Positions 1-64,000 of a stretch of 64,000 bases of DNA are shown in pieces. Below the pieces are notes generated by a model, which saw only the letters and a list, made by a program, of their open reading frames with translations, was not told the DNA's origin and did no database searches. The translations under genes and the position numbers were made by a program. Positions within the stretch are counted from its first letter, which is position 1, and every line of letters begins with the position of its first letter. This DNA is from Bacillota bacterium. Lineage in GTDB: Bacteria; Bacillota; DTU025. Location of the stretch: assembly GCA_050951805.1 (NCBI GenBank), contig JBMNJT010000003.1:32001-96000 (forward strand). Direction: 5' to 3'.

Positions 1-356
1 AATCCCGAACCCTGTGAGGTATCGCGTCATGAACAGGGTTCAGCCCATTAACTTTTTTCACACAGGCAGCACTGCGTTCCTCGTGTCGGGCAGGGTCGCG
101 AAAGTAGCGATGGTCAACTCGATTTCGGCATTGGACGAGAAAGGTCTAGACGATTAGAGTCCCCTCGTTCCGAAACATGTCCGCGGTAGCGGCGGACGCC
201 TCCCACTCCATTGCGCTGCTCTCCGACGGAACCCTGTGGGAATGGGGGGCGCTCGGTCGCATCCCTCGATTCGATTTGCACTACCCGTATCTATGGCTAC
301 ATCCGGTTCAACTGAGGCCATGATTGCAGACGGAGCGGCTTGCTTGTGAATCCAGC
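1..356 (+). repeat. Direct repeat A, copy 1 (degenerate RCC1/BLIP-II repeat gene remnant); partner at 1933-2288
   Basis: 1-356 matches 1933-2288 with scattered substitutions; both end at GAATCCAGC. Frame from 177 reads SAVAADASHSIALLSDGTLWEWG, an RCC1-type blade. The copy may extend left of the window. Confidence 0.85.
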
Positions 357-896
357 GAAGTCTACTTTTGCCACACCGACATGCTGGGATCCATAAGGGC
401 GATCACCGACTCTTCGGGAGAGGTCGCAGCGAGGTTCGAGTATGAGCCGTTCGGGTTGGTTGCCACATCAACAGGGCCGCTGGCCAGCGGAGCGCACAGA
501 TTCACTGGAAAGCCTGAGGATGGCGCTATAGGGCTCTACTACTTTGGGGCCAGGTACTATGACCCCGAGGTCGGCAGGTTCACAAGTAGGGATCCAGCGG
601 AAGATGGGCTGAACTGGTACGTATACTGCATTAACAACCCACTCAGATACATCGATGCTGATGGCCGATGGACCCTTGCCGTCGGCGGCAATGCGGTAGC
701 AGCGTTTCTTCTGAAGGTAGGATTAACAGGCTAAGTAGTAATAGATGGGCACGGAAATATCGGGATTCTCATCGCTGTTGATATGGGAGGAGAAACGCCA
801 AATGCCGGAGCAGCTCTTGCGTTCACATACACTGGAGCAGACACGATATTCGATTTGCGGGGAATCGGATGTGCGGCGGGTGCAGCGTCTGCCTGA
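324..896 (+). pseudogene. Orphan Rhs core tip plus C-terminal toxin region, interrupted by TAA at 732-734
   Basis: Rhs core motifs HTDMLGSIR, YEPFG, FTGK, GLYYFGARYYDPEVGRF, NNPLRYIDADG. The TAA corresponds to CAA in the second copy; the frame then continues to TGA 894-896. Confidence 0.85.
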
Positions 897-1385
897 TCCT
901 ACAAAAAGAAGCATCATGGGCGAACTGGGTATTCCCGCAGAGACTTTTGGTGGAATGAGCAGCGGTAGCCCGGATTACCGGAGATCCGCTGGCAGCGCCC
1001 CGAGCGGAGTCACGTACTGTGCCATGTAGCCTTGCAGCCGAACTCTGCCTTAGCCATAGATAGTGCAGCGCCGGGTGGAAGGTCGCATACTTGGCTCTGA
1101 CGCCTCGAGAGTCGGCTTTTGCACAGGAGGGAATGCTTTGCGGAGAGTATTGCAGGAGTTCATGTCTCATTTCCGTCGCATGTGGAACGTGGGGAGAAAG
1201 AACATAGCCTATGCCGCCAAGTGGGGGACACTCCTTTTTGTCGGTACTGCCTTGTGCGTAGATATGGGAATATCGGAAATATTGGGTGTATCCATAACTG
1301 CATTTGGCATATGTCAACTGTACCATGCTCGTTACGTGCTGAGCCTGTTTGACGAGTATCGGGATGCGCTACTGCCGTATTTTCA
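357..1385 (+). repeat. Direct repeat B, copy 1 (about 1.03 kb; Rhs tip + CT + start of downstream membrane gene); partner at 4953-5981
   Basis: Colinear near-identity at a constant offset of 4596 from GAAGTCTACTTTTGCC to CCGTATTTTCA. Confidence 0.92.
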
Positions 1386-1722
1386 CATGGATGCCAAGCA
1401 AGTTGAGCGCTATATGATGTGGTACCGGTATGGTGTAGGCGGAGCGAGGCTCATCGGACTCATAGCAATCGTTGGAGGCGCCTTTTCCACGATAGCCGTC
1501 CGAAAAGAGCTGTTGTCTTCGCTTCGCGCGATCACTGGGGGCCAGCTTGTCAGTCACATAGCTATGATGATCGGCGTAATCATAGTTCTTTATTCTGGTG
1601 CCATAATACAGCTCACACCGGAGGGAAGCGTCTGGCGACAGAGGTGTATGTTGTTCTGGTTCCGAGCGTCGGGGGTCATGGTCATTCTCACGGGCCTGCT
1701 CATGTCATATCTCGTGCCTTGA
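1162..1722 (+). CDS. Multi-pass membrane protein, candidate immunity protein of the Rhs CT
   Basis: AGGAG RBS before ATG 1162 (in frame with ORF 1063..1722); several hydrophobic segments; lies just downstream of an Rhs CT. Confidence 0.6.
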   Translation: MSHFRRMWNVGRKNIAYAAKWGTLLFVGTALCVDMGISEILGVSITAFGICQLYHARYVLSLFDEYRDALLPYFHMDAKQVERYMMWYRYGVGGARLIGLIAIVGGAFSTIAVRKELLSSLRAITGGQLVSHIAMMIGVIIVLYSGAIIQLTPEGSVWRQRCMLFWFRASGVMVILTGLLMSYLVP

Positions 1723-2288
1723 GTCGACAGAATCGCCGGCCCGGACGGGCTTTACGAGGTCGGCTGCTATCGGGCCGGAGAAGGTAGTCAACGACGGGGA
1801 CCTTGTCATGGGGCTTCACTGTATATGGCAATGCGATGCGAAACAGGACGTTCGGTTCTTCCAATGCCAAATCGAGGCGTATTCCAGGTGGGACAGGGCG
1901 GAATGGATGATGGGTTGGAGGATGGGACAAGAAATCCCGAACCCTGTGAGGTATCGCGTCATGAACAGGGTTCAGCCCATTAACTTTTTTCACACAGGCA
2001 GCACTGCGTTCCTCGTGTCGGGCAGGGTCGCGAAAGTAGCGATGGTCAACTCGATTTCGGCATTGGACGAGAAAGATCTAGACGATTAGAGTTCCCTGGT
2101 TCCGAAACGTGTCCGCGGTAGCGGCGGGCGCCTTTCACTCCATTGCGCTGCTCTCCGACGGAACCCTGTGGGAATGGGGGGAGCTCGGCCACATCCCCCG
2201 ATTTGATTTTTGCTACCCATATCTATGGCCACATCCGGTTCGATTGAGGCCATGATTGCAGACGGGGCGGCTTGCTTGTGAATCCAGC
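1723..2288 (+). pseudogene. Frameshifted RCC1/BLIP-II repeat protein remnant (includes repeat A copy 2, 1933-2288)
   Basis: Fragments in different frames: SDGQLDFG and RVPWFRNVSAVAAGAFHSIALLSDGTLWEWG (motif from 2109). Confidence 0.7.
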
Positions 2289-2749
2289 CAGCGGCTCTTG
2301 CGACAGTCGTTTACGGTGAGAACGTTTTGCGCTCGCATGTATCTGAAGTCAAGGATCAGGTCGCTATCCTTGCGCTAATCATGTATGGTCATGATGCATC
2401 TATCGGAGTATGTCAGGTCAAGTTTTCAACCGCCCTGATGCTTGATCTGTCGATCAGCCCGAAATACTGGGCGACGCTTTCCAGGGCCGAGAGACAGAAG
2501 TTTCAGGCGTGTTTGGCGAAGGCGGCAATGCCTTACGCGGAACTCTATGTAGAGCGCCTTTCTGATCCTGTAACTTGCATGGAATATGCAGCTAGGTACC
2601 TTGCTTTCTTGGCCGAAGCTAGGGATTATGAGTCTCCAGAGGTATGGCTTTCTGATTACAATCGAGGGCTGTCGGAGTATAAGACTGCGACTGCATACGG
2701 TCAGCGCTACACTCGAGTTGCGAACCGTTATGCGTTTGCGATGGAGTAG
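2282..2749 (+). pseudogene. Orphan lysozyme-like/lytic transglycosylase (SLT, GH23-like) toxin domain, N-terminally truncated
   Basis: Open frame from 2282: IQPAALATVVYGE (catalytic-Glu helix), SIGVCQVKFSTA (GLMQ-like), LSDPVTCMEYAARYL, SDYNRG (AYNxG-like), YTRV. No start codon upstream of the Glu. Confidence 0.65.
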
Positions 2750-2755
2750 GAGCTT

Positions 2756-3745
2756 ATGAGTGTCTCATTTGTGCGCGTGGTAATAGCAGGTATAGCGGTG
2801 TTTCTTGCAGTGTGTGTTTTTGTGTTCGTCTGGTATGGATCGTCTCTGCACGTACAGAAGACTATTGAGGAGTGGGAGAATCTTGGCACGGCATATCTCG
2901 ACCAAATTCATCGTGTGCTCACATCTGACCTGGAATGGGGTGCGAAGGAGCGTGCTCTGTTTGCCATAGAGAAGATACAGGATCCGTCGAGCCTAAGACA
3001 TTTGGTCAATCAGCTCTACTATAGTGGCCATTGGTGGCGGCGCGGTTGGGACGGGGAGAAGCGCTATCATGTAGATGCGTTCAGAGAAAGCGTCATGTAC
3101 GCCATATGCCTTTATGGGGATGATGGTTTGCCCATTCTTGTGCAGGAACTTGAGCTCAAGGGGCATCGAGCGTCAGATTACGCAATATGGGGAATTGGAT
3201 TGCTGAAGACTCAATCCGCACGCCGGGTTCTGGAGAATATAGCTCGGGACCCCAACTGGCGGCCAAAAAGTGAAGCTGTAACAGAAGCGCTGAGGCTATG
3301 GAGTCTGCCGGAGGCGCGGATGGCTAAGTTAAGCCTGCATCCTGACGAAGTCGACGACGAGCTGGCGAAGCTCACGGCGGCAGTTGAGACTGGAATAGGG
3401 CTTGTCGAGGAAATCCATTTTTGCGCCGTGGTCGACAGCTTGGGGTCGCTGAGGGTAGACCGCAGCAGAGAAGTGCTGAGGCGAATTGTGGAGCAGTTCC
3501 CGAGCCGTACTATTCAAGCAGCAAGCGTCCGTGCCCTCGGCCTGATCGGCGCACCTGCTGATGTGCCGTTCGTATGTGAATACGTGTTTGACTGTGATAT
3601 CGACATGAGGCGGGAGGCTATAGTAGCACTGGGGAAAATGGGGGACGAATCAGCCATTCCTACGTTGAAGAAGGTTCTTCAGCGAGAGCATGAGGCCCCT
3701 CGCAACAAGCGCCTTGCAGCAGAGGCAATAGACATGATTCGGTGA
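2756..3745 (+). CDS. Membrane-anchored HEAT/PBS-lyase repeat protein, candidate immunity protein
   Basis: N-terminal TM helix (VVIAGIAVFLAVCVFVFVW); HEAT motifs MRREAIVALGKMGDESAIPTL and AASVRALGLIG; AGGAG RBS overlapping the upstream stop. Confidence 0.8.
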   Translation: MSVSFVRVVIAGIAVFLAVCVFVFVWYGSSLHVQKTIEEWENLGTAYLDQIHRVLTSDLEWGAKERALFAIEKIQDPSSLRHLVNQLYYSGHWWRRGWDGEKRYHVDAFRESVMYAICLYGDDGLPILVQELELKGHRASDYAIWGIGLLKTQSARRVLENIARDPNWRPKSEAVTEALRLWSLPEARMAKLSLHPDEVDDELAKLTAAVETGIGLVEEIHFCAVVDSLGSLRVDRSREVLRRIVEQFPSRTIQAASVRALGLIGAPADVPFVCEYVFDCDIDMRREAIVALGKMGDESAIPTLKKVLQREHEAPRNKRLAAEAIDMIR

Positions 3746-5492
3746 GGTTGCAGGTCGATTGACTGAGGCCTTCTACGACCACGACGGTCGCATTACCCGG
3801 GCTGAGCTAACGAAGAGCGGGACGCTTCAGAATGAGACGACCGCCACGTACAACCTTCGCGGATGGCTTGTGGACGAGACTTGGATCATAGACCGAGAGC
3901 CATATTCCATGAGCTATGCCTATGACGACGTCGGCAACCGCATAAGCATGACTTACCCCAATAGTGTGAGCTTCAATTTCGAGTATGACAACCGCAACAG
4001 GCTGGCCAGGATCCCAGGATACTTCGGCCTCGTGAACCAGCCGTGGCAAATGGGGTTCGCATACGATGCCAACGGCTATCTTGCAAGCTCTACTTCGATC
4101 AACGGGGTGAGCACCGCCTACGCGACCGATGCCCAGGGCAGGCTGAAGTCCATAACCGCAACAAGGCAACAGCCGTTTGAAAACATACTGCAACTTGGCT
4201 ACTCGTACACGTCCCAAGGGAATGTATCCCGCATATCTGGGATCAATGGGGGTTCTCCGTTTGAGCTGAACTACGGATACGACCGGATCAACAGGCTCAC
4301 GTTTGCCCAGGTTCCCAGGCCCGGGGGAATGGCCAACGCAACCTACCAGTATGACGGGGCAGGCAATCGAACGGTTGAAAGCTGGTCGGACACTGGCACA
4401 GTGCAGTACCAGTACTTGCCCGGCAATTACCTTAGGACCCGGGGGACGACAGCCTACTCCTGGGGGCCATACGGGCAGTTGACATCAAAGACGCAAGGCC
4501 AGACAAGAACGGATTATGCGTACAGCGCTCAGCGCCTGATGAACGAGGTGAAGGTGGACGGCGTGGCTCTGGCGAAATACGAGTACGACGCCATGGGCCG
4601 CAGGATAAAGACGATCCAGGGCGAAACGACTACCATAACCTTGCACTCTGGGAACGATATAGTGTACGAGGTTCGCACAATGTCGCAGGCTGCGGGTTCG
4701 AACGCTGGGCCAAACGCAATCCCGGGCGACCCGATAATAGTCGATCCGATTGGTCCGATAATTGAGGATCCGCCGACTCCACCGCCTGATGACCCAGAGG
4801 ATCCTGACCCAGATGATCCCGATCCAGACGATCCCGGCACGGGCGACCCGCCCACTTCCCCGGTGACGGAGTATGACAGACTCGTCACATGCTACCTTGT
4901 CCTGAACGGGAAACACTTGGCTAAGGTAGTACAGCAAGACTCGGATCCTGCTGAAGTCTACTTTTGCCACACCGACTTGCTAGGATCCATAAGGGCGATC
5001 ACCGACTCTTCGGGCGAGGTCGCAGCGAGGTTCGAATATGAACCGTTCGGGTTGGTTGCCACATCAACAGGGCCGCTGGCCAGCGGAGCGCACAGATTCA
5101 CTGGAAAGCCTGAGGATGGCGCTATAGGGCTCTACTACTTCGGGGCCAGGTAATATGACCCCGAGGTAGGGAGGTTCACAAGTAGGGATCCAGCGGAAGA
5201 TGGGCTGAACTGGTACGTATACTGCATTAACAACCCACTCAGATACATCGATGCTGATGGCCGATGGACCCTTGCCGTCGGCGGCAATGCGGTAGCAGCG
5301 TTTCTTCTGAAGGTAGGATTAACAGGCCAAGCAGTAGTAGATGGGCACGGAAATATCGGGATTCTCATCGCTGTTGATATGGGAGGAGGAACGCCAAATG
5401 CCGGAGCAGCTCTTGCGTTCACATACACTGGAGCAGACACGATATTCGATTTGCGGGGAATCGGATGTGCGGTGGGTGCAGCGCCTGCCTGA
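3738..5492 (+). pseudogene. 5'-truncated Rhs/YD-repeat protein with Rhs core and CT; internal TAA at 5151-5153
   Basis: Many YD repeats (YDDVGNR, YDNRNRL, YDANG, YDRINRL, YDGAGNR, YDAMGRR). The frame opens mid-repeat (VAGRL) right after the HEAT gene. TAA replaces the TAC of copy 1. Confidence 0.88.
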
Positions 5493-5981
5493 TCCTACAA
5501 AGAGAATCATCATGGGCGAATTGGGTATTCCCGCAGAGGCTATTGGTGGAATGAGCAGCGGTAGCCCGGATTACCGGAGATCCGCTGGCAGCGCCCCGAG
5601 CGGAGTCACGTACTGTGCCATGTAGCCTTGCAGCCGAACTCTGCCTTAGCCATAGATAGTGCAGCGCCGGGTGGAAGGTCGCATACTTGGCTCTGACGCC
5701 TCGAGAATCGGCTTTTGCACAGGAGGGAATGCTTTGCGGAGAGTATTGCAGGAGTTCATGTCTCATTTCCGTCGCATGTGGAACGTGGGGAGAAAGAACA
5801 TAGCCTATGCCGCCAAGTGGGGGACACTCCTTTTTGTCGGTACTGCCTTGTGCGTAGATATGGGAATATCGGAAATATTGGGTGTATCCATAACTGCATT
5901 TGGCATATGTCAACTGTACCATGCTCGTTACGTGCTGAGCCTGTTTGACGAGTATCGGGATGCGCTACTGCCGTATTTTCA
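4953..5981 (+). repeat. Direct repeat B, copy 2; ends exactly at the IS256 inverted repeat
   Basis: Near-identical to 357-1385. Confidence 0.92.
5758..5981 (+). pseudogene. Second copy of the membrane-protein gene, truncated by IS256
   Basis: Identical translation to 1162.. up to ...ALLPYF, then runs into the IS end. Confidence 0.8.
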
Positions 5982-7589
5982 GATCAAGTCCGAAATGTGC
6001 TGTAAAAACAGTTCTCCTCTACTGGAGCATGTTTGTATAGATAGCTAGTCGGGACTGCCGACGAATTTCATCCAATTCCTCTTCCTTGGTATAGTGGACG
6101 CATTCGACTGGTTTGCACTTTCTATCCAAGTCGAATGAGTATTGTACTCCGGCTCGGCCTCGAGGCAAGTTAGTCCATGACCAAGATATTTATCTCTAGC
6201 TAGGTTCTGCTCGCCTCTCGGCTGGCGCCGGAGTCAGCGATAGCCATCAGCTTGGATTGTAACGAGAAGCGCTAACCCTCAAGCGACATGGAGCGAGGAT
6301 TCTGCCTGCCCCGATTCACAAGCCTGCTTCCATTGCCAATACTCAGCCATGTTGAGATACCTGCGAGCGGTACTCATCCCTTTCGATAAGCGCAGCACCA
6401 AGCAGCCTGATGGCCGAATCATCATTGGGGAATATCCTTATCACCCGTTCCCGCCTTCGGATCTCTTCGTTGAGCCTCTCTACACAGTTGGTTGTTCTCA
6501 GCCTTTTCCGGAGGCATTGGGGTAGAACCATTACAGCCATTGCATCGTCAAATCCTTCTTCAAGCCTGTCGATTGCCTTAGGGGCCCGAGCTGCGAAATC
6601 AGCGATGATGCCCTCTGGCAGTATCCATATCGGGCGCTTCAAACATGAGGCGCAGTCGGGAGTGGAGTTGCCTTGGGGCACGCATCCAGGATGTTCTTAG
6701 TGAAATGAGTCTGGCAACGCTGCCATGATGCCCCCTGAAACTCTACTGCTACAGCATTGACTAGTCCTCCATGGTCATCTGACACCACAAGGTCTACGCC
6801 CGAAAGGCCCCTTGCCTTTAAAGAGTTGAAGAACTCGCGCCATGAGTCTTCCTTCTCGCTGTCTGCAAGCATGAACCCGATAATCTCGCGCATGCCTTCA
6901 GAGTTTACGCCTACGGCAATCAGCGCACTGTGATTCCAGACCCTGCCTCCCTTGCGGATCTTGATCACTATCGCATCAACCAATAAAAACGGATATGGCC
7001 CTTTGTCGAGAGGACGTTCGCGCCATTCGCGCACTGCAGGGTCCAGCGTCTTCACCATGTCTGAGACTGTGGATTCCGAGATGTCCACACCACATAGCTC
7101 GCGGGTTATCTTTCGGATCTTACGAGTAGACACTCCGTTCCAACAAGCGTGGCAATCAGGGCTCGTTCGCTGCGCTGGTACCTCTCAAAAAGGTCCGTAT
7201 CCAGTTTGCCCTCTTTAAACTGAGGGACCTCGAAGGTAATTGAGCCTACCCGCGTCACCAAGGATCGCCTTCTGGACCCATTGCGATACCCGGTCCGCTC
7301 CTCAGTTCTCTGATAAGGCTCTGCCCCAAGCTGCTCCGTAGCCTGCGCTTCAAGCACCTGGTTAAGCACTGATTCAAGAAGGTTTGCTAACCCACGGTCC
7401 CCATCAAAAAGTCCATGCAATTGCTCTTCGGATATGCTAATCTGATATGTAGCCATTGGTTCTCCTCCTAGTAGATAATTGGTTCTTCCATGCTCCAATT
7501 CTACTAGAGAACCAGTGGCCTTTCCATACCCATCCCCACCCACCACAACAGGGCAAAGGCCTTTTTACAGCATTATATCGGACGTGACT
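5982..7589 (-). mobile_element. IS256-family element, degenerate, no target-site duplication
   Basis: Imperfect terminal IRs GATCAAGTCCGAAATGTGCTGTAAAA (5982-6007) and reverse complement AGTCACGTCCGATATAATGCTGTAAAA (7563-7589), resembling IS256 ends; flanks differ. Confidence 0.85.
6343..7456 (-). pseudogene. IS256-family (Mutator-type DDE) transposase split over three frames
   Basis: Motifs YRNGSRRRSLVTRVG, STRKIRKIT, FLLVDAI, VVSDDHGGL, WQRCQTHF, RTTNCVERLNEEIRRRERVIRIFPN; ATG 7456 with GGAGGAG RBS. Confidence 0.92.
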
Positions 7590-7597
7590 ACCTGCAC

Positions 7598-8023
7598 ATG
7601 AAGATAGGCTTGAGGAACGGTTTGTGGGTCATTTTGGGTGTTGCGGTTTTTGTGGGAGTGTTCCGGTATCTGTACCACCCAAATGAGATTCCCCTGGAAT
7701 ACATTGGCTTCATTGACACCGATGACGATGACGATATGGATTATTGAGATATGTATAGAGCTGAAGGAATGCCTTATGGAGTCTTCAAGGGGATGGAGGC
7801 TTCCCAATTGCCAAATGTTGATTCTGACAAGAACTACCTGGTTGTATCGAGGCCAAGGGAAATCGACAGAATGATCTATTTTGGGATGAGCCGCTTTCAA
7901 TGGCCCTATCATGAAGCATACCAGGCAGAGATAAGTTTCAAAGACGAGATCATACCTGGAAGGTTGCATATGTACAGAAGTCCTCGAATTCTTTGCCCGT
8001 TTGTAGAACACGGAGTGAACTGA
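7598..8023 (+). pseudogene. Membrane-anchored hypothetical protein (possible orphan immunity gene) with an in-frame TGA at 7745-7747
   Basis: ATG 7598 gives MKIGLRNGLWVILGVAVFVGVFRYLY..., in frame with ORF 7751..8023. Confidence 0.5.
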
Positions 8024-8288
8024 AGAGCAGCACCCGCACAATGCTGGATTTGGCCTACGAATAGGATTCTCATGGAAACGTTGCGAAACAGCCTGCAAAT
8101 AGTGTTTGAAGACCATTAGGCGGCCAACGTCTCACTCATGGCTATCGCCGTCGGGGCCGGCCAAGTTCATAATGACTTGCTCGGGCCGTCTTGTCTAGTT
8201 GGGACACGCGAAACAGGGGCTGTGCGTGGCCGCCAACCACATAGTAGGATAGCGCGTATGGGCCGCCGCCCACGGGGGATGCCCTCTG

Positions 8289-9311
8289 TTACCATCTGTT
8301 CTTGACTTCCTCCGCAAACCCAAGGAAGTCCTTGAGCTCGATGACGGTGCCATCGTCCAGCACCGCTCTTCCCGTGAACCTGCCAAAGACTTGATGTTGA
8401 TTCGAGCGGAAGAATAACGCGTTGATGTCTGCATTCCGATCGATGATGGGGTAGAAATCCATTTCGAATCGCCGGTCATTGCTCGTGAACTTCCAAGGCT
8501 CAAGATAATCGTTGGGTGGGATGTGAAATGTGATCTGGTCCAGCTTGTGAGCCTTGTTGTTGTAGAATAGCATGTTCTCGGACGCGCAAGATGTGTCTCC
8601 GAATCCATAGCCTATGTTGAAACCGAACGGCGTCCCATCTACAAGCCCCGAGGCTGAGCCCCAGTACCACGTATTCGAGTACGTCCATACTCCCCTTCCC
8701 CAATCCAAGACAGCGAAGGATCTCGCCGGATCGAAGGCCCTCTTTTCGCTGCCGAGCATGAGGATCCCTTCGGCAGGCATGCAATTTATCTTCTGATTAT
8801 AGTAAAAAGCATGAGGGTTGCCGGCAAATGGCGTGGCTATTACCATCGTGTCCATGGGCTTTGGCTGAGTCATGCGAATCGTTCCCTGAAGCGGTTTGCC
8901 ATCGGCGAAGTTGGCGAAGAACACGTTGATCAGCCTTTGGCGACCGTCTTTAATGAACTCAAGGTTAAGATTCTTGTGTTCGAAAGATACATTGCCCTCA
9001 TTGGACGTTGTGGGCATGTTGAGCTTGCCCATGGGAAAACCGGTGATCACAGTCTGCGTGATCTCACCCGGCTCGGTAAGGTCGAGAAAGGTCACAGAAC
9101 CCATGCCTGCATAGCCTAAATCCGCAATTGTGAATGCCGCCCCATACTCCTCCGTCAGGATGCAGTAGTAATCCCATTCCTTGATCTTCAGCTTCGAGGC
9201 TCGTATTCGCTCGCGGTTGTAACGTAGCAAGAGATCCTTCGCCCAACCCCTTTGGATCAAGACCCCATTGGAGTCCAACAAGTCGGAACTTTTCGTAATC
9301 TCTATCTGCAC
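8289..9311 (-). CDS. DUF2804-family protein
   Basis: Motifs KEWDYY, TIADLGY, FYYNQKINCM, LDWGRGVW, WYWGS, GFNIGYGFGD, ASEN, QHQVFGRF; probable GTG start at 9311. Confidence 0.8.
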   Translation of the reverse strand: MQIEITKSSDLLDSNGVLIQRGWAKDLLLRYNRERIRASKLKIKEWDYYCILTEEYGAAFTIADLGYAGMGSVTFLDLTEPGEITQTVITGFPMGKLNMPTTSNEGNVSFEHKNLNLEFIKDGRQRLINVFFANFADGKPLQGTIRMTQPKPMDTMVIATPFAGNPHAFYYNQKINCMPAEGILMLGSEKRAFDPARSFAVLDWGRGVWTYSNTWYWGSASGLVDGTPFGFNIGYGFGDTSCASENMLFYNNKAHKLDQITFHIPPNDYLEPWKFTSNDRRFEMDFYPIIDRNADINALFFRSNQHQVFGRFTGRAVLDDGTVIELKDFLGFAEEVKNRW

Positions 9312-9560
9312 CTCGGCGCCCCCTTTCTGTATCTTGCCACTGCTTTCGACTGGGATGACCCAATTCTTACAGAGGTGGTTCAATTCCCCCCCCCCATTTT
9401 CCCATGAAACCATTCGACATCATTGCCTGCGTTCTCCTGCCTAAGCGAGGTCAAGGCACAGAAATTTATCATGCGTTGTACCGGCCCACGCTCAGCTTGC
9501 ACCATGGGTGGGCTTGCCGGATCCCTACTTTAGCGGCATGTGCGGATGGAAGGACTTCAC

Positions 9561-9589
9561 TTGCTTCCAAGGCTCAACTCGGGTATAGT
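9561..9589 (+). promoter_or_regulatory. Probable sigma70-type promoter of the cobamide locus
   Basis: TTGCTT-17 nt-TATAGT directly upstream of the riboswitch. Confidence 0.55.
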
Positions 9590-9604
9590 TTTTGTTGACA
9601 ACTG

Positions 9605-9779
9605 AATCGACTTCAACCAGGTGCCTATAGAGGGATAATAGGGAATCAGGTGCAAGTCCTGAACGGTCCCGCCACTGTAACCGGTGAGCGCGCGACATGA
9701 GCCACTGTCACGAGATGAGATGGGAAGGCTGTCGCCAACACGCTGTGACCCGGAAGTCAGGAGACCTGCCTGGGTTGGA
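9605..9779 (+). ncRNA. Cobalamin riboswitch 1
   Basis: AATAGGGAATCAGGTGCAAGTCCTG, CCCGCCACTGTAA, GCCACTG..GGGAAGG and B12 box AGTCAGGAGACCTGCC. Confidence 0.93.
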
Positions 9780-9845
9780 AGTACCGTGAGCCTTCGGCGC
9801 AAGGGCGGGTACTGCATGTGACAATCCAGTCATGTAAGTGGTTTT

Positions 9846-9877
9846 AGCCCGGCCTTTATCGAAAGGTCGGGTTTTTT
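9846..9877 (+). terminator. Riboswitch-associated intrinsic terminator
   Basis: CCCGGCCTTT-ATCG-AAAGGTCGGG followed by TTTTTT. Confidence 0.8.
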
Positions 9878-9916
9878 GATACGACCTGGTGGGCACTTGC
9901 GGCATGATGAGGGGAT

Positions 9917-12154
9917 GTGAGGCAGTTGGGCACGAGTGTCAGTGCCAATGCCATTGGATTTGCATACGGTTTAGCCCCGGTCTTTTCCGACGTATCCTTC
10001 CGATTGGATCCGGGGCGCTTTCTGGGAGTAGTCGGCCCCAACGGCGCAGGCAAGACTACGCTGCTCAAATGTTTGGCCGGCCTTTTGAAGCCATCGGTCG
10101 GTGAAATCCTGCTCGGGGGCGGCTGCCTCTCGTGCTTACAGAGGGAAGAGATAGCGAAGATCGTTGCGGTGGTTCCCCAGGATACACGGGTCGGATTCGA
10201 CTTTTCGGTGGAGGAGTTCGTGATGATGGGGCGGATCCCTCACCTCAAGAGGTTCTCGCGGGAAACGCGCAAAGATCGGGAGGCGGTGCGCTGGGCGATT
10301 GAATCGACCGGCATGGCCCCTTTTGCTCAAAGACTTGTCACATCACTGAGCGGTGGAGAGAGGCAGCGTGCCGCCATCGCTCGGGCGCTCGCTCAGGAGC
10401 CTAAAGTCCTCCTTCTAGATGAGCCCACATCCCACCTGGACATAAGGCGACAAGTGGAGATCTTGGACCTGGTCAAGATCATGAGCCTCGAACGCGACAT
10501 TACCGTGGTCGGGGTATTTCATGACCTGAGCCTTGCATCCATGTACTGTGATGAGATTCTGATGATGACAGAAGGCGAAGCCCGCTATTCTGGCACGCCT
10601 GAGGAGGTTTTGACGCAGGAAAACGTGGGGAGTCTGTATGGAGATAGAGTTGTGGTGACTGATCACCCTGTGCACTCTACTCCGCTCGTAGCGCCGCGCT
10701 CCTGTGCCCTGCTGAACAAGGACAACGAGCCTGGCAACGTAACTGGCATCGAGAACAAGCCTTGCGAGGCGGGCGAACTCGGCAAATCAGACCGGCCGGA
10801 CAAGTCTGGACGGCTCACCCTCATTACAGGGGGCGCAAGGAGCGGGAAGAGCTCATTTGCCGAGCGCATGGCTGCTGAGGCTGGGACTAAGGTCATGTAT
10901 GTAGCGACATGCGAGCCCATGGACGAAGAGATGCGTGCTCGGGTGAGCCGGCATCGTGAGCGAAGGCCGAAGTGGTGGATTACGGTGGAGGAGCCTGTTG
11001 ATGTTGCTGCGACAATCGCGAACGAGGCGAGTAACTACGATGCGGTGCTAGTCGATTGCCTCGGCCTTTTTGTCAGCAACCACCTGTTTGCGCAGGACGA
11101 AGAGGCTGATGATCAATCCAAGACAGAGGCCGTGCTGGCCGAGGTTGCAAGATTTGCCGAGGCGGCACGCGATGCCGGTTCCCACGTCATTGTCGTTACC
11201 AACGAGGTTGGGATGGGCGTTGTGCCTGCATATCCCCTCGGGCGTCTCTTCAGGGATGTGCTCGGATGGGCCAACCAAATCGTGGCTGAAGAGGCAGACG
11301 AGGTCTATCTGTGCGTGGCGGGGGAGCCTGTCAGGATAAAACCTCGGGGTGAAGCAGGAGTTGGTGAACGATTGCGGGCAGTCAACCGATCCGAGTCTCC
11401 AAGGCCTCGCCTTGAAAGAATAAGGGACCTCCTCATATACAACATGCCCGATGGGGCGGCGCTTGTCGTGTCGTGTGACTCGGCAGGTGCCATCGGCCCC
11501 AAAGGGCGCGATGTGATTGCAACGTCAGGCTACGTACTGGGCAGGTACATCACTCGCGTTGCTCTCATGGAACTTATCGCATGCGGCGCACAACCTATCC
11601 TGGTGGTGGACGCGCTCTGCGTCGAGCGTGACCCCACAGGCGATGAGATCATAAAGGGCGTGCGGGACGAGGCGGCCCTTGCGGGGCTCGATCCTGAAAT
11701 GGCTGTGACGGGGAGTACCGAAGAGAACATCGCTACCTCTCAGACAGGCATCGGCATCGCTGCCATTGGGATTGCGGAAAGGTCAGAACTGAGGCTGGGA
11801 AGGGCCTCGGTTGGCGATGCCCTCGTCTGCATTGGGGTTGCGAAGGTAGGCAACGAAGTGACTTTGGATGACCCGGAAATCGTGGATCTTGGAGCAGTGA
11901 GGGCTCTGGCCAATATCGAGTGGGTTCACGAGATCGTGCCTGTAGGTTCCCGTGGAATTCGCGCCGAGGCGGAGGACTTGGCCGAAACGAACGGCCTCAG
12001 GTTTCGGGTGAAACCAGGCGCCCATCTCGACTTGGACAAGTCGGCCGGACCTGCAACGTGTGTGGTTGCGGCATGCGATGATGCACATTGGCAGGAGCTA
12101 TCAGCCATGATTGGACAGCCGGTATTCATGGTCGGAGAGGTTGAGGCGCCATGA
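9917..12154 (+). CDS. Triple fusion: BtuD-like ABC ATPase + CobU/CobP adenosylcobinamide kinase/guanylyltransferase + CblS-like alpha-ribazole kinase
   Basis: GPNGAGKTT, LSGGERQR, LLLDEPT (ABC); LITGGARSGKSSFAE, YVAT, VLVDCL, VTNEVGMGVVP, FRDVLGWANQ (CobU); RDLL..VVSCDSAGAIGPK, RVALMEL, TGSTEENI, EIVPVGSRGI, KSAGPATC (CblS). Confidence 0.88.
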   Translation: MRQLGTSVSANAIGFAYGLAPVFSDVSFRLDPGRFLGVVGPNGAGKTTLLKCLAGLLKPSVGEILLGGGCLSCLQREEIAKIVAVVPQDTRVGFDFSVEEFVMMGRIPHLKRFSRETRKDREAVRWAIESTGMAPFAQRLVTSLSGGERQRAAIARALAQEPKVLLLDEPTSHLDIRRQVEILDLVKIMSLERDITVVGVFHDLSLASMYCDEILMMTEGEARYSGTPEEVLTQENVGSLYGDRVVVTDHPVHSTPLVAPRSCALLNKDNEPGNVTGIENKPCEAGELGKSDRPDKSGRLTLITGGARSGKSSFAERMAAEAGTKVMYVATCEPMDEEMRARVSRHRERRPKWWITVEEPVDVAATIANEASNYDAVLVDCLGLFVSNHLFAQDEEADDQSKTEAVLAEVARFAEAARDAGSHVIVVTNEVGMGVVPAYPLGRLFRDVLGWANQIVAEEADEVYLCVAGEPVRIKPRGEAGVGERLRAVNRSESPRPRLERIRDLLIYNMPDGAALVVSCDSAGAIGPKGRDVIATSGYVLGRYITRVALMELIACGAQPILVVDALCVERDPTGDEIIKGVRDEAALAGLDPEMAVTGSTEENIATSQTGIGIAAIGIAERSELRLGRASVGDALVCIGVAKVGNEVTLDDPEIVDLGAVRALANIEWVHEIVPVGSRGIRAEAEDLAETNGLRFRVKPGAHLDLDKSAGPATCVVAACDDAHWQELSAMIGQPVFMVGEVEAP

Positions 12155-12903
12155 AAAGAGTAATTGATAGGTTCGCGATAGCCATGTCGTTTCTGACCGT
12201 CTTGCCTGTTTACAGAGGGGATGCGCCGTGGGAAGACGAGATTGCCCGCTCCGCAGTCTTCTTCCCCTTGATCGGGCTGGTGATAGGTCTCATCGTAGCT
12301 GCGGTTGACGCACTTGCCCTGCATGCATTCAGTCCGCTGTGTGCTGCGGTTATCGGGATGATGGTGCAGTTTTGGGTTACAGGCGGAATGCACGTGGACG
12401 GGCTCATGGACACTGCCGATGGGATGCTGAGCGGGCGCTCAGCTGACAGGATCCTCGCCATCATGCACGACGGCAGCGTGGGGCCGATGGGGGCGACCGT
12501 TGGAGTGTTCATAATCATCCTCAAAGTTGCATTGGCGGCTTCGATGAGCGGCAGAACCCGCACAGCTGCCCTCATGTGCGCACCTGCCATGGGACGGTTG
12601 AGCATGGTTCTGTCCTTTTGCTTGTTCCCTCCCGCCACGCCTGAGCGTGGAATGGGAAGGCAGTTGGCCCGGAAAGTTGGCCCGGGAGAGTTTGCGATTA
12701 CCCTGTCATGCACTGCCGCACTCTGCTTTATGTTAGCCGGGCCCAGATCGCTTTCGGCCGCAGCCTGCTCCTTAGGTGTAGCGCTATTTGCGGGCTGGAG
12801 AGTATCGAGTTCCATCGGGGGAGTGACCGGGGATGTTTACGGGGCCCTATGCGAAATCGCAGAAGTCGTGTCGCTCGCGGCCTTCGCTTTCACGGCCGCA
12901 TAG
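12151..12903 (+). CDS. cobS: Cobamide (5'-phosphate) synthase
   Basis: FLTVLP, TGGMHVDGLMDTADG, IMHDGSVGPMG, GGVTGDVYGA; ATGA overlap with the upstream gene. Confidence 0.93.
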   Translation: MKRVIDRFAIAMSFLTVLPVYRGDAPWEDEIARSAVFFPLIGLVIGLIVAAVDALALHAFSPLCAAVIGMMVQFWVTGGMHVDGLMDTADGMLSGRSADRILAIMHDGSVGPMGATVGVFIIILKVALAASMSGRTRTAALMCAPAMGRLSMVLSFCLFPPATPERGMGRQLARKVGPGEFAITLSCTAALCFMLAGPRSLSAAACSLGVALFAGWRVSSSIGGVTGDVYGALCEIAEVVSLAAFAFTAA

Positions 12904-12930
12904 CTAGAGAATTGGAGTGCTGAGCGCGCT

Positions 12931-13596
12931 ATGGTAAAACGTATCTACCTTGTTCGGCACGGAGAGACTGCTGCAACCTCTGGGCGAAGGTTCGAAGGCT
13001 CGGGCCCAATAAGCGGGCTCGGGACTCCTCTTTCGGAGAAGGGCGCGATCCAGGCTGAGATGGCGGCTGATGCCCTGGCGGGCGAGGACGTTTTTGGGGT
13101 GTATGCGAGCCCTCTCTTGAGAACGGTACAGACCGCAATCCCAATATCCCAGGCCACAGGGGTTGCGATTGAGCTTGAACCGGATCTTGCGGAAGGCTCT
13201 TTCGGGGCCTGGGAAGGGATGACCTTCGATGAGATAGAGCACCGGTATCCTTTGGAAGTAAAGCGGTGGTTTGCAGATCCATTGGGGTACGCGCCCCCCG
13301 GGGGCGAGTCCGTTCGGCAGCTTGCTGCGAGAGTCATCCCTTGCATAGAGCGGATTGCCGGCAAGTTCCAGGGCGAAGAGGGCACGGCAGTAGTTGTGAC
13401 ACATGGGGGCCCCATCAGGGCAGTCCTTTCGTCTTGTTTGTGTGGAAACCTTGAGATGTTCGGGTCGATCCCAGTGGACCCCGGATCCATCAGCACCTTG
13501 CGGTGTGTCGGGCCGGGGGCTGCCGGAATCGAGGTTGAATCGATGAATGTGACATCGTTTTCGGAGAGAGGCAGAGCGGCCCGTTTTAGAGGATAG
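12931..13596 (+). CDS. cobC: Histidine phosphatase, alpha-ribazole-phosphate/cobalamin-phosphate phosphatase
   Basis: LVRHGET, SPLLR, FGAWEG, PPGGES, VTHGG; follows cobS. Confidence 0.82.
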   Translation: MVKRIYLVRHGETAATSGRRFEGSGPISGLGTPLSEKGAIQAEMAADALAGEDVFGVYASPLLRTVQTAIPISQATGVAIELEPDLAEGSFGAWEGMTFDEIEHRYPLEVKRWFADPLGYAPPGGESVRQLAARVIPCIERIAGKFQGEEGTAVVVTHGGPIRAVLSSCLCGNLEMFGSIPVDPGSISTLRCVGPGAAGIEVESMNVTSFSERGRAARFRG

Positions 13597-13617
13597 GCTC
13601 AAGTGCGGGCCAAAACA

Positions 13618-13795
13618 GAATATCGGTGCAAACAGGCGCCCCGCAAGCCGGGGAGAATAGGGAATCAGGTGTGAGACCTGAGCGGCCCCGCCACTGTAAC
13701 CGCGAGCGTGCAGCATGGCCACTGTCGCTGGGAGCGATGGGAAGGCGCTGGATTTGACGCTATGACCGGAAGCCAGGAGACCTGCCTGTTTGCCG
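13618..13795 (+). ncRNA. Cobalamin riboswitch 2
   Basis: AATAGGGAATCAGGTG, CCCGCCACTGTAA, GCCACTG..GGGAAGG, AAGCCAGGAGACCTGCCTG. Confidence 0.93.
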
Positions 13796-13922
13796 CGCCT
13801 GAACCTTCGGCGGAAAGGGGGCGGTGCATGGGCAGGCCGTTTCGTCTGTCATACACATGTGTTGCTGTCCGGCTTTCAAGAGGAGTCCGGACGTCCATAT
13901 TTCTACAGAATGGGGGATTCAC

Positions 13923-14852
13923 ATGTTCAAAAAAGATTGGATCAGATCCCTATCGGCAATCGTGCTGGCTGTGTTATTGACGTTGGTTCCCGGGGCAATA
14001 GGGGCGCACGCCGCCGACATGTACCCATTGTCCATCACCGATGACCTGGGCCGAAAGGTTGAGATAACGAGCAAGCCTCGACGGTTTGTTTCTCTCGCCC
14101 CTAGTTGGACTGAGATCCTTTTTGAGCTCGGCCTTGGCGACCAGGTAGTGGGGGTGACCCAATTCTGCGACTACCCAGCAGAAGCGGCCAAGAAGACCAA
14201 GGTAGGAGGGTTTTCGGACCCGAACATCGAGCTGATCGTCTCGCTTCAGGCTGACGTGGTTTTTGGAACCACGATGCACATGAAAGTGGCACCTGAGTTC
14301 GAAAAGCGCGGAATCAAGTTCGTATGCCAGAATGCTCAGACGGTGCGCGGCGTAATGGACAATATCATGATGGCAGCCAAGATAGCGGGTGTTCCTGATC
14401 GAGCTGACAAGGTGAACGGAAATATCGAAAAGACAATGGCCCAGGTGACAAAAGCGGTGGCCAAGATCCCTGTCAAAGAACGTCTCAGCGTGCTGTATCT
14501 CGTATGGGACGAGCCGGTGATGAGTGTCGGTCCCAACACTCTCATCTCCGACATGATCACATGTGCGGGAGGAGTGAGCATTACTCGCGACGCGTCCTCC
14601 GACTACCCTTCATACAGCCTTGAAACCATAGTGGCCAAGAATCCAGACGTGATACTCGCACCCCACGTGCATAGTGGCGGTGGACTGGATCCTGCGACAC
14701 TGAAATCGAAGGCGGGATGGCAGACGATCGATGCAGTGCGCAAGGGGAATGTATTCCTGGTCGACGATAACCTCGTGTCGAGGCCGGGCCCGCGCGTTGG
14801 CGAAGGCGTTATGGAGTTTGCGAGGGCTCTCTATCCTGAGCTGTTTCGGTAA
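13923..14852 (+). CDS. btuF: Cobalamin/corrinoid-binding ABC substrate-binding protein
   Basis: Signal peptide; RFVSLAPSWTEILFELG, VGVTQFCDYP, SRPGPR; downstream of a B12 riboswitch. Confidence 0.88.
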   Translation: MFKKDWIRSLSAIVLAVLLTLVPGAIGAHAADMYPLSITDDLGRKVEITSKPRRFVSLAPSWTEILFELGLGDQVVGVTQFCDYPAEAAKKTKVGGFSDPNIELIVSLQADVVFGTTMHMKVAPEFEKRGIKFVCQNAQTVRGVMDNIMMAAKIAGVPDRADKVNGNIEKTMAQVTKAVAKIPVKERLSVLYLVWDEPVMSVGPNTLISDMITCAGGVSITRDASSDYPSYSLETIVAKNPDVILAPHVHSGGGLDPATLKSKAGWQTIDAVRKGNVFLVDDNLVSRPGPRVGEGVMEFARALYPELFR

Positions 14853-14908
14853 GGAGCTGGCCTGGCAGCCCGGCAGATGGCGAGTATAGGAAATGCAGGT
14901 GAGGGCGG

Positions 14909-15949
14909 GTGCGGGATAGGTTGGGCAAAGGACTTATGCCGATTCTGATTGTGTCTTTGGTAGTAGTGTCTGTCTTGTCATTGAGAATAGGGGCAGTCGA
15001 GCTTTCCGGGAAGGAGATACTTGCTGTGATATGGGACTGGATTGTCTCGACGGCAACTGGTGACCGAAAAGGAGACTCTACTCCCACCGAAGAGATCGTT
15101 CTTAGGATCCGAATGCCCAGGATCGTCCTGGCGGCGCTTGTGGGAGCATCCCTTGCGCTGTCTGGCACTGTGTATCAGGCGCTCTTTCGGAATCCGATGG
15201 CAGATCCATACGTGATCGGGGCGTCAGCCGGCGCATCCTTAGGGGCGACAATAGCCATGATGCTCCCGATCAGCGTCCAAACGCTCCATCTGGGAGTTGT
15301 TCCGCTATTCGCCTTCATCGGCTCTATAGTCAGCGTTGCTACGGTGTTCAACCTTGCACGAGTGGGCGAGAGGACTCCAATGGTCAACTTGATTCTCGCG
15401 GGCGTTGCTGTTGGATCTATTCTCTCGTCCCTCGTGTCGCTTCTTATGTATCTCATGCCCCAGGACGGCCTTCATGGCTTGATGTTCTGGCTCATGGGGG
15501 GCTTTTCGGGGCGAAACTGGACACACGTTCTCGTGATGCTTCCCCATCTGGTTCTCGGTCTGACAGTGATCATCTACTACTGGAGAGAGCTAAATGCGAT
15601 TCTTTTGGGTGAGGAGGAGGCACTGAGCCTCGGAGTCGACGTCGGCAAAGTCACAAGAAGGCTCATAGCCGCTGCCTCTCTGCTAACCGCTGCTTCAGTG
15701 GCCTCCAGCGGGATCATAGGGTTCGTGGGCTTGGTCGTTCCACACTTGGTGAGAATAGTGATCGGCCCTGACCATAAGAAATTGATTCCAAACGCATGTC
15801 TGCTCGGCGCAGTATTCATGTTGGCTGCAGACACCGTTGCACGATCTATCATTCCTCCGAGGGAGCTGCCGGTGGGAATCGTCACATCGCTTGCGGGGGG
15901 GCCGTTCTTTATCTATTTGTTGAGGAAATACAAGGTGAAGGAGTGGTGA
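14909..15949 (+). CDS. btuC: FecCD/BtuC-family ABC permease
   Basis: IRMPRIV, QALFRNPMADPY, LGEEEALSLG, GIIGFVGLVVPH, ELPVGIVT. Confidence 0.9.
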   Translation: MRDRLGKGLMPILIVSLVVVSVLSLRIGAVELSGKEILAVIWDWIVSTATGDRKGDSTPTEEIVLRIRMPRIVLAALVGASLALSGTVYQALFRNPMADPYVIGASAGASLGATIAMMLPISVQTLHLGVVPLFAFIGSIVSVATVFNLARVGERTPMVNLILAGVAVGSILSSLVSLLMYLMPQDGLHGLMFWLMGGFSGRNWTHVLVMLPHLVLGLTVIIYYWRELNAILLGEEEALSLGVDVGKVTRRLIAAASLLTAASVASSGIIGFVGLVVPHLVRIVIGPDHKKLIPNACLLGAVFMLAADTVARSIIPPRELPVGIVTSLAGGPFFIYLLRKYKVKEW

Positions 15950-15955
15950 TCAGAT

Positions 15956-16798
15956 TTGCCTGCGGCCACAATCATGATTCAGGGCACTACATCCTCTGCG
16001 GGAAAGAGCGTGCTTTGCGCCGGGCTTTGCCGCCTCTTTCATCAGGAGGGCTTCAGAGTTGCTCCTTTCAAATCGCAGAACATGTCCACAGAGTCCGCGA
16101 TTACGGCTGACGGCGGCGAAATCAGCGTTTCCCAGGCTTTTCAGGCGCTTGCTTGTGGAATCCAACCGTCAGCAGACATGAATCCAGTACTGCTCAAACC
16201 CCTCGGCGACATGACCAGCGAGGCAATACTTGCTGGCAAGAGCGTTGGCGTGATCCACGCGGCGGAATACCGGTACAGGCACTTAGGTGCCGCTCTCGGG
16301 TGCATTGAGCGGTCGTACCGTCGACTCGCAGCTGAATACGACATTGTAGTGATAGAGGGCGCCGGGAGCCCCGCCGAGGTCAACCTGAAGGACAGGGATA
16401 TTTGCAACATGAGGATCGCCCGGATGGCCGACGCTCCGGTTTTACTGGTGGCGAATATCGATCCAGGCGGGGCGCTGGCCGCCATCGTGGGCACCCTCGA
16501 GCTGCTCGATGCGGATGAGCGGGACAGAGTAAAGGGGCTTGTGATAAACAAGTTCAGGGGAGACTTCTCCCTTCTTGCGCCAGGGCTCGACTTCCTCGAA
16601 AAGAAGACAGGAAAACCGGTTTTGGGCGTGATTCCCTACATCGATAACCTTGCCATTGCGGAAGAGGACTCGCTTGGCGGAAAAAGAGGAATCTCTTTGG
16701 GGGCTATCTCGACGCTCGATGCGGAATGCGACAGGATTGCGGCGGCTGTGCGGAAAGCCATCGATATCGATGAGCTGTTCGGGATTATGGGGCTGTAG
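15956..16798 (+). CDS. cobQ: Cobyric acid synthase synthetase domain only (no glutamine amidotransferase domain)
   Basis: IMIQGTTSSAGKS, APFKSQNMS, MNPVLLKP, VIEGAGSPAEVN, VINKFRGD, EEDS; only 280 aa. Confidence 0.88.
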   Translation: MPAATIMIQGTTSSAGKSVLCAGLCRLFHQEGFRVAPFKSQNMSTESAITADGGEISVSQAFQALACGIQPSADMNPVLLKPLGDMTSEAILAGKSVGVIHAAEYRYRHLGAALGCIERSYRRLAAEYDIVVIEGAGSPAEVNLKDRDICNMRIARMADAPVLLVANIDPGGALAAIVGTLELLDADERDRVKGLVINKFRGDFSLLAPGLDFLEKKTGKPVLGVIPYIDNLAIAEEDSLGGKRGISLGAISTLDAECDRIAAAVRKAIDIDELFGIMGL

Positions 16799-16799
16799 G

Positions 16800-17765
16800 A
16801 TGAGCACAGGTGTGATGGTCGTAATCGCCTTCCTCGTTGATGCGGCAATGGGGGATCCAATACGTGGTACGCACCCGGTAGTTCTCATGGGCAGGGCGAT
16901 CGAGTTGCTCGAAAAGGTTCTCCGGCCTAGACGCGCCGAGCCCAAGACGGAGAAGATCATGGGAGCGGTTCTTGCCGCTACAATTGTAGCAGGAACCTAT
17001 GCTGTCTCCAGAACGCTGCTCAATGCAGTGCGCGGCTTTTGTCCGCACGCAGGCGATATCCTGGAGATCTGGCTGTTGTCGACCGCCTTGGCGGCTCGAG
17101 GCCTCTATGATAGCGCCATGCAGGTGCGCGCGCCGCTGCTAGACGGCAACCTTCCGGCAACCAGGGAGAACTTGAGCATGATAGTGGGACGCGATACAGA
17201 GAACCTCAGTGAGGAAGAGGCGGTTCGCGCAACCGTGGAGACTGTTGCTGAGAACACGTCTGATGGGGTGATAGCGCCGCTCCTGTTCGGATTGATAGGA
17301 GGCGCGCCGTTGGCATTGGCATATAAGGCAGTCAACACCCTCGACTCGATGGTAGGGTACAAGGATGAACGTTATGCCGATTTCGGGTGGGCGTCTGCAA
17401 AACTGGATGATATTGCAAACTTCATTCCTGCCCGGATTGCCGGCCTCTTCCTGGTGGCTGCGGCCGCAGTGACGGGACATGACTGTAGGGGCGCATGGCG
17501 TGTCATGTTGAGAGACCAAAGAGCGCATCCAAGCCCAAACTCGGGGGTAGGAGAGGCAGCGGTTGCAGGGGCCTTAGGCGTGCAGCTAGGAGGGGTCAAC
17601 ACATATGGAGGACAGGAATCTGTCAGGCCGCATATCGGCGATGCTGTAAAGACCCTTGAGCCTCGCCATATTGAAGAATCTGTCCACTTGATGTACTGGG
17701 CGTCTGCAATGGCGATGGCGGCAGGGGCTGCATTGCGCGCGGTCATCGATGGAATCGGGGTGTGA
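16800..17765 (+). CDS. cbiB: Adenosylcobinamide-phosphate synthase
   Basis: GDP..HPVV, MIVGRDT, ETVAENTSDGVIAPL, YKAVNTLDSMVGY, DDIANFIPAR, HPSPNSG. Confidence 0.93.
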   Translation: MSTGVMVVIAFLVDAAMGDPIRGTHPVVLMGRAIELLEKVLRPRRAEPKTEKIMGAVLAATIVAGTYAVSRTLLNAVRGFCPHAGDILEIWLLSTALAARGLYDSAMQVRAPLLDGNLPATRENLSMIVGRDTENLSEEEAVRATVETVAENTSDGVIAPLLFGLIGGAPLALAYKAVNTLDSMVGYKDERYADFGWASAKLDDIANFIPARIAGLFLVAAAAVTGHDCRGAWRVMLRDQRAHPSPNSGVGEAAVAGALGVQLGGVNTYGGQESVRPHIGDAVKTLEPRHIEESVHLMYWASAMAMAAGAALRAVIDGIGV

Positions 17766-17772
17766 GAGTGTA

Positions 17773-18876
17773 ATGGTGGATTATTGTATCCCGCTTCACG
17801 GCGGGAATGTGCATCGTGCGGCGCGCGCCCGGCGCGTGGATGTGGAAAAGGTGCTGGATTTCAGCGCAAACATCAATCCTCTCGGGCCTTCGCCATTGGC
17901 GACCGAAGCCATAAGGTCCAATCTGCACATGATAAGGCATTATCCGGATCCAGACTGCACTGAGCTGCGAGAGGAGCTTGCTCAGTATCTACAGGCAGAT
18001 GTGGCTTCGGTGATAGTGGGAAACGGCGGGGCAGAGATTATCCAGATGCTCGCGTACGTTCTGAGGCCCCAGAAGGCGTTGATCCTGTCGCCCACATTCT
18101 CCGAGTACGGCAGAGCTGTGGCATGTGCGGGGGGAACGGTTGTGAGGGTTCCGCTTCGAAGAGACGATGGATATTCCATAGACTACGATATGGTCCGCGC
18201 GAACATGGACGGCGTCGACATGGTGTGGGTGTGCAATCCTAACAATCCCACAGGGACTCTTTTACCGAGGAAAGCCATCCTGGAACTGGCAGACATTGTG
18301 GCTCGATGCGGGGCTGCTTTGGTGGTAGATGAGGCTTTCATCGATTTCGTTGCTGATTCGGAAGAATACAGTGTGCGGGACGAAGTTCAAGAAAGAAGGA
18401 ACCTCGTGGTTATCGGGTCTTTGACGAAGTTCTTCGCAATCCCCGGACTTCGAGTCGGCTATGCGATTGCCCCCGAGGACTTGGCAGACAGATTGCGGCG
18501 GCAGGCGCCGCCATGGAACGTGAACTTTCTGGCCCAGGTTGCAGCTGTGGCGTCATTGCAAGATACGGAATACATGGGGTCCACCAGAGAGTTTATTGCG
18601 CGCGAGCGTTCCTGGCTTGTTCGAGAGCTTGAGAAGCTAGGGGCGGAAGTTGGCGTCAAGGTTATCCCTCCGTCCGCAAACTTCATCCTTCTTGACATGA
18701 GTGAATCGGGGCTGAGCTCGGCAAAGTTGTGTCGTAGGTTATCGTGCTCAAACATTCTGGTGCGCGATTGCAGCAATTTCCCATTCCTCAGTGAAAACCA
18801 TGTGCGGATTGCAGTGCGTAGTCGGCCTGAGAATGAAAGGCTCCTTGAGGCGCTCAGAGAGGTCTTCGGTGAATGA
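17773..18876 (+). CDS. cobD: L-threonine-O-3-phosphate decarboxylase (PLP-dependent)
   Basis: HGGN, DFSANINPLG, YPDP, CNPNNPTG, DEAFIDF, SLTKFFAIPGLRVGY, VRDCSNF. Confidence 0.9.
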   Translation: MVDYCIPLHGGNVHRAARARRVDVEKVLDFSANINPLGPSPLATEAIRSNLHMIRHYPDPDCTELREELAQYLQADVASVIVGNGGAEIIQMLAYVLRPQKALILSPTFSEYGRAVACAGGTVVRVPLRRDDGYSIDYDMVRANMDGVDMVWVCNPNNPTGTLLPRKAILELADIVARCGAALVVDEAFIDFVADSEEYSVRDEVQERRNLVVIGSLTKFFAIPGLRVGYAIAPEDLADRLRRQAPPWNVNFLAQVAAVASLQDTEYMGSTREFIARERSWLVRELEKLGAEVGVKVIPPSANFILLDMSESGLSSAKLCRRLSCSNILVRDCSNFPFLSENHVRIAVRSRPENERLLEALREVFGE

Positions 18877-19182
18877 GCAGCTCCAAGAATATTTCAGGTC
18901 AAGCAAAAAGCCACTGCCAGGAAACTAGCCTCCACTTCATGGGATGCAATGAAGATTCCGTGGATAACGTTACACACGTTTTGAGTCCGAAAGAGTGCCA
19001 TATATAGATAGGACTGGACACTAAATGGGTAACTACCAATTGCGTTAGCTTGTATTTTGATACTACGATTTTTCGCAGTATGGACCATGAACGGCGTTTG
19101 CTTGCCACTCAAAAGCTTTCACAACTTGCAAAAAGGAAGAAGCTTCTGCAGCGGCGTTTCGACTGGCTATGGATGCGCCCGT

Positions 19183-20007
19183 TCAAAGTGGCCAAAACTT
19201 CTCGACTAGGCCCAATACGATTTCAAAGGCGATCAGGATGATCACAAGCCACTCAAGTCGTGTCCCGCGCTTGGCGTGGTAAAGGTCGGCAAAGACTCCG
19301 GTGATGTCGAGAAGGGTCTCTGTCTTGTGAGTCACCTTCCCATACCTGTCCGGAAGCTCAAACACATGCTCAAGCTCGAGGTAGAGTTCTTGCGCCTCTT
19401 GTAATCTCCATACCACATCCGGCTTGTCGAGGACCATGATGTACGAGATGGAACTATAGCGGTAGCTGAGAATTCGGCCGGAAAGCTTCGCTAGGCGTTC
19501 ATCGCTTATGGCCATGGTGCCCTTTTCCAGCTCGTTAATGACGACTTCGACATCATCAAACAGCTTGCTTAATTCGTCTTCGATCCGTTCGAGGGCCGCG
19601 GACTTGGCGAGTATGACGGCTATGAGTTCGAGGTAGTACGGCTCAAGTGTCGGAGCTATCAGTTCGTCGTAGGTGACTGAGAGCTTGTCGCCGCCGACGG
19701 TCAGCTGGTAGTCATCGGTGTACTTCGTGATTGCAAAGCCCGCGATATTCCGGTCAACCTTCGCCAGATAGTCTATGGAGTCCCTGATGTCGCTTTCGGA
19801 GAAGTTGACGAATACCAAAGAGCCGAAGGAGAAGATGAACAAGCTTTTGTCGGCCGGTTGGGGCAGAATGCCAGATAGGCGCTGTTCGTTGAGGGCGAGC
19901 GTGTCCTCCCATGATAGTTTGCGTTCTATGCCGAAGTGAGATGCGATCTTGGAAAGGTTGATCTCTCGACAGACCGCTACAGCCTTAAGACGTGATGAAT
20001 TCATCAA
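19183..20007 (-). CDS. RMD1/DUF155-family protein
   Basis: FIFSFGSLVF, LAKSAALERIE, LDKPDVVW, FELPDR, RLEWLVIILIAFEI. Confidence 0.8.
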   Translation of the reverse strand: MMNSSRLKAVAVCREINLSKIASHFGIERKLSWEDTLALNEQRLSGILPQPADKSLFIFSFGSLVFVNFSESDIRDSIDYLAKVDRNIAGFAITKYTDDYQLTVGGDKLSVTYDELIAPTLEPYYLELIAVILAKSAALERIEDELSKLFDDVEVVINELEKGTMAISDERLAKLSGRILSYRYSSISYIMVLDKPDVVWRLQEAQELYLELEHVFELPDRYGKVTHKTETLLDITGVFADLYHAKRGTRLEWLVIILIAFEIVLGLVEKFWPL

Positions 20008-20632
20008 ATGTCACGCTACAGGGCCCCCGTATGGGGAAGTAGCGTTTTCCCTCCTTCATAGGCCGATGCCGAAATCCTTGTGCCATCCAACTTGCGCAGG
20101 TCAAAAATGGCCTGTAACGCATCTTCTAAAGGCAAATTCCTACGCCTTCGAGCGTGATCATCAAGGACTTTGGAATATTATATCACTGCTGTTGTAAGAA
20201 TTATATAGCCCCGGGGTGCGCCAATGGTGGTGGCCTCTTCCATATTCATCAGTTCAAAACCCATCTACAGAGTCATCCCTTGCCGTGAGGCGAGCCTTAA
20301 TATGACCTTAATGGCTAATGACGCAATAATGAGTGAAATCAGAGGGGACGTGAAAGAAATATCTGCAGAGTAGGAAGGAGAATGGCAATGAGACTAGAAT
20401 ATTGCATATTAGAAGCCAGATGAATGTGGCATGGAGATATGGAGAGGGCCACTCATGGAGCGCTTTCGCTTCATGCGCGCGCCCTCATTCCTTTCACTGT
20501 CGGACGGGGCTATAAGGCTGGCTGCCAACTGAATAAGTGCTCTGCCTTGATCAAAACATTGTGGCCGTGATGCATTGATGAGAACCTGTAACTGCTCAGT
20601 GAGCAGATTAACAATGTGAGGAGGCAAATCTG

Positions 20633-21772
20633 ATGAAAAGGCTACTGAAAAGGCTTCTAGTGCTAGTCCTGGCCATAGCTATGCTGGCATCAGCGACGCT
20701 ATCGGCCGCCCCCCCTAGGATTGAGGCGGAACTCAACTTGATTACTCCCGTAGCTAGCTTTGTAAGCGTGGCCGCTCTCGACGCTTTCAAACCTTGGGCG
20801 AAGGCGAAGTATGGAATTGACGTGAAGACCAACTACACGAGTAAAGGCACTCAGTTGGCAGTAGGCATGATTCGAGAGTGGGGATCAAATCCCCAGGCCG
20901 ACGTGATTTGGGGCGGAGAGACGGTGCTCTATGATCTCTTGGCCGCTGATGGCTTCCTGGTCAAGCACGAAGTCTCGCAGGCCCTGCTCGACCGGATACC
21001 TGCAACTATGGGTCAGCCAAAGCCCATGCCATTGAAGGATCCTAAGGGATTCTGGACTGGTACCGCGTTGGAACCCTACGGAATCGTGTACAACGAAGGT
21101 TTGGTCACGAAAAGACTTCGGACGACCCCACCTCAAACATGGGAAGACCTCGTGAGTAATCCACGTTTCAAAGGCCAAATAGCGCAGTGCACGCCTGACA
21201 ATTCCAGCTCCAATCATGCCACCTATGAGGTTATACTTCAGAAGTATGGCTGGGAAAAGGGTTGGGAATGGCTTTCCAAGCTGGGTGCTTACACCGGCCA
21301 ATTCGTCGCGAAGTCAGGCGACGTCCCGGCTGTCGTAGCCAAAGGCGAATATGCACTGGGCTTTGCAGTTCCAAGCTACATGGCATTTGAGAACTACCTC
21401 CACGGCGGGGATATCCGGTTCATAGCGCCTCCCGGCGCATACGTCACCCCTGAACCAATCGGTGTCATAAAGAACTGCAAGAACCCCAACACAGCAAAGG
21501 CTTTCATCGAATTCCTGCTTACAGACGAAGGACAGAAGTTGTTCATCGATCGGGGCCTGTTCCCGATAGTGCCTGACCTCAAGGTCGCCGGTCCGGCCGG
21601 TTCAACAGCTGAGAAGGCAGTCATATTCTACGGCGGGCGCAGAAGCTATTTCGATGGCGTTGTGGAGAACACTTATGACAACACGTTGTCTGCCAGGCGA
21701 GAAAGCGAAGTGAACAGGTACTTCAGAGAGAACATCTTTTCAAAACTGGACCAGCTTAAAGCGAAGTACTAG
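20633..21772 (+). CDS. ABC substrate-binding protein, AfuA/FbpA-like (substrate uncertain)
   Basis: Signal peptide; NPQADVIWGG, GIVYN, PQTWEDL, AKAFIEFLLTDEGQ. Confidence 0.82.
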   Translation: MKRLLKRLLVLVLAIAMLASATLSAAPPRIEAELNLITPVASFVSVAALDAFKPWAKAKYGIDVKTNYTSKGTQLAVGMIREWGSNPQADVIWGGETVLYDLLAADGFLVKHEVSQALLDRIPATMGQPKPMPLKDPKGFWTGTALEPYGIVYNEGLVTKRLRTTPPQTWEDLVSNPRFKGQIAQCTPDNSSSNHATYEVILQKYGWEKGWEWLSKLGAYTGQFVAKSGDVPAVVAKGEYALGFAVPSYMAFENYLHGGDIRFIAPPGAYVTPEPIGVIKNCKNPNTAKAFIEFLLTDEGQKLFIDRGLFPIVPDLKVAGPAGSTAEKAVIFYGGRRSYFDGVVENTYDNTLSARRESEVNRYFRENIFSKLDQLKAKY

Positions 21773-21851
21773 TCGAGTTGAAGCAAATAACTTCACTGGT
21801 CTGCGGGCGGGGTCTCGCCCGCAGACCAGCCAGTCGTTCGAGGTGAAGTGC

Positions 21852-22919
21852 ATGAATATCAGGCTCATCGGAGTCACGAAAAGGTTCAAGACTGTTGAGG
21901 TCCTGAGCAAGGTAGATTTGCATGTGCGCGCCGGAGAACTCTTCACTTTGCTGGGGCCTTCAGGTTGTGGCAAGACAACTACGTTGCGCCTCATTGCAGG
22001 GTTTTACGTCCCCGATGAGGGCAAGATCATGTTCGGTGAGCGCGAGGTGCAAGATATCCCCACATTCAAGCGGAACATAGGCATGGTCTTTCAGAACTAC
22101 GCCCTTTGGCCTCATATGACTGTCTACAAGAATGTGGCATATGGCCTTCAGTTCAAAAAAGAACCCAAATCGGAGTGGCCCAGAATAGTAAATGAGGCTT
22201 TGGTCAAGGTGGGATTGGCGGGATACGAGGATCGCTATCCAGGCCAACTGTCGGGAGGACAACAGCAGCGTGTGGCGCTCGCCAGGGCGCTGGCGCTCAA
22301 CCCAGACGTCCTGCTCTTGGACGAACCCTTGTCCAACCTGGACGCCAAGATTCGGGCTTCGGTCCGCGCTGAAATCCGAAAGATTCAGCAGGAACTGGGC
22401 ATAACCACGGTCTATGTGACACATGACCAAGAGGAAGCCCTGACGCTCTCCGACAGGATAGGCATCATGCGTGAAGGTCAGCTGGTCCAGATCGGAACCC
22501 CGCATGACCTTTACGAGAGACCAGCTACGCGTTTTGTGGCGGATTTTATCGGCGCCAACAACTTGGTAGCTGGCACGGTAAAGGCCACAGGCGACGACAT
22601 TATAGTCGAAACGGAGCTGGGGCTTTTCAAAGGGTACACCCACTCCGAGTTGAAGCCTGGCGACAAGTGCACCTTGGCCTTCAGGCCTGAAAACGTGGAG
22701 GTTAGCACCACTGAGCCATCTGGGGAAGACAACTGGATACAGGGAAAGATAAGCTTCGCCAGTTACATGGGGAGCACTCTTCGCTACGAAATGGATCATC
22801 CGTCAGGCGTCTTGCTTAAGGCCGACGTCAAGAACCCGTTGCATCATGAGGAGTTGTCGTGGGGTAGTGACGTGTATTTCTGCTTTCCGAAATCTGCTGC
22901 GCTTGTCATAGCGGATTGA
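21852..22919 (+). CDS. ABC ATPase, FbpC/PotA-like
   Basis: GPSGCGKTT, MVFQNYALWPHM, LSGGQQQR, LDEPLSNLDAK, YVTHDQEEA. Confidence 0.92.
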   Translation: MNIRLIGVTKRFKTVEVLSKVDLHVRAGELFTLLGPSGCGKTTTLRLIAGFYVPDEGKIMFGEREVQDIPTFKRNIGMVFQNYALWPHMTVYKNVAYGLQFKKEPKSEWPRIVNEALVKVGLAGYEDRYPGQLSGGQQQRVALARALALNPDVLLLDEPLSNLDAKIRASVRAEIRKIQQELGITTVYVTHDQEEALTLSDRIGIMREGQLVQIGTPHDLYERPATRFVADFIGANNLVAGTVKATGDDIIVETELGLFKGYTHSELKPGDKCTLAFRPENVEVSTTEPSGEDNWIQGKISFASYMGSTLRYEMDHPSGVLLKADVKNPLHHEELSWGSDVYFCFPKSAALVIAD

Positions 22920-22958
22920 TACGCTGATTCCGACCATGGACGGGCAGGTGATTGTATT

Positions 22959-25025
22959 ATGTCTTCAGGAATGAGCGCAACGGGTTTGAGAAGGTGGATC
23001 AGAGAGTCCAAACTATGGATACTGCCCATCTATCTCTTCTTGATAATATTTGTCATATTTCCCCTGGTAAGGCTCTTTGTCGATTCGTTTACAACGGCCG
23101 ACATACCGCTTTCGGCGCTGAACGAGGTGGTCCTCCTCGTCGATATGCTTGAGGAGAAAGTGAACGCAGGGGAAATGGAGGACGCTCTGGCAGCGTCACA
23201 TGATATCGCGCTTCAGCTTGACAGGTCTGTGGACGTAATTGGACACATGATCGACGCGCTTGGCAGGGCGACGTTCTCTCAAGACGAGCTCATAGCCAAA
23301 TGGAAGAAAGCCCAGGAGGATGTGGCGAAGGAAGCGGCGGTGATGGCGGAGCTCCAAGACGATCCAGTGGCCGCTCTTGCAGAGTCACGCAAGGCTACGG
23401 CACTCATAGATGAGGTTGTAAGTCTTCCACGACAGGCTTTCTCGGTAGAATTCTTTCTCGATGTTTTCAGAGACGAGTTATACATGAAGGCTCTAGGAAA
23501 TTCCTTGTTGCTAGGCCTTGCCACAGTTGCCACAACTTCAGTGATAGGATTTGCTGTGGCATACGTGCTCGTAAGATACGATTTTCCCGGCAGGAAGGTC
23601 TACAATTTCCTTACCACTATACCCATAGTTATGCCTCCTCTAGTGGGAGTGCTGGGGTTCATCTTCATACTGGGCAGAGGCGGCATGGTTAACGAGCTGT
23701 TTTATCAGTTGGTGGACGTCCTGGAAAGCTCATGGCCTGCCATGTCTAACTGGCTTTTCGACCGTTTGCCGTTCAACTTCATCTATGGCTGGCATGGCCT
23801 CTTGTTGGTTGAGACATTTCACTTGTTCCCGCTTATTACCCTGAATGTCCTGGACTCGCTCAGCAAGATAGACGCATCCTTGGAGGAAGCGGCTGAAAGC
23901 GTTGGATCTGTGGGATTCAAGCGTCTGTTCGACGTCACTATCCCCCTGACTATACCGGGATTTGTTACCGGGGCATTGCTCGTTTTCATCGGGGCATTTG
24001 CGGACTTCGCAGCTCCAATGGTGGTGGGCTTGACCAACTTCATCGCTCCCCTGGCCTACATGGATATTCAGCAGTTCACCGACAGACACTTGTTCAAGAT
24101 GGGCATTACCGTGGGCGCGGTAATGGTGGTGATCTCTGTAGTGTTATTGCTGATAGCCAAGAAATACATATCCCTCAAGGACTACACCACTCTTTCATAC
24201 AGGGCGGTGGAAAGGAAACCACTCGAAGGCAAGAAGCAGGCGTGGGTCCATGTTTTCCTGATCCTGCTTCTTATTATCAGCTACACCCCGTACTTGGGTG
24301 TTGCGCTTGCGTCTTTCTCAAGGAGCTGGTCGATGTCGCCGCTTCCCACTGCTTGGACGCTTGCACATTATGAGAAGATCTTGCTGTATGCACCAGGGTA
24401 TATCATCAATACCTTCCAATTCTGCATATTGGCCATAATCATGTGCATAGTGATCGGATTGCCCGTAGCATGGATCATGGCCAGAACAGATACGTGGAGC
24501 AGTGGAGCGTTAGATATTCTGACCACGTTGGTGTTGGCTTTGCCCGGCACTGCTTTGGGCATAGCATACATCAGAGCTTTCAATACCCCAATACTCGGGA
24601 GCGTGCCATTGGCCAACATATGGATCATAATCCCAATTGTGTTGGCTGTGAGACGGCTCCCATATACGGTCCGATCCTCCTACGGCTCCCTCTTGGTCGT
24701 GCATCGTTCGATGGAGGAGGCTGCCCAATCTGTGGGCGCGGGAGGATTCAAGACATTCAAGGACATCACTCTTCCGTTGGTTTGGAAAGGGGTGCTGGCG
24801 GGGGCGTTGTTCTCCTTCATAACATCTATACAGGAGAGCGCGGCAACACTGCTTCTGGCCATACCGGGTTGGGAGACGATGACCGTCGGCATATTCACCT
24901 TCTACACCGGAGGGACCCACGGAGATGCGGCTGCTCTAGGATTCATCCTTGTTGTTGTGGGCGTGATCACGTTGTTCATAATGGACAGGTTGAGCAGCGC
25001 CACAGCAGGCGGGTTGTTCGGATAA
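22959..25025 (+). CDS. Double-domain ABC permease, FbpB/AfuB-like, with an extra helical insertion
   Basis: Two EAA loops (LEEAAESVG, MEEAAQSVG); hydrophilic segment after TM1. Confidence 0.88.
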   Translation: MSSGMSATGLRRWIRESKLWILPIYLFLIIFVIFPLVRLFVDSFTTADIPLSALNEVVLLVDMLEEKVNAGEMEDALAASHDIALQLDRSVDVIGHMIDALGRATFSQDELIAKWKKAQEDVAKEAAVMAELQDDPVAALAESRKATALIDEVVSLPRQAFSVEFFLDVFRDELYMKALGNSLLLGLATVATTSVIGFAVAYVLVRYDFPGRKVYNFLTTIPIVMPPLVGVLGFIFILGRGGMVNELFYQLVDVLESSWPAMSNWLFDRLPFNFIYGWHGLLLVETFHLFPLITLNVLDSLSKIDASLEEAAESVGSVGFKRLFDVTIPLTIPGFVTGALLVFIGAFADFAAPMVVGLTNFIAPLAYMDIQQFTDRHLFKMGITVGAVMVVISVVLLLIAKKYISLKDYTTLSYRAVERKPLEGKKQAWVHVFLILLLIISYTPYLGVALASFSRSWSMSPLPTAWTLAHYEKILLYAPGYIINTFQFCILAIIMCIVIGLPVAWIMARTDTWSSGALDILTTLVLALPGTALGIAYIRAFNTPILGSVPLANIWIIIPIVLAVRRLPYTVRSSYGSLLVVHRSMEEAAQSVGAGGFKTFKDITLPLVWKGVLAGALFSFITSIQESAATLLLAIPGWETMTVGIFTFYTGGTHGDAAALGFILVVVGVITLFIMDRLSSATAGGLFG

Positions 25026-25262
25026 CGCAGCCAATCAGTGGAATGCCTGGACCTCATGGAGAGGTGATTCAGGAAAACGTCTGGGCTGGCCCGGCAGTAT
25101 CGTGCCTGGCAGTCGGATGAATAAATAGCCGATCGTGGCGGAGCGCGTTGCGCAATGTTGTGATCGGCTTTTCTTTTGCACGTCGTAGGGCAACATAAGA
25201 GGCTCTGCGCTATGTAGCAGAAAGAGACAGAATTCTCCGTACGGCTATGGACTTCTTACCGC

Positions 25263-25335
25263 CTGAGGATTCAAACCCAGGCTGTCAAAGATGGCTCAAA
25301 CATCTGCTGCGACTTGCCCGGGTTTGAATCCTCAG
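25263..25335. repeat. Long inverted repeat/hairpin
   Basis: CTGAGGATTCAAACCCAGGC ... GCCCGGGTTTGAATCCTCAG (19 of 20 complementary), with inner AGATG/CATCT pairing. Confidence 0.8.
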
Positions 25336-25437
25336 TCATTATGCGCGTTGGAGTCTGTTTGGCAATCGAAAAGTTCATAGTTCGGCAGTCAAAAAGTGCA
25401 TAGGCTACCACCACGCCCGGGGTCGGATCTCAGGGCC

Positions 25438-26229
25438 CTATTGGGCCGGGTCGTTTTTGTAAATAGTGTTTTGTTGGGGGTGGGCACCTCCAACGTCATC
25501 TGGGACATGCAATTGGGAGAGGGCGTGCCGTAGACGGTAGCTCTCCCCTGTGAATGCAAGCACATGTCCGTGATGAACAAGCCTGTCAATGAGCGCGGCA
25601 GTGAGCCGGCTGTCGTTGATTACCGTGTTCCATTGTCCGAACTCAAGGTTCGTAGTGATGGCTACGCTTCGGCGCTCATAGCAGCTGGCGATTACTTGGA
25701 ACAAGAGCTCTGCTGCGTGACGGGGTAGAGGTAGGAAGCCCAGTTCATCCACGATAAGCAGATCGCATGATTCGAGATCGCGTATTAAGCTTCCAAGAGT
25801 CCCTTTTGCGTTCTTCTCCAGCAAGCGGTTTGCCAGATCAACTGTCTGAAAGAATCGGACCTCCTTTCCGCTGAGGACAGCCTTAAGCCCCAGCGCTATC
25901 ACAAGATGAGTTTTGCCTGTCCCCACGCCGCCCATGCAAATCAGGGACTCCTTCTCATCGATGAACCTCAGTTCGGTTAGATGTTCTATCGTGGTTTGGG
26001 GCGGCAATATGATGTTGTCCCAGGAGAACTCCTCCAGCGTCTTGGTTTGCGGAAACCCTGCACGCTTCAACCTTCGCCGGTTTCGATTCTTCTCTCGGTT
26101 TCTTAGCTCTTCTGCAAATAGATCAGTCAGGAATTGCTCTCTGCTTTCAAAGGGTATTTCATTGTAGGTCTGGCTCACCGAACCGAGTTTGAGCATCTTA
26201 CACTGCTTCTGAAGCAAAGAGTCTGTCAT
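25438..26229 (-). CDS. istB: IS21 helper AAA+ ATPase
   Basis: GGVGTGKTHL, LLIVDELGF, YERRSVAITTN, ALIDRLVHH, GESYR. Confidence 0.95.
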   Translation of the reverse strand: MTDSLLQKQCKMLKLGSVSQTYNEIPFESREQFLTDLFAEELRNREKNRNRRRLKRAGFPQTKTLEEFSWDNIILPPQTTIEHLTELRFIDEKESLICMGGVGTGKTHLVIALGLKAVLSGKEVRFFQTVDLANRLLEKNAKGTLGSLIRDLESCDLLIVDELGFLPLPRHAAELLFQVIASCYERRSVAITTNLEFGQWNTVINDSRLTAALIDRLVHHGHVLAFTGESYRLRHALSQLHVPDDVGGAHPQQNTIYKNDPAQ

Positions 26230-27749
26230 GCCTTGACCACTCCTTCAGCCCGTGCAGGCAAGAGCTTGTCGTAGACTGCGGAATCTGGATTGTAAGCTGC
26301 TACTTCAATTGGCGTGTATCCCTCGGCAATAGGTTCGGGAAGCCCGTTTTCGGGGTTAAGCGCATACAGCTTGAGCTCAACGTTCGCGGGGTTGGCGCGC
26401 CTATCGGCTGGCAACGCCTCAAGCGCCTCAGCTACTTCGTCTATGGAATACATCTTCAGCATGTCTCTCACGAACCGTACTCTAGCTGACCGTTCCGATG
26501 CATTCGCCTCCTTGAGGTAGGCTTGGACCGCCTTCGGAAGATAGCGGAACATAGCTGAATGCACGGCAGCTCGTGGCCTACGTGAGTAGATCTCAAAATG
26601 GGCCAGCCAGTCAATTGGTTGCTCTTTGAGCATGTAGTGCCTTGGCAGCGTTGTGAGCGCTTCGCCTTCCCGGTTCCGCACCTCGATGCGATCCCAATAC
26701 ACACTGAGCAAAACCTTCTGCCGTGGTTTCCCCTGTGGCACTGAATAGGTTTCCGACTCGAAGCGGAATTGAGCATAGTTGTTTAATACTGCAGCATCAA
26801 GCCGCACAGCCTCGAATGGAACGCTTGGGAGCGGCAGCAACGCTGATTGCTCTTCTCGCCACATGTCGGCTATAGTCCTGCCCTTCTTGTAATGAATGCG
26901 ATCCATGTCGCGGATAGCTTTAATTGCCAGTTGTTCGCCGAGCTCCTCGAAACTGTTGAGGGGCTGAAGAGGGCATAGCCATTGCCGGCGTGAGTATCCT
27001 ACCTTGTTTTCAACATTTCCTTTCTCGTTGCCTCGAGCCGGCGCACAGAAATCAACATCGAAGCGATAATGGAGCTGAAAGCGCATGAACGCCTCCGTAA
27101 GCGTGCGTTCTTCGCCCTTCCCTATGGTTGCTACCATAGTCGTCGCATTGTCCAATACTAGCCTCTGCGGCACACCCCCTGCCTGCTCAAACAGAAGGCG
27201 AAGACCCTCCAGAAGGCACTCACCGTTCTCTGATGGCATTGGAACCGCAAAGCCAGCGTTTGACCATGGAAACGAAAGAACAAGCGCCTTGGCTTCCACG
27301 ATCTTTCCATCCCGAACACAGCGGATTGTTCCGAAATCCGCCTGGGCTTCTCCAGGTTCGTGCACGAGTTCAACGTAGGCCGTGGGTTCGGGTTCTTCCT
27401 TGAGCAACTCTTTCCGCCGATTTCGAACATACTCCCTAACTGTGCGTTCACTGCCTTTAAAGCCATGTTTATCTCGCAGCTCCCTATAGATGGCTGCAGC
27501 ATTTCGCCGATCCTTTCTCTGCAGCAATTGATCCTCAAGCAGCCAGGTATCTACAATGTCTGCCACGGGATCCATTACAGGCCTACGCTTCTTTCTAACC
27601 GTAGGCGGCGATTCATTCCAGTCCTCCTTGTAAGCATATTTTGCCGCCGTTCTCCAACACACGTCGACTTTCCTGGCAATTTCGCTGATAGATGCACCTT
27701 CGTTTTCGAAGGCATGCTTGATATAATACTGTACAGGCATAGCGATCAC
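26226..27749 (-). CDS. istA: IS21 DDE transposase
   Basis: N-terminal HTH, PGEAQADFG, GGVPQRLVLDN, GNEKGNVENKVGY; overlaps the istB start. Confidence 0.95.
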   Translation of the reverse strand: MIAMPVQYYIKHAFENEGASISEIARKVDVCWRTAAKYAYKEDWNESPPTVRKKRRPVMDPVADIVDTWLLEDQLLQRKDRRNAAAIYRELRDKHGFKGSERTVREYVRNRRKELLKEEPEPTAYVELVHEPGEAQADFGTIRCVRDGKIVEAKALVLSFPWSNAGFAVPMPSENGECLLEGLRLLFEQAGGVPQRLVLDNATTMVATIGKGEERTLTEAFMRFQLHYRFDVDFCAPARGNEKGNVENKVGYSRRQWLCPLQPLNSFEELGEQLAIKAIRDMDRIHYKKGRTIADMWREEQSALLPLPSVPFEAVRLDAAVLNNYAQFRFESETYSVPQGKPRQKVLLSVYWDRIEVRNREGEALTTLPRHYMLKEQPIDWLAHFEIYSRRPRAAVHSAMFRYLPKAVQAYLKEANASERSARVRFVRDMLKMYSIDEVAEALEALPADRRANPANVELKLYALNPENGLPEPIAEGYTPIEVAAYNPDSAVYDKLLPARAEGVVKA

Positions 27750-28029
27750 TCCACGTTACCTCCCCTATTGGTCACATCCAAATCTAGGGAGGTATTCTTG
27801 TGGCGTGGTGGTTATGCCTTCTTAATCTTCAATTTCTCCTGTGACATTTTGGCTGCCGTTCTCTGTATTTCTATTATGCCGAAAACAGCGTTGGAGCCCA
27901 GCGAGGAGGCGGGATGCAGCATTCTCTGCGTCGGGCAACTACTTTTTAAGCAGTGGTGTAACGAGTGAGCGGAAGAGGCTTCGGTTTTGCGGGAGACCGG
28001 CGCGAGTTTGAAGCCAGGCGCATTCATGA

Positions 28030-28941
28030 TCAGCGTTGCAGGGATTTCTTGTGGACTGTGCCGTTATCCTTATGTGAATTACAGTCGAACGCGGTGGAGT
28101 CCTCTTGATCATCGCCGTAAGCCCATGTGATGGCCTGTTTTGTCACTGCCTTGTAGTAATGGTCCATGGTCTGGATGAATGTCCGGCTCAAGTTGGTGTT
28201 ACCTTGATCCCGCAAAGGAAGCGGCCCTAGATGCTTGATGGCAACGGCGTCGATAGAGGGAGGCACAATGGAGATAGCAACATGGTCTAAGTGCTCAACA
28301 TCGCCGTTCCAGAATTCCTCGGGGGACGGGCAGAGATCTTCGGCCAGCGCGGCTGCAGCATCTGTGCAGCGTGTTGTGTTCTCAGGCTCGGATGCTTCCT
28401 GGCATGCTGCTTGAGAGCGCTTGCGCCTCAACGAAATGAGCAGGTCTTCCTTTCTCATTCCCCTCAAGAGGAAGAGGAGAAAAGGGTCGCGGTCGAACTC
28501 CTGCGCTAAGACATAGTGGACGGCTGCAATGTGCTTGCAGGGGTTGGCCCAATCAGGGCAAGTGCACGATGTTGCCAAGTCTTCCTCTGAGACGGGAAAG
28601 AGGGCCGCATCGCATTGCGCGAAAGCTTCTTCGATGTTCTCAGGCATTTCGCCGGCCAAGAGGCTGGCGGCAAACGCCGCGCTTTCGGCCATGGCGGTTG
28701 TCACGCGATCCCAGTCCGATTCGTTTAGGGGCTTCATCCTTATTTGAACCTTGTATGGCCGAGAGCGGGAACCCTGCACCTTGGCTTCCGCCATGCCGGG
28801 GCTAACATCTACGGACAGAACATTACCCGCCCGCGCATATGACCTGCCTCTTTGCAGTCGGTTTGCCCAGCCGAAATTCTCCAGGGCAAAGGTCCACCTT
28901 TTCGCCCACCAGCTGCCGCCGAATTCATTTTTCCGCGCCAT
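28030..28941 (-). CDS. SWIM zinc-finger protein
   Basis: RLQRGRSYARAG, VQGSRSRPY, CTCPDWANPCKHIAAV, DPFLLFLLRG. Confidence 0.9.
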   Translation of the reverse strand: MARKNEFGGSWWAKRWTFALENFGWANRLQRGRSYARAGNVLSVDVSPGMAEAKVQGSRSRPYKVQIRMKPLNESDWDRVTTAMAESAAFAASLLAGEMPENIEEAFAQCDAALFPVSEEDLATSCTCPDWANPCKHIAAVHYVLAQEFDRDPFLLFLLRGMRKEDLLISLRRKRSQAACQEASEPENTTRCTDAAAALAEDLCPSPEEFWNGDVEHLDHVAISIVPPSIDAVAIKHLGPLPLRDQGNTNLSRTFIQTMDHYYKAVTKQAITWAYGDDQEDSTAFDCNSHKDNGTVHKKSLQR

Positions 28942-28992
28942 GAACCAATAGCCTCCCATGCGCCGCTCGGGTTATCCGCCGAGCTATTGACG

Positions 28993-31900
28993 CTAGTCGT
29001 CGTCGATGATGCTTTCGTCTCTAAGGGTGAATATGTTGCGCAATTCATCGGTGGACATTTCCGTGATCCACTCTTCGCCCGTTCCGATTATGCTGTCCGC
29101 CAATGCTCTTTTCTCATCTATCATCTGGTCAATTTGTTCTTCAACGGTGCCTCCGCAGAGGAATTTGTAGACATTGACGTTTTTCTTTTGGCCTATGCGA
29201 AAGGCCCTGTCCGTTGCCTGGTCCTCCACGGCGGGGTTCCACCAACGGTCAAAATGAAATACATAACTTGCCTGCGTCAGATTGAGCCCCAGGCCTCCGG
29301 CTTTGAGGGAGAGAATGAAGATGGGCGGCCCGTTGGGATCGTTTTGGAACCGCTCTATCATTCTGTCTCTTTCCTTTTGCGGCACGCCACCGTGAAGGAA
29401 CAACACTTCTTGCCTGAGTGCTTTGGAAAGGTAGTGCTTGAGGAGTGTTCCCATTTCGGAAAACTGCGTGAAGATAAGGGCTCTGTCCCCTTCTTCCACT
29501 ATCTCATCGAGCATTTCCTCAAGGCGCGAGAGTTTCCCTGACCGTCCTTCCAGCCTGCTGTTGTCATGCAGGAATTGCGCAGGATGATTGCAGACCTGTT
29601 TCAGCTTGAGAAGAGCCGCAAGAATAGCTCCTCTTCGCTCCATGCCTGAAGCTTCTTCGATGGTGGCGATCATGTCGCGGACAACCGCTTCATACAGGGT
29701 TGCCTGCTCCTTTGTGAGACTACAATAGACTTTGGTCTCATGCTTTTCCGGTAGGTCCTGTATTATTAGCGGGTCAGTTTTGACTCGACGCAAGATGAAG
29801 GGGGCAGTCAGCTTGCGGAGCCGGGCGGATGCTGCGGCATCGCCATAGCGCTCTATCGGCGTTGCAAAGTGTTGCCTGAAGCCTGCGGCTGAGCCAAGGT
29901 AACCGGGGTTGAGAAAATCCATGATAGACCACAGTTCAAAGAGACGGTTTTCTACGGGGGTCCCGGTCAAGGCCACCCTGAAATCCGCGGTCAGCCTGCG
30001 GGCGCTCTGAGCCTGCTTTGTGCCGTGGTTCTTTATGTTCTGTGCCTCATCCAGCACCAGCGAATTCCAGTGGAGCGATGAGAGTGTATCCTCGTCGCGA
30101 GAAAGCAGCGCGTACGTGGTGATAACCACATCGCTTTGCTTGGCTTCTTGGGCGAACTCGTCTCCTATCAGCCTGTCTGATCCGTGATGGAGCATCACAT
30201 TGAGGGAAGGGGCAAACCTGGCCAGCTCCCGCTTCCAGTTTCCCGCTACAGATGTAGGACAGACGAGTAATGACGGGCCGGGGTCCTTCTCGTAAAGGAG
30301 CAGAGCGATGATCTGGATCGTCTTGCCAAGCCCCATGTCGTCAGCGAGACAGGCGCCTAGCCCCCATTGCTTCAGAAAGGCTAGCCAAGAGTAGCCCCTG
30401 ATCTGGTATGGGCGGAGATTTCCTACGAATCCTTCGGGTTGAGGAAGCTCAGAGATCTTCTCGCCGGAATTGAGCCGGTCGAGGAGCTCTCCCATCCAGC
30501 CATCTGCTTCGATGGCTGTGACAGGAAGTCCGGTTTGAGCCTCTATTTCCTCCCCCATGCCCAAAGACAGAGAGAGTATCTCCTGCACACTCATTTGCTG
30601 TCGTCGCTTTGGGTTGTTCCAGAACCTAATGGCGGCCTCAACGTCATCAGGCCGTATTACAACCCACTCTCCCCTCACTTTTACGAGCGGCACCTTCAGC
30701 GAGGCGAGCCTGTCAAATTCCTCTGAGCTCATCTCCTGATCCCCGATGGCCACTTTCCAGTCGTAGTCCACCAGGGTGGAGGCGGTGAGGCGGCTTGACG
30801 CTGCCTGGCCGCCTACTTTGAGCGTGATGCCCACATTGGCAGCGTTACCTGAAGTTCGATCCCACCATGGTGGGACCAGCGTTCCATAGCCACCCTCTTG
30901 CAGAAGAGGACATATATCGCGCAGAAAGGAGTATGCCTCTGCCGGCGAGAGTTGGCACGATTCGGGGCATGGGTCCTTCAGGCTTTCTTCGACTTGGGGG
31001 ATGAACGAGCTCACACGGGCCAGATCGGCGAGAAGCCTCTCCTGCGGGTTCTCAAATCTTTTTCCTAGGAACCGAAGGACGCCTCCGCTTTCCTCCCATA
31101 CCTTCTCTGCGGGTACGAGCACAGACGGGTCGTCTACCGCCTGCAACAGGTATCTCAATGTCCATGGATCTTTTGGGTCTTCGGGCGTCTCCAGCTTGAA
31201 GCATGTCCGAAACCCGCCTTGCGGACCAGGCGTTTCTGCTTGAGCGGCCCACTCCTTCACCGCTCTGGACAGGGAGCGGACGTCGGATTTGTCTCCGCTG
31301 ATGCGCGAGTCCTCTCTGGCCAGGTTTGCGATCCACGAGTGGGTGGGGGAAACGACTCCCAAAAGCTCCATGGTGAGCCTGTTCTCTGCCTCGTCGCCAC
31401 GCTGGCCCAGGGCCTGGGCACGTGAAATCATCTCGCTCCGTTCGTTTTCGAGGATGGCTCTAACAGTTTCATCCATTGCTGTGCATATGAAGCTTTGAAG
31501 CAAATCCTCTTTGCAAAGGATCGAGTCCGTTGCCTGAGCGAGAGTCATTCCTGCCTCTCCAGAGCGGGCCTTGGTATGAGGCAAAACCGCCCTCGAGATG
31601 CCTGGCATAGCCTGGGCCAGTGCATCGATGCGAAGGATGTCGGTTTGTTCGTCTAATACGGGGAGCCAGACTCCCCTGAAGGAAGAGCACTGTTTGCGCT
31701 CTGATGCGCGGGCGCCCGCTGCCTGGCAGATGCCTGGAAGAAAGCGTTGCCTTGCCACGAGCTCCAGGACGAGCTTAGCAGCCAAAGACCAATATCGGAC
31801 GTCTGCTCCCAGCATGACTGGATGTTGCCCCTGAAGGCTGCATGGCAGGATCCTGGCGCTGTCAGGCAGCGCGGAGAAGATTTTGACAGCGTCCGGAGCT

Positions 31901-32346
31901 GCAATGGCGATCCCGTTCACCTGGAATAGTTCGAAGGTGGCATGAGCTTTTTGGCCGAAGGCATCCGGTTCCTCCAGAGACTCTGTCTGGCTGCCCAGGT
32001 CGGGTGATGGCTGGGGATAACCGCACACTGATGGAAGGAGCAGAAGAGCGCGGCGAAACTCTGGCGGAGCGGATGTTAGACGTTCGCTATCTTGGGCGCC
32101 GCTCGTTCCCGTTGCGATTGCCGAGAGAACCAATTTGGCCTCAGCCAGCTCTGCGCGGGTTGCTTGGAAGGGGTGTTGTTTGTAAACTCCCTGGCGTCCG
32201 CGCGCTTTGTGGCCGTAGCGTTGAGGAACTTCTGCCCAGATAAAGAAGATTCCTCCGAGAGCGCGTGCGTCGGAGATAGCTGTTGAAGTTGAAACTTTGC
32301 CCGGCGCCTGTGAAGACGACGGGAGCCATGTTGCATGAATCATCAA
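28993..32346 (-). CDS. SNF2-family helicase-like ATPase (DUF3670-type N-terminal region)
   Basis: LRPYQ, LADDMGLGKT, LDEAQNIKN, LTGTPVEN, LRRVK, SLKAGGLGLNLT, DRWWNPAVEDQATDRAFRIGQ. Confidence 0.95.
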   Translation of the reverse strand: MMIHATWLPSSSQAPGKVSTSTAISDARALGGIFFIWAEVPQRYGHKARGRQGVYKQHPFQATRAELAEAKLVLSAIATGTSGAQDSERLTSAPPEFRRALLLLPSVCGYPQPSPDLGSQTESLEEPDAFGQKAHATFELFQVNGIAIAAPDAVKIFSALPDSARILPCSLQGQHPVMLGADVRYWSLAAKLVLELVARQRFLPGICQAAGARASERKQCSSFRGVWLPVLDEQTDILRIDALAQAMPGISRAVLPHTKARSGEAGMTLAQATDSILCKEDLLQSFICTAMDETVRAILENERSEMISRAQALGQRGDEAENRLTMELLGVVSPTHSWIANLAREDSRISGDKSDVRSLSRAVKEWAAQAETPGPQGGFRTCFKLETPEDPKDPWTLRYLLQAVDDPSVLVPAEKVWEESGGVLRFLGKRFENPQERLLADLARVSSFIPQVEESLKDPCPESCQLSPAEAYSFLRDICPLLQEGGYGTLVPPWWDRTSGNAANVGITLKVGGQAASSRLTASTLVDYDWKVAIGDQEMSSEEFDRLASLKVPLVKVRGEWVVIRPDDVEAAIRFWNNPKRRQQMSVQEILSLSLGMGEEIEAQTGLPVTAIEADGWMGELLDRLNSGEKISELPQPEGFVGNLRPYQIRGYSWLAFLKQWGLGACLADDMGLGKTIQIIALLLYEKDPGPSLLVCPTSVAGNWKRELARFAPSLNVMLHHGSDRLIGDEFAQEAKQSDVVITTYALLSRDEDTLSSLHWNSLVLDEAQNIKNHGTKQAQSARRLTADFRVALTGTPVENRLFELWSIMDFLNPGYLGSAAGFRQHFATPIERYGDAAASARLRKLTAPFILRRVKTDPLIIQDLPEKHETKVYCSLTKEQATLYEAVVRDMIATIEEASGMERRGAILAALLKLKQVCNHPAQFLHDNSRLEGRSGKLSRLEEMLDEIVEEGDRALIFTQFSEMGTLLKHYLSKALRQEVLFLHGGVPQKERDRMIERFQNDPNGPPIFILSLKAGGLGLNLTQASYVFHFDRWWNPAVEDQATDRAFRIGQKKNVNVYKFLCGGTVEEQIDQMIDEKRALADSIIGTGEEWITEMSTDELRNIFTLRDESIIDDD

Positions 32347-32539
32347 AGCGCAGTCCCCCCCGAGAACAGGTTAGCACAGCTCGGACAGGGCAGCAAGGGA
32401 GCCTGCTGATTCTGCGAGATGGCCAAATTGCCATCCACTAGCCTGTGTTTTAAGCAAGTCTCGACACGTGTCTGCGCAATGTTGAAGCTTGTAGCTCTGC
32501 GGAATAGGCTTTGGCTCCTCGTCAAGACTGGGAGGCTGC

Positions 32540-33802
32540 TTACCGCAGTGACGCCCTTTTCGATTCAACCAGCGCATCCAGGAGTCTCTCAGCTTTGCCT
32601 GCATCTTGAACCAATGGATTATTGATCAGGGCTAGGAGAGCTCGGTTGTATGAATGGGTGACAGCCGCTTCTATGGTGAGCTCCTCATAAGCCTTGACCT
32701 GATGCATGAGTCCGCGTATCTCGGGCTCAATACTGCCGATGTGAATGGGGTGGGCGCCTGTGGCGTCAATTACGGCTGGAATTTCCATGACCGATGACGC
32801 CGGAAAGCCGTCGACCGCGCCCGCGTGAGGGATGTCGACTATCTCGACCTTCCCCGAGTCGTTGTATACAGACGACATTACGTCTATGGCGACGGTGGAA
32901 TAGTGGGCGCCGCCTCGCTTGGCAAGGGCAGGAGGTTTTGAGACTACAGCGGGATCTTTGTAGATTCTCATCAGCTCTGCCTCTATTTCCATTACCTCTT
33001 CTGCCCGGGTTTTTGGGGAAGATTTTTGCTCTGCTATTGAGTCATCCGGGCGGTAGAAGTATTTCAGGTATGGGGATGGCACCATACTGAGCGCCTCTGC
33101 CAGCTTTGGAGTCGCCGGGGTGCCGGATATGTTTTTCTGCATAGAAGAGGCTGCAATGGTCAGCGCCTGATCGGTTACGTCTTTGCCCAGCCAATGCACC
33201 TTTCGTATCCAGCTCAAGTGGTTCAGTCCAATGTAATCGAGGGAGATCTCGTTCGCTGGGACTCCCAGAGCTCGAGCTGCCTCGAGCTTCATGTTTATGG
33301 GAACGTTGCAGAGGCCGATCGCGCGTACTCTCCCGTGGCGCGCAATGGTTTCTGTAATGATTCCGGAGGGGTTGGTGAAGTTGATCAGCCAAGCGTCAGG
33401 GGCCGCTTCGCGCATAGTTTTGCAGATCTCGAGGATGGGAGGAATGGTCCTTATAGCCTTGGCAAATCCCGCGAACCCGGTGGTCTCTTGGCCGATGAGC
33501 CCGTGTTCCATCGCGAGTTTGCAGTCGAGATCTCGCCAGAGTTGGCCTCCGACGCGTATTTGGGTAACTACAAAGTCAGCGCCGGCTATTGCATCGCAGG
33601 ACTGTGTATGCATCTCGATGTTTAAGCTTTCCCCGGATGCGTCTACCATCCGCTTGACGAAAGAGCCAACGGTGGTGAGACGTTCTTTGTCTATATCCAT
33701 GAGACTGAGGGTTTCCACGGGGAGGTCCTGGCGGCGACGGATGAGGCCGTCCACGAGCTCCGGTGTATAAGTGCTGCCAGCGCCTACTAATGTAAGTTTC
33801 AT
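32540..33802 (-). CDS. GH4 6-phospho-beta-glucosidase-like glycosidase
   Basis: GAGSTYTPE, QIRVGG, GQETTG, INFTNPSG, GLCNVP, GLNHL, RGGAHYS, VKAYE. Confidence 0.9.
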   Translation of the reverse strand: MKLTLVGAGSTYTPELVDGLIRRRQDLPVETLSLMDIDKERLTTVGSFVKRMVDASGESLNIEMHTQSCDAIAGADFVVTQIRVGGQLWRDLDCKLAMEHGLIGQETTGFAGFAKAIRTIPPILEICKTMREAAPDAWLINFTNPSGIITETIARHGRVRAIGLCNVPINMKLEAARALGVPANEISLDYIGLNHLSWIRKVHWLGKDVTDQALTIAASSMQKNISGTPATPKLAEALSMVPSPYLKYFYRPDDSIAEQKSSPKTRAEEVMEIEAELMRIYKDPAVVSKPPALAKRGGAHYSTVAIDVMSSVYNDSGKVEIVDIPHAGAVDGFPASSVMEIPAVIDATGAHPIHIGSIEPEIRGLMHQVKAYEELTIEAAVTHSYNRALLALINNPLVQDAGKAERLLDALVESKRASLR

Positions 33803-34827
33803 TGTAAGCTCTCACTCCTGTCGAAGGTTGAATATGAGGATTCGAGCCTCTCCATGAATTCCCTGCTGGATTCTACAGCCAAACCCTTGCCTGCCAGGCG
33901 TGTTGCGAGTAAGACCGCGCCGAGGACTGGCTCGGCGGTAGGGACCATAATGCGTGCGTTGGGGTATTCGGGAAGTACTGCCTCGCGTACGGCGGTGAGG
34001 GTGATGGGGTTTGGGTTCTGGGCTATGCTGCCTGCCAGAACGACTGTTGGAGCATCTTCTGGCGAAAAAAGCTCTCTCAGGGCTGCAAGGGCTGATATTC
34101 CTAGCTCGCGCCCGTTGTCGATAAGTATCTCCACGGCTACGCTGTCTCCCCGTTCTGCTGCTTCGAACACCAGCGGGGCGATGGATGAGAAGGCAAAGCC
34201 TTCGCCATCGGCGTAGGTATGGTGGATTACTGATAGCAAATCGGATGAGCCAATATGGCTACGGATCAATTGAGACAGAAGCGTGGGGCGTCCCCGTCCG
34301 TCTTCGCCTCTGATGGCGGCGGAGTAAGCTCGAATTCCGATGACAGACCCGCCTGCGGCATCGCCAAAAGCAGGACTCAGTCCGCCAACCTGTTTTCTTT
34401 GGCCGGTAGCATTTATCCCGATGCAATTGGTTCCTGTGCCGCAGATCACGACAACTCCAGTGCCATCCTCTGAGCCTAGTGCGAGGGGTGCAAGGGCATC
34501 ATTGTCCACCTCCCAGTGCGGCCACGGAGGACTTGGCGTTATCCCGCCTATCATGTCCTCTATGATCTCGAAGTCGAGGGGACGATCTGCTCCGGAAAGC
34601 GCGTAATAGACAGCGAGGCATCCTCGAGGAGCGGATGTTATCTCGGCGATTTCGGAGATGACCTGTCTGATGTTGGATGCGGCTACATCCTTGCCTGCGC
34701 TTTGGTAGTTGGCGGGACCGGATCTTGCCGCAGCGATAATCTCTCCTGCGAGGGTGGCGGCGACTGCGAGGGTCTTGGTGCCTCCGCCGTCAACACCTAT
34801 TACATATGGTGAGTCCTTGGTAGACAT
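33799..34827 (-). CDS. BadF/BadG/BcrA/BcrD-type sugar kinase (GlcNAc-kinase-like)
   Basis: GVDGGGTKT, SGAD, VDNDA, ICGTGTN, GDAAGG, DGRG. Confidence 0.85.
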   Translation of the reverse strand: MSTKDSPYVIGVDGGGTKTLAVAATLAGEIIAAARSGPANYQSAGKDVAASNIRQVISEIAEITSAPRGCLAVYYALSGADRPLDFEIIEDMIGGITPSPPWPHWEVDNDALAPLALGSEDGTGVVVICGTGTNCIGINATGQRKQVGGLSPAFGDAAGGSVIGIRAYSAAIRGEDGRGRPTLLSQLIRSHIGSSDLLSVIHHTYADGEGFAFSSIAPLVFEAAERGDSVAVEILIDNGRELGISALAALRELFSPEDAPTVVLAGSIAQNPNPITLTAVREAVLPEYPNARIMVPTAEPVLGAVLLATRLAGKGLAVESSREFMERLESSYSTFDRSESLQ

Positions 34828-35368
34828 GCCATTGATACCTGCCTTGTTCTTAGTCGGTAGATTGCGAAGATAGTTTCACGATGATGTCCACGAGAGGATT
34901 CTGCACAAGTGGGCGTCCTCCTGTCCGTCTTTGTTTGTCCAAGTTTACTTGGTGGCCATGGTTGTGGAGATATCAGGGAGCGGGTAGCCTCTTTGTTATG
35001 TCCGCCGCATTCGAGATCTACAAGAGACGCTGGCCGAGAGAAAGAGTGATAATCGAATTGTCCCACCGTTTTGTATCCACTGTGGCTAAAGCACAGACAG
35101 AACCCGCCAACCGCGTATTCGTGAACGCGCCCTCGGCATAACTTGTCGGCCATGCCAAATAATTATTGAAACAAGGAATGAATTGCATACTGTGCATGGA
35201 ATATAAATGTGGAACCGCATACACATTGCCATGACGCTACAGAAAAACGTCGAGGCAAGGGCGGTTAGTAGTGTGAAACCTGTTACACTGTGTCTGTGTT
35301 GATGCCTAGAATCTGCAATATAGATTTCTCATCATAAGGCGAGAGAAGCGGTTGCCAGACAACCAGTT

Positions 35369-36400
35369 ATGAGAAAGTGGTGGGTTGCAATAAGCACCAT
35401 ATATGAGGTGGCGCAGAAAGCGGGAGTATCGGTCGCCACTGCCTCTCGGGCGCTCAATGACAGCGGTTACGTGAGCAGGGAGTCGAGGGACCGTGTCTTG
35501 GCCGCTGCAAAAGCACTGGACTATCACATAAACGTCAACGCGCGCAGCCTTACCAGCGGGAAAACTTACACCATCGCTCTGGTTCTGCCCGATGTCACCA
35601 ACCCGTTCTTTCCTGCGGTTGCAAGGGGTGTTGAAGACTACGCTTCTGACAATGGGTATTGTGTAATACTGTGTAATACAGACGGTAACGCGCGCAAAGA
35701 GTCTGACTATGTAAGGATGTTGCGGTCCAGAAAAGTGGACGGCGTGATATTCGCTGTCAGCGTGGCGTCGAAGTCGAGGGTAAGCGCTTTGACGGACGAT
35801 GGAATTGCGGTAGTCTTAGTCGACAGAGATTTGGGCGATTCATGCGACATTGTGAAAACCGACAATATCGCAGGAGCATTACTGGCCACAAATCACCTCA
35901 TTGGCCTCGGCCACACCAGTATCGCCTTTATCTCCGGCCCCATGTCGTTGGCGACATCTCAGGAACGTTTTCGGGGATACCACGATGCGCTTGTTTCAGG
36001 AGGAGTTTCCTTCGATGAAAGATTGGTGGTCGAGGGCGATTTCCGCATGAAGAGCGGATATGAGGCGATGCGGGACCTTCTAAGAAAGTCGTGCCAGTTC
36101 ACTGCCGTCTTTGCTGCCAATGACCTGATGGCGGTCGGCGCGATGACAGCGCTTGAGGAGAGCGGATTCCATGTGCCGACCGATGTGGCTGTTATGGGAT
36201 ACGACGATATTGATATTGCGTCGGTGACGCGTCCGCGTCTGTCGACTGTTGCGCAGCCCAAGTATGAAATGGGTTGGATTGCGGCGGAGACGGTCATCAG
36301 GCGGATGTGCAATCCCAAGGCGTCTCGCCTGGAGGAGCTTTTGCAGCCTATGTTGGTCATCAGGGATTCCACTGTGGAAAGGAGAGGTGCTTCGGTGTGA
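35369..36400 (+). CDS. rbsR: LacI-family repressor of the ribose operon (start codon uncertain)
   Basis: TIYEVAQKAGVSVATASRALN HTH; NPFF, FAANDLMA, GYDD. Confidence 0.88.
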   Translation: MRKWWVAISTIYEVAQKAGVSVATASRALNDSGYVSRESRDRVLAAAKALDYHINVNARSLTSGKTYTIALVLPDVTNPFFPAVARGVEDYASDNGYCVILCNTDGNARKESDYVRMLRSRKVDGVIFAVSVASKSRVSALTDDGIAVVLVDRDLGDSCDIVKTDNIAGALLATNHLIGLGHTSIAFISGPMSLATSQERFRGYHDALVSGGVSFDERLVVEGDFRMKSGYEAMRDLLRKSCQFTAVFAANDLMAVGAMTALEESGFHVPTDVAVMGYDDIDIASVTRPRLSTVAQPKYEMGWIAAETVIRRMCNPKASRLEELLQPMLVIRDSTVERRGASV

Positions 36401-37392
36401 GCATAGTCGTTGTGGGAAGTTGCAATATGGACTACATGATGCAGGTCACCAGTCTTCCGAAACGTGGCGAGACGATCTTTGCTGTTAGCCATTCTACTGC
36501 AGCAGGGGGAAAGGGAGCAAACCAGGCGGTTGCCGCTGCGAGGCTGGGATCTCGGGTATACATGGTTGGACGTGTGGGATCTGACGAAGCGGGGCGGGTC
36601 CTTGTGGAGAGCCTGGAAAGGGCCGGTGTAGACGCTTCGAAGGTAGGCAAAGACGCGATGGAGTCGACCGGTTCTGCCTATATAACCGTGGATCGAGATG
36701 GAGCTAATACCATCGTCGTGAACCGGGGCGCCAATTTCGCCATAAAACCTTCACATGTGACGGCCGCTGAAAGCCTGATTCAGGAGGCAGATGTTGTTGT
36801 TGTGCAGCTGGAGACGCCGATTGAGGTAGTCTTCCAGGCCTTGAGGTTAGCACGAAAGCATGGTGCTGTGACGGTGCTCAATCCTGCTCCAATGGCGCCG
36901 TTGAAAGGGGAGATGCTGGCGCTTGCCGACTGGCTGATTCCAAATGAGACGGAGGCGTTCTCGTTGCTGCGTTCGTTGGGTCTATCGCGGGAGCCAAACG
37001 GCAAGATAGTGAAAGGCAGGGATCCTGCTATAGATGTTGCCAGAAGGCTGGCGAATGTGACGGGCTCCAATGTGGTTGTGACTTTTGGGGACAAAGGATG
37101 TGCATATGCAGGCCCGCTCGATCGCGAAGGCATCGCCTTTCCAGCTTACGAGGTAGACGCGATAGACACGACCGGGGCGGGCGATACATTTGTTGGAGCG
37201 CTCGCGTGCGTGTTGGACGAGAGCTTAGGGGGTTCCATAGATATTGCCACGCTTATTGCCCGTGCGCAGGCAGCGGCAGCCATCTCCACTACTAGTCTTG
37301 GAGCGCAGACCTCAATGCCGATCCGCACCGAGGTGGAAGAATTCTTGGCGGAAAGGGGAGGAGGTAGTGGACATGGGCGACAAAGAGGTTGA
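36397..37392 (+). CDS. rbsK: Ribokinase (PfkB family)
   Basis: GSCNMD, GGKGANQAVAAARLG, QLETP, PNETEA, DTTGAGDTFVG; GTGA overlap. Confidence 0.92.
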   Translation: MSIVVVGSCNMDYMMQVTSLPKRGETIFAVSHSTAAGGKGANQAVAAARLGSRVYMVGRVGSDEAGRVLVESLERAGVDASKVGKDAMESTGSAYITVDRDGANTIVVNRGANFAIKPSHVTAAESLIQEADVVVVQLETPIEVVFQALRLARKHGAVTVLNPAPMAPLKGEMLALADWLIPNETEAFSLLRSLGLSREPNGKIVKGRDPAIDVARRLANVTGSNVVVTFGDKGCAYAGPLDREGIAFPAYEVDAIDTTGAGDTFVGALACVLDESLGGSIDIATLIARAQAAAAISTTSLGAQTSMPIRTEVEEFLAERGGGSGHGRQRG

Positions 37393-38893
37393 TCCTATCC
37401 TCAGCATGGAAGGCATATGCAAGAGCTTTCCCGGAGTAAAAGCCTTGGACGGCGTCGATTTCAGCCTATGGCCCAAAGAGGTGCATGCGCTGGTAGGCGA
37501 GAACGGGGCCGGAAAGTCCACTCTCATCAAGATCTTAGCCGGCGTATATAAAATGGATTCCGGGAAGATCCTGGTCGAAGGCCGGCCAGTTGACATCAGT
37601 TCTCCGCGCCAGGCTCAAGAACACGGCATTAGCGTGGTTCACCAAGAGTTCACGCTCGTGCCGCAGATGACTGTTGCTGAGAACATCATGCTATCGAACA
37701 TGCCATCTATTCCTGGGCTCAGGAGCTTGGTTGACAAGAAAACCATGGTCTATGAGTCTGAGAAGATCCTCAACGGCCTTGGTGTGGACATTGACGTCTT
37801 CGCGCCTGTCCGGTTACTGACCATGGCCGAGCAGCAGATAGTAGAGATTGCAAAAGCGCTGTCTGGAAAGACCCGCATCCTCGTGATGGATGAACCTACA
37901 GCAGCCTTGTCTAACGTCGAGGTGGAGCGGCTGTTCGATGTCATCCGAACCCTGATTTTGAAGGGCATAGCTGTTATTTATATCTCCCACAAACTCGAAG
38001 AAGTCTTTCGAATATCCCACAGGATCACTGTCCTTAGAGACGGGCGAGTCGTTTCAAGTTCGCCAATTTCGGAAGTTACGCGAAATGAAGTCGTCAAACA
38101 GATGGTAGGCCGCGAGCTGACAACGATGTACGATAGATGCAAGGCGGACATTGGAGGCCCTGCAATGGAAGTTAAGGGCTTGCTTTTGGATCCGGCAGGA
38201 GAGCCTATATCCTTCACAGTTCACGAAGGCGAGATCCTGGGAATCGCAGGCTTGATGGGCGCCGGTCAGATTCAGTTGGCGAGGGCTCTTTTCGGGATAG
38301 GGCGGACGTACGGCGGAGAGGTTCTTCTCCGGGGAAGACCGGCTAGTCTCTCATCTCCGAGCAAGGCAGTGAGATCCGGTGTGGGCTTGGTGACTGAAAA
38401 CAGAAATGAAGAAGGCCTTGTTCAGCTGCTTTCAGTTTCGAAGAACATCACCATTACGGTTCTGGATGCCATTTCCCGCAGGGGTGTGCTCTCTTCTTGG
38501 ATGGAGGACCGCATTGTTACCGAGAAAATCGAGGAGTTGGACATAAGAACACCGTCTCCAAAGCAGCCTGTCATGAACTTGTCCGGCGGAAACCAGCAGA
38601 AGGTAGTACTTGCAAAGTGGCTTGCTGTTGACCCTGATGTGATGATCATGTGTGAGCCCACGCGCGGCATAGATGTTGGGGCGAAGGCTGAGATCTACAG
38701 GCTCATAGGAGGCATGGCCAAGAACGGCAAGGCAGTGCTCCTGATTTCCTCTGAGATACCCGAGGTTGTTGGAATGAGCGATAGAGTTTTGGTGTTGCAT
38801 TCGGGCAGAGTCGTAGGCGAACTGATGGGCGATGAGTGCACACAGGAAGCGGTATTGAGATTGGCGACTGGGGGTAGTGTTGTTGGCGCCTAG
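37373..38893 (+). CDS. rbsA: Sugar ABC double ATPase
   Basis: KSFPGVKAL, GENGAGKSTL, MDEPTA, LSGGNQQK, EPTRGIDVGAK. Confidence 0.92.
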   Translation: MGDKEVDPILSMEGICKSFPGVKALDGVDFSLWPKEVHALVGENGAGKSTLIKILAGVYKMDSGKILVEGRPVDISSPRQAQEHGISVVHQEFTLVPQMTVAENIMLSNMPSIPGLRSLVDKKTMVYESEKILNGLGVDIDVFAPVRLLTMAEQQIVEIAKALSGKTRILVMDEPTAALSNVEVERLFDVIRTLILKGIAVIYISHKLEEVFRISHRITVLRDGRVVSSSPISEVTRNEVVKQMVGRELTTMYDRCKADIGGPAMEVKGLLLDPAGEPISFTVHEGEILGIAGLMGAGQIQLARALFGIGRTYGGEVLLRGRPASLSSPSKAVRSGVGLVTENRNEEGLVQLLSVSKNITITVLDAISRRGVLSSWMEDRIVTEKIEELDIRTPSPKQPVMNLSGGNQQKVVLAKWLAVDPDVMIMCEPTRGIDVGAKAEIYRLIGGMAKNGKAVLLISSEIPEVVGMSDRVLVLHSGRVVGELMGDECTQEAVLRLATGGSVVGA

Positions 38894-39833
38894 GCCTGTT
38901 ATCGATATTCTCAGACGTTACGGGATGACTTTCATACTTTTGGCCATGATCGCTGCCCTTTCATTCATGAATCCGCGGTTCTTCTCTGTTTCGAACTTTT
39001 TGACAATAATGAGGCAGGTGGCGATCAACGGAGCACTGGCGGCAGGCATGACCATGGTGATACTTACGGGAGGGATAGACCTTTCGGTGGGCGGAAATGT
39101 GGCCTTAGCGGGGTGTTTTGCAGCAGGCGCTCTGCAATCCACAGGCAACCCTTGGATTGCGATTGTCGTGGCGCTTGGGGTGGGGCTCATGATCGGCATG
39201 GTCAATGGCTTCTTTGTTTCTTATGCGAAGCTCCCGCCATTCATTGTTACTTTGGCTACGTTGGCGCTTGCCAGAGGTTTTACGTTGGTGTACACGGAGG
39301 GCAGGCCAATACTGGTCGATTCTCCAATCTTCGAAGTGATAGGCGGCGGTTTCTTGGCGGGCGTGCCAGTGCCAGTTCTTATCGTGGCAGTGGTCTATTT
39401 GATAGTCGGCTTCGTGTTGAACCGGACGAAGTTTGGACGGCTTGTTTACGCTATAGGCGGAAATGAACAGGCCTGCAGGCTGTCGGGAGTAAACGTTGAG
39501 AGAACCAAGATGTTAGTTTACGTATGGTGCGGCCTTCTGGCAGGGCTGTCATCGGTGATTCTATCAGCGAGGCTGCTTTCAGCCCAGCCCACTGCGGGGA
39601 CGGGTTACGAGCTTGATGCCATTGCTGCAGTTATCCTTGGGGGCACGAGCTTGTCCGGGGGTGAAGGCGGCGTAGGAGGGACGCTTGTCGGCGCTTTCAT
39701 TATTGGAGTGTTGGCGAACGGACTCAATCTGCTCAATGTGTCTCCGTTCTACCAGGATGTGGCCAAAGGCGCTGTGATTCTGGCGGCTGTGCTCATGGAC
39801 AAGGCCTTTCACAGCACTGCCGATGCCAGGTGA
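38877..39833 (+). CDS. rbsC: Ribose ABC permease
   Basis: VILTGGIDLSVG, PPFIVTL, YAIGGN, GYELDAIAAVILGGTSL. Confidence 0.9.
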   Translation: MLLAPRPVIDILRRYGMTFILLAMIAALSFMNPRFFSVSNFLTIMRQVAINGALAAGMTMVILTGGIDLSVGGNVALAGCFAAGALQSTGNPWIAIVVALGVGLMIGMVNGFFVSYAKLPPFIVTLATLALARGFTLVYTEGRPILVDSPIFEVIGGGFLAGVPVPVLIVAVVYLIVGFVLNRTKFGRLVYAIGGNEQACRLSGVNVERTKMLVYVWCGLLAGLSSVILSARLLSAQPTAGTGYELDAIAAVILGGTSLSGGEGGVGGTLVGAFIIGVLANGLNLLNVSPFYQDVAKGAVILAAVLMDKAFHSTADAR

Positions 39834-39860
39834 TAGACGAAGGATGGAGGACGATAGAGA

Positions 39861-40280
39861 ATGAAGAAATCCGGCATAATCAACCCCGATTTGTGCAGGG
39901 CTATAGCCAGCCTTGGGCATACAGACTCAATTGTCATCTGCGATGCTGGACTGCCGATTCCGCAAGGCGTTGAGAGGATAGATTTGTCATTAGTGCGCGG
40001 TGTGCCGTCTTTTGATCAAGTGTTCCAGGAGGTTGTTCGGGAGTTGCAGGTTGAACGAGCGATAGTGGCAGAGGAAGCGCTGAGGGAAAACCCGCACGTG
40101 ATCAGAGTTATAACGGAAGCTTTGGGCGAAGGTCGAGTCGAGTTCGTGCCCCATTCTAGGCTGAAGGAACTGACGGAGTACGCGAAGACGGTTGTCAGGA
40201 CTGCTGAGTTTAGGCCCTATGCCAATGTCATCTTATACTCGGGTGTTGAGGGCCTGTTCGAGGACGGATTGCCGGATTGA
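39861..40280 (+). CDS. rbsD: D-ribose pyranase
   Basis: MKKSGIIN, LGHTD, CDAGLPIP, RIDL, VRTAE..PYANVIL. Confidence 0.93.
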   Translation: MKKSGIINPDLCRAIASLGHTDSIVICDAGLPIPQGVERIDLSLVRGVPSFDQVFQEVVRELQVERAIVAEEALRENPHVIRVITEALGEGRVEFVPHSRLKELTEYAKTVVRTAEFRPYANVILYSGVEGLFEDGLPD

Positions 40281-40386
40281 CTGGGAGGTGAGCATAAAGG
40301 TCATACACGGGTCATACCGGGCATACTGTGGATGTGTTGGGAGTTTATGGGATACTATGGCACTATGATAAGGGGAGGCGCTTTGA

Positions 40387-41286
40387 ATGAGATCCAATAG
40401 GATACTTTCGGTCTTTCTGTGTGTGCTGATGATAGGGAGCATGTTTGCGTCAATGGCGAGCGCAGCTGCTCCAAAGATTGGTCTTGCGATTTCAACTCTC
40501 AACAACCCGTTCTTTGTGGATCTGAGAGATGGAGCTTTGGAGGAGGCCAAGAAGGCTGGGCTGGGCATTACTGTCGCTGATGCTCAGAATGACCCCAACA
40601 GACAGCTATCGCAGGTGGAAAACTTCATTCAGCAAGGCGTCAACATCATTTTGGTCAACCCTTGCGATTCTGCAGCCATAGTTTCGGCCATAAAGGCGGC
40701 AAATCGAGCGAAGATACCGGTGATCACCGTTGATCGCGGCGCAGATGGCGGTGAAGTCATCTGCCATATTGCGTCCGATAACGTGCAGGGCGGCCAGATG
40801 GCCGGCGAATACTTGGCAAAACTCATCGGCTACAAGGGAAAGGTAGTAGAGATACAGGGCATACCTGGCGCTTCTGCTGCGCGCGACCGGGGGAAAGGCT
40901 TCAATGAGGTGATGAAGAAATACCCGAACATCAAGATTGTCGCGAGACAAGAAGCGGGATTTGACAGGGCGAAGGGCATGACAGTCATGGAGAACATTCT
41001 CCAGGCCCAGCCGGACATAGATGGGGTGTTCTGCCACAACGACGAGATGGCGTTGGGCGCGCTCAGGGCCATAGAGGCTGCTGGCAGGCTGTCTGCCATT
41101 AAGATAGTGGGATTTGACGCTACGGACGATGCCATAAAAGCAGTGAAAGACGGCAAGTTGGTTGCCACTGTAGCCCAGAAGCCTCGCGCAATGGGGAGCA
41201 TGGCAGTGACAGTGGCAAAACGCGTGCTTGATGGGGCTAAGGTGGATGCCTTCATACCTGTTCCGCTGGAGCTCGTGGCAAAGTAG
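40387..41286 (+). CDS. rbsB: Ribose-binding protein
   Basis: ISTLNNPFF, HIASDN, GIPGASAARDRGKGF, FDRAKG, NDEMALGA, TVAQ. Confidence 0.92.
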   Translation: MRSNRILSVFLCVLMIGSMFASMASAAAPKIGLAISTLNNPFFVDLRDGALEEAKKAGLGITVADAQNDPNRQLSQVENFIQQGVNIILVNPCDSAAIVSAIKAANRAKIPVITVDRGADGGEVICHIASDNVQGGQMAGEYLAKLIGYKGKVVEIQGIPGASAARDRGKGFNEVMKKYPNIKIVARQEAGFDRAKGMTVMENILQAQPDIDGVFCHNDEMALGALRAIEAAGRLSAIKIVGFDATDDAIKAVKDGKLVATVAQKPRAMGSMAVTVAKRVLDGAKVDAFIPVPLELVAK

Positions 41287-41320
41287 TCATCGAGTTGCAT
41301 AGAGAATAGGTTATAGACTG

Positions 41321-41362
41321 TGGAGCGGTTGTGGCCAAGGCCACTTGGCTGCAGCCGCTTCA
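41321..41362 (+). terminator. Long stem-loop after rbsB (terminator or mRNA stabiliser)
   Basis: TGGAGCGGTTGTGGCCAAG/CTTGGCTGCAGCCGCTTCA, a 19-bp stem with G-U pairs; no clear U-tract. Confidence 0.5.
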
Positions 41363-42168
41363 TGTCGCCTATCTAACGCCTATAGGCGCTACCCAAGTCA
41401 GTTGTTGGCTGGCGCGCAAGGCATTGGTTTGATCTGCATGTGCCATGTTAGCGTCGCAGCGTCAAATCAGAGAATATTGGGGGCGGGTATGCTTGCCTTG
41501 TGAGGCACGTCCCCGACTGTATGTTTAAGCAAGCCTCGTTCATCCGGAGACAATGCTAAGTAGGTCTCGATACATTTCTGTGCGATGTGTTACCTGCGGT
41601 TCAAACCTGGACCGTTTGATCTGGACACGATGCTGCTTGTGATTGCTCAGGTATGTCCAAAAAAGCGTTTGAGTGTTCCCCGGGGCAGCTGAGGCCCTTG
41701 TGCCGGATAGCAATCGAGTTCAACAGTCGTGCAAACAGCGCCGAAAGGCTGGGCTGCCCTTTGAGACCCGGACAAGAAGTGTGTGGCGGGGGAGGAAGGG
41801 GGTGTCAACGGACTTGGCCAACTTCAAGTCACATTGCGATCGCAAGTGTTCAAGTCTTAGACACATCCCATTGATGCGAACCAGCGTATGGATATGGTCA
41901 CTCGCCAAAAGCGGTCCAACGCGTGTCAATAGGCTGTTCCCGAGCTAAGTATACGTGTGCAGGCAAAATCCAAGACCAAGCTGTGCCGATTACTTGACTT
42001 GTCTGAAGCACCGAGAAAGCCGCCTATCGGCAACAATTTTTCCAAAGCTACTTGGGCGTTGTCCTGAGGCAGGGATGGTGGGATTAGAATGGAAGGCTGA
42101 ACGTTCAGATGGGCCCGACGGGATCATGTGCTAGGCGAATAATTTGGAATACTGGGCTTTTGGCTATC

Positions 42169-42197
42169 TTGACAGCAGACGTCGGAAGACATATGCT
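42169..42197 (+). promoter_or_regulatory. Sigma70-type promoter of the cys leader
   Basis: TTGACA-17 nt-TATGCT. Confidence 0.7.
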
Positions 42198-42217
42198 ATA
42201 TCCCAAACAGCAAAGAT

Positions 42218-42533
42218 GCAAGCGGCTATGAGAGGGAGGTCGGGGGCGGACTGCCCAGAGAGAGGGAACGTCACCGGGTGCAAGCGTTCCCGGGCAAGCG
42301 CTTCTTGAGTGCGCCCTTGAGCCTGGCGCTGAAACTGTCTGCAGGCAGCGGGTGGGAGTAGGTGGCCACGGGTGCGCCCGTTATCGCGTGTTCCCCATTT
42401 CGAGCAAGGCTCTGCCTGCCAAAGTGGGGAGCCTGAGCTGCGGTTGGCCGAGCGCGCATTGTCGGATATCGGCCATCCGTGAGCAGAGTGGAACCACGGA
42501 CAGATGAGCCGTCTCTGTAAAGAGGCGGTTTTT
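42218..42533 (+). ncRNA. T-box riboswitch, cysteine specifier
   Basis: Stem I with AGAGA and GGTGCAA motifs; TGC specifier in GAGTGCGCCC; T-box AGAGTGGAACCACG; terminator GCCGTCTCT..AGAGGCGGTTTTT; upstream of cysE. Confidence 0.88.
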
Positions 42534-42616
42534 GTGTTATATAGGCCTTTTCTTGGTATGGTCGGCTCTGCAGACTCGTTGCTGTTTAACACATTACGGC
42601 ACAGCCGAGGAGTTGC

Positions 42617-43357
42617 ATGAAAATGCTGAAGGATATTGGTTCATACATCGATGCTGCTATGGCGCGTGATCCGGCGGCCAGAAACAGGTTGGAAGTGTTG
42701 CTTTTGTACCCGGGCATTCACGCTTTGATATGGCATAAGTTGAGCCATTGGCTATACGTGAACAAGGCATTCGGGCTTGCCAGGCTCACTTCACAGCTGG
42801 TTCGCTTCTTTACGGGGATCGAGATACACCCGGGAGCGACCATAGGCCGAGGTGTCTTTATCGACCACGGCATGGGGGTGGTCATCGGAGAGACTGCTGA
42901 GGTCGGAGATGACGTCACCATCTACCAGGGCGTTACATTAGGAGGTACCGGGAAGGAGACCGGAAAGCGCCACCCCACTTTGGAAGAAGGGGTAGTTGTG
43001 TCGGCAGGCGCTATAGTGCTTGGTTCGATAACAGTGGGGAGCAATTCGAAGATCGGTGCTGGCGCTGTCGTTATTCGTAATGTTCCACCAGATTCGACGG
43101 TAGTTGGCGTTCCAGGCCGTGTTGTTGCAAGAGCAGGCGTGAGGGTTCGCGAGGCCGATCTCGATCATGGCGATTTGCCAGACCCCATAGGACGCGCTCT
43201 CGACCTCATGGCGCTCAGGGTGGAAAGGTTGGAGGCAGAGCTTGAGACGTTGCGCAGAATTAGCCGTTCTGGGCAGGCCGTGGGATACGGAGGGGCTCCA
43301 TGTGAGCCGCTGCCTGAATCGGAAGAGGAGGAAGAGGCAATTGAGTATTGCATCTGA
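42617..43357 (+). CDS. cysE: Serine O-acetyltransferase
   Basis: [54 protein letters not shown]. Confidence 0.95.
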
Positions 43358-44267
43358 TGTGACCGGATTGATCGGCCACACGCCCATGGTGCGGCTTAGC
43401 CGGTTTGGCGGGGGCGGTCGGGGCGAGATTATTGCTAAGGTAGAATCGGCCAACCCCGGAGGGAGCGTGAAAGACAGGGCTGCACTTTACATGGTAGATG
43501 CTGCGGAGCGTGCAGGCGTTCTGGCGCCGGGAGGCACAATAATCGAGCCGACGTCTGGTAATACGGGGGTGGGGCTTGCCATGATTGCTGCGGCCAGAGG
43601 CTACAGAATAGTCCTTGTTATGCCCGATTCTATGAGCATTGAAAGGCAGAAGCTTCTTGCTGCATACGGGGCGGAGCTTGTGCTGACCCCAGGCTCACAT
43701 GGCATGGCGGGCGCTGTGGCCAGGGCTCGCGAATTGGCGGCCGAACACTCCGACTGGTTTATGCCGCTGCAATTTGAAAATCCCGAAAACTGCCGGGCTC
43801 ATGAGGAAACAACGGCCCGAGAGATACTTGCAGACGTCGAAGGTCGGCTAGACGCATTCGTTGCCGGAATTGGAACCGGCGGAACTGTGACCGGTGTGGG
43901 GCGGGCATTAAAACGTGAAATCCCGTCAGTACTCGTGGTGGGAGTTGAGCCGCAGGAGTCAGCTGTTATATCCGGCGGCGAGCCCGGCCTCCACGGCATA
44001 CAGGGCATTGGAGCGGGTTTTGTTCCCAGCGTGCTGGAGATGTCGATCCTCGATGAAGTAATCTCGGTTAGCTCTGATGATGCCTATCGCGCGACTCGGG
44101 CACTTGCGGCCTGCGAAGGGTTGTTAGTCGGCATATCCTCTGGAGCTGTTGCCGTGGCCGCGCTTGAGGTAGCGCGCAGACTGGGAGAGGCGAGCCGGGT
44201 TGTTGTCCTATTCCCTGACACTGGCGAGCGGTACCTGAGTGTTCCCGGATTATGGCGAGTTGGATGA
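43341..44267 (+). CDS. cysK: Cysteine synthase A
   Basis: [48 protein letters not shown]; TTG start after a GAGGAGG RBS. Confidence 0.93.
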
Positions 44268-44581
44268 GCTAGCCGGTTCTGAATGCGAGACCTTTGGGAT
44301 CTGTTGTTTAGGAGAGGTTGAGCAAACAAGGCAGTCAAGCCGTGCTTTTCGCACCGCTTGGCCCATAGACCAAGGTGGACAATGACGCGATTGCCGGAGG
44401 AATTCAATGCCTCCTAATCGCCACTTGAAGGAGAATCATGTTCTGCGGGGAAATTTAGATAGGCCCGATTTCGATGCCCGGTTGTGGGGACGAACAGGTT
44501 CGGTGTCCGAAAAGAACTGCTGTGCCCGCTCAGTCTGGAGATGGGGGTAGGCAGCGGATAGCGGCCGAGGAGGAGACAACA

Positions 44582-45514
44582 GTGAACAGGCGCACGAATG
44601 ATGATGGCAGCAGCGCCCTCCAGAAGGGCTTTGATGCTATTGCCCGGCAGAACTGGTTTGAAGCAGAAGAGGTTTTTGCAGACTTCGTGGATTCCGAAGA
44701 TGCTAGCGTTGAAGCATGGTTGGGCTGGGCCATTGTCCAGCAGAGCATGGGATTTAGGGACGAAGCCGCATCTGCAGTCAGGCAGGCGTTGGCTGTCCTT
44801 GCCGATGACGAGCTGGAAATACAGGTGCTGGGAGAATTGTATTCCAGCATCGGCCTGGAACAAGATGCGCTCCCATTTTTGCTCAGGGCCGCGGACGCCG
44901 CCTCCGGCGATCTGGATGAGCTGGAGCGCATTGCCGGTTTGATGCTGAAGATCGGCTATGTGAGATGGGGAGTTGACATAGCCGAGCGTGTTCTGGCGGT
45001 TGACCCTGAAAGACCGGAGGCTTGGCTTATTATCGGCCTTAGCCGGTTCATCGATTCCCGCTGGGATGAGGCTGTTAAGGCTTTCGAGGAGAGCCTCGTG
45101 AGAAATCCCACCCATCCCATGACCCACCTCTCCCTCGGTGCGGCAAGGCTGGAACAGAACCTTTTGGAGCAGGCTTTGGAACATTTCGATTTCGTCATAG
45201 CCCTGCCGAGGAATGCCGACGAAGACTTGAGGTACGCATGTTCAGCCATGATCAGGCGTGCTAGAGTCCTGCTATTGATGGGCCGCAGAGCGGAAGCTGT
45301 TGATACTATTTCCGAGGCCGCGGAGATTGCAGGGGACAGTCCTACTGACTTATTCGACATAGGCCTTTTCTACTTGGATGACATGGGCTCTGCCAATGAG
45401 GCTTTGCCGTTCCTTCGCAAAGCTGCAGCCCTTGATCCATATGATTCATTCAAGCAGGCTACCCTTGCCCATGCGCAGCTGGAAGCGGGCGAGGGTGTTG
45501 ACAGCCCCAGATAG
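44582..45514 (+). CDS. TPR-repeat protein
   Basis: GAGGAGG RBS + GTG; TPR-like helices (AERVLAVDPERPEAW, FEESLVRNPTHPMTHLSLG, LRKAAALDP). Confidence 0.75.
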   Translation: MNRRTNDDGSSALQKGFDAIARQNWFEAEEVFADFVDSEDASVEAWLGWAIVQQSMGFRDEAASAVRQALAVLADDELEIQVLGELYSSIGLEQDALPFLLRAADAASGDLDELERIAGLMLKIGYVRWGVDIAERVLAVDPERPEAWLIIGLSRFIDSRWDEAVKAFEESLVRNPTHPMTHLSLGAARLEQNLLEQALEHFDFVIALPRNADEDLRYACSAMIRRARVLLLMGRRAEAVDTISEAAEIAGDSPTDLFDIGLFYLDDMGSANEALPFLRKAAALDPYDSFKQATLAHAQLEAGEGVDSPR

Positions 45515-45542
45515 GCATTTGCCGTTCCAATGTCCGCAGACA

Positions 45543-46491
45543 TTATCGGTTCGCATGGGTTAGGAGAACGATCCGTCCTTCCTCGTCGAACTCTCCGCCT
45601 GTGATGCGTATGCAATCTTCATTCCATATCTCTTCCAGCTCGAGATCTTCACCCTCGTGCACGACGAGTCCGGATACTTCGGCGGGAATATAGCCTTCCG
45701 CTGTGGCCCGAAGGCTGTAATTGCCTGGCATGATGGCTCTGATCTTGAACTTGCCGGGCTCGTCATCACCATCATCCGTCGCTGTCCAAGTGGCTAAGGT
45801 TGCGCGAACGACGAATCCAGCTTCATCAAACAACTCTACAACAACTGGCCTGTCGATGATCGGTCGCCACGACCTCGCCTTCGATTTCTCCGACGTCGAG
45901 CTTGTCTACGGCTTCAATTTCATCAGGATCTAGCACGTAACCGTTGCTGAGTTCGTTTGGCTGAAGAACTTTGGCGAGGTCAAAATCGATAAGAATCTCG
46001 GTTACCCTGCTGTTGCAAACCTCAAATGGATACTCGATTTCTATGGCTTGTTCGTCATCATCCTCATCAAGCTCTTCTGCTTCACCGACGACAAGGGGAT
46101 ATGCAAAATCCTCTCCTCGAAGCTTCACATAGCCTTCGGCATCCAGCAATAGGCAAATTTCTTCGTAAATGCCAGCCGGAATAGATGCGGTCATCACGAA
46201 CTCGTTGATCCTCAGATCGAGCAGATTGACTCTGACGGGATCGGGAAATTCTGCTACTATAATCTGGTCCGAGGAATTGAAAGGCTTCACGAAGACCTTT
46301 TTGATTCCGATGTTCACGTCTTCGCAAGTGTCTATGGGAGCGTCTGCAAGGCAGATAGCCAGGGTGTATTTGCCAGTCTGCATCCTGGGAGCAATGCCAG
46401 GCAACCGCAGACAATTGTGAGTAGCAACATAGCCGCAATCGAGTGTTGTTTCAATCGAAACGCCTCCTTGATCAGCATGATACCTGCCCAT
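45543..46491 (-). pseudogene. DUF4382-like + carboxypeptidase-regulatory-like domain gene, frameshifted near 45870
   Basis: LADAP, VNLLDL, IPAGIY, ILIDFD in one frame; RPVVVELFDEAG..GKFKIRAIMPGNYSLRATAEGY in another. Confidence 0.65.
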
Positions 46492-46647
46492 TGTTTAATG
46501 CGAAGGGAAGAGGATCGCTGATTTTGCTGTTGCCGCGTTGGCAGGTGGCTTAGGGCATGATGCAGAATTCGTCCTGAGGGATGGATGAACGTGAGGGCTT
46601 TTGCGTATCAAGTTGCCGCTTTCAGGTTTGGCAGGCATAACTTATCG

Positions 46648-46818
46648 ATCCGCTGACATGGTTGGATTGCTCCAGTCCCTCTTTGGCGGTGGCCCGCCGG
46701 AACCTGGTCTTTCGTGCGGAAGGACGGGCGCATTCAGGTGAAATTAGCGCCCTTCGAGCCGCTCCCCCGCCCGGTTGGGGAAGGCAAAGGACGAGGCCCA
46801 GAATGTGGGCGGTTTTTT
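46648..46818 (+). ncRNA. Candidate unannotated structured RNA or attenuator leader
   Basis: Promoter-like TTGCCG-17-CATAAC (46613-46641), a run of GC-rich hairpins, then GCCCA..TGGGC-GG-TTTTTT. Confidence 0.4.
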
Positions 46819-46954
46819 GAACATGGAATGTGATATTCTCTGAGAACAGAGGAAAGGTTCGAGATCCCTGGCCGTGGCAGGGAGCTCAAGCCCTGCTCGG
46901 CGCAGTCGGCCAGATTCATCTTATTCAGTGCCAGTTGATGTGGAGTGTGTTGCA

Positions 46955-48004
46955 TTGAGCAGAACCAGGATTTATGAATTAGACGTATTTCGCGCAATCT
47001 GCACCATAACTGTGCTCTTAGGGCATGTCTCATCGTACCCGGTTGGCGTTTTGAGCACGGAATCCAGGTTTTATGGCCTTTATCTAGGCGTCAATTCCTT
47101 CTGTCGGTTTGCTATCCAAGCCTTCCTCTTTCTAAGCGCTGCGGTGCTTGTCCACAGCTATGCCGATAGATGGCAGGGGCCGGAGAGTGCGCTTGCGATG
47201 TGGCGAAAAAGGCTTATCGATCCTGGAATTCCTTACGTGGTCTGGTCTGTGATCTATACCTTGCTGGCTATTCGGCGAGGGCGGCACATAGACTTTCCTA
47301 CCTTCCTTCGCCTCTTGGCCACGGGAAAGGCCTGGGACCATCTGTATTTCATCGTTTTGATATTCCAGTTCTACTTGCTCTTCCCCCTGTTGTTGAGGGC
47401 TTTGCGATCTTTGAGCTGCAGGCCCGTTTTATGGCTAGGCATCGGGGCGCTTATTCAGGCCGGGTTCCACATGTGGGATCAACGGGTATTTGCCATACCC
47501 AACAGGGCGAGTTGGGCGGTGAGGTTTGGATTCTACTTGTTCGCCGGGATGCTTGCGGGTCTCGATTTCGACGTCCTGCAGGATTGGACGAGGCGAAATA
47601 GGTGGGCAATTGCGGCAGTGTGGGCGGTGAGCGCCGTGCTCAACTGTTCGGTCAGTGCAGCCATACGCCTGGGGACTCCCCATCGTCTGTCGGGATATGC
47701 TGAGCTGATTGTGAACGTGTATGCCGTTGCCAGCTGCCTCTTCTTCCTGGCGGTGTCGCAATGGGTGACGGCGTTAAACGGGTGGCCTATGCGCGCGGCG
47801 ATGGGTATCAGCAATGCGTCGTTCGGGATTTATCTCTCGCATCCATTGGGATTGGCCATGTGGAGGCGTCTGACTGCCACTGGCAACCCCATATTCTTCC
47901 ACCTGTCGGTATGGGCCGGGGCAGTGGTTGTTTTGGCGCTGTCGTGGGCTGCTACCCTCTGGCTCAAGCGGTTCAAGTTCGGCTGGACGCTGGTGGGCAA
48001 GTAG
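46955..48004 (+). CDS. Acyltransferase-3 family membrane O-acyltransferase
   Basis: RIYELDVFRAI..VLLGH, RFAIQAFLFLS, IPYVVWSVIY, HLYFIVLIFQFYLLFP, SFGIYLSHP. Confidence 0.88.
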   Translation: MSRTRIYELDVFRAICTITVLLGHVSSYPVGVLSTESRFYGLYLGVNSFCRFAIQAFLFLSAAVLVHSYADRWQGPESALAMWRKRLIDPGIPYVVWSVIYTLLAIRRGRHIDFPTFLRLLATGKAWDHLYFIVLIFQFYLLFPLLLRALRSLSCRPVLWLGIGALIQAGFHMWDQRVFAIPNRASWAVRFGFYLFAGMLAGLDFDVLQDWTRRNRWAIAAVWAVSAVLNCSVSAAIRLGTPHRLSGYAELIVNVYAVASCLFFLAVSQWVTALNGWPMRAAMGISNASFGIYLSHPLGLAMWRRLTATGNPIFFHLSVWAGAVVVLALSWAATLWLKRFKFGWTLVGK

Positions 48005-48071
48005 GGGCACTGCCCCTAGAGGGTTTGGTATATGACCTTCTTGGCCAGCTCAGAGTCTGCAATCAGTCTGC

Positions 48072-49403
48072 CTAGCCAGACTTGGAACCGAGTTTGTGGC
48101 CTTGCCCTGTCAGAGAGAGAAGCCGGATGCATATGATTAGCCACATCGCTCCTGCGACGACGCCGGCAGCTGCCTCTGATGGCCACTGAAAGCCCATGTA
48201 GATTCCGGAAAAGCAGATCAAGGCTATGATCACGCCGGCTGCTACCCTAATGGCCCGCCGCCGGGCTCGTGATCGGGTGCGGCTGCCCAGCATGTGGGTT
48301 GCCATACCGTAGAAGGGCAGCGCTACGGGGATGGGCTGAGCGGCGAAGCTGCGGGACAGGATATCGGGAACCGGAAGCGCAAGCTCTGGTCCTGGAAGGC
48401 TGTACGCCCAGCGGGTGAGAACTGCTAAGCCCAGCCCGCCAATGACGCAGATGGCAAGGGTGGCGGCTCGTGCGCGCCTGTGGCGAAAAAGGTTGTAGGT
48501 TACTGCCAGAGCCAGGCAGGCAAAGACGAAGGGATACGATCCGAGAGTGGCGGTGAATGTGAGCGTTGTGCTGAGAAATGGGTTTCGAATGGCGCGGATC
48601 CATGTCATAATGCCCATATCTATCTGCCGCAAGAATGGTGCGTGGTCAGGCTGTGCGAGTTCGACGAGCTCTTCGAAGAATATGAGCAGGAAGACGAATC
48701 CCGCAATGGCATATATCCCCCACTCAGCCCAGAACCTCTTGCCCGACAAACCGGGGCTGGCAGCGGACTTGGGCAGACGTATCCGCCAATAAGGTTTTGT
48801 CCCGGAACCCCTCTTGTCGCTGAAAATGGGCGCTTGGACGGAAGACTTCCTGTTCCATACTATGGCTGCGACGGCCACGACCAGGCCGACCATGAGGGTG
48901 ATCAATTCGAACTGTGTTCCGATAATATCCCTTACTTGTTCGCCAAGCTTCAAGACTAGCGCCGCTTCGAGGAAGAACCGGGCGCCGCGGCCGAGGGTTG
49001 AAGCTATGAGAAAGGGCGCGAGTCGCACCTGAAAGATGCCGGAGGCTATGGTGAACACCTTGAAGGGTATCGGGGTGAAGGCGGCTATCCCCACTGCCCA
49101 GCCGCCGAATCTTTTAAATAGTCCTTGAATTTTGCTAAGGCCGTCTTGGCTTGTGAACTTGAGCAGCAGTGGCCGTCCGCCGCGCGCTCCAACAAGATAT
49201 GCAAATACGGCGCCCAGCACCGATGAGACTGTGGCAACAGTCGCATACAACATCGAAGCTCGAGGGCGCGCCAGGCATAGCGGAATGAGCATTACATCAG
49301 GGGGGACAGGAAAGAAGCTCGATTCCGCGAATGAGACCACAAAAAGTCCCACTAATCCGTACTGCCCAAAAATCGCTATTGTCCAGTCAATGACCTTTGC
49401 CAT
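48072..49403 (-). CDS. YqaA/DedA (VTT) domain fused to a degenerate PAP2-like domain
   Basis: SFAESSFFPVPPDV, AAFTPIPFKVFTIASG, GRGARF; C-terminal PAP2-like topology with altered motifs. Confidence 0.82.
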   Translation of the reverse strand: MAKVIDWTIAIFGQYGLVGLFVVSFAESSFFPVPPDVMLIPLCLARPRASMLYATVATVSSVLGAVFAYLVGARGGRPLLLKFTSQDGLSKIQGLFKRFGGWAVGIAAFTPIPFKVFTIASGIFQVRLAPFLIASTLGRGARFFLEAALVLKLGEQVRDIIGTQFELITLMVGLVVAVAAIVWNRKSSVQAPIFSDKRGSGTKPYWRIRLPKSAASPGLSGKRFWAEWGIYAIAGFVFLLIFFEELVELAQPDHAPFLRQIDMGIMTWIRAIRNPFLSTTLTFTATLGSYPFVFACLALAVTYNLFRHRRARAATLAICVIGGLGLAVLTRWAYSLPGPELALPVPDILSRSFAAQPIPVALPFYGMATHMLGSRTRSRARRRAIRVAAGVIIALICFSGIYMGFQWPSEAAAGVVAGAMWLIICIRLLSLTGQGHKLGSKSG

Positions 49404-49459
49404 AGTTCAACCCACCAATGTGTTCTTTCCTCTCAGCACAGGCCTTTGTAACTTGTCCA

Positions 49460-50332
49460 CTATTCGAATTCTGAGCCTGTTTCCAGCTCCACGCCTGGCG
49501 TGTATTGCACGAGGTCCGCTGTGGTCCGGGCTTTCCGATCCTCGAACCTTACAATCTGATGGGGATGGGGAACCGCAATCCAGACCGTGCGTCCAGTGCC
49601 CATCAGGTCAACCTTCCATGTTTCGAACGAACCGGCGGGAACCTCCAATTTCTCCTTCTTCGCGACGTTCAGCGTTATCGTGGTTTTCATCGCTGCCCTG
49701 GTGATCACATCCTTCAAGGTGGCCTTGAAGTTGCGCTTCAGGGGAAGGGCGCGTATGACCATTATGAACTGTTCATTGTCGAAGTACGGGGTGTCGGGCA
49801 ATTCTACAATGGACTCCTCGTTCTGGCCTGGAACCGATGCTTCTATAGATACACCATCTTCGCCATACAAAGCAGCATAGACAATGCGGCCATGGTCGGA
49901 TTCGTACGTCAATTCGGTTCTGATGGGAACGAGCGTATCAGGATCTGCGGCCACCATTGCATGCTCGCTATAGGTGGATCCATGCTGATCCGAAGTGAAC
50001 AGGGTAGCTTTGCCGTCTGAATCTATTCTCAGTTCCCACGGGGCTATGAGCTGGCCATGGGAATCGCGAATCTCAAGCACACTCACTTCTCCGGGTTGCC
50101 AGGGTGGAGTGATCACTACTCGTCCGCGCGGGTCGCCCCTGGTATATGTGATCATTGCTACCATGATTGCTGCAAGCACCAAGATGGTGTACAGGGGCGA
50201 TCTGGGCTTTGCAGCCCTTTTTAACCAGCTTGATCCCGTATCGTTGTCAGATGCATAGCTGTTTATTCCTCTTTGTTCTTCTGGAATCTGACCATAGTCG
50301 ACACGCCCCTGCGTGTCATATCCTTTCTCCAC
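49460..50332 (-). CDS. Membrane-anchored DUF3108-like beta-rich protein
   Basis: Single TM (ILVLAAIMVAMI); IRALPL, KEKLEVPAGSFETWKV. Confidence 0.6.
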   Translation of the reverse strand: MEKGYDTQGRVDYGQIPEEQRGINSYASDNDTGSSWLKRAAKPRSPLYTILVLAAIMVAMITYTRGDPRGRVVITPPWQPGEVSVLEIRDSHGQLIAPWELRIDSDGKATLFTSDQHGSTYSEHAMVAADPDTLVPIRTELTYESDHGRIVYAALYGEDGVSIEASVPGQNEESIVELPDTPYFDNEQFIMVIRALPLKRNFKATLKDVITRAAMKTTITLNVAKKEKLEVPAGSFETWKVDLMGTGRTVWIAVPHPHQIVRFEDRKARTTADLVQYTPGVELETGSEFE

Positions 50333-51521
50333 CTAGTTCCACTCCTCTCGCTACTGAACAGACTGCATATGTGGTCCTGCACAATCAGATTCAATACTTC
50401 CTGAAATCCGATCTTTCCCTTGGCATTTAGGTGAAATACGATTCTCAAGGCCCATTAGTTGGGCTGCCCAAAGCGGGCAAACGCTTACCCCAATGATACC
50501 TTTATGAACGCCCATGCTCAATACCTAATGCATTTTGGGTTGCCGGGGCGTATGCGACGACTTATCAGTAGATGGGGGAAATATTACTCTCCAGCTGCCA
50601 CAGGCATGCTGAGGCGCAGCCAGAATCTGTGACATTGAGTGATGACGACTTGGACGCGATCTAGAAGCTTATTCTACGACAAATGGCTTGGAACCTTTCC
50701 GGCGAGCCTGTAAAAAGGCGGAATGAAATGCAAGAGCGAATGATTAGTTATGAGAGGCTTGTCTGCCTTGAAGGGGTGCCGAAGATTTGCGTCTAGGTAA
50801 CTCCCAATAAGGTTTTGCGCTACCGGTTAGCCTGCCATATGATGTCTGCTAGGAGTAGACACATCTTTGCACCTATGTCGCAGTGCGGTAATTGGTTCGC
50901 ATTTGTGCATCGACTGGCCTTAACCATAAACGCCCGCAGCACTCAGCCGCGCCGGGATATGCCCCCGGGGCAAAGCCAGGATGGGTGGCGTAATCGAAAT
51001 CCCGGTTCGACGCTCGCGGGCAACCATCTTTTTTACAACGACGAAAGCGACGCGCATACACTCCCGACCATGAGATCCGTGTGAGCGCTCCGACGGTTTA
51101 TGCATTTAACTCACTCATATGAAAGGGCGACTTGGGTCTGCCTTCAAGGAATGTGTCTATCTACGGCGCTCTAAGCAACCTCGAACTGAGCTTTGCCCTT
51201 CCCATCGGGTAACTTTTCCTGGGCGGTGCCCATACGAGAGCCGTTTGAAAGCGCTCAACTACCCTTTCAGAGCTACTTAGGATGCGATACTGGCGCCCAA
51301 GGCCGGAACAGTGCTATCGCTCGATTCTATATGAAGGTGTAATGCATTATGATGGAGAATACTGAGGACATCCGGGCCTTGCGGCCCAAAGACAGTCAAC
51401 TTTGGGCCGGACAATGCAGGCTTGCGCGGTTTACCGAGCAGTGTTGATGAAGGACATCGATATATCTCCTTGTACAGGAGTTTGGATAGAAACGGAACAA
51501 CGCGGGAGGTGCGATCAGGCT

Positions 51522-52586
51522 ATGGGAAAGCTTGAAGGCATTGAATCTATATATTACACGACAGACCGGGCGCAGTTTCATATCCTGATAAGAGGCGATT
51601 TCGATGCCGAGCCTATCGTGTTCGTTCATGGAAACACGGCATCGGCCACTTTTTGGGAAGAAGTGATGTTCGCGCTTCCGGACGATTACAGGAGCGTTGC
51701 ACCTGACATGAGGGGGTTTGGCCTCACTGAAGCTAAACCCGTAGACGCAACGAGAGGTGTCCGGGATTGGTCTGATGATCTATACGGCCTAACCTGGTCG
51801 CTCGGATTGAGAGAATTTCACCTTGTGGGCTGGTCATTAGGTGGAGGCATTGCCATGCAGTACTTGCTTGACCACCCGGGAAAGGTCATCACATTGACCC
51901 TTGTGGCCCCCATATCCCCTTACGGGTTTTCCGGAACGCGCGGGCCGGATGCGATTCCGTGCTGGCCTGACTATGCCGGTTCCGGCGGTGGAGGCGTCAA
52001 TCGGCAGTTCTTGGAGCTGATGAAAAGGAAAGTGAATGATGGAGGAGATGATCCGGCTTTACCCAGGAATATCCTGAACACCTGCTTCTGGAGGCCGGAA
52101 TTTCGCCCTGAACGAGAAGATGATTTCTTGGACGCCTTGCTTCAGACAGCCGTTGGCGACCACAATTACCCAGGCGATTTCGCCCCCTCGCCCAATTGGC
52201 CGGGATATGCCCCGGGAACTTGCGGCGTGCTCAATGCGATTTCACCGAAGTACTTCAGGGTTGATGGCATAGCCGATCTCGATGTGAAACCTCCCATACT
52301 ATGGGTGCGCGGTTCTGACGACCTGCTCATATCGGATGCCTCGCCATTTGATATAGGATACTTGGGCAGACTGGGATTAGTGCCAGGTTGGCCCGGTAAC
52401 GAGGTTTTTCCGCCTCAGCCAATGATAGAGCAGACCAGGGCCGTATTGGACCGGTATGCGAAGAATGGCGGATTTTTCCGGGAAGTTGTTTTCCAGGAAT
52501 GCGGTCATTCTCCCCACATCGAGAAGAAAGATGCTTTCGTCGCGGAACTGGTTGAACACATGAGATGGGCAACTACATACATCTAG
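51522..52586 (+). CDS. Alpha/beta hydrolase
   Basis: VFVHGN, APDMRGFG, GWSLGG nucleophile elbow, CGHSPHIE; GGGAGG RBS. Confidence 0.88.
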   Translation: MGKLEGIESIYYTTDRAQFHILIRGDFDAEPIVFVHGNTASATFWEEVMFALPDDYRSVAPDMRGFGLTEAKPVDATRGVRDWSDDLYGLTWSLGLREFHLVGWSLGGGIAMQYLLDHPGKVITLTLVAPISPYGFSGTRGPDAIPCWPDYAGSGGGGVNRQFLELMKRKVNDGGDDPALPRNILNTCFWRPEFRPEREDDFLDALLQTAVGDHNYPGDFAPSPNWPGYAPGTCGVLNAISPKYFRVDGIADLDVKPPILWVRGSDDLLISDASPFDIGYLGRLGLVPGWPGNEVFPPQPMIEQTRAVLDRYAKNGGFFREVVFQECGHSPHIEKKDAFVAELVEHMRWATTYI

Positions 52587-52709
52587 CCAACCATCTGGCG
52601 ATTGCCCGCTCTTCGCTGGACGAATCCCGCGTTGCGGCCTGGGAACCAGGCTCAGTCTTTAAAATGCGTCTGTAAGGCGGGGAGGCGCCATGTGGTGCGG
52701 GGACGATGG

Positions 52710-53753
52710 TTACCCGAGATATCTTGGATCGAAATATGTCTTGCCGAAAAACTCCGGAACAGGGTTATACTCCTTAACCATCAATTTGTAATCAAGCGGC
52801 ATCAGGCAGCGGCGCCTGAGCCACCGGAGCTCTTCCTCCTCGGCATCCACGGTGATGATTAGAAAGTCTACCCCGTGTTCCAAAGCTAAGTTGTTTGCCT
52901 TTGCGATCAGCGCCTGCGCCTCGCTGCGCTGGCCCGGACGTGTGATGATATCGTACACGTTCCAGATACGCAGCTTTTGGCTGAGCATGGGGATTTTGGG
53001 CAGAGGGACCAAATGGCTGGCTGCCCTGAGAACCGTGCCGAGAATCTCGAAGGGTCTAGGCATGGCGGAGACGCGGTAGGCGCAGTTGAGTGAAGAATCC
53101 CATATCTTCAGAGAAGAAGATCCACATTCCATCTTGGTCACTAGGTATTTGTCCAGCAGACCTTGCATGTAGCTGAAATCATCCATGATGGGCCAGAGCT
53201 GGTATGGACCGTCATAATGCTTCGCTGCAGCGAGATGCTCTTCCATTGCATCCACATGTGAAATCGTCTGGACCTCGCGGGAGACTCTAATTCGGCGGAA
53301 GACCGGAAATGTGAGGAAACGTTTCTCACCACGGGGCGTTGCTCCCATGCGTGTAGCAATGCTGTACGAGCGGGAGTTGTCCTCCTTTATCAGCCCGTAT
53401 ATGAACTCCGTTCCACACTGCAGAAGGCGGTCCTCAAGGCCCTTCCATATCAAGTACATCGCCCTGGACAGTCCCTTATTCGTCTCCGGGTTGGAGCGGA
53501 GGTCGAACATGTATGCGCCTATTCGCTCTCGTCCCCCTACGCGAACGGGCAGGACCGAGGCGGCCATAACGCCGTGCAGCTTGCCGGTGGTCTCGTTTTC
53601 GCCGACAAAAAGCAGCGTGTTTTCAAACTGTCTGGCCCTACTGAAAAAACTGTCCCGCTCTCCGATAAGGCGGATCTGATCTCCCTGCCCTGCCACTGAT
53701 TCAATGCCGAGGAGAACAGCATCGTCCTTGGGTTCAGCCGACCTGATGATCAT
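52710..53753 (-). CDS. GNAT-fold protein (probable acyl/aminoacyl transferase)
   Basis: IIRSAEPKD, YMFDLRSNPETNKGLS, YGLIKEDNSRS; GGAGG RBS. Confidence 0.55.
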   Translation of the reverse strand: MIIRSAEPKDDAVLLGIESVAGQGDQIRLIGERDSFFSRARQFENTLLFVGENETTGKLHGVMAASVLPVRVGGRERIGAYMFDLRSNPETNKGLSRAMYLIWKGLEDRLLQCGTEFIYGLIKEDNSRSYSIATRMGATPRGEKRFLTFPVFRRIRVSREVQTISHVDAMEEHLAAAKHYDGPYQLWPIMDDFSYMQGLLDKYLVTKMECGSSSLKIWDSSLNCAYRVSAMPRPFEILGTVLRAASHLVPLPKIPMLSQKLRIWNVYDIITRPGQRSEAQALIAKANNLALEHGVDFLIITVDAEEEELRWLRRRCLMPLDYKLMVKEYNPVPEFFGKTYFDPRYLG

Positions 53754-53861
53754 CGTGACCCCTCCTGAGATCGCAGACTTCGGTAATTTCAGGTTCGGAA
53801 CGAGTTGCGCCATGGCCACCAGGCCAAATCAAAGATTCCACCTTACCTCAAAGTCGTCGGA

Positions 53862-55076
53862 CTATCTGGCGAATGCCGCGTAGATCAATACGCCTACATA
53901 GAAGACGAAGAGCGCTACTCTCACGATCGGGGAAAAGGCGATGCCCACCTGGTACTCTGGTTCACGTTCTGAGCGTTTCCGCGCTTTTGCAAGAATGAAG
54001 ATGGGCAGCACTGCCAGTATAACGCCTCCCACTGAACCTGCAGTCTGAATCATATCAACGAAATCGAAGTTGCCTACAGAGGCTAGGACGACCGATGGCG
54101 TGATAGTGATTGCAAAAGCAGCCAAACGAGCCCCGATATCCCACTCGGATTTGAACCGGAAGATCTCTACGACATTTCCCAGCGCAGCACCGGCGCCTCC
54201 CCAAAAGGATGTGAGGAGCGCCAACAGGGCGAAGAGGTTCACTGCGAAGTATATGGCAGGACCGAGCGCCTGTCCCCACGAGATCGTTACGACCTCGGAA
54301 ATCTCGCCGGGGTCTTGAAGCCCGAAGATTGCCATGGGGAAGATGAGCAGAAACAGGAGGTTGATCCCGAGTCCCCACTTGATCGCGGTCGGCGCCGATC
54401 TGGGATCATGGGCTAAGCCGCGGACGATTTCGGGGACCAAAGACTGTGACATGGATGTGAATATACCCACAGGGAGCGCCGCCGCCAACGGCTTGGCGGA
54501 GAACCGTGCCAGGCGCGCAGGATCGAAGCTTGGATGCCTCATTGAGATGCCTGCGAATAGGAGCAGAACTGACATCATGGCGATGCTGGACACTCCTTGG
54601 GCCAAGCCTGCAGCCTCGAGGCCAAGCCATACCACGGCAGCGCCTGGGAGGAGGAACAGGAGATGCCCTGCCCACGCTGGGAGGGCAAGAAGGGACGAGA
54701 TGATTGCGCCGCCGCCGATCACATAGGCTGTGAGGGATGGTATGACCAATCCAATTGTCAGAGATGACACCAAAAGCAGATAGAGTTTGCCATGTCGGCT
54801 GTCGAACATGTAGGTTCGTACCAGACCAACAAGTTGGCCTGGGCTCTTCGTGCGGAGCATGATCTCTACAATGTACAAGTGAGAGATTGCAGAGAAGACA
54901 GTTGTTATGACCGCCACAGTCACAGCTCCAAGATAGCCAGATGCTCTTGCTGCATACGGCAAGGACAGAATCGCTGCCCCCACATTTCCGCCCACAAGCA
55001 TCATCACTGCTTCGACGAGGCTGAGTCTTTTTATGTGAAGGGCGCCCTGCTCGAAGCCTATGGCCATGCTCATCAC
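53862..55076 (-). CDS. Aromatic amino acid permease-like transporter (TyrP/HAAAP)
   Basis: GGNVGAAILSLPY, LTAYVIGGG, LVPEIV, FALLALLTSFWG; many TM segments. Confidence 0.78.
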   Translation of the reverse strand: MMSMAIGFEQGALHIKRLSLVEAVMMLVGGNVGAAILSLPYAARASGYLGAVTVAVITTVFSAISHLYIVEIMLRTKSPGQLVGLVRTYMFDSRHGKLYLLLVSSLTIGLVIPSLTAYVIGGGAIISSLLALPAWAGHLLFLLPGAAVVWLGLEAAGLAQGVSSIAMMSVLLLFAGISMRHPSFDPARLARFSAKPLAAALPVGIFTSMSQSLVPEIVRGLAHDPRSAPTAIKWGLGINLLFLLIFPMAIFGLQDPGEISEVVTISWGQALGPAIYFAVNLFALLALLTSFWGGAGAALGNVVEIFRFKSEWDIGARLAAFAITITPSVVLASVGNFDFVDMIQTAGSVGGVILAVLPIFILAKARKRSEREPEYQVGIAFSPIVRVALFVFYVGVLIYAAFAR

Positions 55077-55235
55077 CTACGTTTTTCAGTTAGCCTCCTA
55101 AATTCCATATATTTTCTCATATTCCTGCTGTCAAATCGGAGGATTCTTCTTTAATATGTGCAACTCGCAACGCCGCTGCGGTTTCTATACTATGAGCGGC
55201 GATCGATGAATACTCTCTTATGAACAATTCAACGA

Positions 55236-56243
55236 TTGGAGGGGTGTATGGTGTCGCTCCCGTTTACAACTGGTGAGCGGTTCGGACTATTAGCTGCGCT
55301 CATTGTGGCGGCAGCGGCAGTTGTTGTGAGTCCGTGGGCCTGCGGAGCCCAGCAGCTTGCTTGCATACATGTCGCAGAGGCCTGTCTGACTGCCATTCCT
55401 TCTTTCCCGGGCATCTGTCATGCGTCAGTGCTTCTGCCTGAGACTGTGCGCAAGGAGTTCATGTTCGTTCAGGGAGGAAAGGTCTACTGTGTTGCGCTCG
55501 GAGGTTTGGAGGAGCCTGGTGATGCCGGCACGGAATCTGTGTCGATAATCCGTTTTGGACTGGGGGCTGAGCCCGAAAACATAGGCAAGATAGAAGGAAA
55601 CGCCATGTCTGTGTGGCTCCTCGGAGACATCAACAAAGACGGTTGCATGGAAATGCTGGTGCGAAGGTCCGAAGGGCATTTCGCGTACAAGACTTCCATC
55701 GTCTACATAGATCAGAAGGATCGCATGAGATCATTTGACATATCAGGATACACAGACAGCCAAGGCTCAACTGATCTCTTTCTGACCCCTGAATCCTTTG
55801 CTGATCTCGATGGCGACAGAATCCCGGAGATCGTAGCTACTGTGAGCCCCAAGGGGTTCCCATCTCTTCTGGGAGCTAAGCCTCCTCAGATCAGCCTTGT
55901 ATTCGAATTGAACGGGACGACCTATTCCCCAACCGGCCAGAGATTCGCGGAGATATATCGCTTCCTCGCAGCTCAAACCCGCTGCGAGCTTGCATCTTAT
56001 TGGGATTTCGAGGTCGTGGAGTATCCACAGAGCTACGTTAGGTCCTGTTGCGAGTTGCTGCTTTATCATGCTTTGGCTGGCGACGCAGATGTTGGGGCGG
56101 AAGAGTTTGACAAGGCAATTCGCATCCTGCAGGATGCGGGGGTAGAGATTACTGAAGACGACAACAGAGCACTGAAAGAGTTTGGGCGCGAGAGGGAAGC
56201 CATTGTACACGAAATCATGAGGGGGTTGTTAACCGGTCCATGA
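55236..56243 (+). CDS. Exported hypothetical protein with FG-GAP/VCBS-like Ca-binding motifs
   Basis: Hydrophobic N-terminus; GDINKDGCMEMLV and ADLDGDRIPEIV. Confidence 0.6.
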   Translation: MEGCMVSLPFTTGERFGLLAALIVAAAAVVVSPWACGAQQLACIHVAEACLTAIPSFPGICHASVLLPETVRKEFMFVQGGKVYCVALGGLEEPGDAGTESVSIIRFGLGAEPENIGKIEGNAMSVWLLGDINKDGCMEMLVRRSEGHFAYKTSIVYIDQKDRMRSFDISGYTDSQGSTDLFLTPESFADLDGDRIPEIVATVSPKGFPSLLGAKPPQISLVFELNGTTYSPTGQRFAEIYRFLAAQTRCELASYWDFEVVEYPQSYVRSCCELLLYHALAGDADVGAEEFDKAIRILQDAGVEITEDDNRALKEFGREREAIVHEIMRGLLTGP

Positions 56244-56411
56244 CATATCGGCGCTGTCTCAGTCTGCGGACCCTGTCTTTGCTGCAGGGACCGATCTGGC
56301 GACCTCAATTCGATGTCGGACAGGCGTGGGTTCAAAAGGTTTGACAACCGCAAGTTGGACCAGGACATATAGAAGAAGACAATGATATTCGATATCTTAT
56401 GCAAAAACTTG

Positions 56412-56440
56412 TTGACAAAGCGATTGTGAAGCATTACACT
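56412..56440 (+). promoter_or_regulatory. Sigma70-type promoter of the grd operon
   Basis: TTGACA-17 nt-TACACT. Confidence 0.72.
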
Positions 56441-56464
56441 AACTGTGATGGAATAGCGTCGCCG

Positions 56465-56662
56465 AAGGAACGCTGCGGGAGAGCCTCACAGTAAGCATGA
56501 GATGATCGGCTTGCAGGTGAGCGCCGAAGGAGCAAAGGCACTGCACATTGCCGTGGTGGTTGCCCAAAACTTTCAGGCAAAAGGACCGTAGCTGGACGGC
56601 ATCTCTGGAGAGGCGCATACCGCACCGAAGGAGTAAATCTCTCAGGTTTTATGACAGAGACG
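56465..56662 (+). ncRNA. Tandem glycine riboswitch
   Basis: GGGAGAG..CGCCGAAGGAG..AAACTTTCAGGCAAAAGGAC, then CTCTGGAGAG..CACCGAAGGAG..TCTCTCAGG..GACAGAG. Confidence 0.93.
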
Positions 56663-56707
56663 ACGGCAGGATTGTTTTGCCATGTCGGTTCTCTGTCTTT
56701 TCTTTTT
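56653..56707 (+). terminator. Terminator overlapping the second glycine aptamer (ON-switch architecture)
   Basis: GACAGAGACGACGGCAGG..TTTGCCATGTCGGTTCTCTGTC followed by TTTTCTTTTT. Confidence 0.75.
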
Positions 56708-56763
56708 GCTGCGTTTGCTAAGACTATCGAATATGGCATTGGATTTTCGGGAGGACGGCGACG

Positions 56764-57198
56764 ATGGATTCTCGTACATACCGCGTGATCACGAATAACC
56801 CGCTTGTTGCCGCTACATGGCCTGGCTCAGTCGAATGGGTGTCGGGAAGCGTCAAGGACGTTTTCCGCTGCGTGCGCGACTATGTCCATGCTGGCCATGT
56901 TCTTCTCACACATCCTCTGTCTGGAAGCGTGAAGCCGAACGAGAGCCCATACAAATCCGTCATCATCACTGATTATCCTGCTTCAGCAATGGTGGATTTG
57001 GATTCGCTGCGGATAATTGAGGGCGCCATGGTTGTTCTGCATAACCTTGGGGCACCCAGATTCACACATATTCCGCCGCGCGTAGACGATGATTACCAGT
57101 TGATCGACTGCGATCTCATGGCGAGCGCGATAGAGAGCCTGCATGACGCGGCGTGGAATGGCCCAGTTGAGGGTTGCAAGACCGAGGCTTTTCAGTAG
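56764..57198 (+). CDS. grdX: GrdX family protein
   Basis: VITNNPLV, VRDYVHAGHVLLTHPLSGSVKPNESPYKS, DYQLID. Confidence 0.9.
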   Translation: MDSRTYRVITNNPLVAATWPGSVEWVSGSVKDVFRCVRDYVHAGHVLLTHPLSGSVKPNESPYKSVIITDYPASAMVDLDSLRIIEGAMVVLHNLGAPRFTHIPPRVDDDYQLIDCDLMASAIESLHDAAWNGPVEGCKTEAFQ

Positions 57199-57231
57199 AG
57201 CTAGTTCGAGGCAAGGAAGGAGCGTCTAACC

Positions 57232-58476
57232 ATGGCGGCCGAAGATATGAAGACATATGACGTGATTATCGTAGGCGGGGGCCCTGCAGGCTTGTCCGCT
57301 GCCCTGTATGCATCGCGATCTAAGCTTTCTACACTGGTGTTGGAGAAGGCGAAGCCCGGCGGGCAAGCCGGTACCACAGAATGGCTGGAGAACTATCCAG
57401 GGTTTCCGGGAGGCGTTAAAGGTCCTGAGCTGATGGAGCATTTTGCAGCTCAGGCCAGGGAATTCGGCGCAGAGATCATAAAGGACGACGTCGCATCAGT
57501 CGACTTTTCGGGAGAAAAGAAGCTAGTCTGCACTGCCGGGGGAGGTCAGTACTCGGCCAGTGCTGTAATACTTTGCCCTGGTGCTGAGCCCCGCACCCTT
57601 GGGCTTCCTGGCGAACGGGAGCTTCGAGGCAAGGGCGTGTCTTATTGCGCAACATGCGATGGAGACTTCTTCACCGATCTTGACATCGTAGTGATCGGGA
57701 ATGGAGATGCTGCTGTTGAAGAGGCGATGTACCTTACAAGGTTCGCCGAATCCGTTACTATGATCGTTGTTCACGACGAGGGCATCCTCGATGCCACTGC
57801 GGTCATCCGTGATCGCGCTTTCAAGAATCCCAAGATGAAATGGGTATGGAACTCTGTCGTTGACGAAATACGTGGCGACGGGATAGTGGAGTCGGTCATC
57901 ATAAGGAACCTAAAGACCAATGAACGGACTGAGCTTGAAACCAACGGCGTCTTCGTCTTCGTGGGAACAGTTCCAAACACCCAGTTTTTGTCTGGAGCGG
58001 TGGAGATGGATAAGCGGGGCTACATAATCGCCAACGAACAGATGGAGACTTCGGTAGACGGGGTTTACTGCGCCGGGGATGCCAGGGTTAAGTATCTCAG
58101 GCAGGTGATTACGGCGGCTGCTGACGGCGCAATTGCCGCGGTGGCTGCTGAAAAATACATCCATGAGGAAGAGGGCTTCCGTGAGATGGTGCTGGCGCCA
58201 GCGTCCCCAGTCATGGTCTGCTTCTGGAGCCCCACATCCCAGGAATCACTCGATTTTATGCCCGCTGTGGAGAGAATCGCCGAGGCGCGCGCGGGTTCGC
58301 TCAACCTGGTCAAAATAGACATATACAAGAACCAGCGCATTGCCGGCAGGTACGAGATATCGGCTGCCCCTTCGATACTCTTCTTCAATAAAGGACAGGT
58401 TTGCGAGCGGGTGCAGTGGCCCACAACCGAAGAGGAACTCACGCTGGTAGCTGACAGGGTAATCTCCGGCAAGTGA
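57232..58476 (+). CDS. trxB: Thioredoxin reductase with a C-terminal CxxC-less thioredoxin-like domain
   Basis: [43 protein letters not shown]; C-terminus [25 protein letters not shown]. Confidence 0.9.
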
Positions 58477-58543
58477 GGTTGAGCAGACGGCTTTCGACGG
58501 TTGACTATCGGGCCCACTTAGCAGATTAAGGAGGTGAACAAGG

Positions 58544-58864
58544 ATGGTCCAAGTAGACAAGGTAAACTTCGAGGAAGAGGTCTTGCAGGCAAAAGGCCCA
58601 GTTTTGGTCGATTTCTGGAGCACCAAGTGTGAGCCGTGTATGGCACTTCTGCCTGATGTGGAGGCACTTGAAGCCAAATACGGAGATCAGATCAAATTCT
58701 GCAAACTCAACGTGCTTGAAAACAGGCGTCTGGCTATAAGCCAGAAGGTTCTCGGCCTTCCGACCATATGCATCTACAAGGATGGCGAGAAGGTGGCAGA
58801 GCTGACTAAGGATGATGCGACTGCTGCCAACATAGAGGCGATGATTAAGGAGCAGATTCAGTAG
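58544..58864 (+). CDS. trxA: Thioredoxin (grd-associated)
   Basis: VDFWSTKCEPC, NRRLAISQKVLGLPT. Confidence 0.92.
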   Translation: MVQVDKVNFEEEVLQAKGPVLVDFWSTKCEPCMALLPDVEALEAKYGDQIKFCKLNVLENRRLAISQKVLGLPTICIYKDGEKVAELTKDDATAANIEAMIKEQIQ

Positions 58865-58891
58865 CAGAGTCCTGCTCTGGAGGTGAAGTAA

Positions 58892-60178
58892 ATGCGGTTG
58901 GAACTTGGCAGAATACGCATTAAGGACGTGCAGTTCGGCCCTGCAACCAAAGTAGAGGACGGCGTACTCTACGTGGATCGAGCGGCTATCGAAGCGATCG
59001 TCCGCGAGGACGAGAGGATCGCCGATGTCACTGTGGAGCTCGCGAAGCCCGGGGAAGAGGTAAGGATCATCCCTGTGAAGGACGTCATCGAGCCTCGGGT
59101 CAAGGTGGAAGGCGCGGGCGGCGTGTTCCCCGGAATGGTCAGCAAGGTTGAGACTGTCGGCGACGGGCGCACTCATGTTCTTTCGGGAGCCGCTGTCGTG
59201 ACCTGTGGCAAAGTCGTCGGCTTCCAAGAGGGGATCATCGACATGACTGGTCCGGGCGCCGACTACACTCCGTTCTCAAAACTGAACAACGTGGTTGTAG
59301 TCTGCGAACCCATCGCCGGCCTGCCGCAGCACGAGCACGAGGTAGCCATAAGGATGGCCGGCCTCAAGGTAGCGGCCTATCTGGGCGAGGCAGGGCGCGA
59401 TATTGAGCCCGACGAGGTCGATGTCTACGAGTGCTTGCCCCTGTTGGAGCAGGTCAATGCCTATCCCGATCTGCCCAAGGTAGTATACGTTTACATGCTG
59501 CAGAGCCAGGGGTTGTTGCATGACACCTACGTATATGGAGTAGACGCCAAGAAGATTCTGCCCACGCTCATCTACCCGACTGAGGTGATGGATGGGGCGA
59601 TCGTGTCGGGGAACTGTGTGTCGGCGTGTGACAAGAACACTACTTACCACCATCAGAACTCGCCGGTCATACACGACCTCCTAGCACGCCACGGGCGCGA
59701 TATCAACTTCATCGGCGTCGTGATCACCAACGAGAACGTCACCTTGGCCGACAAGGAGCGCTCCTCCAACTTCGCTTCGAAGCTAGTGGAGATGCTCGGG
59801 GCTGAAGGCGCCGTAGTATCGGAGGAAGGATTCGGGAATCCCGATGCCGACCTCATCATGAACTGCGTTAAGCTGGAGAAGAAGGGGATCAAGACGGTCC
59901 TCGTTACCGACGAGTACGCCGGCAGGGACGGCGCGTCGCAGTCTCTTGCAGACGCTAACCCTCTGGCAAACGCAGTGGTAACGGCCGGCAACGCCAACGA
60001 AGTGGTCAACCTTCCGCCTATGAAGAAGGTAATCGGACATCCGGAGGCGGCCAATATCATCGCAGGGGGTTGGGACGGTTCGCTCGCGTCGGACGGCTCG
60101 ATCACTGCGGAACTCCAGGTTATAACTGGAGCCACCAACGAACTGGGATTCAACAAACTCTCAGCTAGAGAGGCGTGA
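58892..60178 (+). CDS. grdE: Glycine reductase component B alpha/beta proprotein
   Basis: MRLELG, PVKDVIEPR, FQEGIIDM, QSQGLLHDTY, SGNCVSACDKN, EEGFGNPDADL, TDEYAGRDG. Confidence 0.92.
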   Translation: MRLELGRIRIKDVQFGPATKVEDGVLYVDRAAIEAIVREDERIADVTVELAKPGEEVRIIPVKDVIEPRVKVEGAGGVFPGMVSKVETVGDGRTHVLSGAAVVTCGKVVGFQEGIIDMTGPGADYTPFSKLNNVVVVCEPIAGLPQHEHEVAIRMAGLKVAAYLGEAGRDIEPDEVDVYECLPLLEQVNAYPDLPKVVYVYMLQSQGLLHDTYVYGVDAKKILPTLIYPTEVMDGAIVSGNCVSACDKNTTYHHQNSPVIHDLLARHGRDINFIGVVITNENVTLADKERSSNFASKLVEMLGAEGAVVSEEGFGNPDADLIMNCVKLEKKGIKTVLVTDEYAGRDGASQSLADANPLANAVVTAGNANEVVNLPPMKKVIGHPEAANIIAGGWDGSLASDGSITAELQVITGATNELGFNKLSAREA

Positions 60179-60256
60179 GTTTGCCGTAGGGCGTCACGGC
60201 TTTGCTGAGCTGAGACTGCTAAATTCAACTAAGAAGCTGGGAAAGGAGATGCCGCA

Positions 60257-60724
60257 ATGATTCTCGACGGCAAAAAAGTTGTCGCTCTGGGCGACCGCGA
60301 TGGTATCCCAGGCGGCGCCATTGAAGAATGCGTCAAGACGGCCGGCGGCGAAGTTGTCTTCTCTGTAAGCGAGTGCTTTGTCTGAACGGCTGCCGGCGCC
60401 ATGGACATTGAAAACCAGAGGAGAGTAAAGGAACTGGCCGAGAAGTACGGCGCAGAGAACCTTGTAGTAATCCTCGGGGGAGCGGAGGCTGAGGCTTCGG
60501 GGCTCACAGCAGAGACTGTGACCGCCGGTGACCCCACCTACGCAGGTCCTTTGGCGGGAGTCCAGTTGGGACTGAGTGTTTGGCACATAGTGGAAGACGA
60601 GATAAAGGCGGAAATAGATCCTGAGGTGTATGACGAACAGGTTGGAATGATGGAAATGGTCCTGGACGTCGATGCCATCAAAGAAGAGGTTAGCTCTATA
60701 CGCAAGCAGTACAGCAAGTACTGA
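60257..60724 (+). CDS. grdA: Glycine reductase selenoprotein A (Sec at UGA 60383-60385)
   Basis: ATG 60257 after AAAGGAG; GDRDGIPG...ECFV-U-TAAGAMD, in frame with ORF 60401..60724 ([12 protein letters not shown]). Confidence 0.95.
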
Positions 60725-60820
60725 TCCAGGGCCTGCTGCCGCAATCGGCGGCAGCGAGTCGGGAACTGACTGATGCTTACAGCGGGTTGAGCTAAACCCT
60801 CTTGTGAGGAGGGAAGCGGA

Positions 60821-62134
60821 ATGACCAAGAAGATGCGGGTAGTCCACTATCTAAACCAGTTTTTCGGACAGATAGGCGGCGAAGACAAAGCAGGAATAGC
60901 TCCCTTCGATAAGCCAGGCCATGTGGGTCCTGGCATGGCGTTGGCCGCTGCCTTTGGGGATGAGGCTGAGATCGTCGGGACAGTTATATGTGGCGACACC
61001 TATTTCGGCGAGAACATGGAAAAGGCGACCGAAGAGGTAGTTGCCCTCATAGAGAAATACAAGCCGGATCTGCTCGTGGCTGGGCCAGCCTTCAATGCGG
61101 GACGATACGGAACCGCTTGCGGCGCTGTGTGCGCGGCGGTGGCGGAGAAGTTCGGAATCCCGGTTGTGACTGGGATGTATCCTGAAAACCCTGGAGTGGA
61201 CATGTTCCGCAAGAATGCTTACATCATCGAGACCGGCGACAGTGCCGCTGGCATGCGCAAGGCTGTGCCGCAAATGGCAAAGCTTGCACTCAAATTGGCA
61301 AAAGGGGAGCCCACGGATCCTGCAACCGATGGCTATCTTTCCCGCGGGATCCGGGAGAACTACTTTGCCGAGAAGCGCGGCTCTGAGCGTGCAGTCGAGA
61401 TGCTGGTGAAGAAGCTCTCAGACAAGGACTTTGTCACGGAGTACCCTATGCCCGAGTTCGATCGTGTGGAACCCAATCCCCCCATTGCTGACATATCAAA
61501 GGCTACAATAGCCTTGGTCACCAGCGGAGGAATCGTTCCAAAGGGCAACCCTGACCACATTGAGTCCTCTTCGGCGTCGAAGTTCGGCAAGTACGATCTT
61601 GAGGGCGTCGAAGCCTTGACGAGTGAGACCCATGAGACTGCGCATGGGGGATACGACCCAGTCTATGCTAATGCAGATCCCAACCGGGTGCTGCCTGTAG
61701 ACGTCATGCGCGATCTGGAGAGGGAAGGGGTCATCGGCAAGCTGCACCGGTATTTCTATACGACTGTGGGCAATGGTACCTCAGTTGCGAACGCGAAGAA
61801 GTACGCGGCGGCCATCGCCAAGGAATTGGTTGAGGCGGGCGTCAATGGCGTCATCCTCACCAGCACCTGAGGGACTTGTACACGTTGCGGTGCAACGATG
61901 GTGAAAGAAATAGAGCGTGCGGGGCTTCCAGTTGTGCATATGTGCACCGTTGTCCCGATTTCTCTTACGGTAGGTGCGAACCGGATCGTACCCACGGTGG
62001 CGATCCCTCACCCACTGGGCAATCCGGCGATGGGCCACGACGAAGAGAAGCAACTGCGCCGCCGTCTGGTGGAGCGTGCGCTCACAGCTATGACGACAGA
62101 GGTGGAAGGGCAGACAGTCTTCGAAGAAAAGTAG
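60821..62134 (+). CDS. grdB: Glycine reductase selenoprotein B (Sec at UGA 61868-61870)
   Basis: VVHYLNQFFGQIGGE, GPAFNAGRYG, HGGYD, ILTST-U-GTCTRCGATMVKEIER; joins ORFs 60821..61870 and 61898..62134. Confidence 0.95.
61883..61897 (+). promoter_or_regulatory. Probable SECIS hairpin of grdB
   Basis: CGTTGC-GGT-GCAACG stem-loop starting 12 nt after the UGA. Confidence 0.6.
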
Positions 62135-62246
62135 GGATTGAACTGTCCATTTTGCGTTGTGCGGCCTCGGCGCGTCATAATGGTCCGCCGGGGCCGCATG
62201 GCCCGACAACAACGAACTACTCTTGATTTTGCAAGGAGGGGCCTGG

Positions 62247-63809
62247 ATGGACTTTGCTGTTGTACGAGGTGTAAGCTATGTCCTTGTTCATGCGCCAAGC
62301 ATGCTTGTGCACATGGGCACGACCCAGACGGTTGAGCGGGAGGCCAACCCGGACTCTGATTACCTGAAAGAGCTCCCCAAGCATTTGCGTTCCTACAGCG
62401 AGTGCATGGCCTACCCTCCGAACCAGACATACATCGGAAACATAACCCCTGATGAACTTGGCAACATTCCTCGGCCGTGGCATGAGAACCCGCTGGCAAA
62501 GGCGAGCCGCGCGGGGGCGCGGGGAGAGATCATGCCTGAGGACGAGTTTTATGCACTCATGAAGATTGTTGACAGTTTTGACCTGGTGGTTCTCGAGGAG
62601 GGTTTCACTGCGCAGGTGGCGGCGGAGCTCTCCAAAGATTCTGTTTGGATCGAGGGCGATCGGGAACGGCTCGGGGCCGGGGCGCCCATAAGCCAGATCG
62701 AGGAGCTTGTCTCCAGTGGCCGGGCTGAAGGACTCTATATTGGCGATAAGTTGGTAGGATGCGTCAAGGCAGCCCATGAGCGCGATAAGAACCTGACTGC
62801 TCACGTGATGGCTGAGAATTTGGCGGCCAAGGCTTCGGGGACGCTTGCACTGAGGCATTTGGTTGCGAAAAGCGGCATCGATGCTGCAGATATCGACTAT
62901 ATTATTGAATGTTCAGAAGAGGCGTGCGGAGACATGAACCAGCGTGGCGGAGGCAACTTCGCCAAGGCCATTGGCGAGATGGCGGGCTGCGTGAACGCTT
63001 CCGGATGCGATGTTCGCGGATTCTGTGCGGCGCCGGCCCATGCCATGGTGAACGCTGCGGGACTCGTGCAGTCGCAAGTATTCAAGAACGTGGCTGTCGT
63101 CGGAGGCGGGGCCACGGCGAAGCTGGGCATGAATGGGAGGGACCACGTCAAGAAGGGCCTTCCTCTGCTAGAGGACGTTCTCGGGGGATTTGCTGTTCTC
63201 GTTTCTGCCAATGACGGGAAAAGCCCCATAATCCGCACTGACGCGGTGGGACGCCACAAGATCGGTTCCGGCTCTTCTCCGCAGGCGGTGATGACCGCCA
63301 TAGTTGTGGACCCCCTGGAACGGGTCGGTCTCAGCTTGAAGGAAGTGGACAAATATTCTGCCGAGATGCAGAATCCGGAGATAACTGAGCCTGCGGGTGC
63401 AGGGGACGTGCCCACATCCAATCTGAAGATGATCGCAGCTCTTGCGGTAAAGAGGGGCGAGATCGCCAGGGGTGATATGGGAACATTCGTGAAAAAGCAT
63501 GGTATGCCCGGGTTCGCTCCTACGCAGGGGCATGTGCCTTCTGGAGTTCCGTCTCTGGGATATCTGTGTGACGAGATCAGTGCCGGTCGAATTGAACGCG
63601 CCCAGATAATCGGAAAGGGCTCTCTCTTCCTGGGCAGAATGACCAATCTCTTTGACGGGATCTCATTCCTTATCCAGAAGAACCCGGGCAAATGCGGTTC
63701 CCGGGATGGGGCTGCTGCAGCGGGGATGGCCGGAGTATCCGAACACGAGCTCCGCAAGATCATGGCAGATGCGTTGCGCGGGGCTGCGCAGACGCTAGTG
63801 GAGTCGTGA
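62247..63809 (+). CDS. grdC: Glycine reductase component C beta subunit
   Basis: YPPNQTYIGN, IECSEEACGDMNQRGGGNFAK, RGFCAAP, GHVPSGVP, GKGSLFLGRMTNLFDG. Confidence 0.93.
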   Translation: MDFAVVRGVSYVLVHAPSMLVHMGTTQTVEREANPDSDYLKELPKHLRSYSECMAYPPNQTYIGNITPDELGNIPRPWHENPLAKASRAGARGEIMPEDEFYALMKIVDSFDLVVLEEGFTAQVAAELSKDSVWIEGDRERLGAGAPISQIEELVSSGRAEGLYIGDKLVGCVKAAHERDKNLTAHVMAENLAAKASGTLALRHLVAKSGIDAADIDYIIECSEEACGDMNQRGGGNFAKAIGEMAGCVNASGCDVRGFCAAPAHAMVNAAGLVQSQVFKNVAVVGGGATAKLGMNGRDHVKKGLPLLEDVLGGFAVLVSANDGKSPIIRTDAVGRHKIGSGSSPQAVMTAIVVDPLERVGLSLKEVDKYSAEMQNPEITEPAGAGDVPTSNLKMIAALAVKRGEIARGDMGTFVKKHGMPGFAPTQGHVPSGVPSLGYLCDEISAGRIERAQIIGKGSLFLGRMTNLFDGISFLIQKNPGKCGSRDGAAAAGMAGVSEHELRKIMADALRGAAQTLVES

Positions 63810-63819
63810 GGTGGCTGCC

Positions 63820-64000
63820 ATGACTGATGATGCTAAAAGAAGAATAGCTGAACTCTTTGAGAAACTTGCCGATGCTCTCGAGAGCGGAGCGGACCTTGCC
63901 GGTTTGGCGGAGGGCGCAGGCGGACGCAGGCCGAGGATCGGCCTGACTGTGCTCGGCAGCGAACACGGGCCCGAAGAGATTATCGACGGGGCCCTACGTG
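63820..64000 (+). CDS. grdD: Glycine reductase component C alpha subunit, partial (runs off the window)
   Basis: MTDDAKRRIAELFEKLADALESG...RIGLTVLGSEHGPEEIIDGA, directly after grdC. Confidence 0.85.
   Translation, partial: MTDDAKRRIAELFEKLADALESGADLAGLAEGAGGRRPRIGLTVLGSEHGPEEIIDGALR

Follow-up and report, generated by a model that had tools for sequence, protein, structure and literature searches.

An importer-type ATPase joined to CobU and a CblS-family domain in one protein of a corrinoid-salvaging Bacillota bacterium

The window analyzed here, a 64,000-nucleotide stretch of a Bacillota genome, contains a single reading frame in which an importer-type ATPase is followed by CobU and by a CblS-family domain. 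Some of the late steps of B12 assembly are carried out by enzymes embedded in the membrane (CobS, CbiB), for obscure reasons, and a multienzyme complex at the membrane is so far a proposal (PMC8749415). The locus raises two questions: is the three-domain protein real, and what could a cell gain by attaching two enzymes to a transporter subunit? Our answer to the first is that we probably face a genuine, expressed trifunctional gene, its product being the ATPase of a BtuFC-type importer to which CobU and an alpha-riboside kinase of CblS type are attached by flexible linkers.

One reading frame for three domains

The fusion frame lies at 9917..12154 of the forward strand (745 codons from the GTG at 9917). 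The single unbroken frame of 745 residues claimed in the preliminary description was recovered, with a probable start three codons further in: TTG 9926, which would give 742 residues, is favoured because NCBI-called relatives start with MGTSIS and because a genome of the same family (G009) has a TAG at the third codon. A full-length product would have a mass of about 82 kDa. Pfam profiles matched ABC_tran at residues 24-172 (PF00005, 118.5 bits, E 4e-34), CobU at residues 301-474 over the whole profile (1-168/168, E 1e-62) and the AIRS N-terminal domain at residues 507-619 (30.1 bits, cut-off 24). The ABC motifs, previously described as intact, were all found: Walker A (40-47), Q-loop (86-88), an LSGGQ-type signature (144-148), Walker B (165-170), D-loop (172-175) and H-loop (200-203). 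According to these profiles and motifs, an importer-type ATPase, CobU and a CblS-family domain are indeed joined three ways.

Domain and linker borders were set from a full-length structure model, and the domain coordinates given earlier proved correct within about 30 nt. All parts are on the forward strand. The type-II ABC-importer ATPase domain (BtuD/HmuV/FecE group) corresponds to 9917..10702 (residues 1-262; PF00005; motifs; pLDDT >90). It is followed by linker 1 (10703..10795, residues 263-293), which is unconserved, by the CobU domain (adenosylcobinamide kinase/AdoCbi-P guanylyltransferase; 10796..11350, residues 294-478; PF02283, PRK05800), by linker 2 (11351..11401, residues 479-495) and by the CblS-family (alpha-ribazole kinase) domain, of PurM-superfamily fold (11402..12151, residues 496-745). 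The junction alignment with G009 identifies linker 2 as the former region of the cobU stop and cblS start. The full-length model had a pTM of 0.49, with pLDDT <50 in both linkers and no predicted packing between ABC, CobU and CblS; it predicts that floppy linkers connect the three domains.

Such a frame could result from a mis-assembly, or from chance read-through of a gene in decay, and frame breaks do occur: in one metagenome locus (L056), in L059 (four breaks) and in three JGI contigs (P0004, P0401, P0402). However, the positions of the breaks differ between assemblies, and P0390, a MAG protein from the sublineage of the three JGI contigs, reads through. The whole fusion frame was found at an identity of at least 87% in five of nine metagenome loci (L051, L052, L053, L055, L054). 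Two loci were cut by contig ends (L057, L058), with the frame open over the covered part. A 23.7-kb contig of run X10 was identical over 9550-12950 (0 differences), though it may be of the same source. In the 86-88% cluster, 9 of the 15 listed members are 742-745 residues long, one of them occurring on 35 contigs. Finally, a genome of another genus (G004) encodes a fusion ORF of 748 residues with 62-66% identity. The junctions, which had been in need of a check in other assemblies and relatives, are thus intact in five of nine loci, in the 87% lineage and in the genus of G004, and are no assembly artefact; the fusion is conserved within a narrow lineage. As to the earlier concern that relatives might show stops at the junctions, most assemblies and two further lineages are open, whereas G009 is split and the three JGI contigs are frame-broken.

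Selection was estimated for each part of the protein. The dN/dS ratio was 0.09 for ABC, 0.17 for CobU and 0.19 for CblS, as compared to 1.6 for linker 1 and 0.67 for linker 2. In the comparison with the 87% lineage that gave the ratio of 1.6, linker 1 shows 45% amino-acid identity; it is about 22 residues shorter in G004. Judging from these ratios, purifying selection acts on all three domains while they are fused; every invariant residue is kept and, as far as motifs can tell, all three domains look catalytically intact. With most assemblies and two further lineages intact and with such low ratios, an artefact or a pseudogene is very improbable.

RNA-library contigs extend across the ABC-CobU linker in three runs from two studies, bearing in mind that contigs cannot prove one full-length message, and one RNA-library contig spans the junction between the fusion stop and the cobS start. 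Over 11353-11567 no RNA-library contig was found, leaving the CobU-CblS junction unbridged; missing cover proves nothing here. A separate CblS could still be made from an in-frame TTG at residue 486, which has AGGAG 9 nt upstream. The 87% lineage lacks this Shine-Dalgarno sequence.

Assignment of the three domains

The CobU domain matches known profiles and structures. It scored 210.9 bits against PF02283 (cut-off 27, profile 1-168/168) and 204.2 bits against the NCBIfam equivalog PRK05800 (cut-off 161), and its PDB relatives are 9vio, 7tm8 and 1c9k (E 1e-33 to 1e-36). It retains each of the 15 columns that are invariant in alignment A3. The P-loop GGARSGKS (305-312) and the histidine in HRERRP (346-351) do not vary among the 61 sequences of that alignment, and both could be aligned to 9vio. 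His-46 is the guanylylation site of CobU according to the reference list of PMC8749415. The match to CobU of Salmonella enterica (PDB 1cbu/1c9k), 9vio and 7tm8 is full-length, with the P-loop and the catalytic histidine motif in common. Known CobU enzymes are free-standing, of about 180 residues, with chains in threes or multiples of three (PDB entries hold 3 or 6 chains), whereas here CobU is embedded between two domains. ABC ATPases function as dimers. Since CobU crystallizes in threes, the fusion would force a 2:3 symmetry mismatch. PurM-like domains, as in CblS, are usually dimeric.

The substrate class of the ABC domain is not set by its own score. The best NCBIfam models were the corrinoid ATPase PRK09536 (285.3 bits, below its cut-off of 537) and the haem ATPase PRK13548 (246.3 bits, below its cut-off of 261). 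With both equivalog cut-offs unreached, the corrinoid assignment rests on context: in the window, in G004 and in G039, the domain is the sole ATPase of a locus encoding a FecCD permease together with a cluster-A binding protein. The preliminary description stated that the downstream btuF-btuC have no other ATPase gene. This holds for the btuFC cluster and not for the genome, where another contig carries a second complete, riboswitch-controlled btuF-btuC-ATPase-btuR locus. Because of this second btuFCD locus, the pairing of the ABC domain with the adjacent BtuC is inferred from gene adjacency only. In E. coli, BtuD stands alone and has about 250 residues. The fusion locus resembles the E. coli BtuCD-F importer in its motif-complete ABC ATPase, encoded alongside a FecCD-family permease and a Peripla_BP_2 binding protein and controlled by a cobalamin riboswitch; the fusion differs from E. 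coli BtuD by 480 extra residues with two enzymes and by a score under the curated corrinoid-ATPase cut-off.

The C-terminal domain, previously called CblS-like, belongs to the CblS family as far as sequence family, Atlas names and predicted PurM-superfamily fold indicate. It has 505 homologues at E <=0.001, the best 120 of which are 41-61% identical over 83-99% of the domain. To stand-alone proteins of about 250 residues the identity is 45-61%; three of the best 120 are named alpha-ribazole kinase, and the nearest Atlas clusters carry the names alpha-ribazole kinase or CblS. All 14 invariant columns of alignment A1 are kept. The AF2 model of the domain (pLDDT 96.3) retrieved SelD with Foldseek (3u0o, E 6e-16), then ThiL, HypE and PurM (range E 1e-13 to 6e-16). 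Out of about 11,000 species, CblS was reported in 363, the majority of them Firmicutes (PMC6461909).

Some of the evidence would also accommodate a PurM-superfamily kinase acting on another substrate, either a different alpha-riboside or a corrinoid intermediate. No NCBIfam model matched the domain at E 1e-5 and no PDB sequence relative was found at E <0.1; database names in the family are mixed ('selenophosphate synthetase-related', 'AIR synthase related', 'alpha-ribazole kinase'). For Listeria innocua and Geobacillus, alpha-ribazole salvage by CblS/CblT was reportedly described by Gray and Escalante-Semerena (2010) and Mattes and Escalante-Semerena (2017), as cited in PMC6461909 and PMC6167548. 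The domain shares with that system a kinase family of about 250 residues and a PurM-like fold, a likeness drawn from family annotation and fold; the family is typical of Bacillota without CobT, as is the case here. In contrast to the CblS/CblT system, the domain is fused and not paired with cblT. No clear cblT and no riboswitch-linked cblT-like transporter was found in the genome, whose best ECF S-component (C5:35361-35822) is only 28-34% identical to cblT-like proteins and has no riboswitch. Against another substrate, the domain is 42-48% identical to stand-alone proteins with the classical cblTS arrangement: an ECF S-component gene adjoins them in 3/3 loci (G022, G024, G021), and a cobalamin riboswitch lies ahead of them in two of the three. 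In addition, because CobT is missing from the genome, some route to alpha-ribazole-phosphate is needed for CobS. Together with the names of the nearest Atlas clusters, this makes a different substrate improbable, and an alpha-ribazole kinase remains the preferred reading.

The corrinoid-salvage locus

The fusion stands at the head of a set of cobamide genes, all read on the forward strand. A cobalamin riboswitch aptamer precedes it (9602..9787; Rfam RF00174, 112.5 bits against a gathering threshold of 31.5, model 1-189/189), followed by a terminator-like hairpin with a T-run (9846..9879; a 12-pair stem with 6 GC pairs, then TTTTGA), likely the expression platform of this riboswitch. Downstream, cobS (cobamide synthase, 12151..12903; TIGR00317, 135.5 bits, cut-off 110) begins with an ATG at 12151 that overlaps the fusion TGA at 12152-12154. 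This ATGA overlap agrees with the translational coupling of the fusion to cobS that was proposed from the start. Next come a cobC-type alpha-ribazole/cobamide phosphate phosphatase (12931..13596; TIGR03162, 144.7 bits, under the cut-off of 162.9), whose position in G004 is taken by a His_Phos_1 protein, and a second cobalamin riboswitch upstream of btuF (13617..13803; RF00174, 115.5 bits). No terminator was found for riboswitch 2. A recent copying of riboswitch 1 was considered for it and rejected, the two being only 73% identical.

The importer genes follow. They encode a btuF-type substrate-binding protein (13824..14852; NCBIfam matches to BtuF and TroA-like models) and a btuC-type FecCD permease (14909..15949; PRK09535 BtuC 309 bits, under the cut-off of 461; PF01032 334 bits). 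The gene at 15956..16798 encodes the N-terminal (synthetase) half of CobQ: it matches positions 2-237 of the 480 of the cobQ profile and, in Pfam, CbiA/AAA_26 only, and neither search found a glutaminase domain. G004 carries this gene in the same shortened form. The set ends with cbiB (adenosylcobinamide-phosphate synthase, 16800..17765; TIGR00380, 260.7 bits, cut-off 165.9) and cobD (threonine-phosphate decarboxylase, 17749..18876; TIGR01140, 337.9 bits, cut-off 290.55). The ORF of cbiB is listed from 16650, with the domain starting at ORF residue 54 and a likely start at ATG 16800. The order fusion-cobS-cobC-btuF-btuC-cobQN-cbiB-cobD is common to the window and G004.

The CobU domain of the fusion is the only CobU in the genome, and DBI_PRT/CobT, CbiC and CbiZ were each looked for there and not found. 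The fusion is therefore at the centre of the corrinoid-salvage module. Four proteins with a B12-binding domain scored above cut-off, and the host is a Bacillota bacterium of anaerobic digesters that salvages corrinoids and does not produce them.

Probable origin of the fusion and possible value of the tether

The ABC-CobU half of the protein is known in databases, and the third, CblS domain distinguishes the window protein, as judged from the homologues compared here. ABC-CobU fusions make up 23 of 120 listed homologue clusters and fall into about six groups of the CobU-domain tree, the well-supported branches being compatible with a single origin. Two-way proteins (for example P0005-P0013, P0017-P0028, P0041; G039) resemble the fusion in having an importer-type ATPase, a full CobU and a variable linker; they lack the CblS domain, and G039 activates the lower ligand via CobT. 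In G039 the two-way fusion occupies the btuD position, in the order btuF-btuC-[ABC-CobU]-cobS with a riboswitch ahead. These proteins are labelled CobU by NCBI and ABC ATPase/CobU by IMG, and a full-text search retrieved no paper on them. Nor did a full-text search find a published description of the three-way ABC-CobU-CblS fusion. NCBI and IMG already list the protein, under no other name than 'bifunctional adenosylcobinamide kinase...'. The claim that the three-way fusion is undescribed therefore stands for the literature, whereas the protein had been deposited under the CobU name and its ABC-CobU half is not new.

Searches for further fused forms gave few cases. No protein with both CobU and CblS was found among the best 150 representatives; fused members may hide behind shorter ones, as the 50% cluster of the fusion itself is apparently represented by the shorter P0006. 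A search for longer homologues of the CblS domain returned P0002 and P0003 only, rated weak, and missed the 748-residue protein of G004. A scan of genome contigs with the whole fusion protein found no close relative (best 43%). Two candidates from contigs, L023 and L027, were rejected, since 1.9 kb separates the ABC match from the CobU match. Likewise, the long frames around cobU in G186, G146 and G179 were search read-through artefacts, the genes being of about 185 residues. G290 and G378 have open frames of 340 and 334 residues in that search. Another kind of fusion, CobU-CbiD in G332, joins CobU to a B12-pathway protein and, unlike the window protein, has no transporter subunit.

The split relative indicates how the third domain may have been acquired. 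In G009 an ABC-CobU frame ends in a TGA overlapping the ATG of a separate cblS, and an independent assembly has the same split form (P0403 and P0406, both encoded by a single contig of 10,779 bp). From this comparison, the CobU-CblS link appears to have arisen via loss of the stop at the ATGA overlap, and to be evolutionarily labile. The protein would have grown stepwise from neighbouring overlapping genes, ABC-CobU first, the form present in many lineages, with cblS joining later by this stop loss.

The activities of the fused domains, taken from their families, suggest the following course. Cobamide scarcity would allow the riboswitch to permit reading of the operon, and BtuF, BtuC and the ABC domain, as the usual dimer, would bring in incomplete corrinoids. 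These would be adenosylated by CobA/BtuR, encoded at the second btu locus, and the CobU domain would convert them to AdoCbi-GDP. The CblS domain would turn salvaged alpha-riboside into alpha-ribazole-phosphate, the translationally coupled CobS would condense the two products, and the CobC-type phosphatase would complete the cofactor. The fusion certainly gives an equimolar output of the three activities, sited at the membrane face of CobS/CbiB. A kinetic advantage from the tether, through channelling, would go a step further; channelling or an import-coupled complex is plausible and fits the CobS-anchored complex proposed in mBio 2022 (PMC8749415). In that proposal CobS is the anchor of a multienzyme complex at the membrane that also includes CbiB, CobC and CobU, the same set of enzymes as in the fusion module. 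There CobU would be recruited non-covalently by CobS, in E. coli/Salmonella, whereas the fusion would bring it to the membrane through a transporter; neither an importer nor CblS is mentioned there ('btucd' and 'fusion' are absent from the text).

Whether the tether is adaptive depends on two sets of observations. If it were selected to dock CobU and CblS on a BtuC2(ABC)2-CobS-CbiB-CobC assembly, with the products handed directly to CobS, one can point to the recurrence of ABC-CobU fusions across lineages (the 23 clusters and six or so tree groups), to the position of the fusion next to btuC and cobS wherever context is readable (G000, G004, G039), to the constraint on all three domains while fused and to the fit with the CobS-anchored proposal. 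However, fused and split CobU-CblS alternate inside one family, the two-way fusion is not retained across the family of G039 (cobU open frames of 203-260 residues without it in G126, G311 and G336), and real long CobU ORFs are rare, with 4 among the 150 matches listed from 401 genomes of the phylum. Furthermore, the recurrence may reflect one event, as the tree is compatible with a single origin; the linkers are unconstrained, no domain packing is predicted, and no substrate passes between CobU and CblS. We consider this adaptive docking rather unlikely.

A neutral fusion at an operon junction, with the activities working as if separate and the tether tolerated without benefit, accounts for several of these features, and we give it a serious chance, somewhat short of even. 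Because of the ATGA overlap in the split relative, a 1-nt change can fuse cobU and cblS, and in the 88% lineage some assemblies (P0004, P0401, P0402) carry single-base frameshifts that bring a stop back. The fusions appear sporadically, at tree tips, the linkers are floppy and fast-evolving, and B12 genes have also fused elsewhere, by accident or in particular lineages, as in the CobU-CbiD of G332. On the other hand, two genera that differ by at least 34% in amino-acid sequence both have the fused frame open, even though the 48 unconstrained linker codons could readily acquire stops were the link unimportant, and the ABC-CobU form is numerous in databases. A bolder idea, speculative and in our view unlikely, is to see in the fusion a naturally occurring 'Rosetta stone' that points to a salvage metabolon, with import, corrinoid and lower-ligand activation, and condensation in one assembly; the 2-fold ABC dimer and the 3-fold CobU trimer could then knit transporters into a cluster.

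Annotation of the protein as a plain 'bifunctional CobU' hides an importer subunit and the genome's only lower-ligand activation enzyme, and such CobU-only naming would make genome-based predictions of corrinoid salvage in digester and gut communities misleading. For the question of a membrane complex, a natural protein tying CobU and CblS to a transporter ATPase offers a direct experimental handle.

The fused gene and the integrity of its frame

As the preliminary description had proposed, positions 9917–12154 (+) form a single open frame of 745 codons, in which every ABC motif was found and whose TGA is overlapped by the cobS ATG (12151), in keeping with translational coupling. Pfam profiles placed ABC_tran at residues 24–172, a complete CobU domain at residues 301–474 (profile positions 1–168 of 168, 210.9 bits) and an N-terminal AIR-synthase-related domain at residues 507–619 (30.1 bits, cut-off 24). 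The CobU equivalog exceeded its NCBIfam cut-off (204.2 versus 161), and the CobU P-loop and HRERRP histidine were retained. For the N-terminus, the best NCBIfam models were the ATPases of corrinoid (285 bits) and haem (246 bits) ABC importers, both below cut-off. The true start is probably TTG 9926, since NCBI gene calls of the relatives P0387 and P0393 start there and since G009, a genome of the same family with a split cblS, carries a TAG two codons upstream of that position. An internal TTG at residue 486, with AGGAG upstream, could yield free CblS.

The full-length structural model (alignment of 89 sequences) contained three confident domains, with pLDDT below 50 at residues 263–293 and 479–495 and a pTM of 0.49; therefore, no inter-domain packing is predicted. 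ABC ATPases work as dimers and PDB entries of CobU contain three or six chains, so that 2-fold and 3-fold modules within one chain pose an interesting structural question. RNA-library contigs from three runs of two studies span the ABC–CobU linker (10648–11160, 10714–10955 and 10741–10990) and one runs from the fusion stop into cobS (12061–12476), which indicates presence in RNA libraries, not one transcript or protein.

An assembly artefact was ruled out, the whole frame being present in five of nine metagenome loci at at least 87% identity (L051, L052, L053 and L055 at 99–100%, L054 at 87%). Two other loci end at contig edges with the covered part of the frame open, and the frame breaks in L056 and in L059, the latter four times in 1.4 kb. 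The 90% cluster P0003 has 36 members; nine of the 15 listed measure 742–745 aa and come from NCBI (MFA7635720.1, MGI6518795.1), IMG, ENA and Logan, and one full-length member is present on 35 contigs. The 748-aa ORF of G004, a genome from another genus in this family, contains the three domains as well, at 64–68% identity. Thus, when the junctions were checked in relatives, most assemblies and G004 read through, and a stop was found at the CobU–CblS junction of the split G009.

On three JGI contigs (P0004, P0401 and P0402; relatives at about 88% identity), the protein is shortened to 470–473 aa. The frameshift site of P0004 differs from that of P0401 and P0402, and P0390, encoded in a MAG from the same sublineage, has no frame break; we read the shortened forms as sequencing errors or strain-level lesions. 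All three frameshifted versions share one alternative-frame stop (...SLSE), and on one of these contigs (135,786 bp) the CblS part is called separately (P0396, 236 aa). The 87% lineage has an in-frame ATG at the ...VRMK position, where a frameshift would restore an ATGA-type cobU/cblS junction. Between the window and L054, dN/dS was 0.09 for ABC, 0.17 for CobU and 0.19 for CblS, as compared to 1.6 and 0.67 for the two linkers, showing that the three domains are constrained while fused whereas the linkers merely have to stay open.

Assignment of the third domain

Residues 490–745 gave no NCBIfam match at 1e-5, and a sequence search of the PDB returned nothing below E 0.1. They matched 505 database proteins, of which the best 120 are stand-alone, 230–330 aa long and 41–61% identical, with names such as 'alpha-ribazole kinase', 'AIR synthase related protein' and 'selenophosphate synthetase-related protein'. 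The closest Atlas clusters carry the name alpha-ribazole kinase / CblS. With the AlphaFold model of the domain (alignment of 64 sequences, pLDDT 96.3), Foldseek retrieved SelD, HypE, ThiL and PurM at E 6e-16 to 1e-13, and the domain retains each of the 14 columns that are invariant in the family alignment. An ECF S-component gene (PF12822) adjoins the stand-alone relatives in G022, G024 and G021, a cobalamin riboswitch preceding two of these three loci; an S-component gene beside the kinase gene is the classical cblT–cblS arrangement. From these comparisons, we accept that the third domain belongs to the CblS family and infer its alpha-ribazole kinase activity.

The sole cblT-like S-component candidate found in the organism's own genome lies on contig C5 at 35361–35822 (-) (L145 4799–5449). 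Its identity to cblT-like proteins from elsewhere is 28–34%, its neighbour is a 594-aa ORF matched as an ABC ATPase by sequence search, and no riboswitch lies upstream.

The salvage cluster in its genome

The fusion is preceded by a cobalamin riboswitch (9602–9787) and a terminator-like hairpin (9846–9873), and followed by cobS, a cobC-type phosphatase gene, a second riboswitch, btuF, btuC, the N-terminal half of CobQ, cbiB and cobD. G004 has the identical order, shortened cobQ included, with one riboswitch only. In the own genome (97% complete), no second CobU and no CobT-family protein, CbiC or CbiZ were found, and four B12-binding-domain proteins scored above cut-off; this gene set fits the 'Cbi salvager' category of PMC6461909. 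The earlier claim that btuF–btuC have no other ATPase gene holds within the window cluster but not genome-wide: at 213434–217445 of contig C8 (L105 2434–6445), a cobalamin riboswitch controls btuF, btuC and the genes of a CobA/BtuR adenosyltransferase and of an ATPase of the ordinary kind. Two corrinoid importers are thus encoded, of which the one in the window has the fused ATPase and the other a plain one.

The CobQ/CbiP protein is an N-terminal synthetase half of 280–289 aa (window 15956–16798 (+); L103 6855–7724 (-)), which occupies the equivalent place in the two genera and lacks the GATase_3 domain in both. Elsewhere in the own genome, GATase_3 (PF07685) gave a single partial match (29.6 bits, positions 31–90 of 196, in a 244-aa frame); hence no full-length cobQ was found. 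The half may catalyse an amidase step on salvaged corrinoids with ammonia instead of a glutaminase, and digesters are rich in ammonia.

Just upstream of the cluster lie a Mutator-family transposase fragment (6639–7133 (-), profile positions 116–268 of 379) and a DUF2804 gene (8289–9413 (-)). Together with the lack of cobU and cblS matches in the same-genus genomes G001 (97% complete) and G002 (72% complete), they hint that the cluster was patchily inherited or horizontally acquired. Unrelated to the fusion, the window carries a tandem glycine riboswitch at 56466–56662 (+) and, at 61871–61908 (+), a SECIS element of the bacterial type (Rfam SECIS_4), which together suggest a selenoprotein locus in the vicinity, perhaps of glycine-reductase type.

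Origin and significance of the fusions

In G009, the ABC–CobU ORF terminates with ...VRIK-TGA, overlapped by the ATG of a separate cblS, and P0403 and P0406 show the same split on an independent contig of 10,779 bp. In the window and in G004 this stop is lost and 15–22 unconserved residues bridge the domains. Two-way ABC–CobU proteins are frequent in databases: both Pfam domains occur without AIRS in 23 of the 120 homologue clusters listed, among which P0004 is a shortened three-way form. A gene of this kind takes the btuD position in G039, a complete genome (riboswitch-btuF-btuC-[ABC-CobU]-cobS-cobQ-HAD-cobT). The three-way form is rare, being found solely in the own genome, its 86–88% relatives and G004. 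CobU occurs in 208 of the 401 genomes sampled across the phylum, and cobU/cblS in three of 21 genomes from the order. Among the 150 matches listed, the only real long CobU ORFs were the three-way ones of the own genome and G004, the two-way one of G039 and the CobU–CbiD one of G332. Of 1.84 billion representatives, none of the best 150 matched both CobU and CblS; fused members may hide behind shorter representatives, since P0006, which is shorter, seems to represent the fusion's own 50% cluster. The G332 protein (L108 2758–4536 (+)) has 592 aa, with PF02283 at 44–226 and PF01888 at 236–489. Of the named clusters in the ESM Atlas, the whole protein most resembles two of 'modular' ABC ATPases of about 440 aa (PF00005 + PF03266), in which Chloroflexota (58 members) and Pseudomonadota (57 members) are the most frequent phyla; these may be further ABC–CobU-type fusions outside Bacillota.

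A quick CobU-domain tree contained 94 rows (24 fused, 70 stand-alone), leaving out near-identical cluster members, P0004, P0007, P0022, P0025 and stand-alone proteins above 300 aa. Fused domains fell into about six groups, the well-supported branches being compatible with a single origin. Locally, G004 joins the split P0005/P0006 (SH-aLRT 89), so that cblS was either fused twice or split off once.

The data best support a salvage module under riboswitch control, whose importer would bear on its motor subunit both enzymes making the two substrates of CobS. Equimolar co-production of the fused activities is certain, and the ATPase would place them at the membrane face. That the fusion also gives a kinetic benefit is plausible and agrees with PMC8749415, which proposes CobS as the anchor of a complex that includes CbiB, CobC and CobU; against such a benefit, fused and split states alternate easily, occurrence is sporadic and the linkers are unconstrained.

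The three-way fusion was first put forward as not known to have been described, and a full-text literature search returned no description of either fusion, including in passages of PMC6461909, PMC8123684, PMC6167548 and PMC8749415. The proteins are already deposited and partly recognised in IMG annotation. Of the new import-coupled system first proposed as a candidate, a real and apparently undescribed fusion stands, but its components are known and its two-way form is frequent. Overall, the finding stands as real and coherent and offers a useful object for experiments; it unites three known enzymes within a narrow distribution, with a benefit of the tether that is so far hypothetical.
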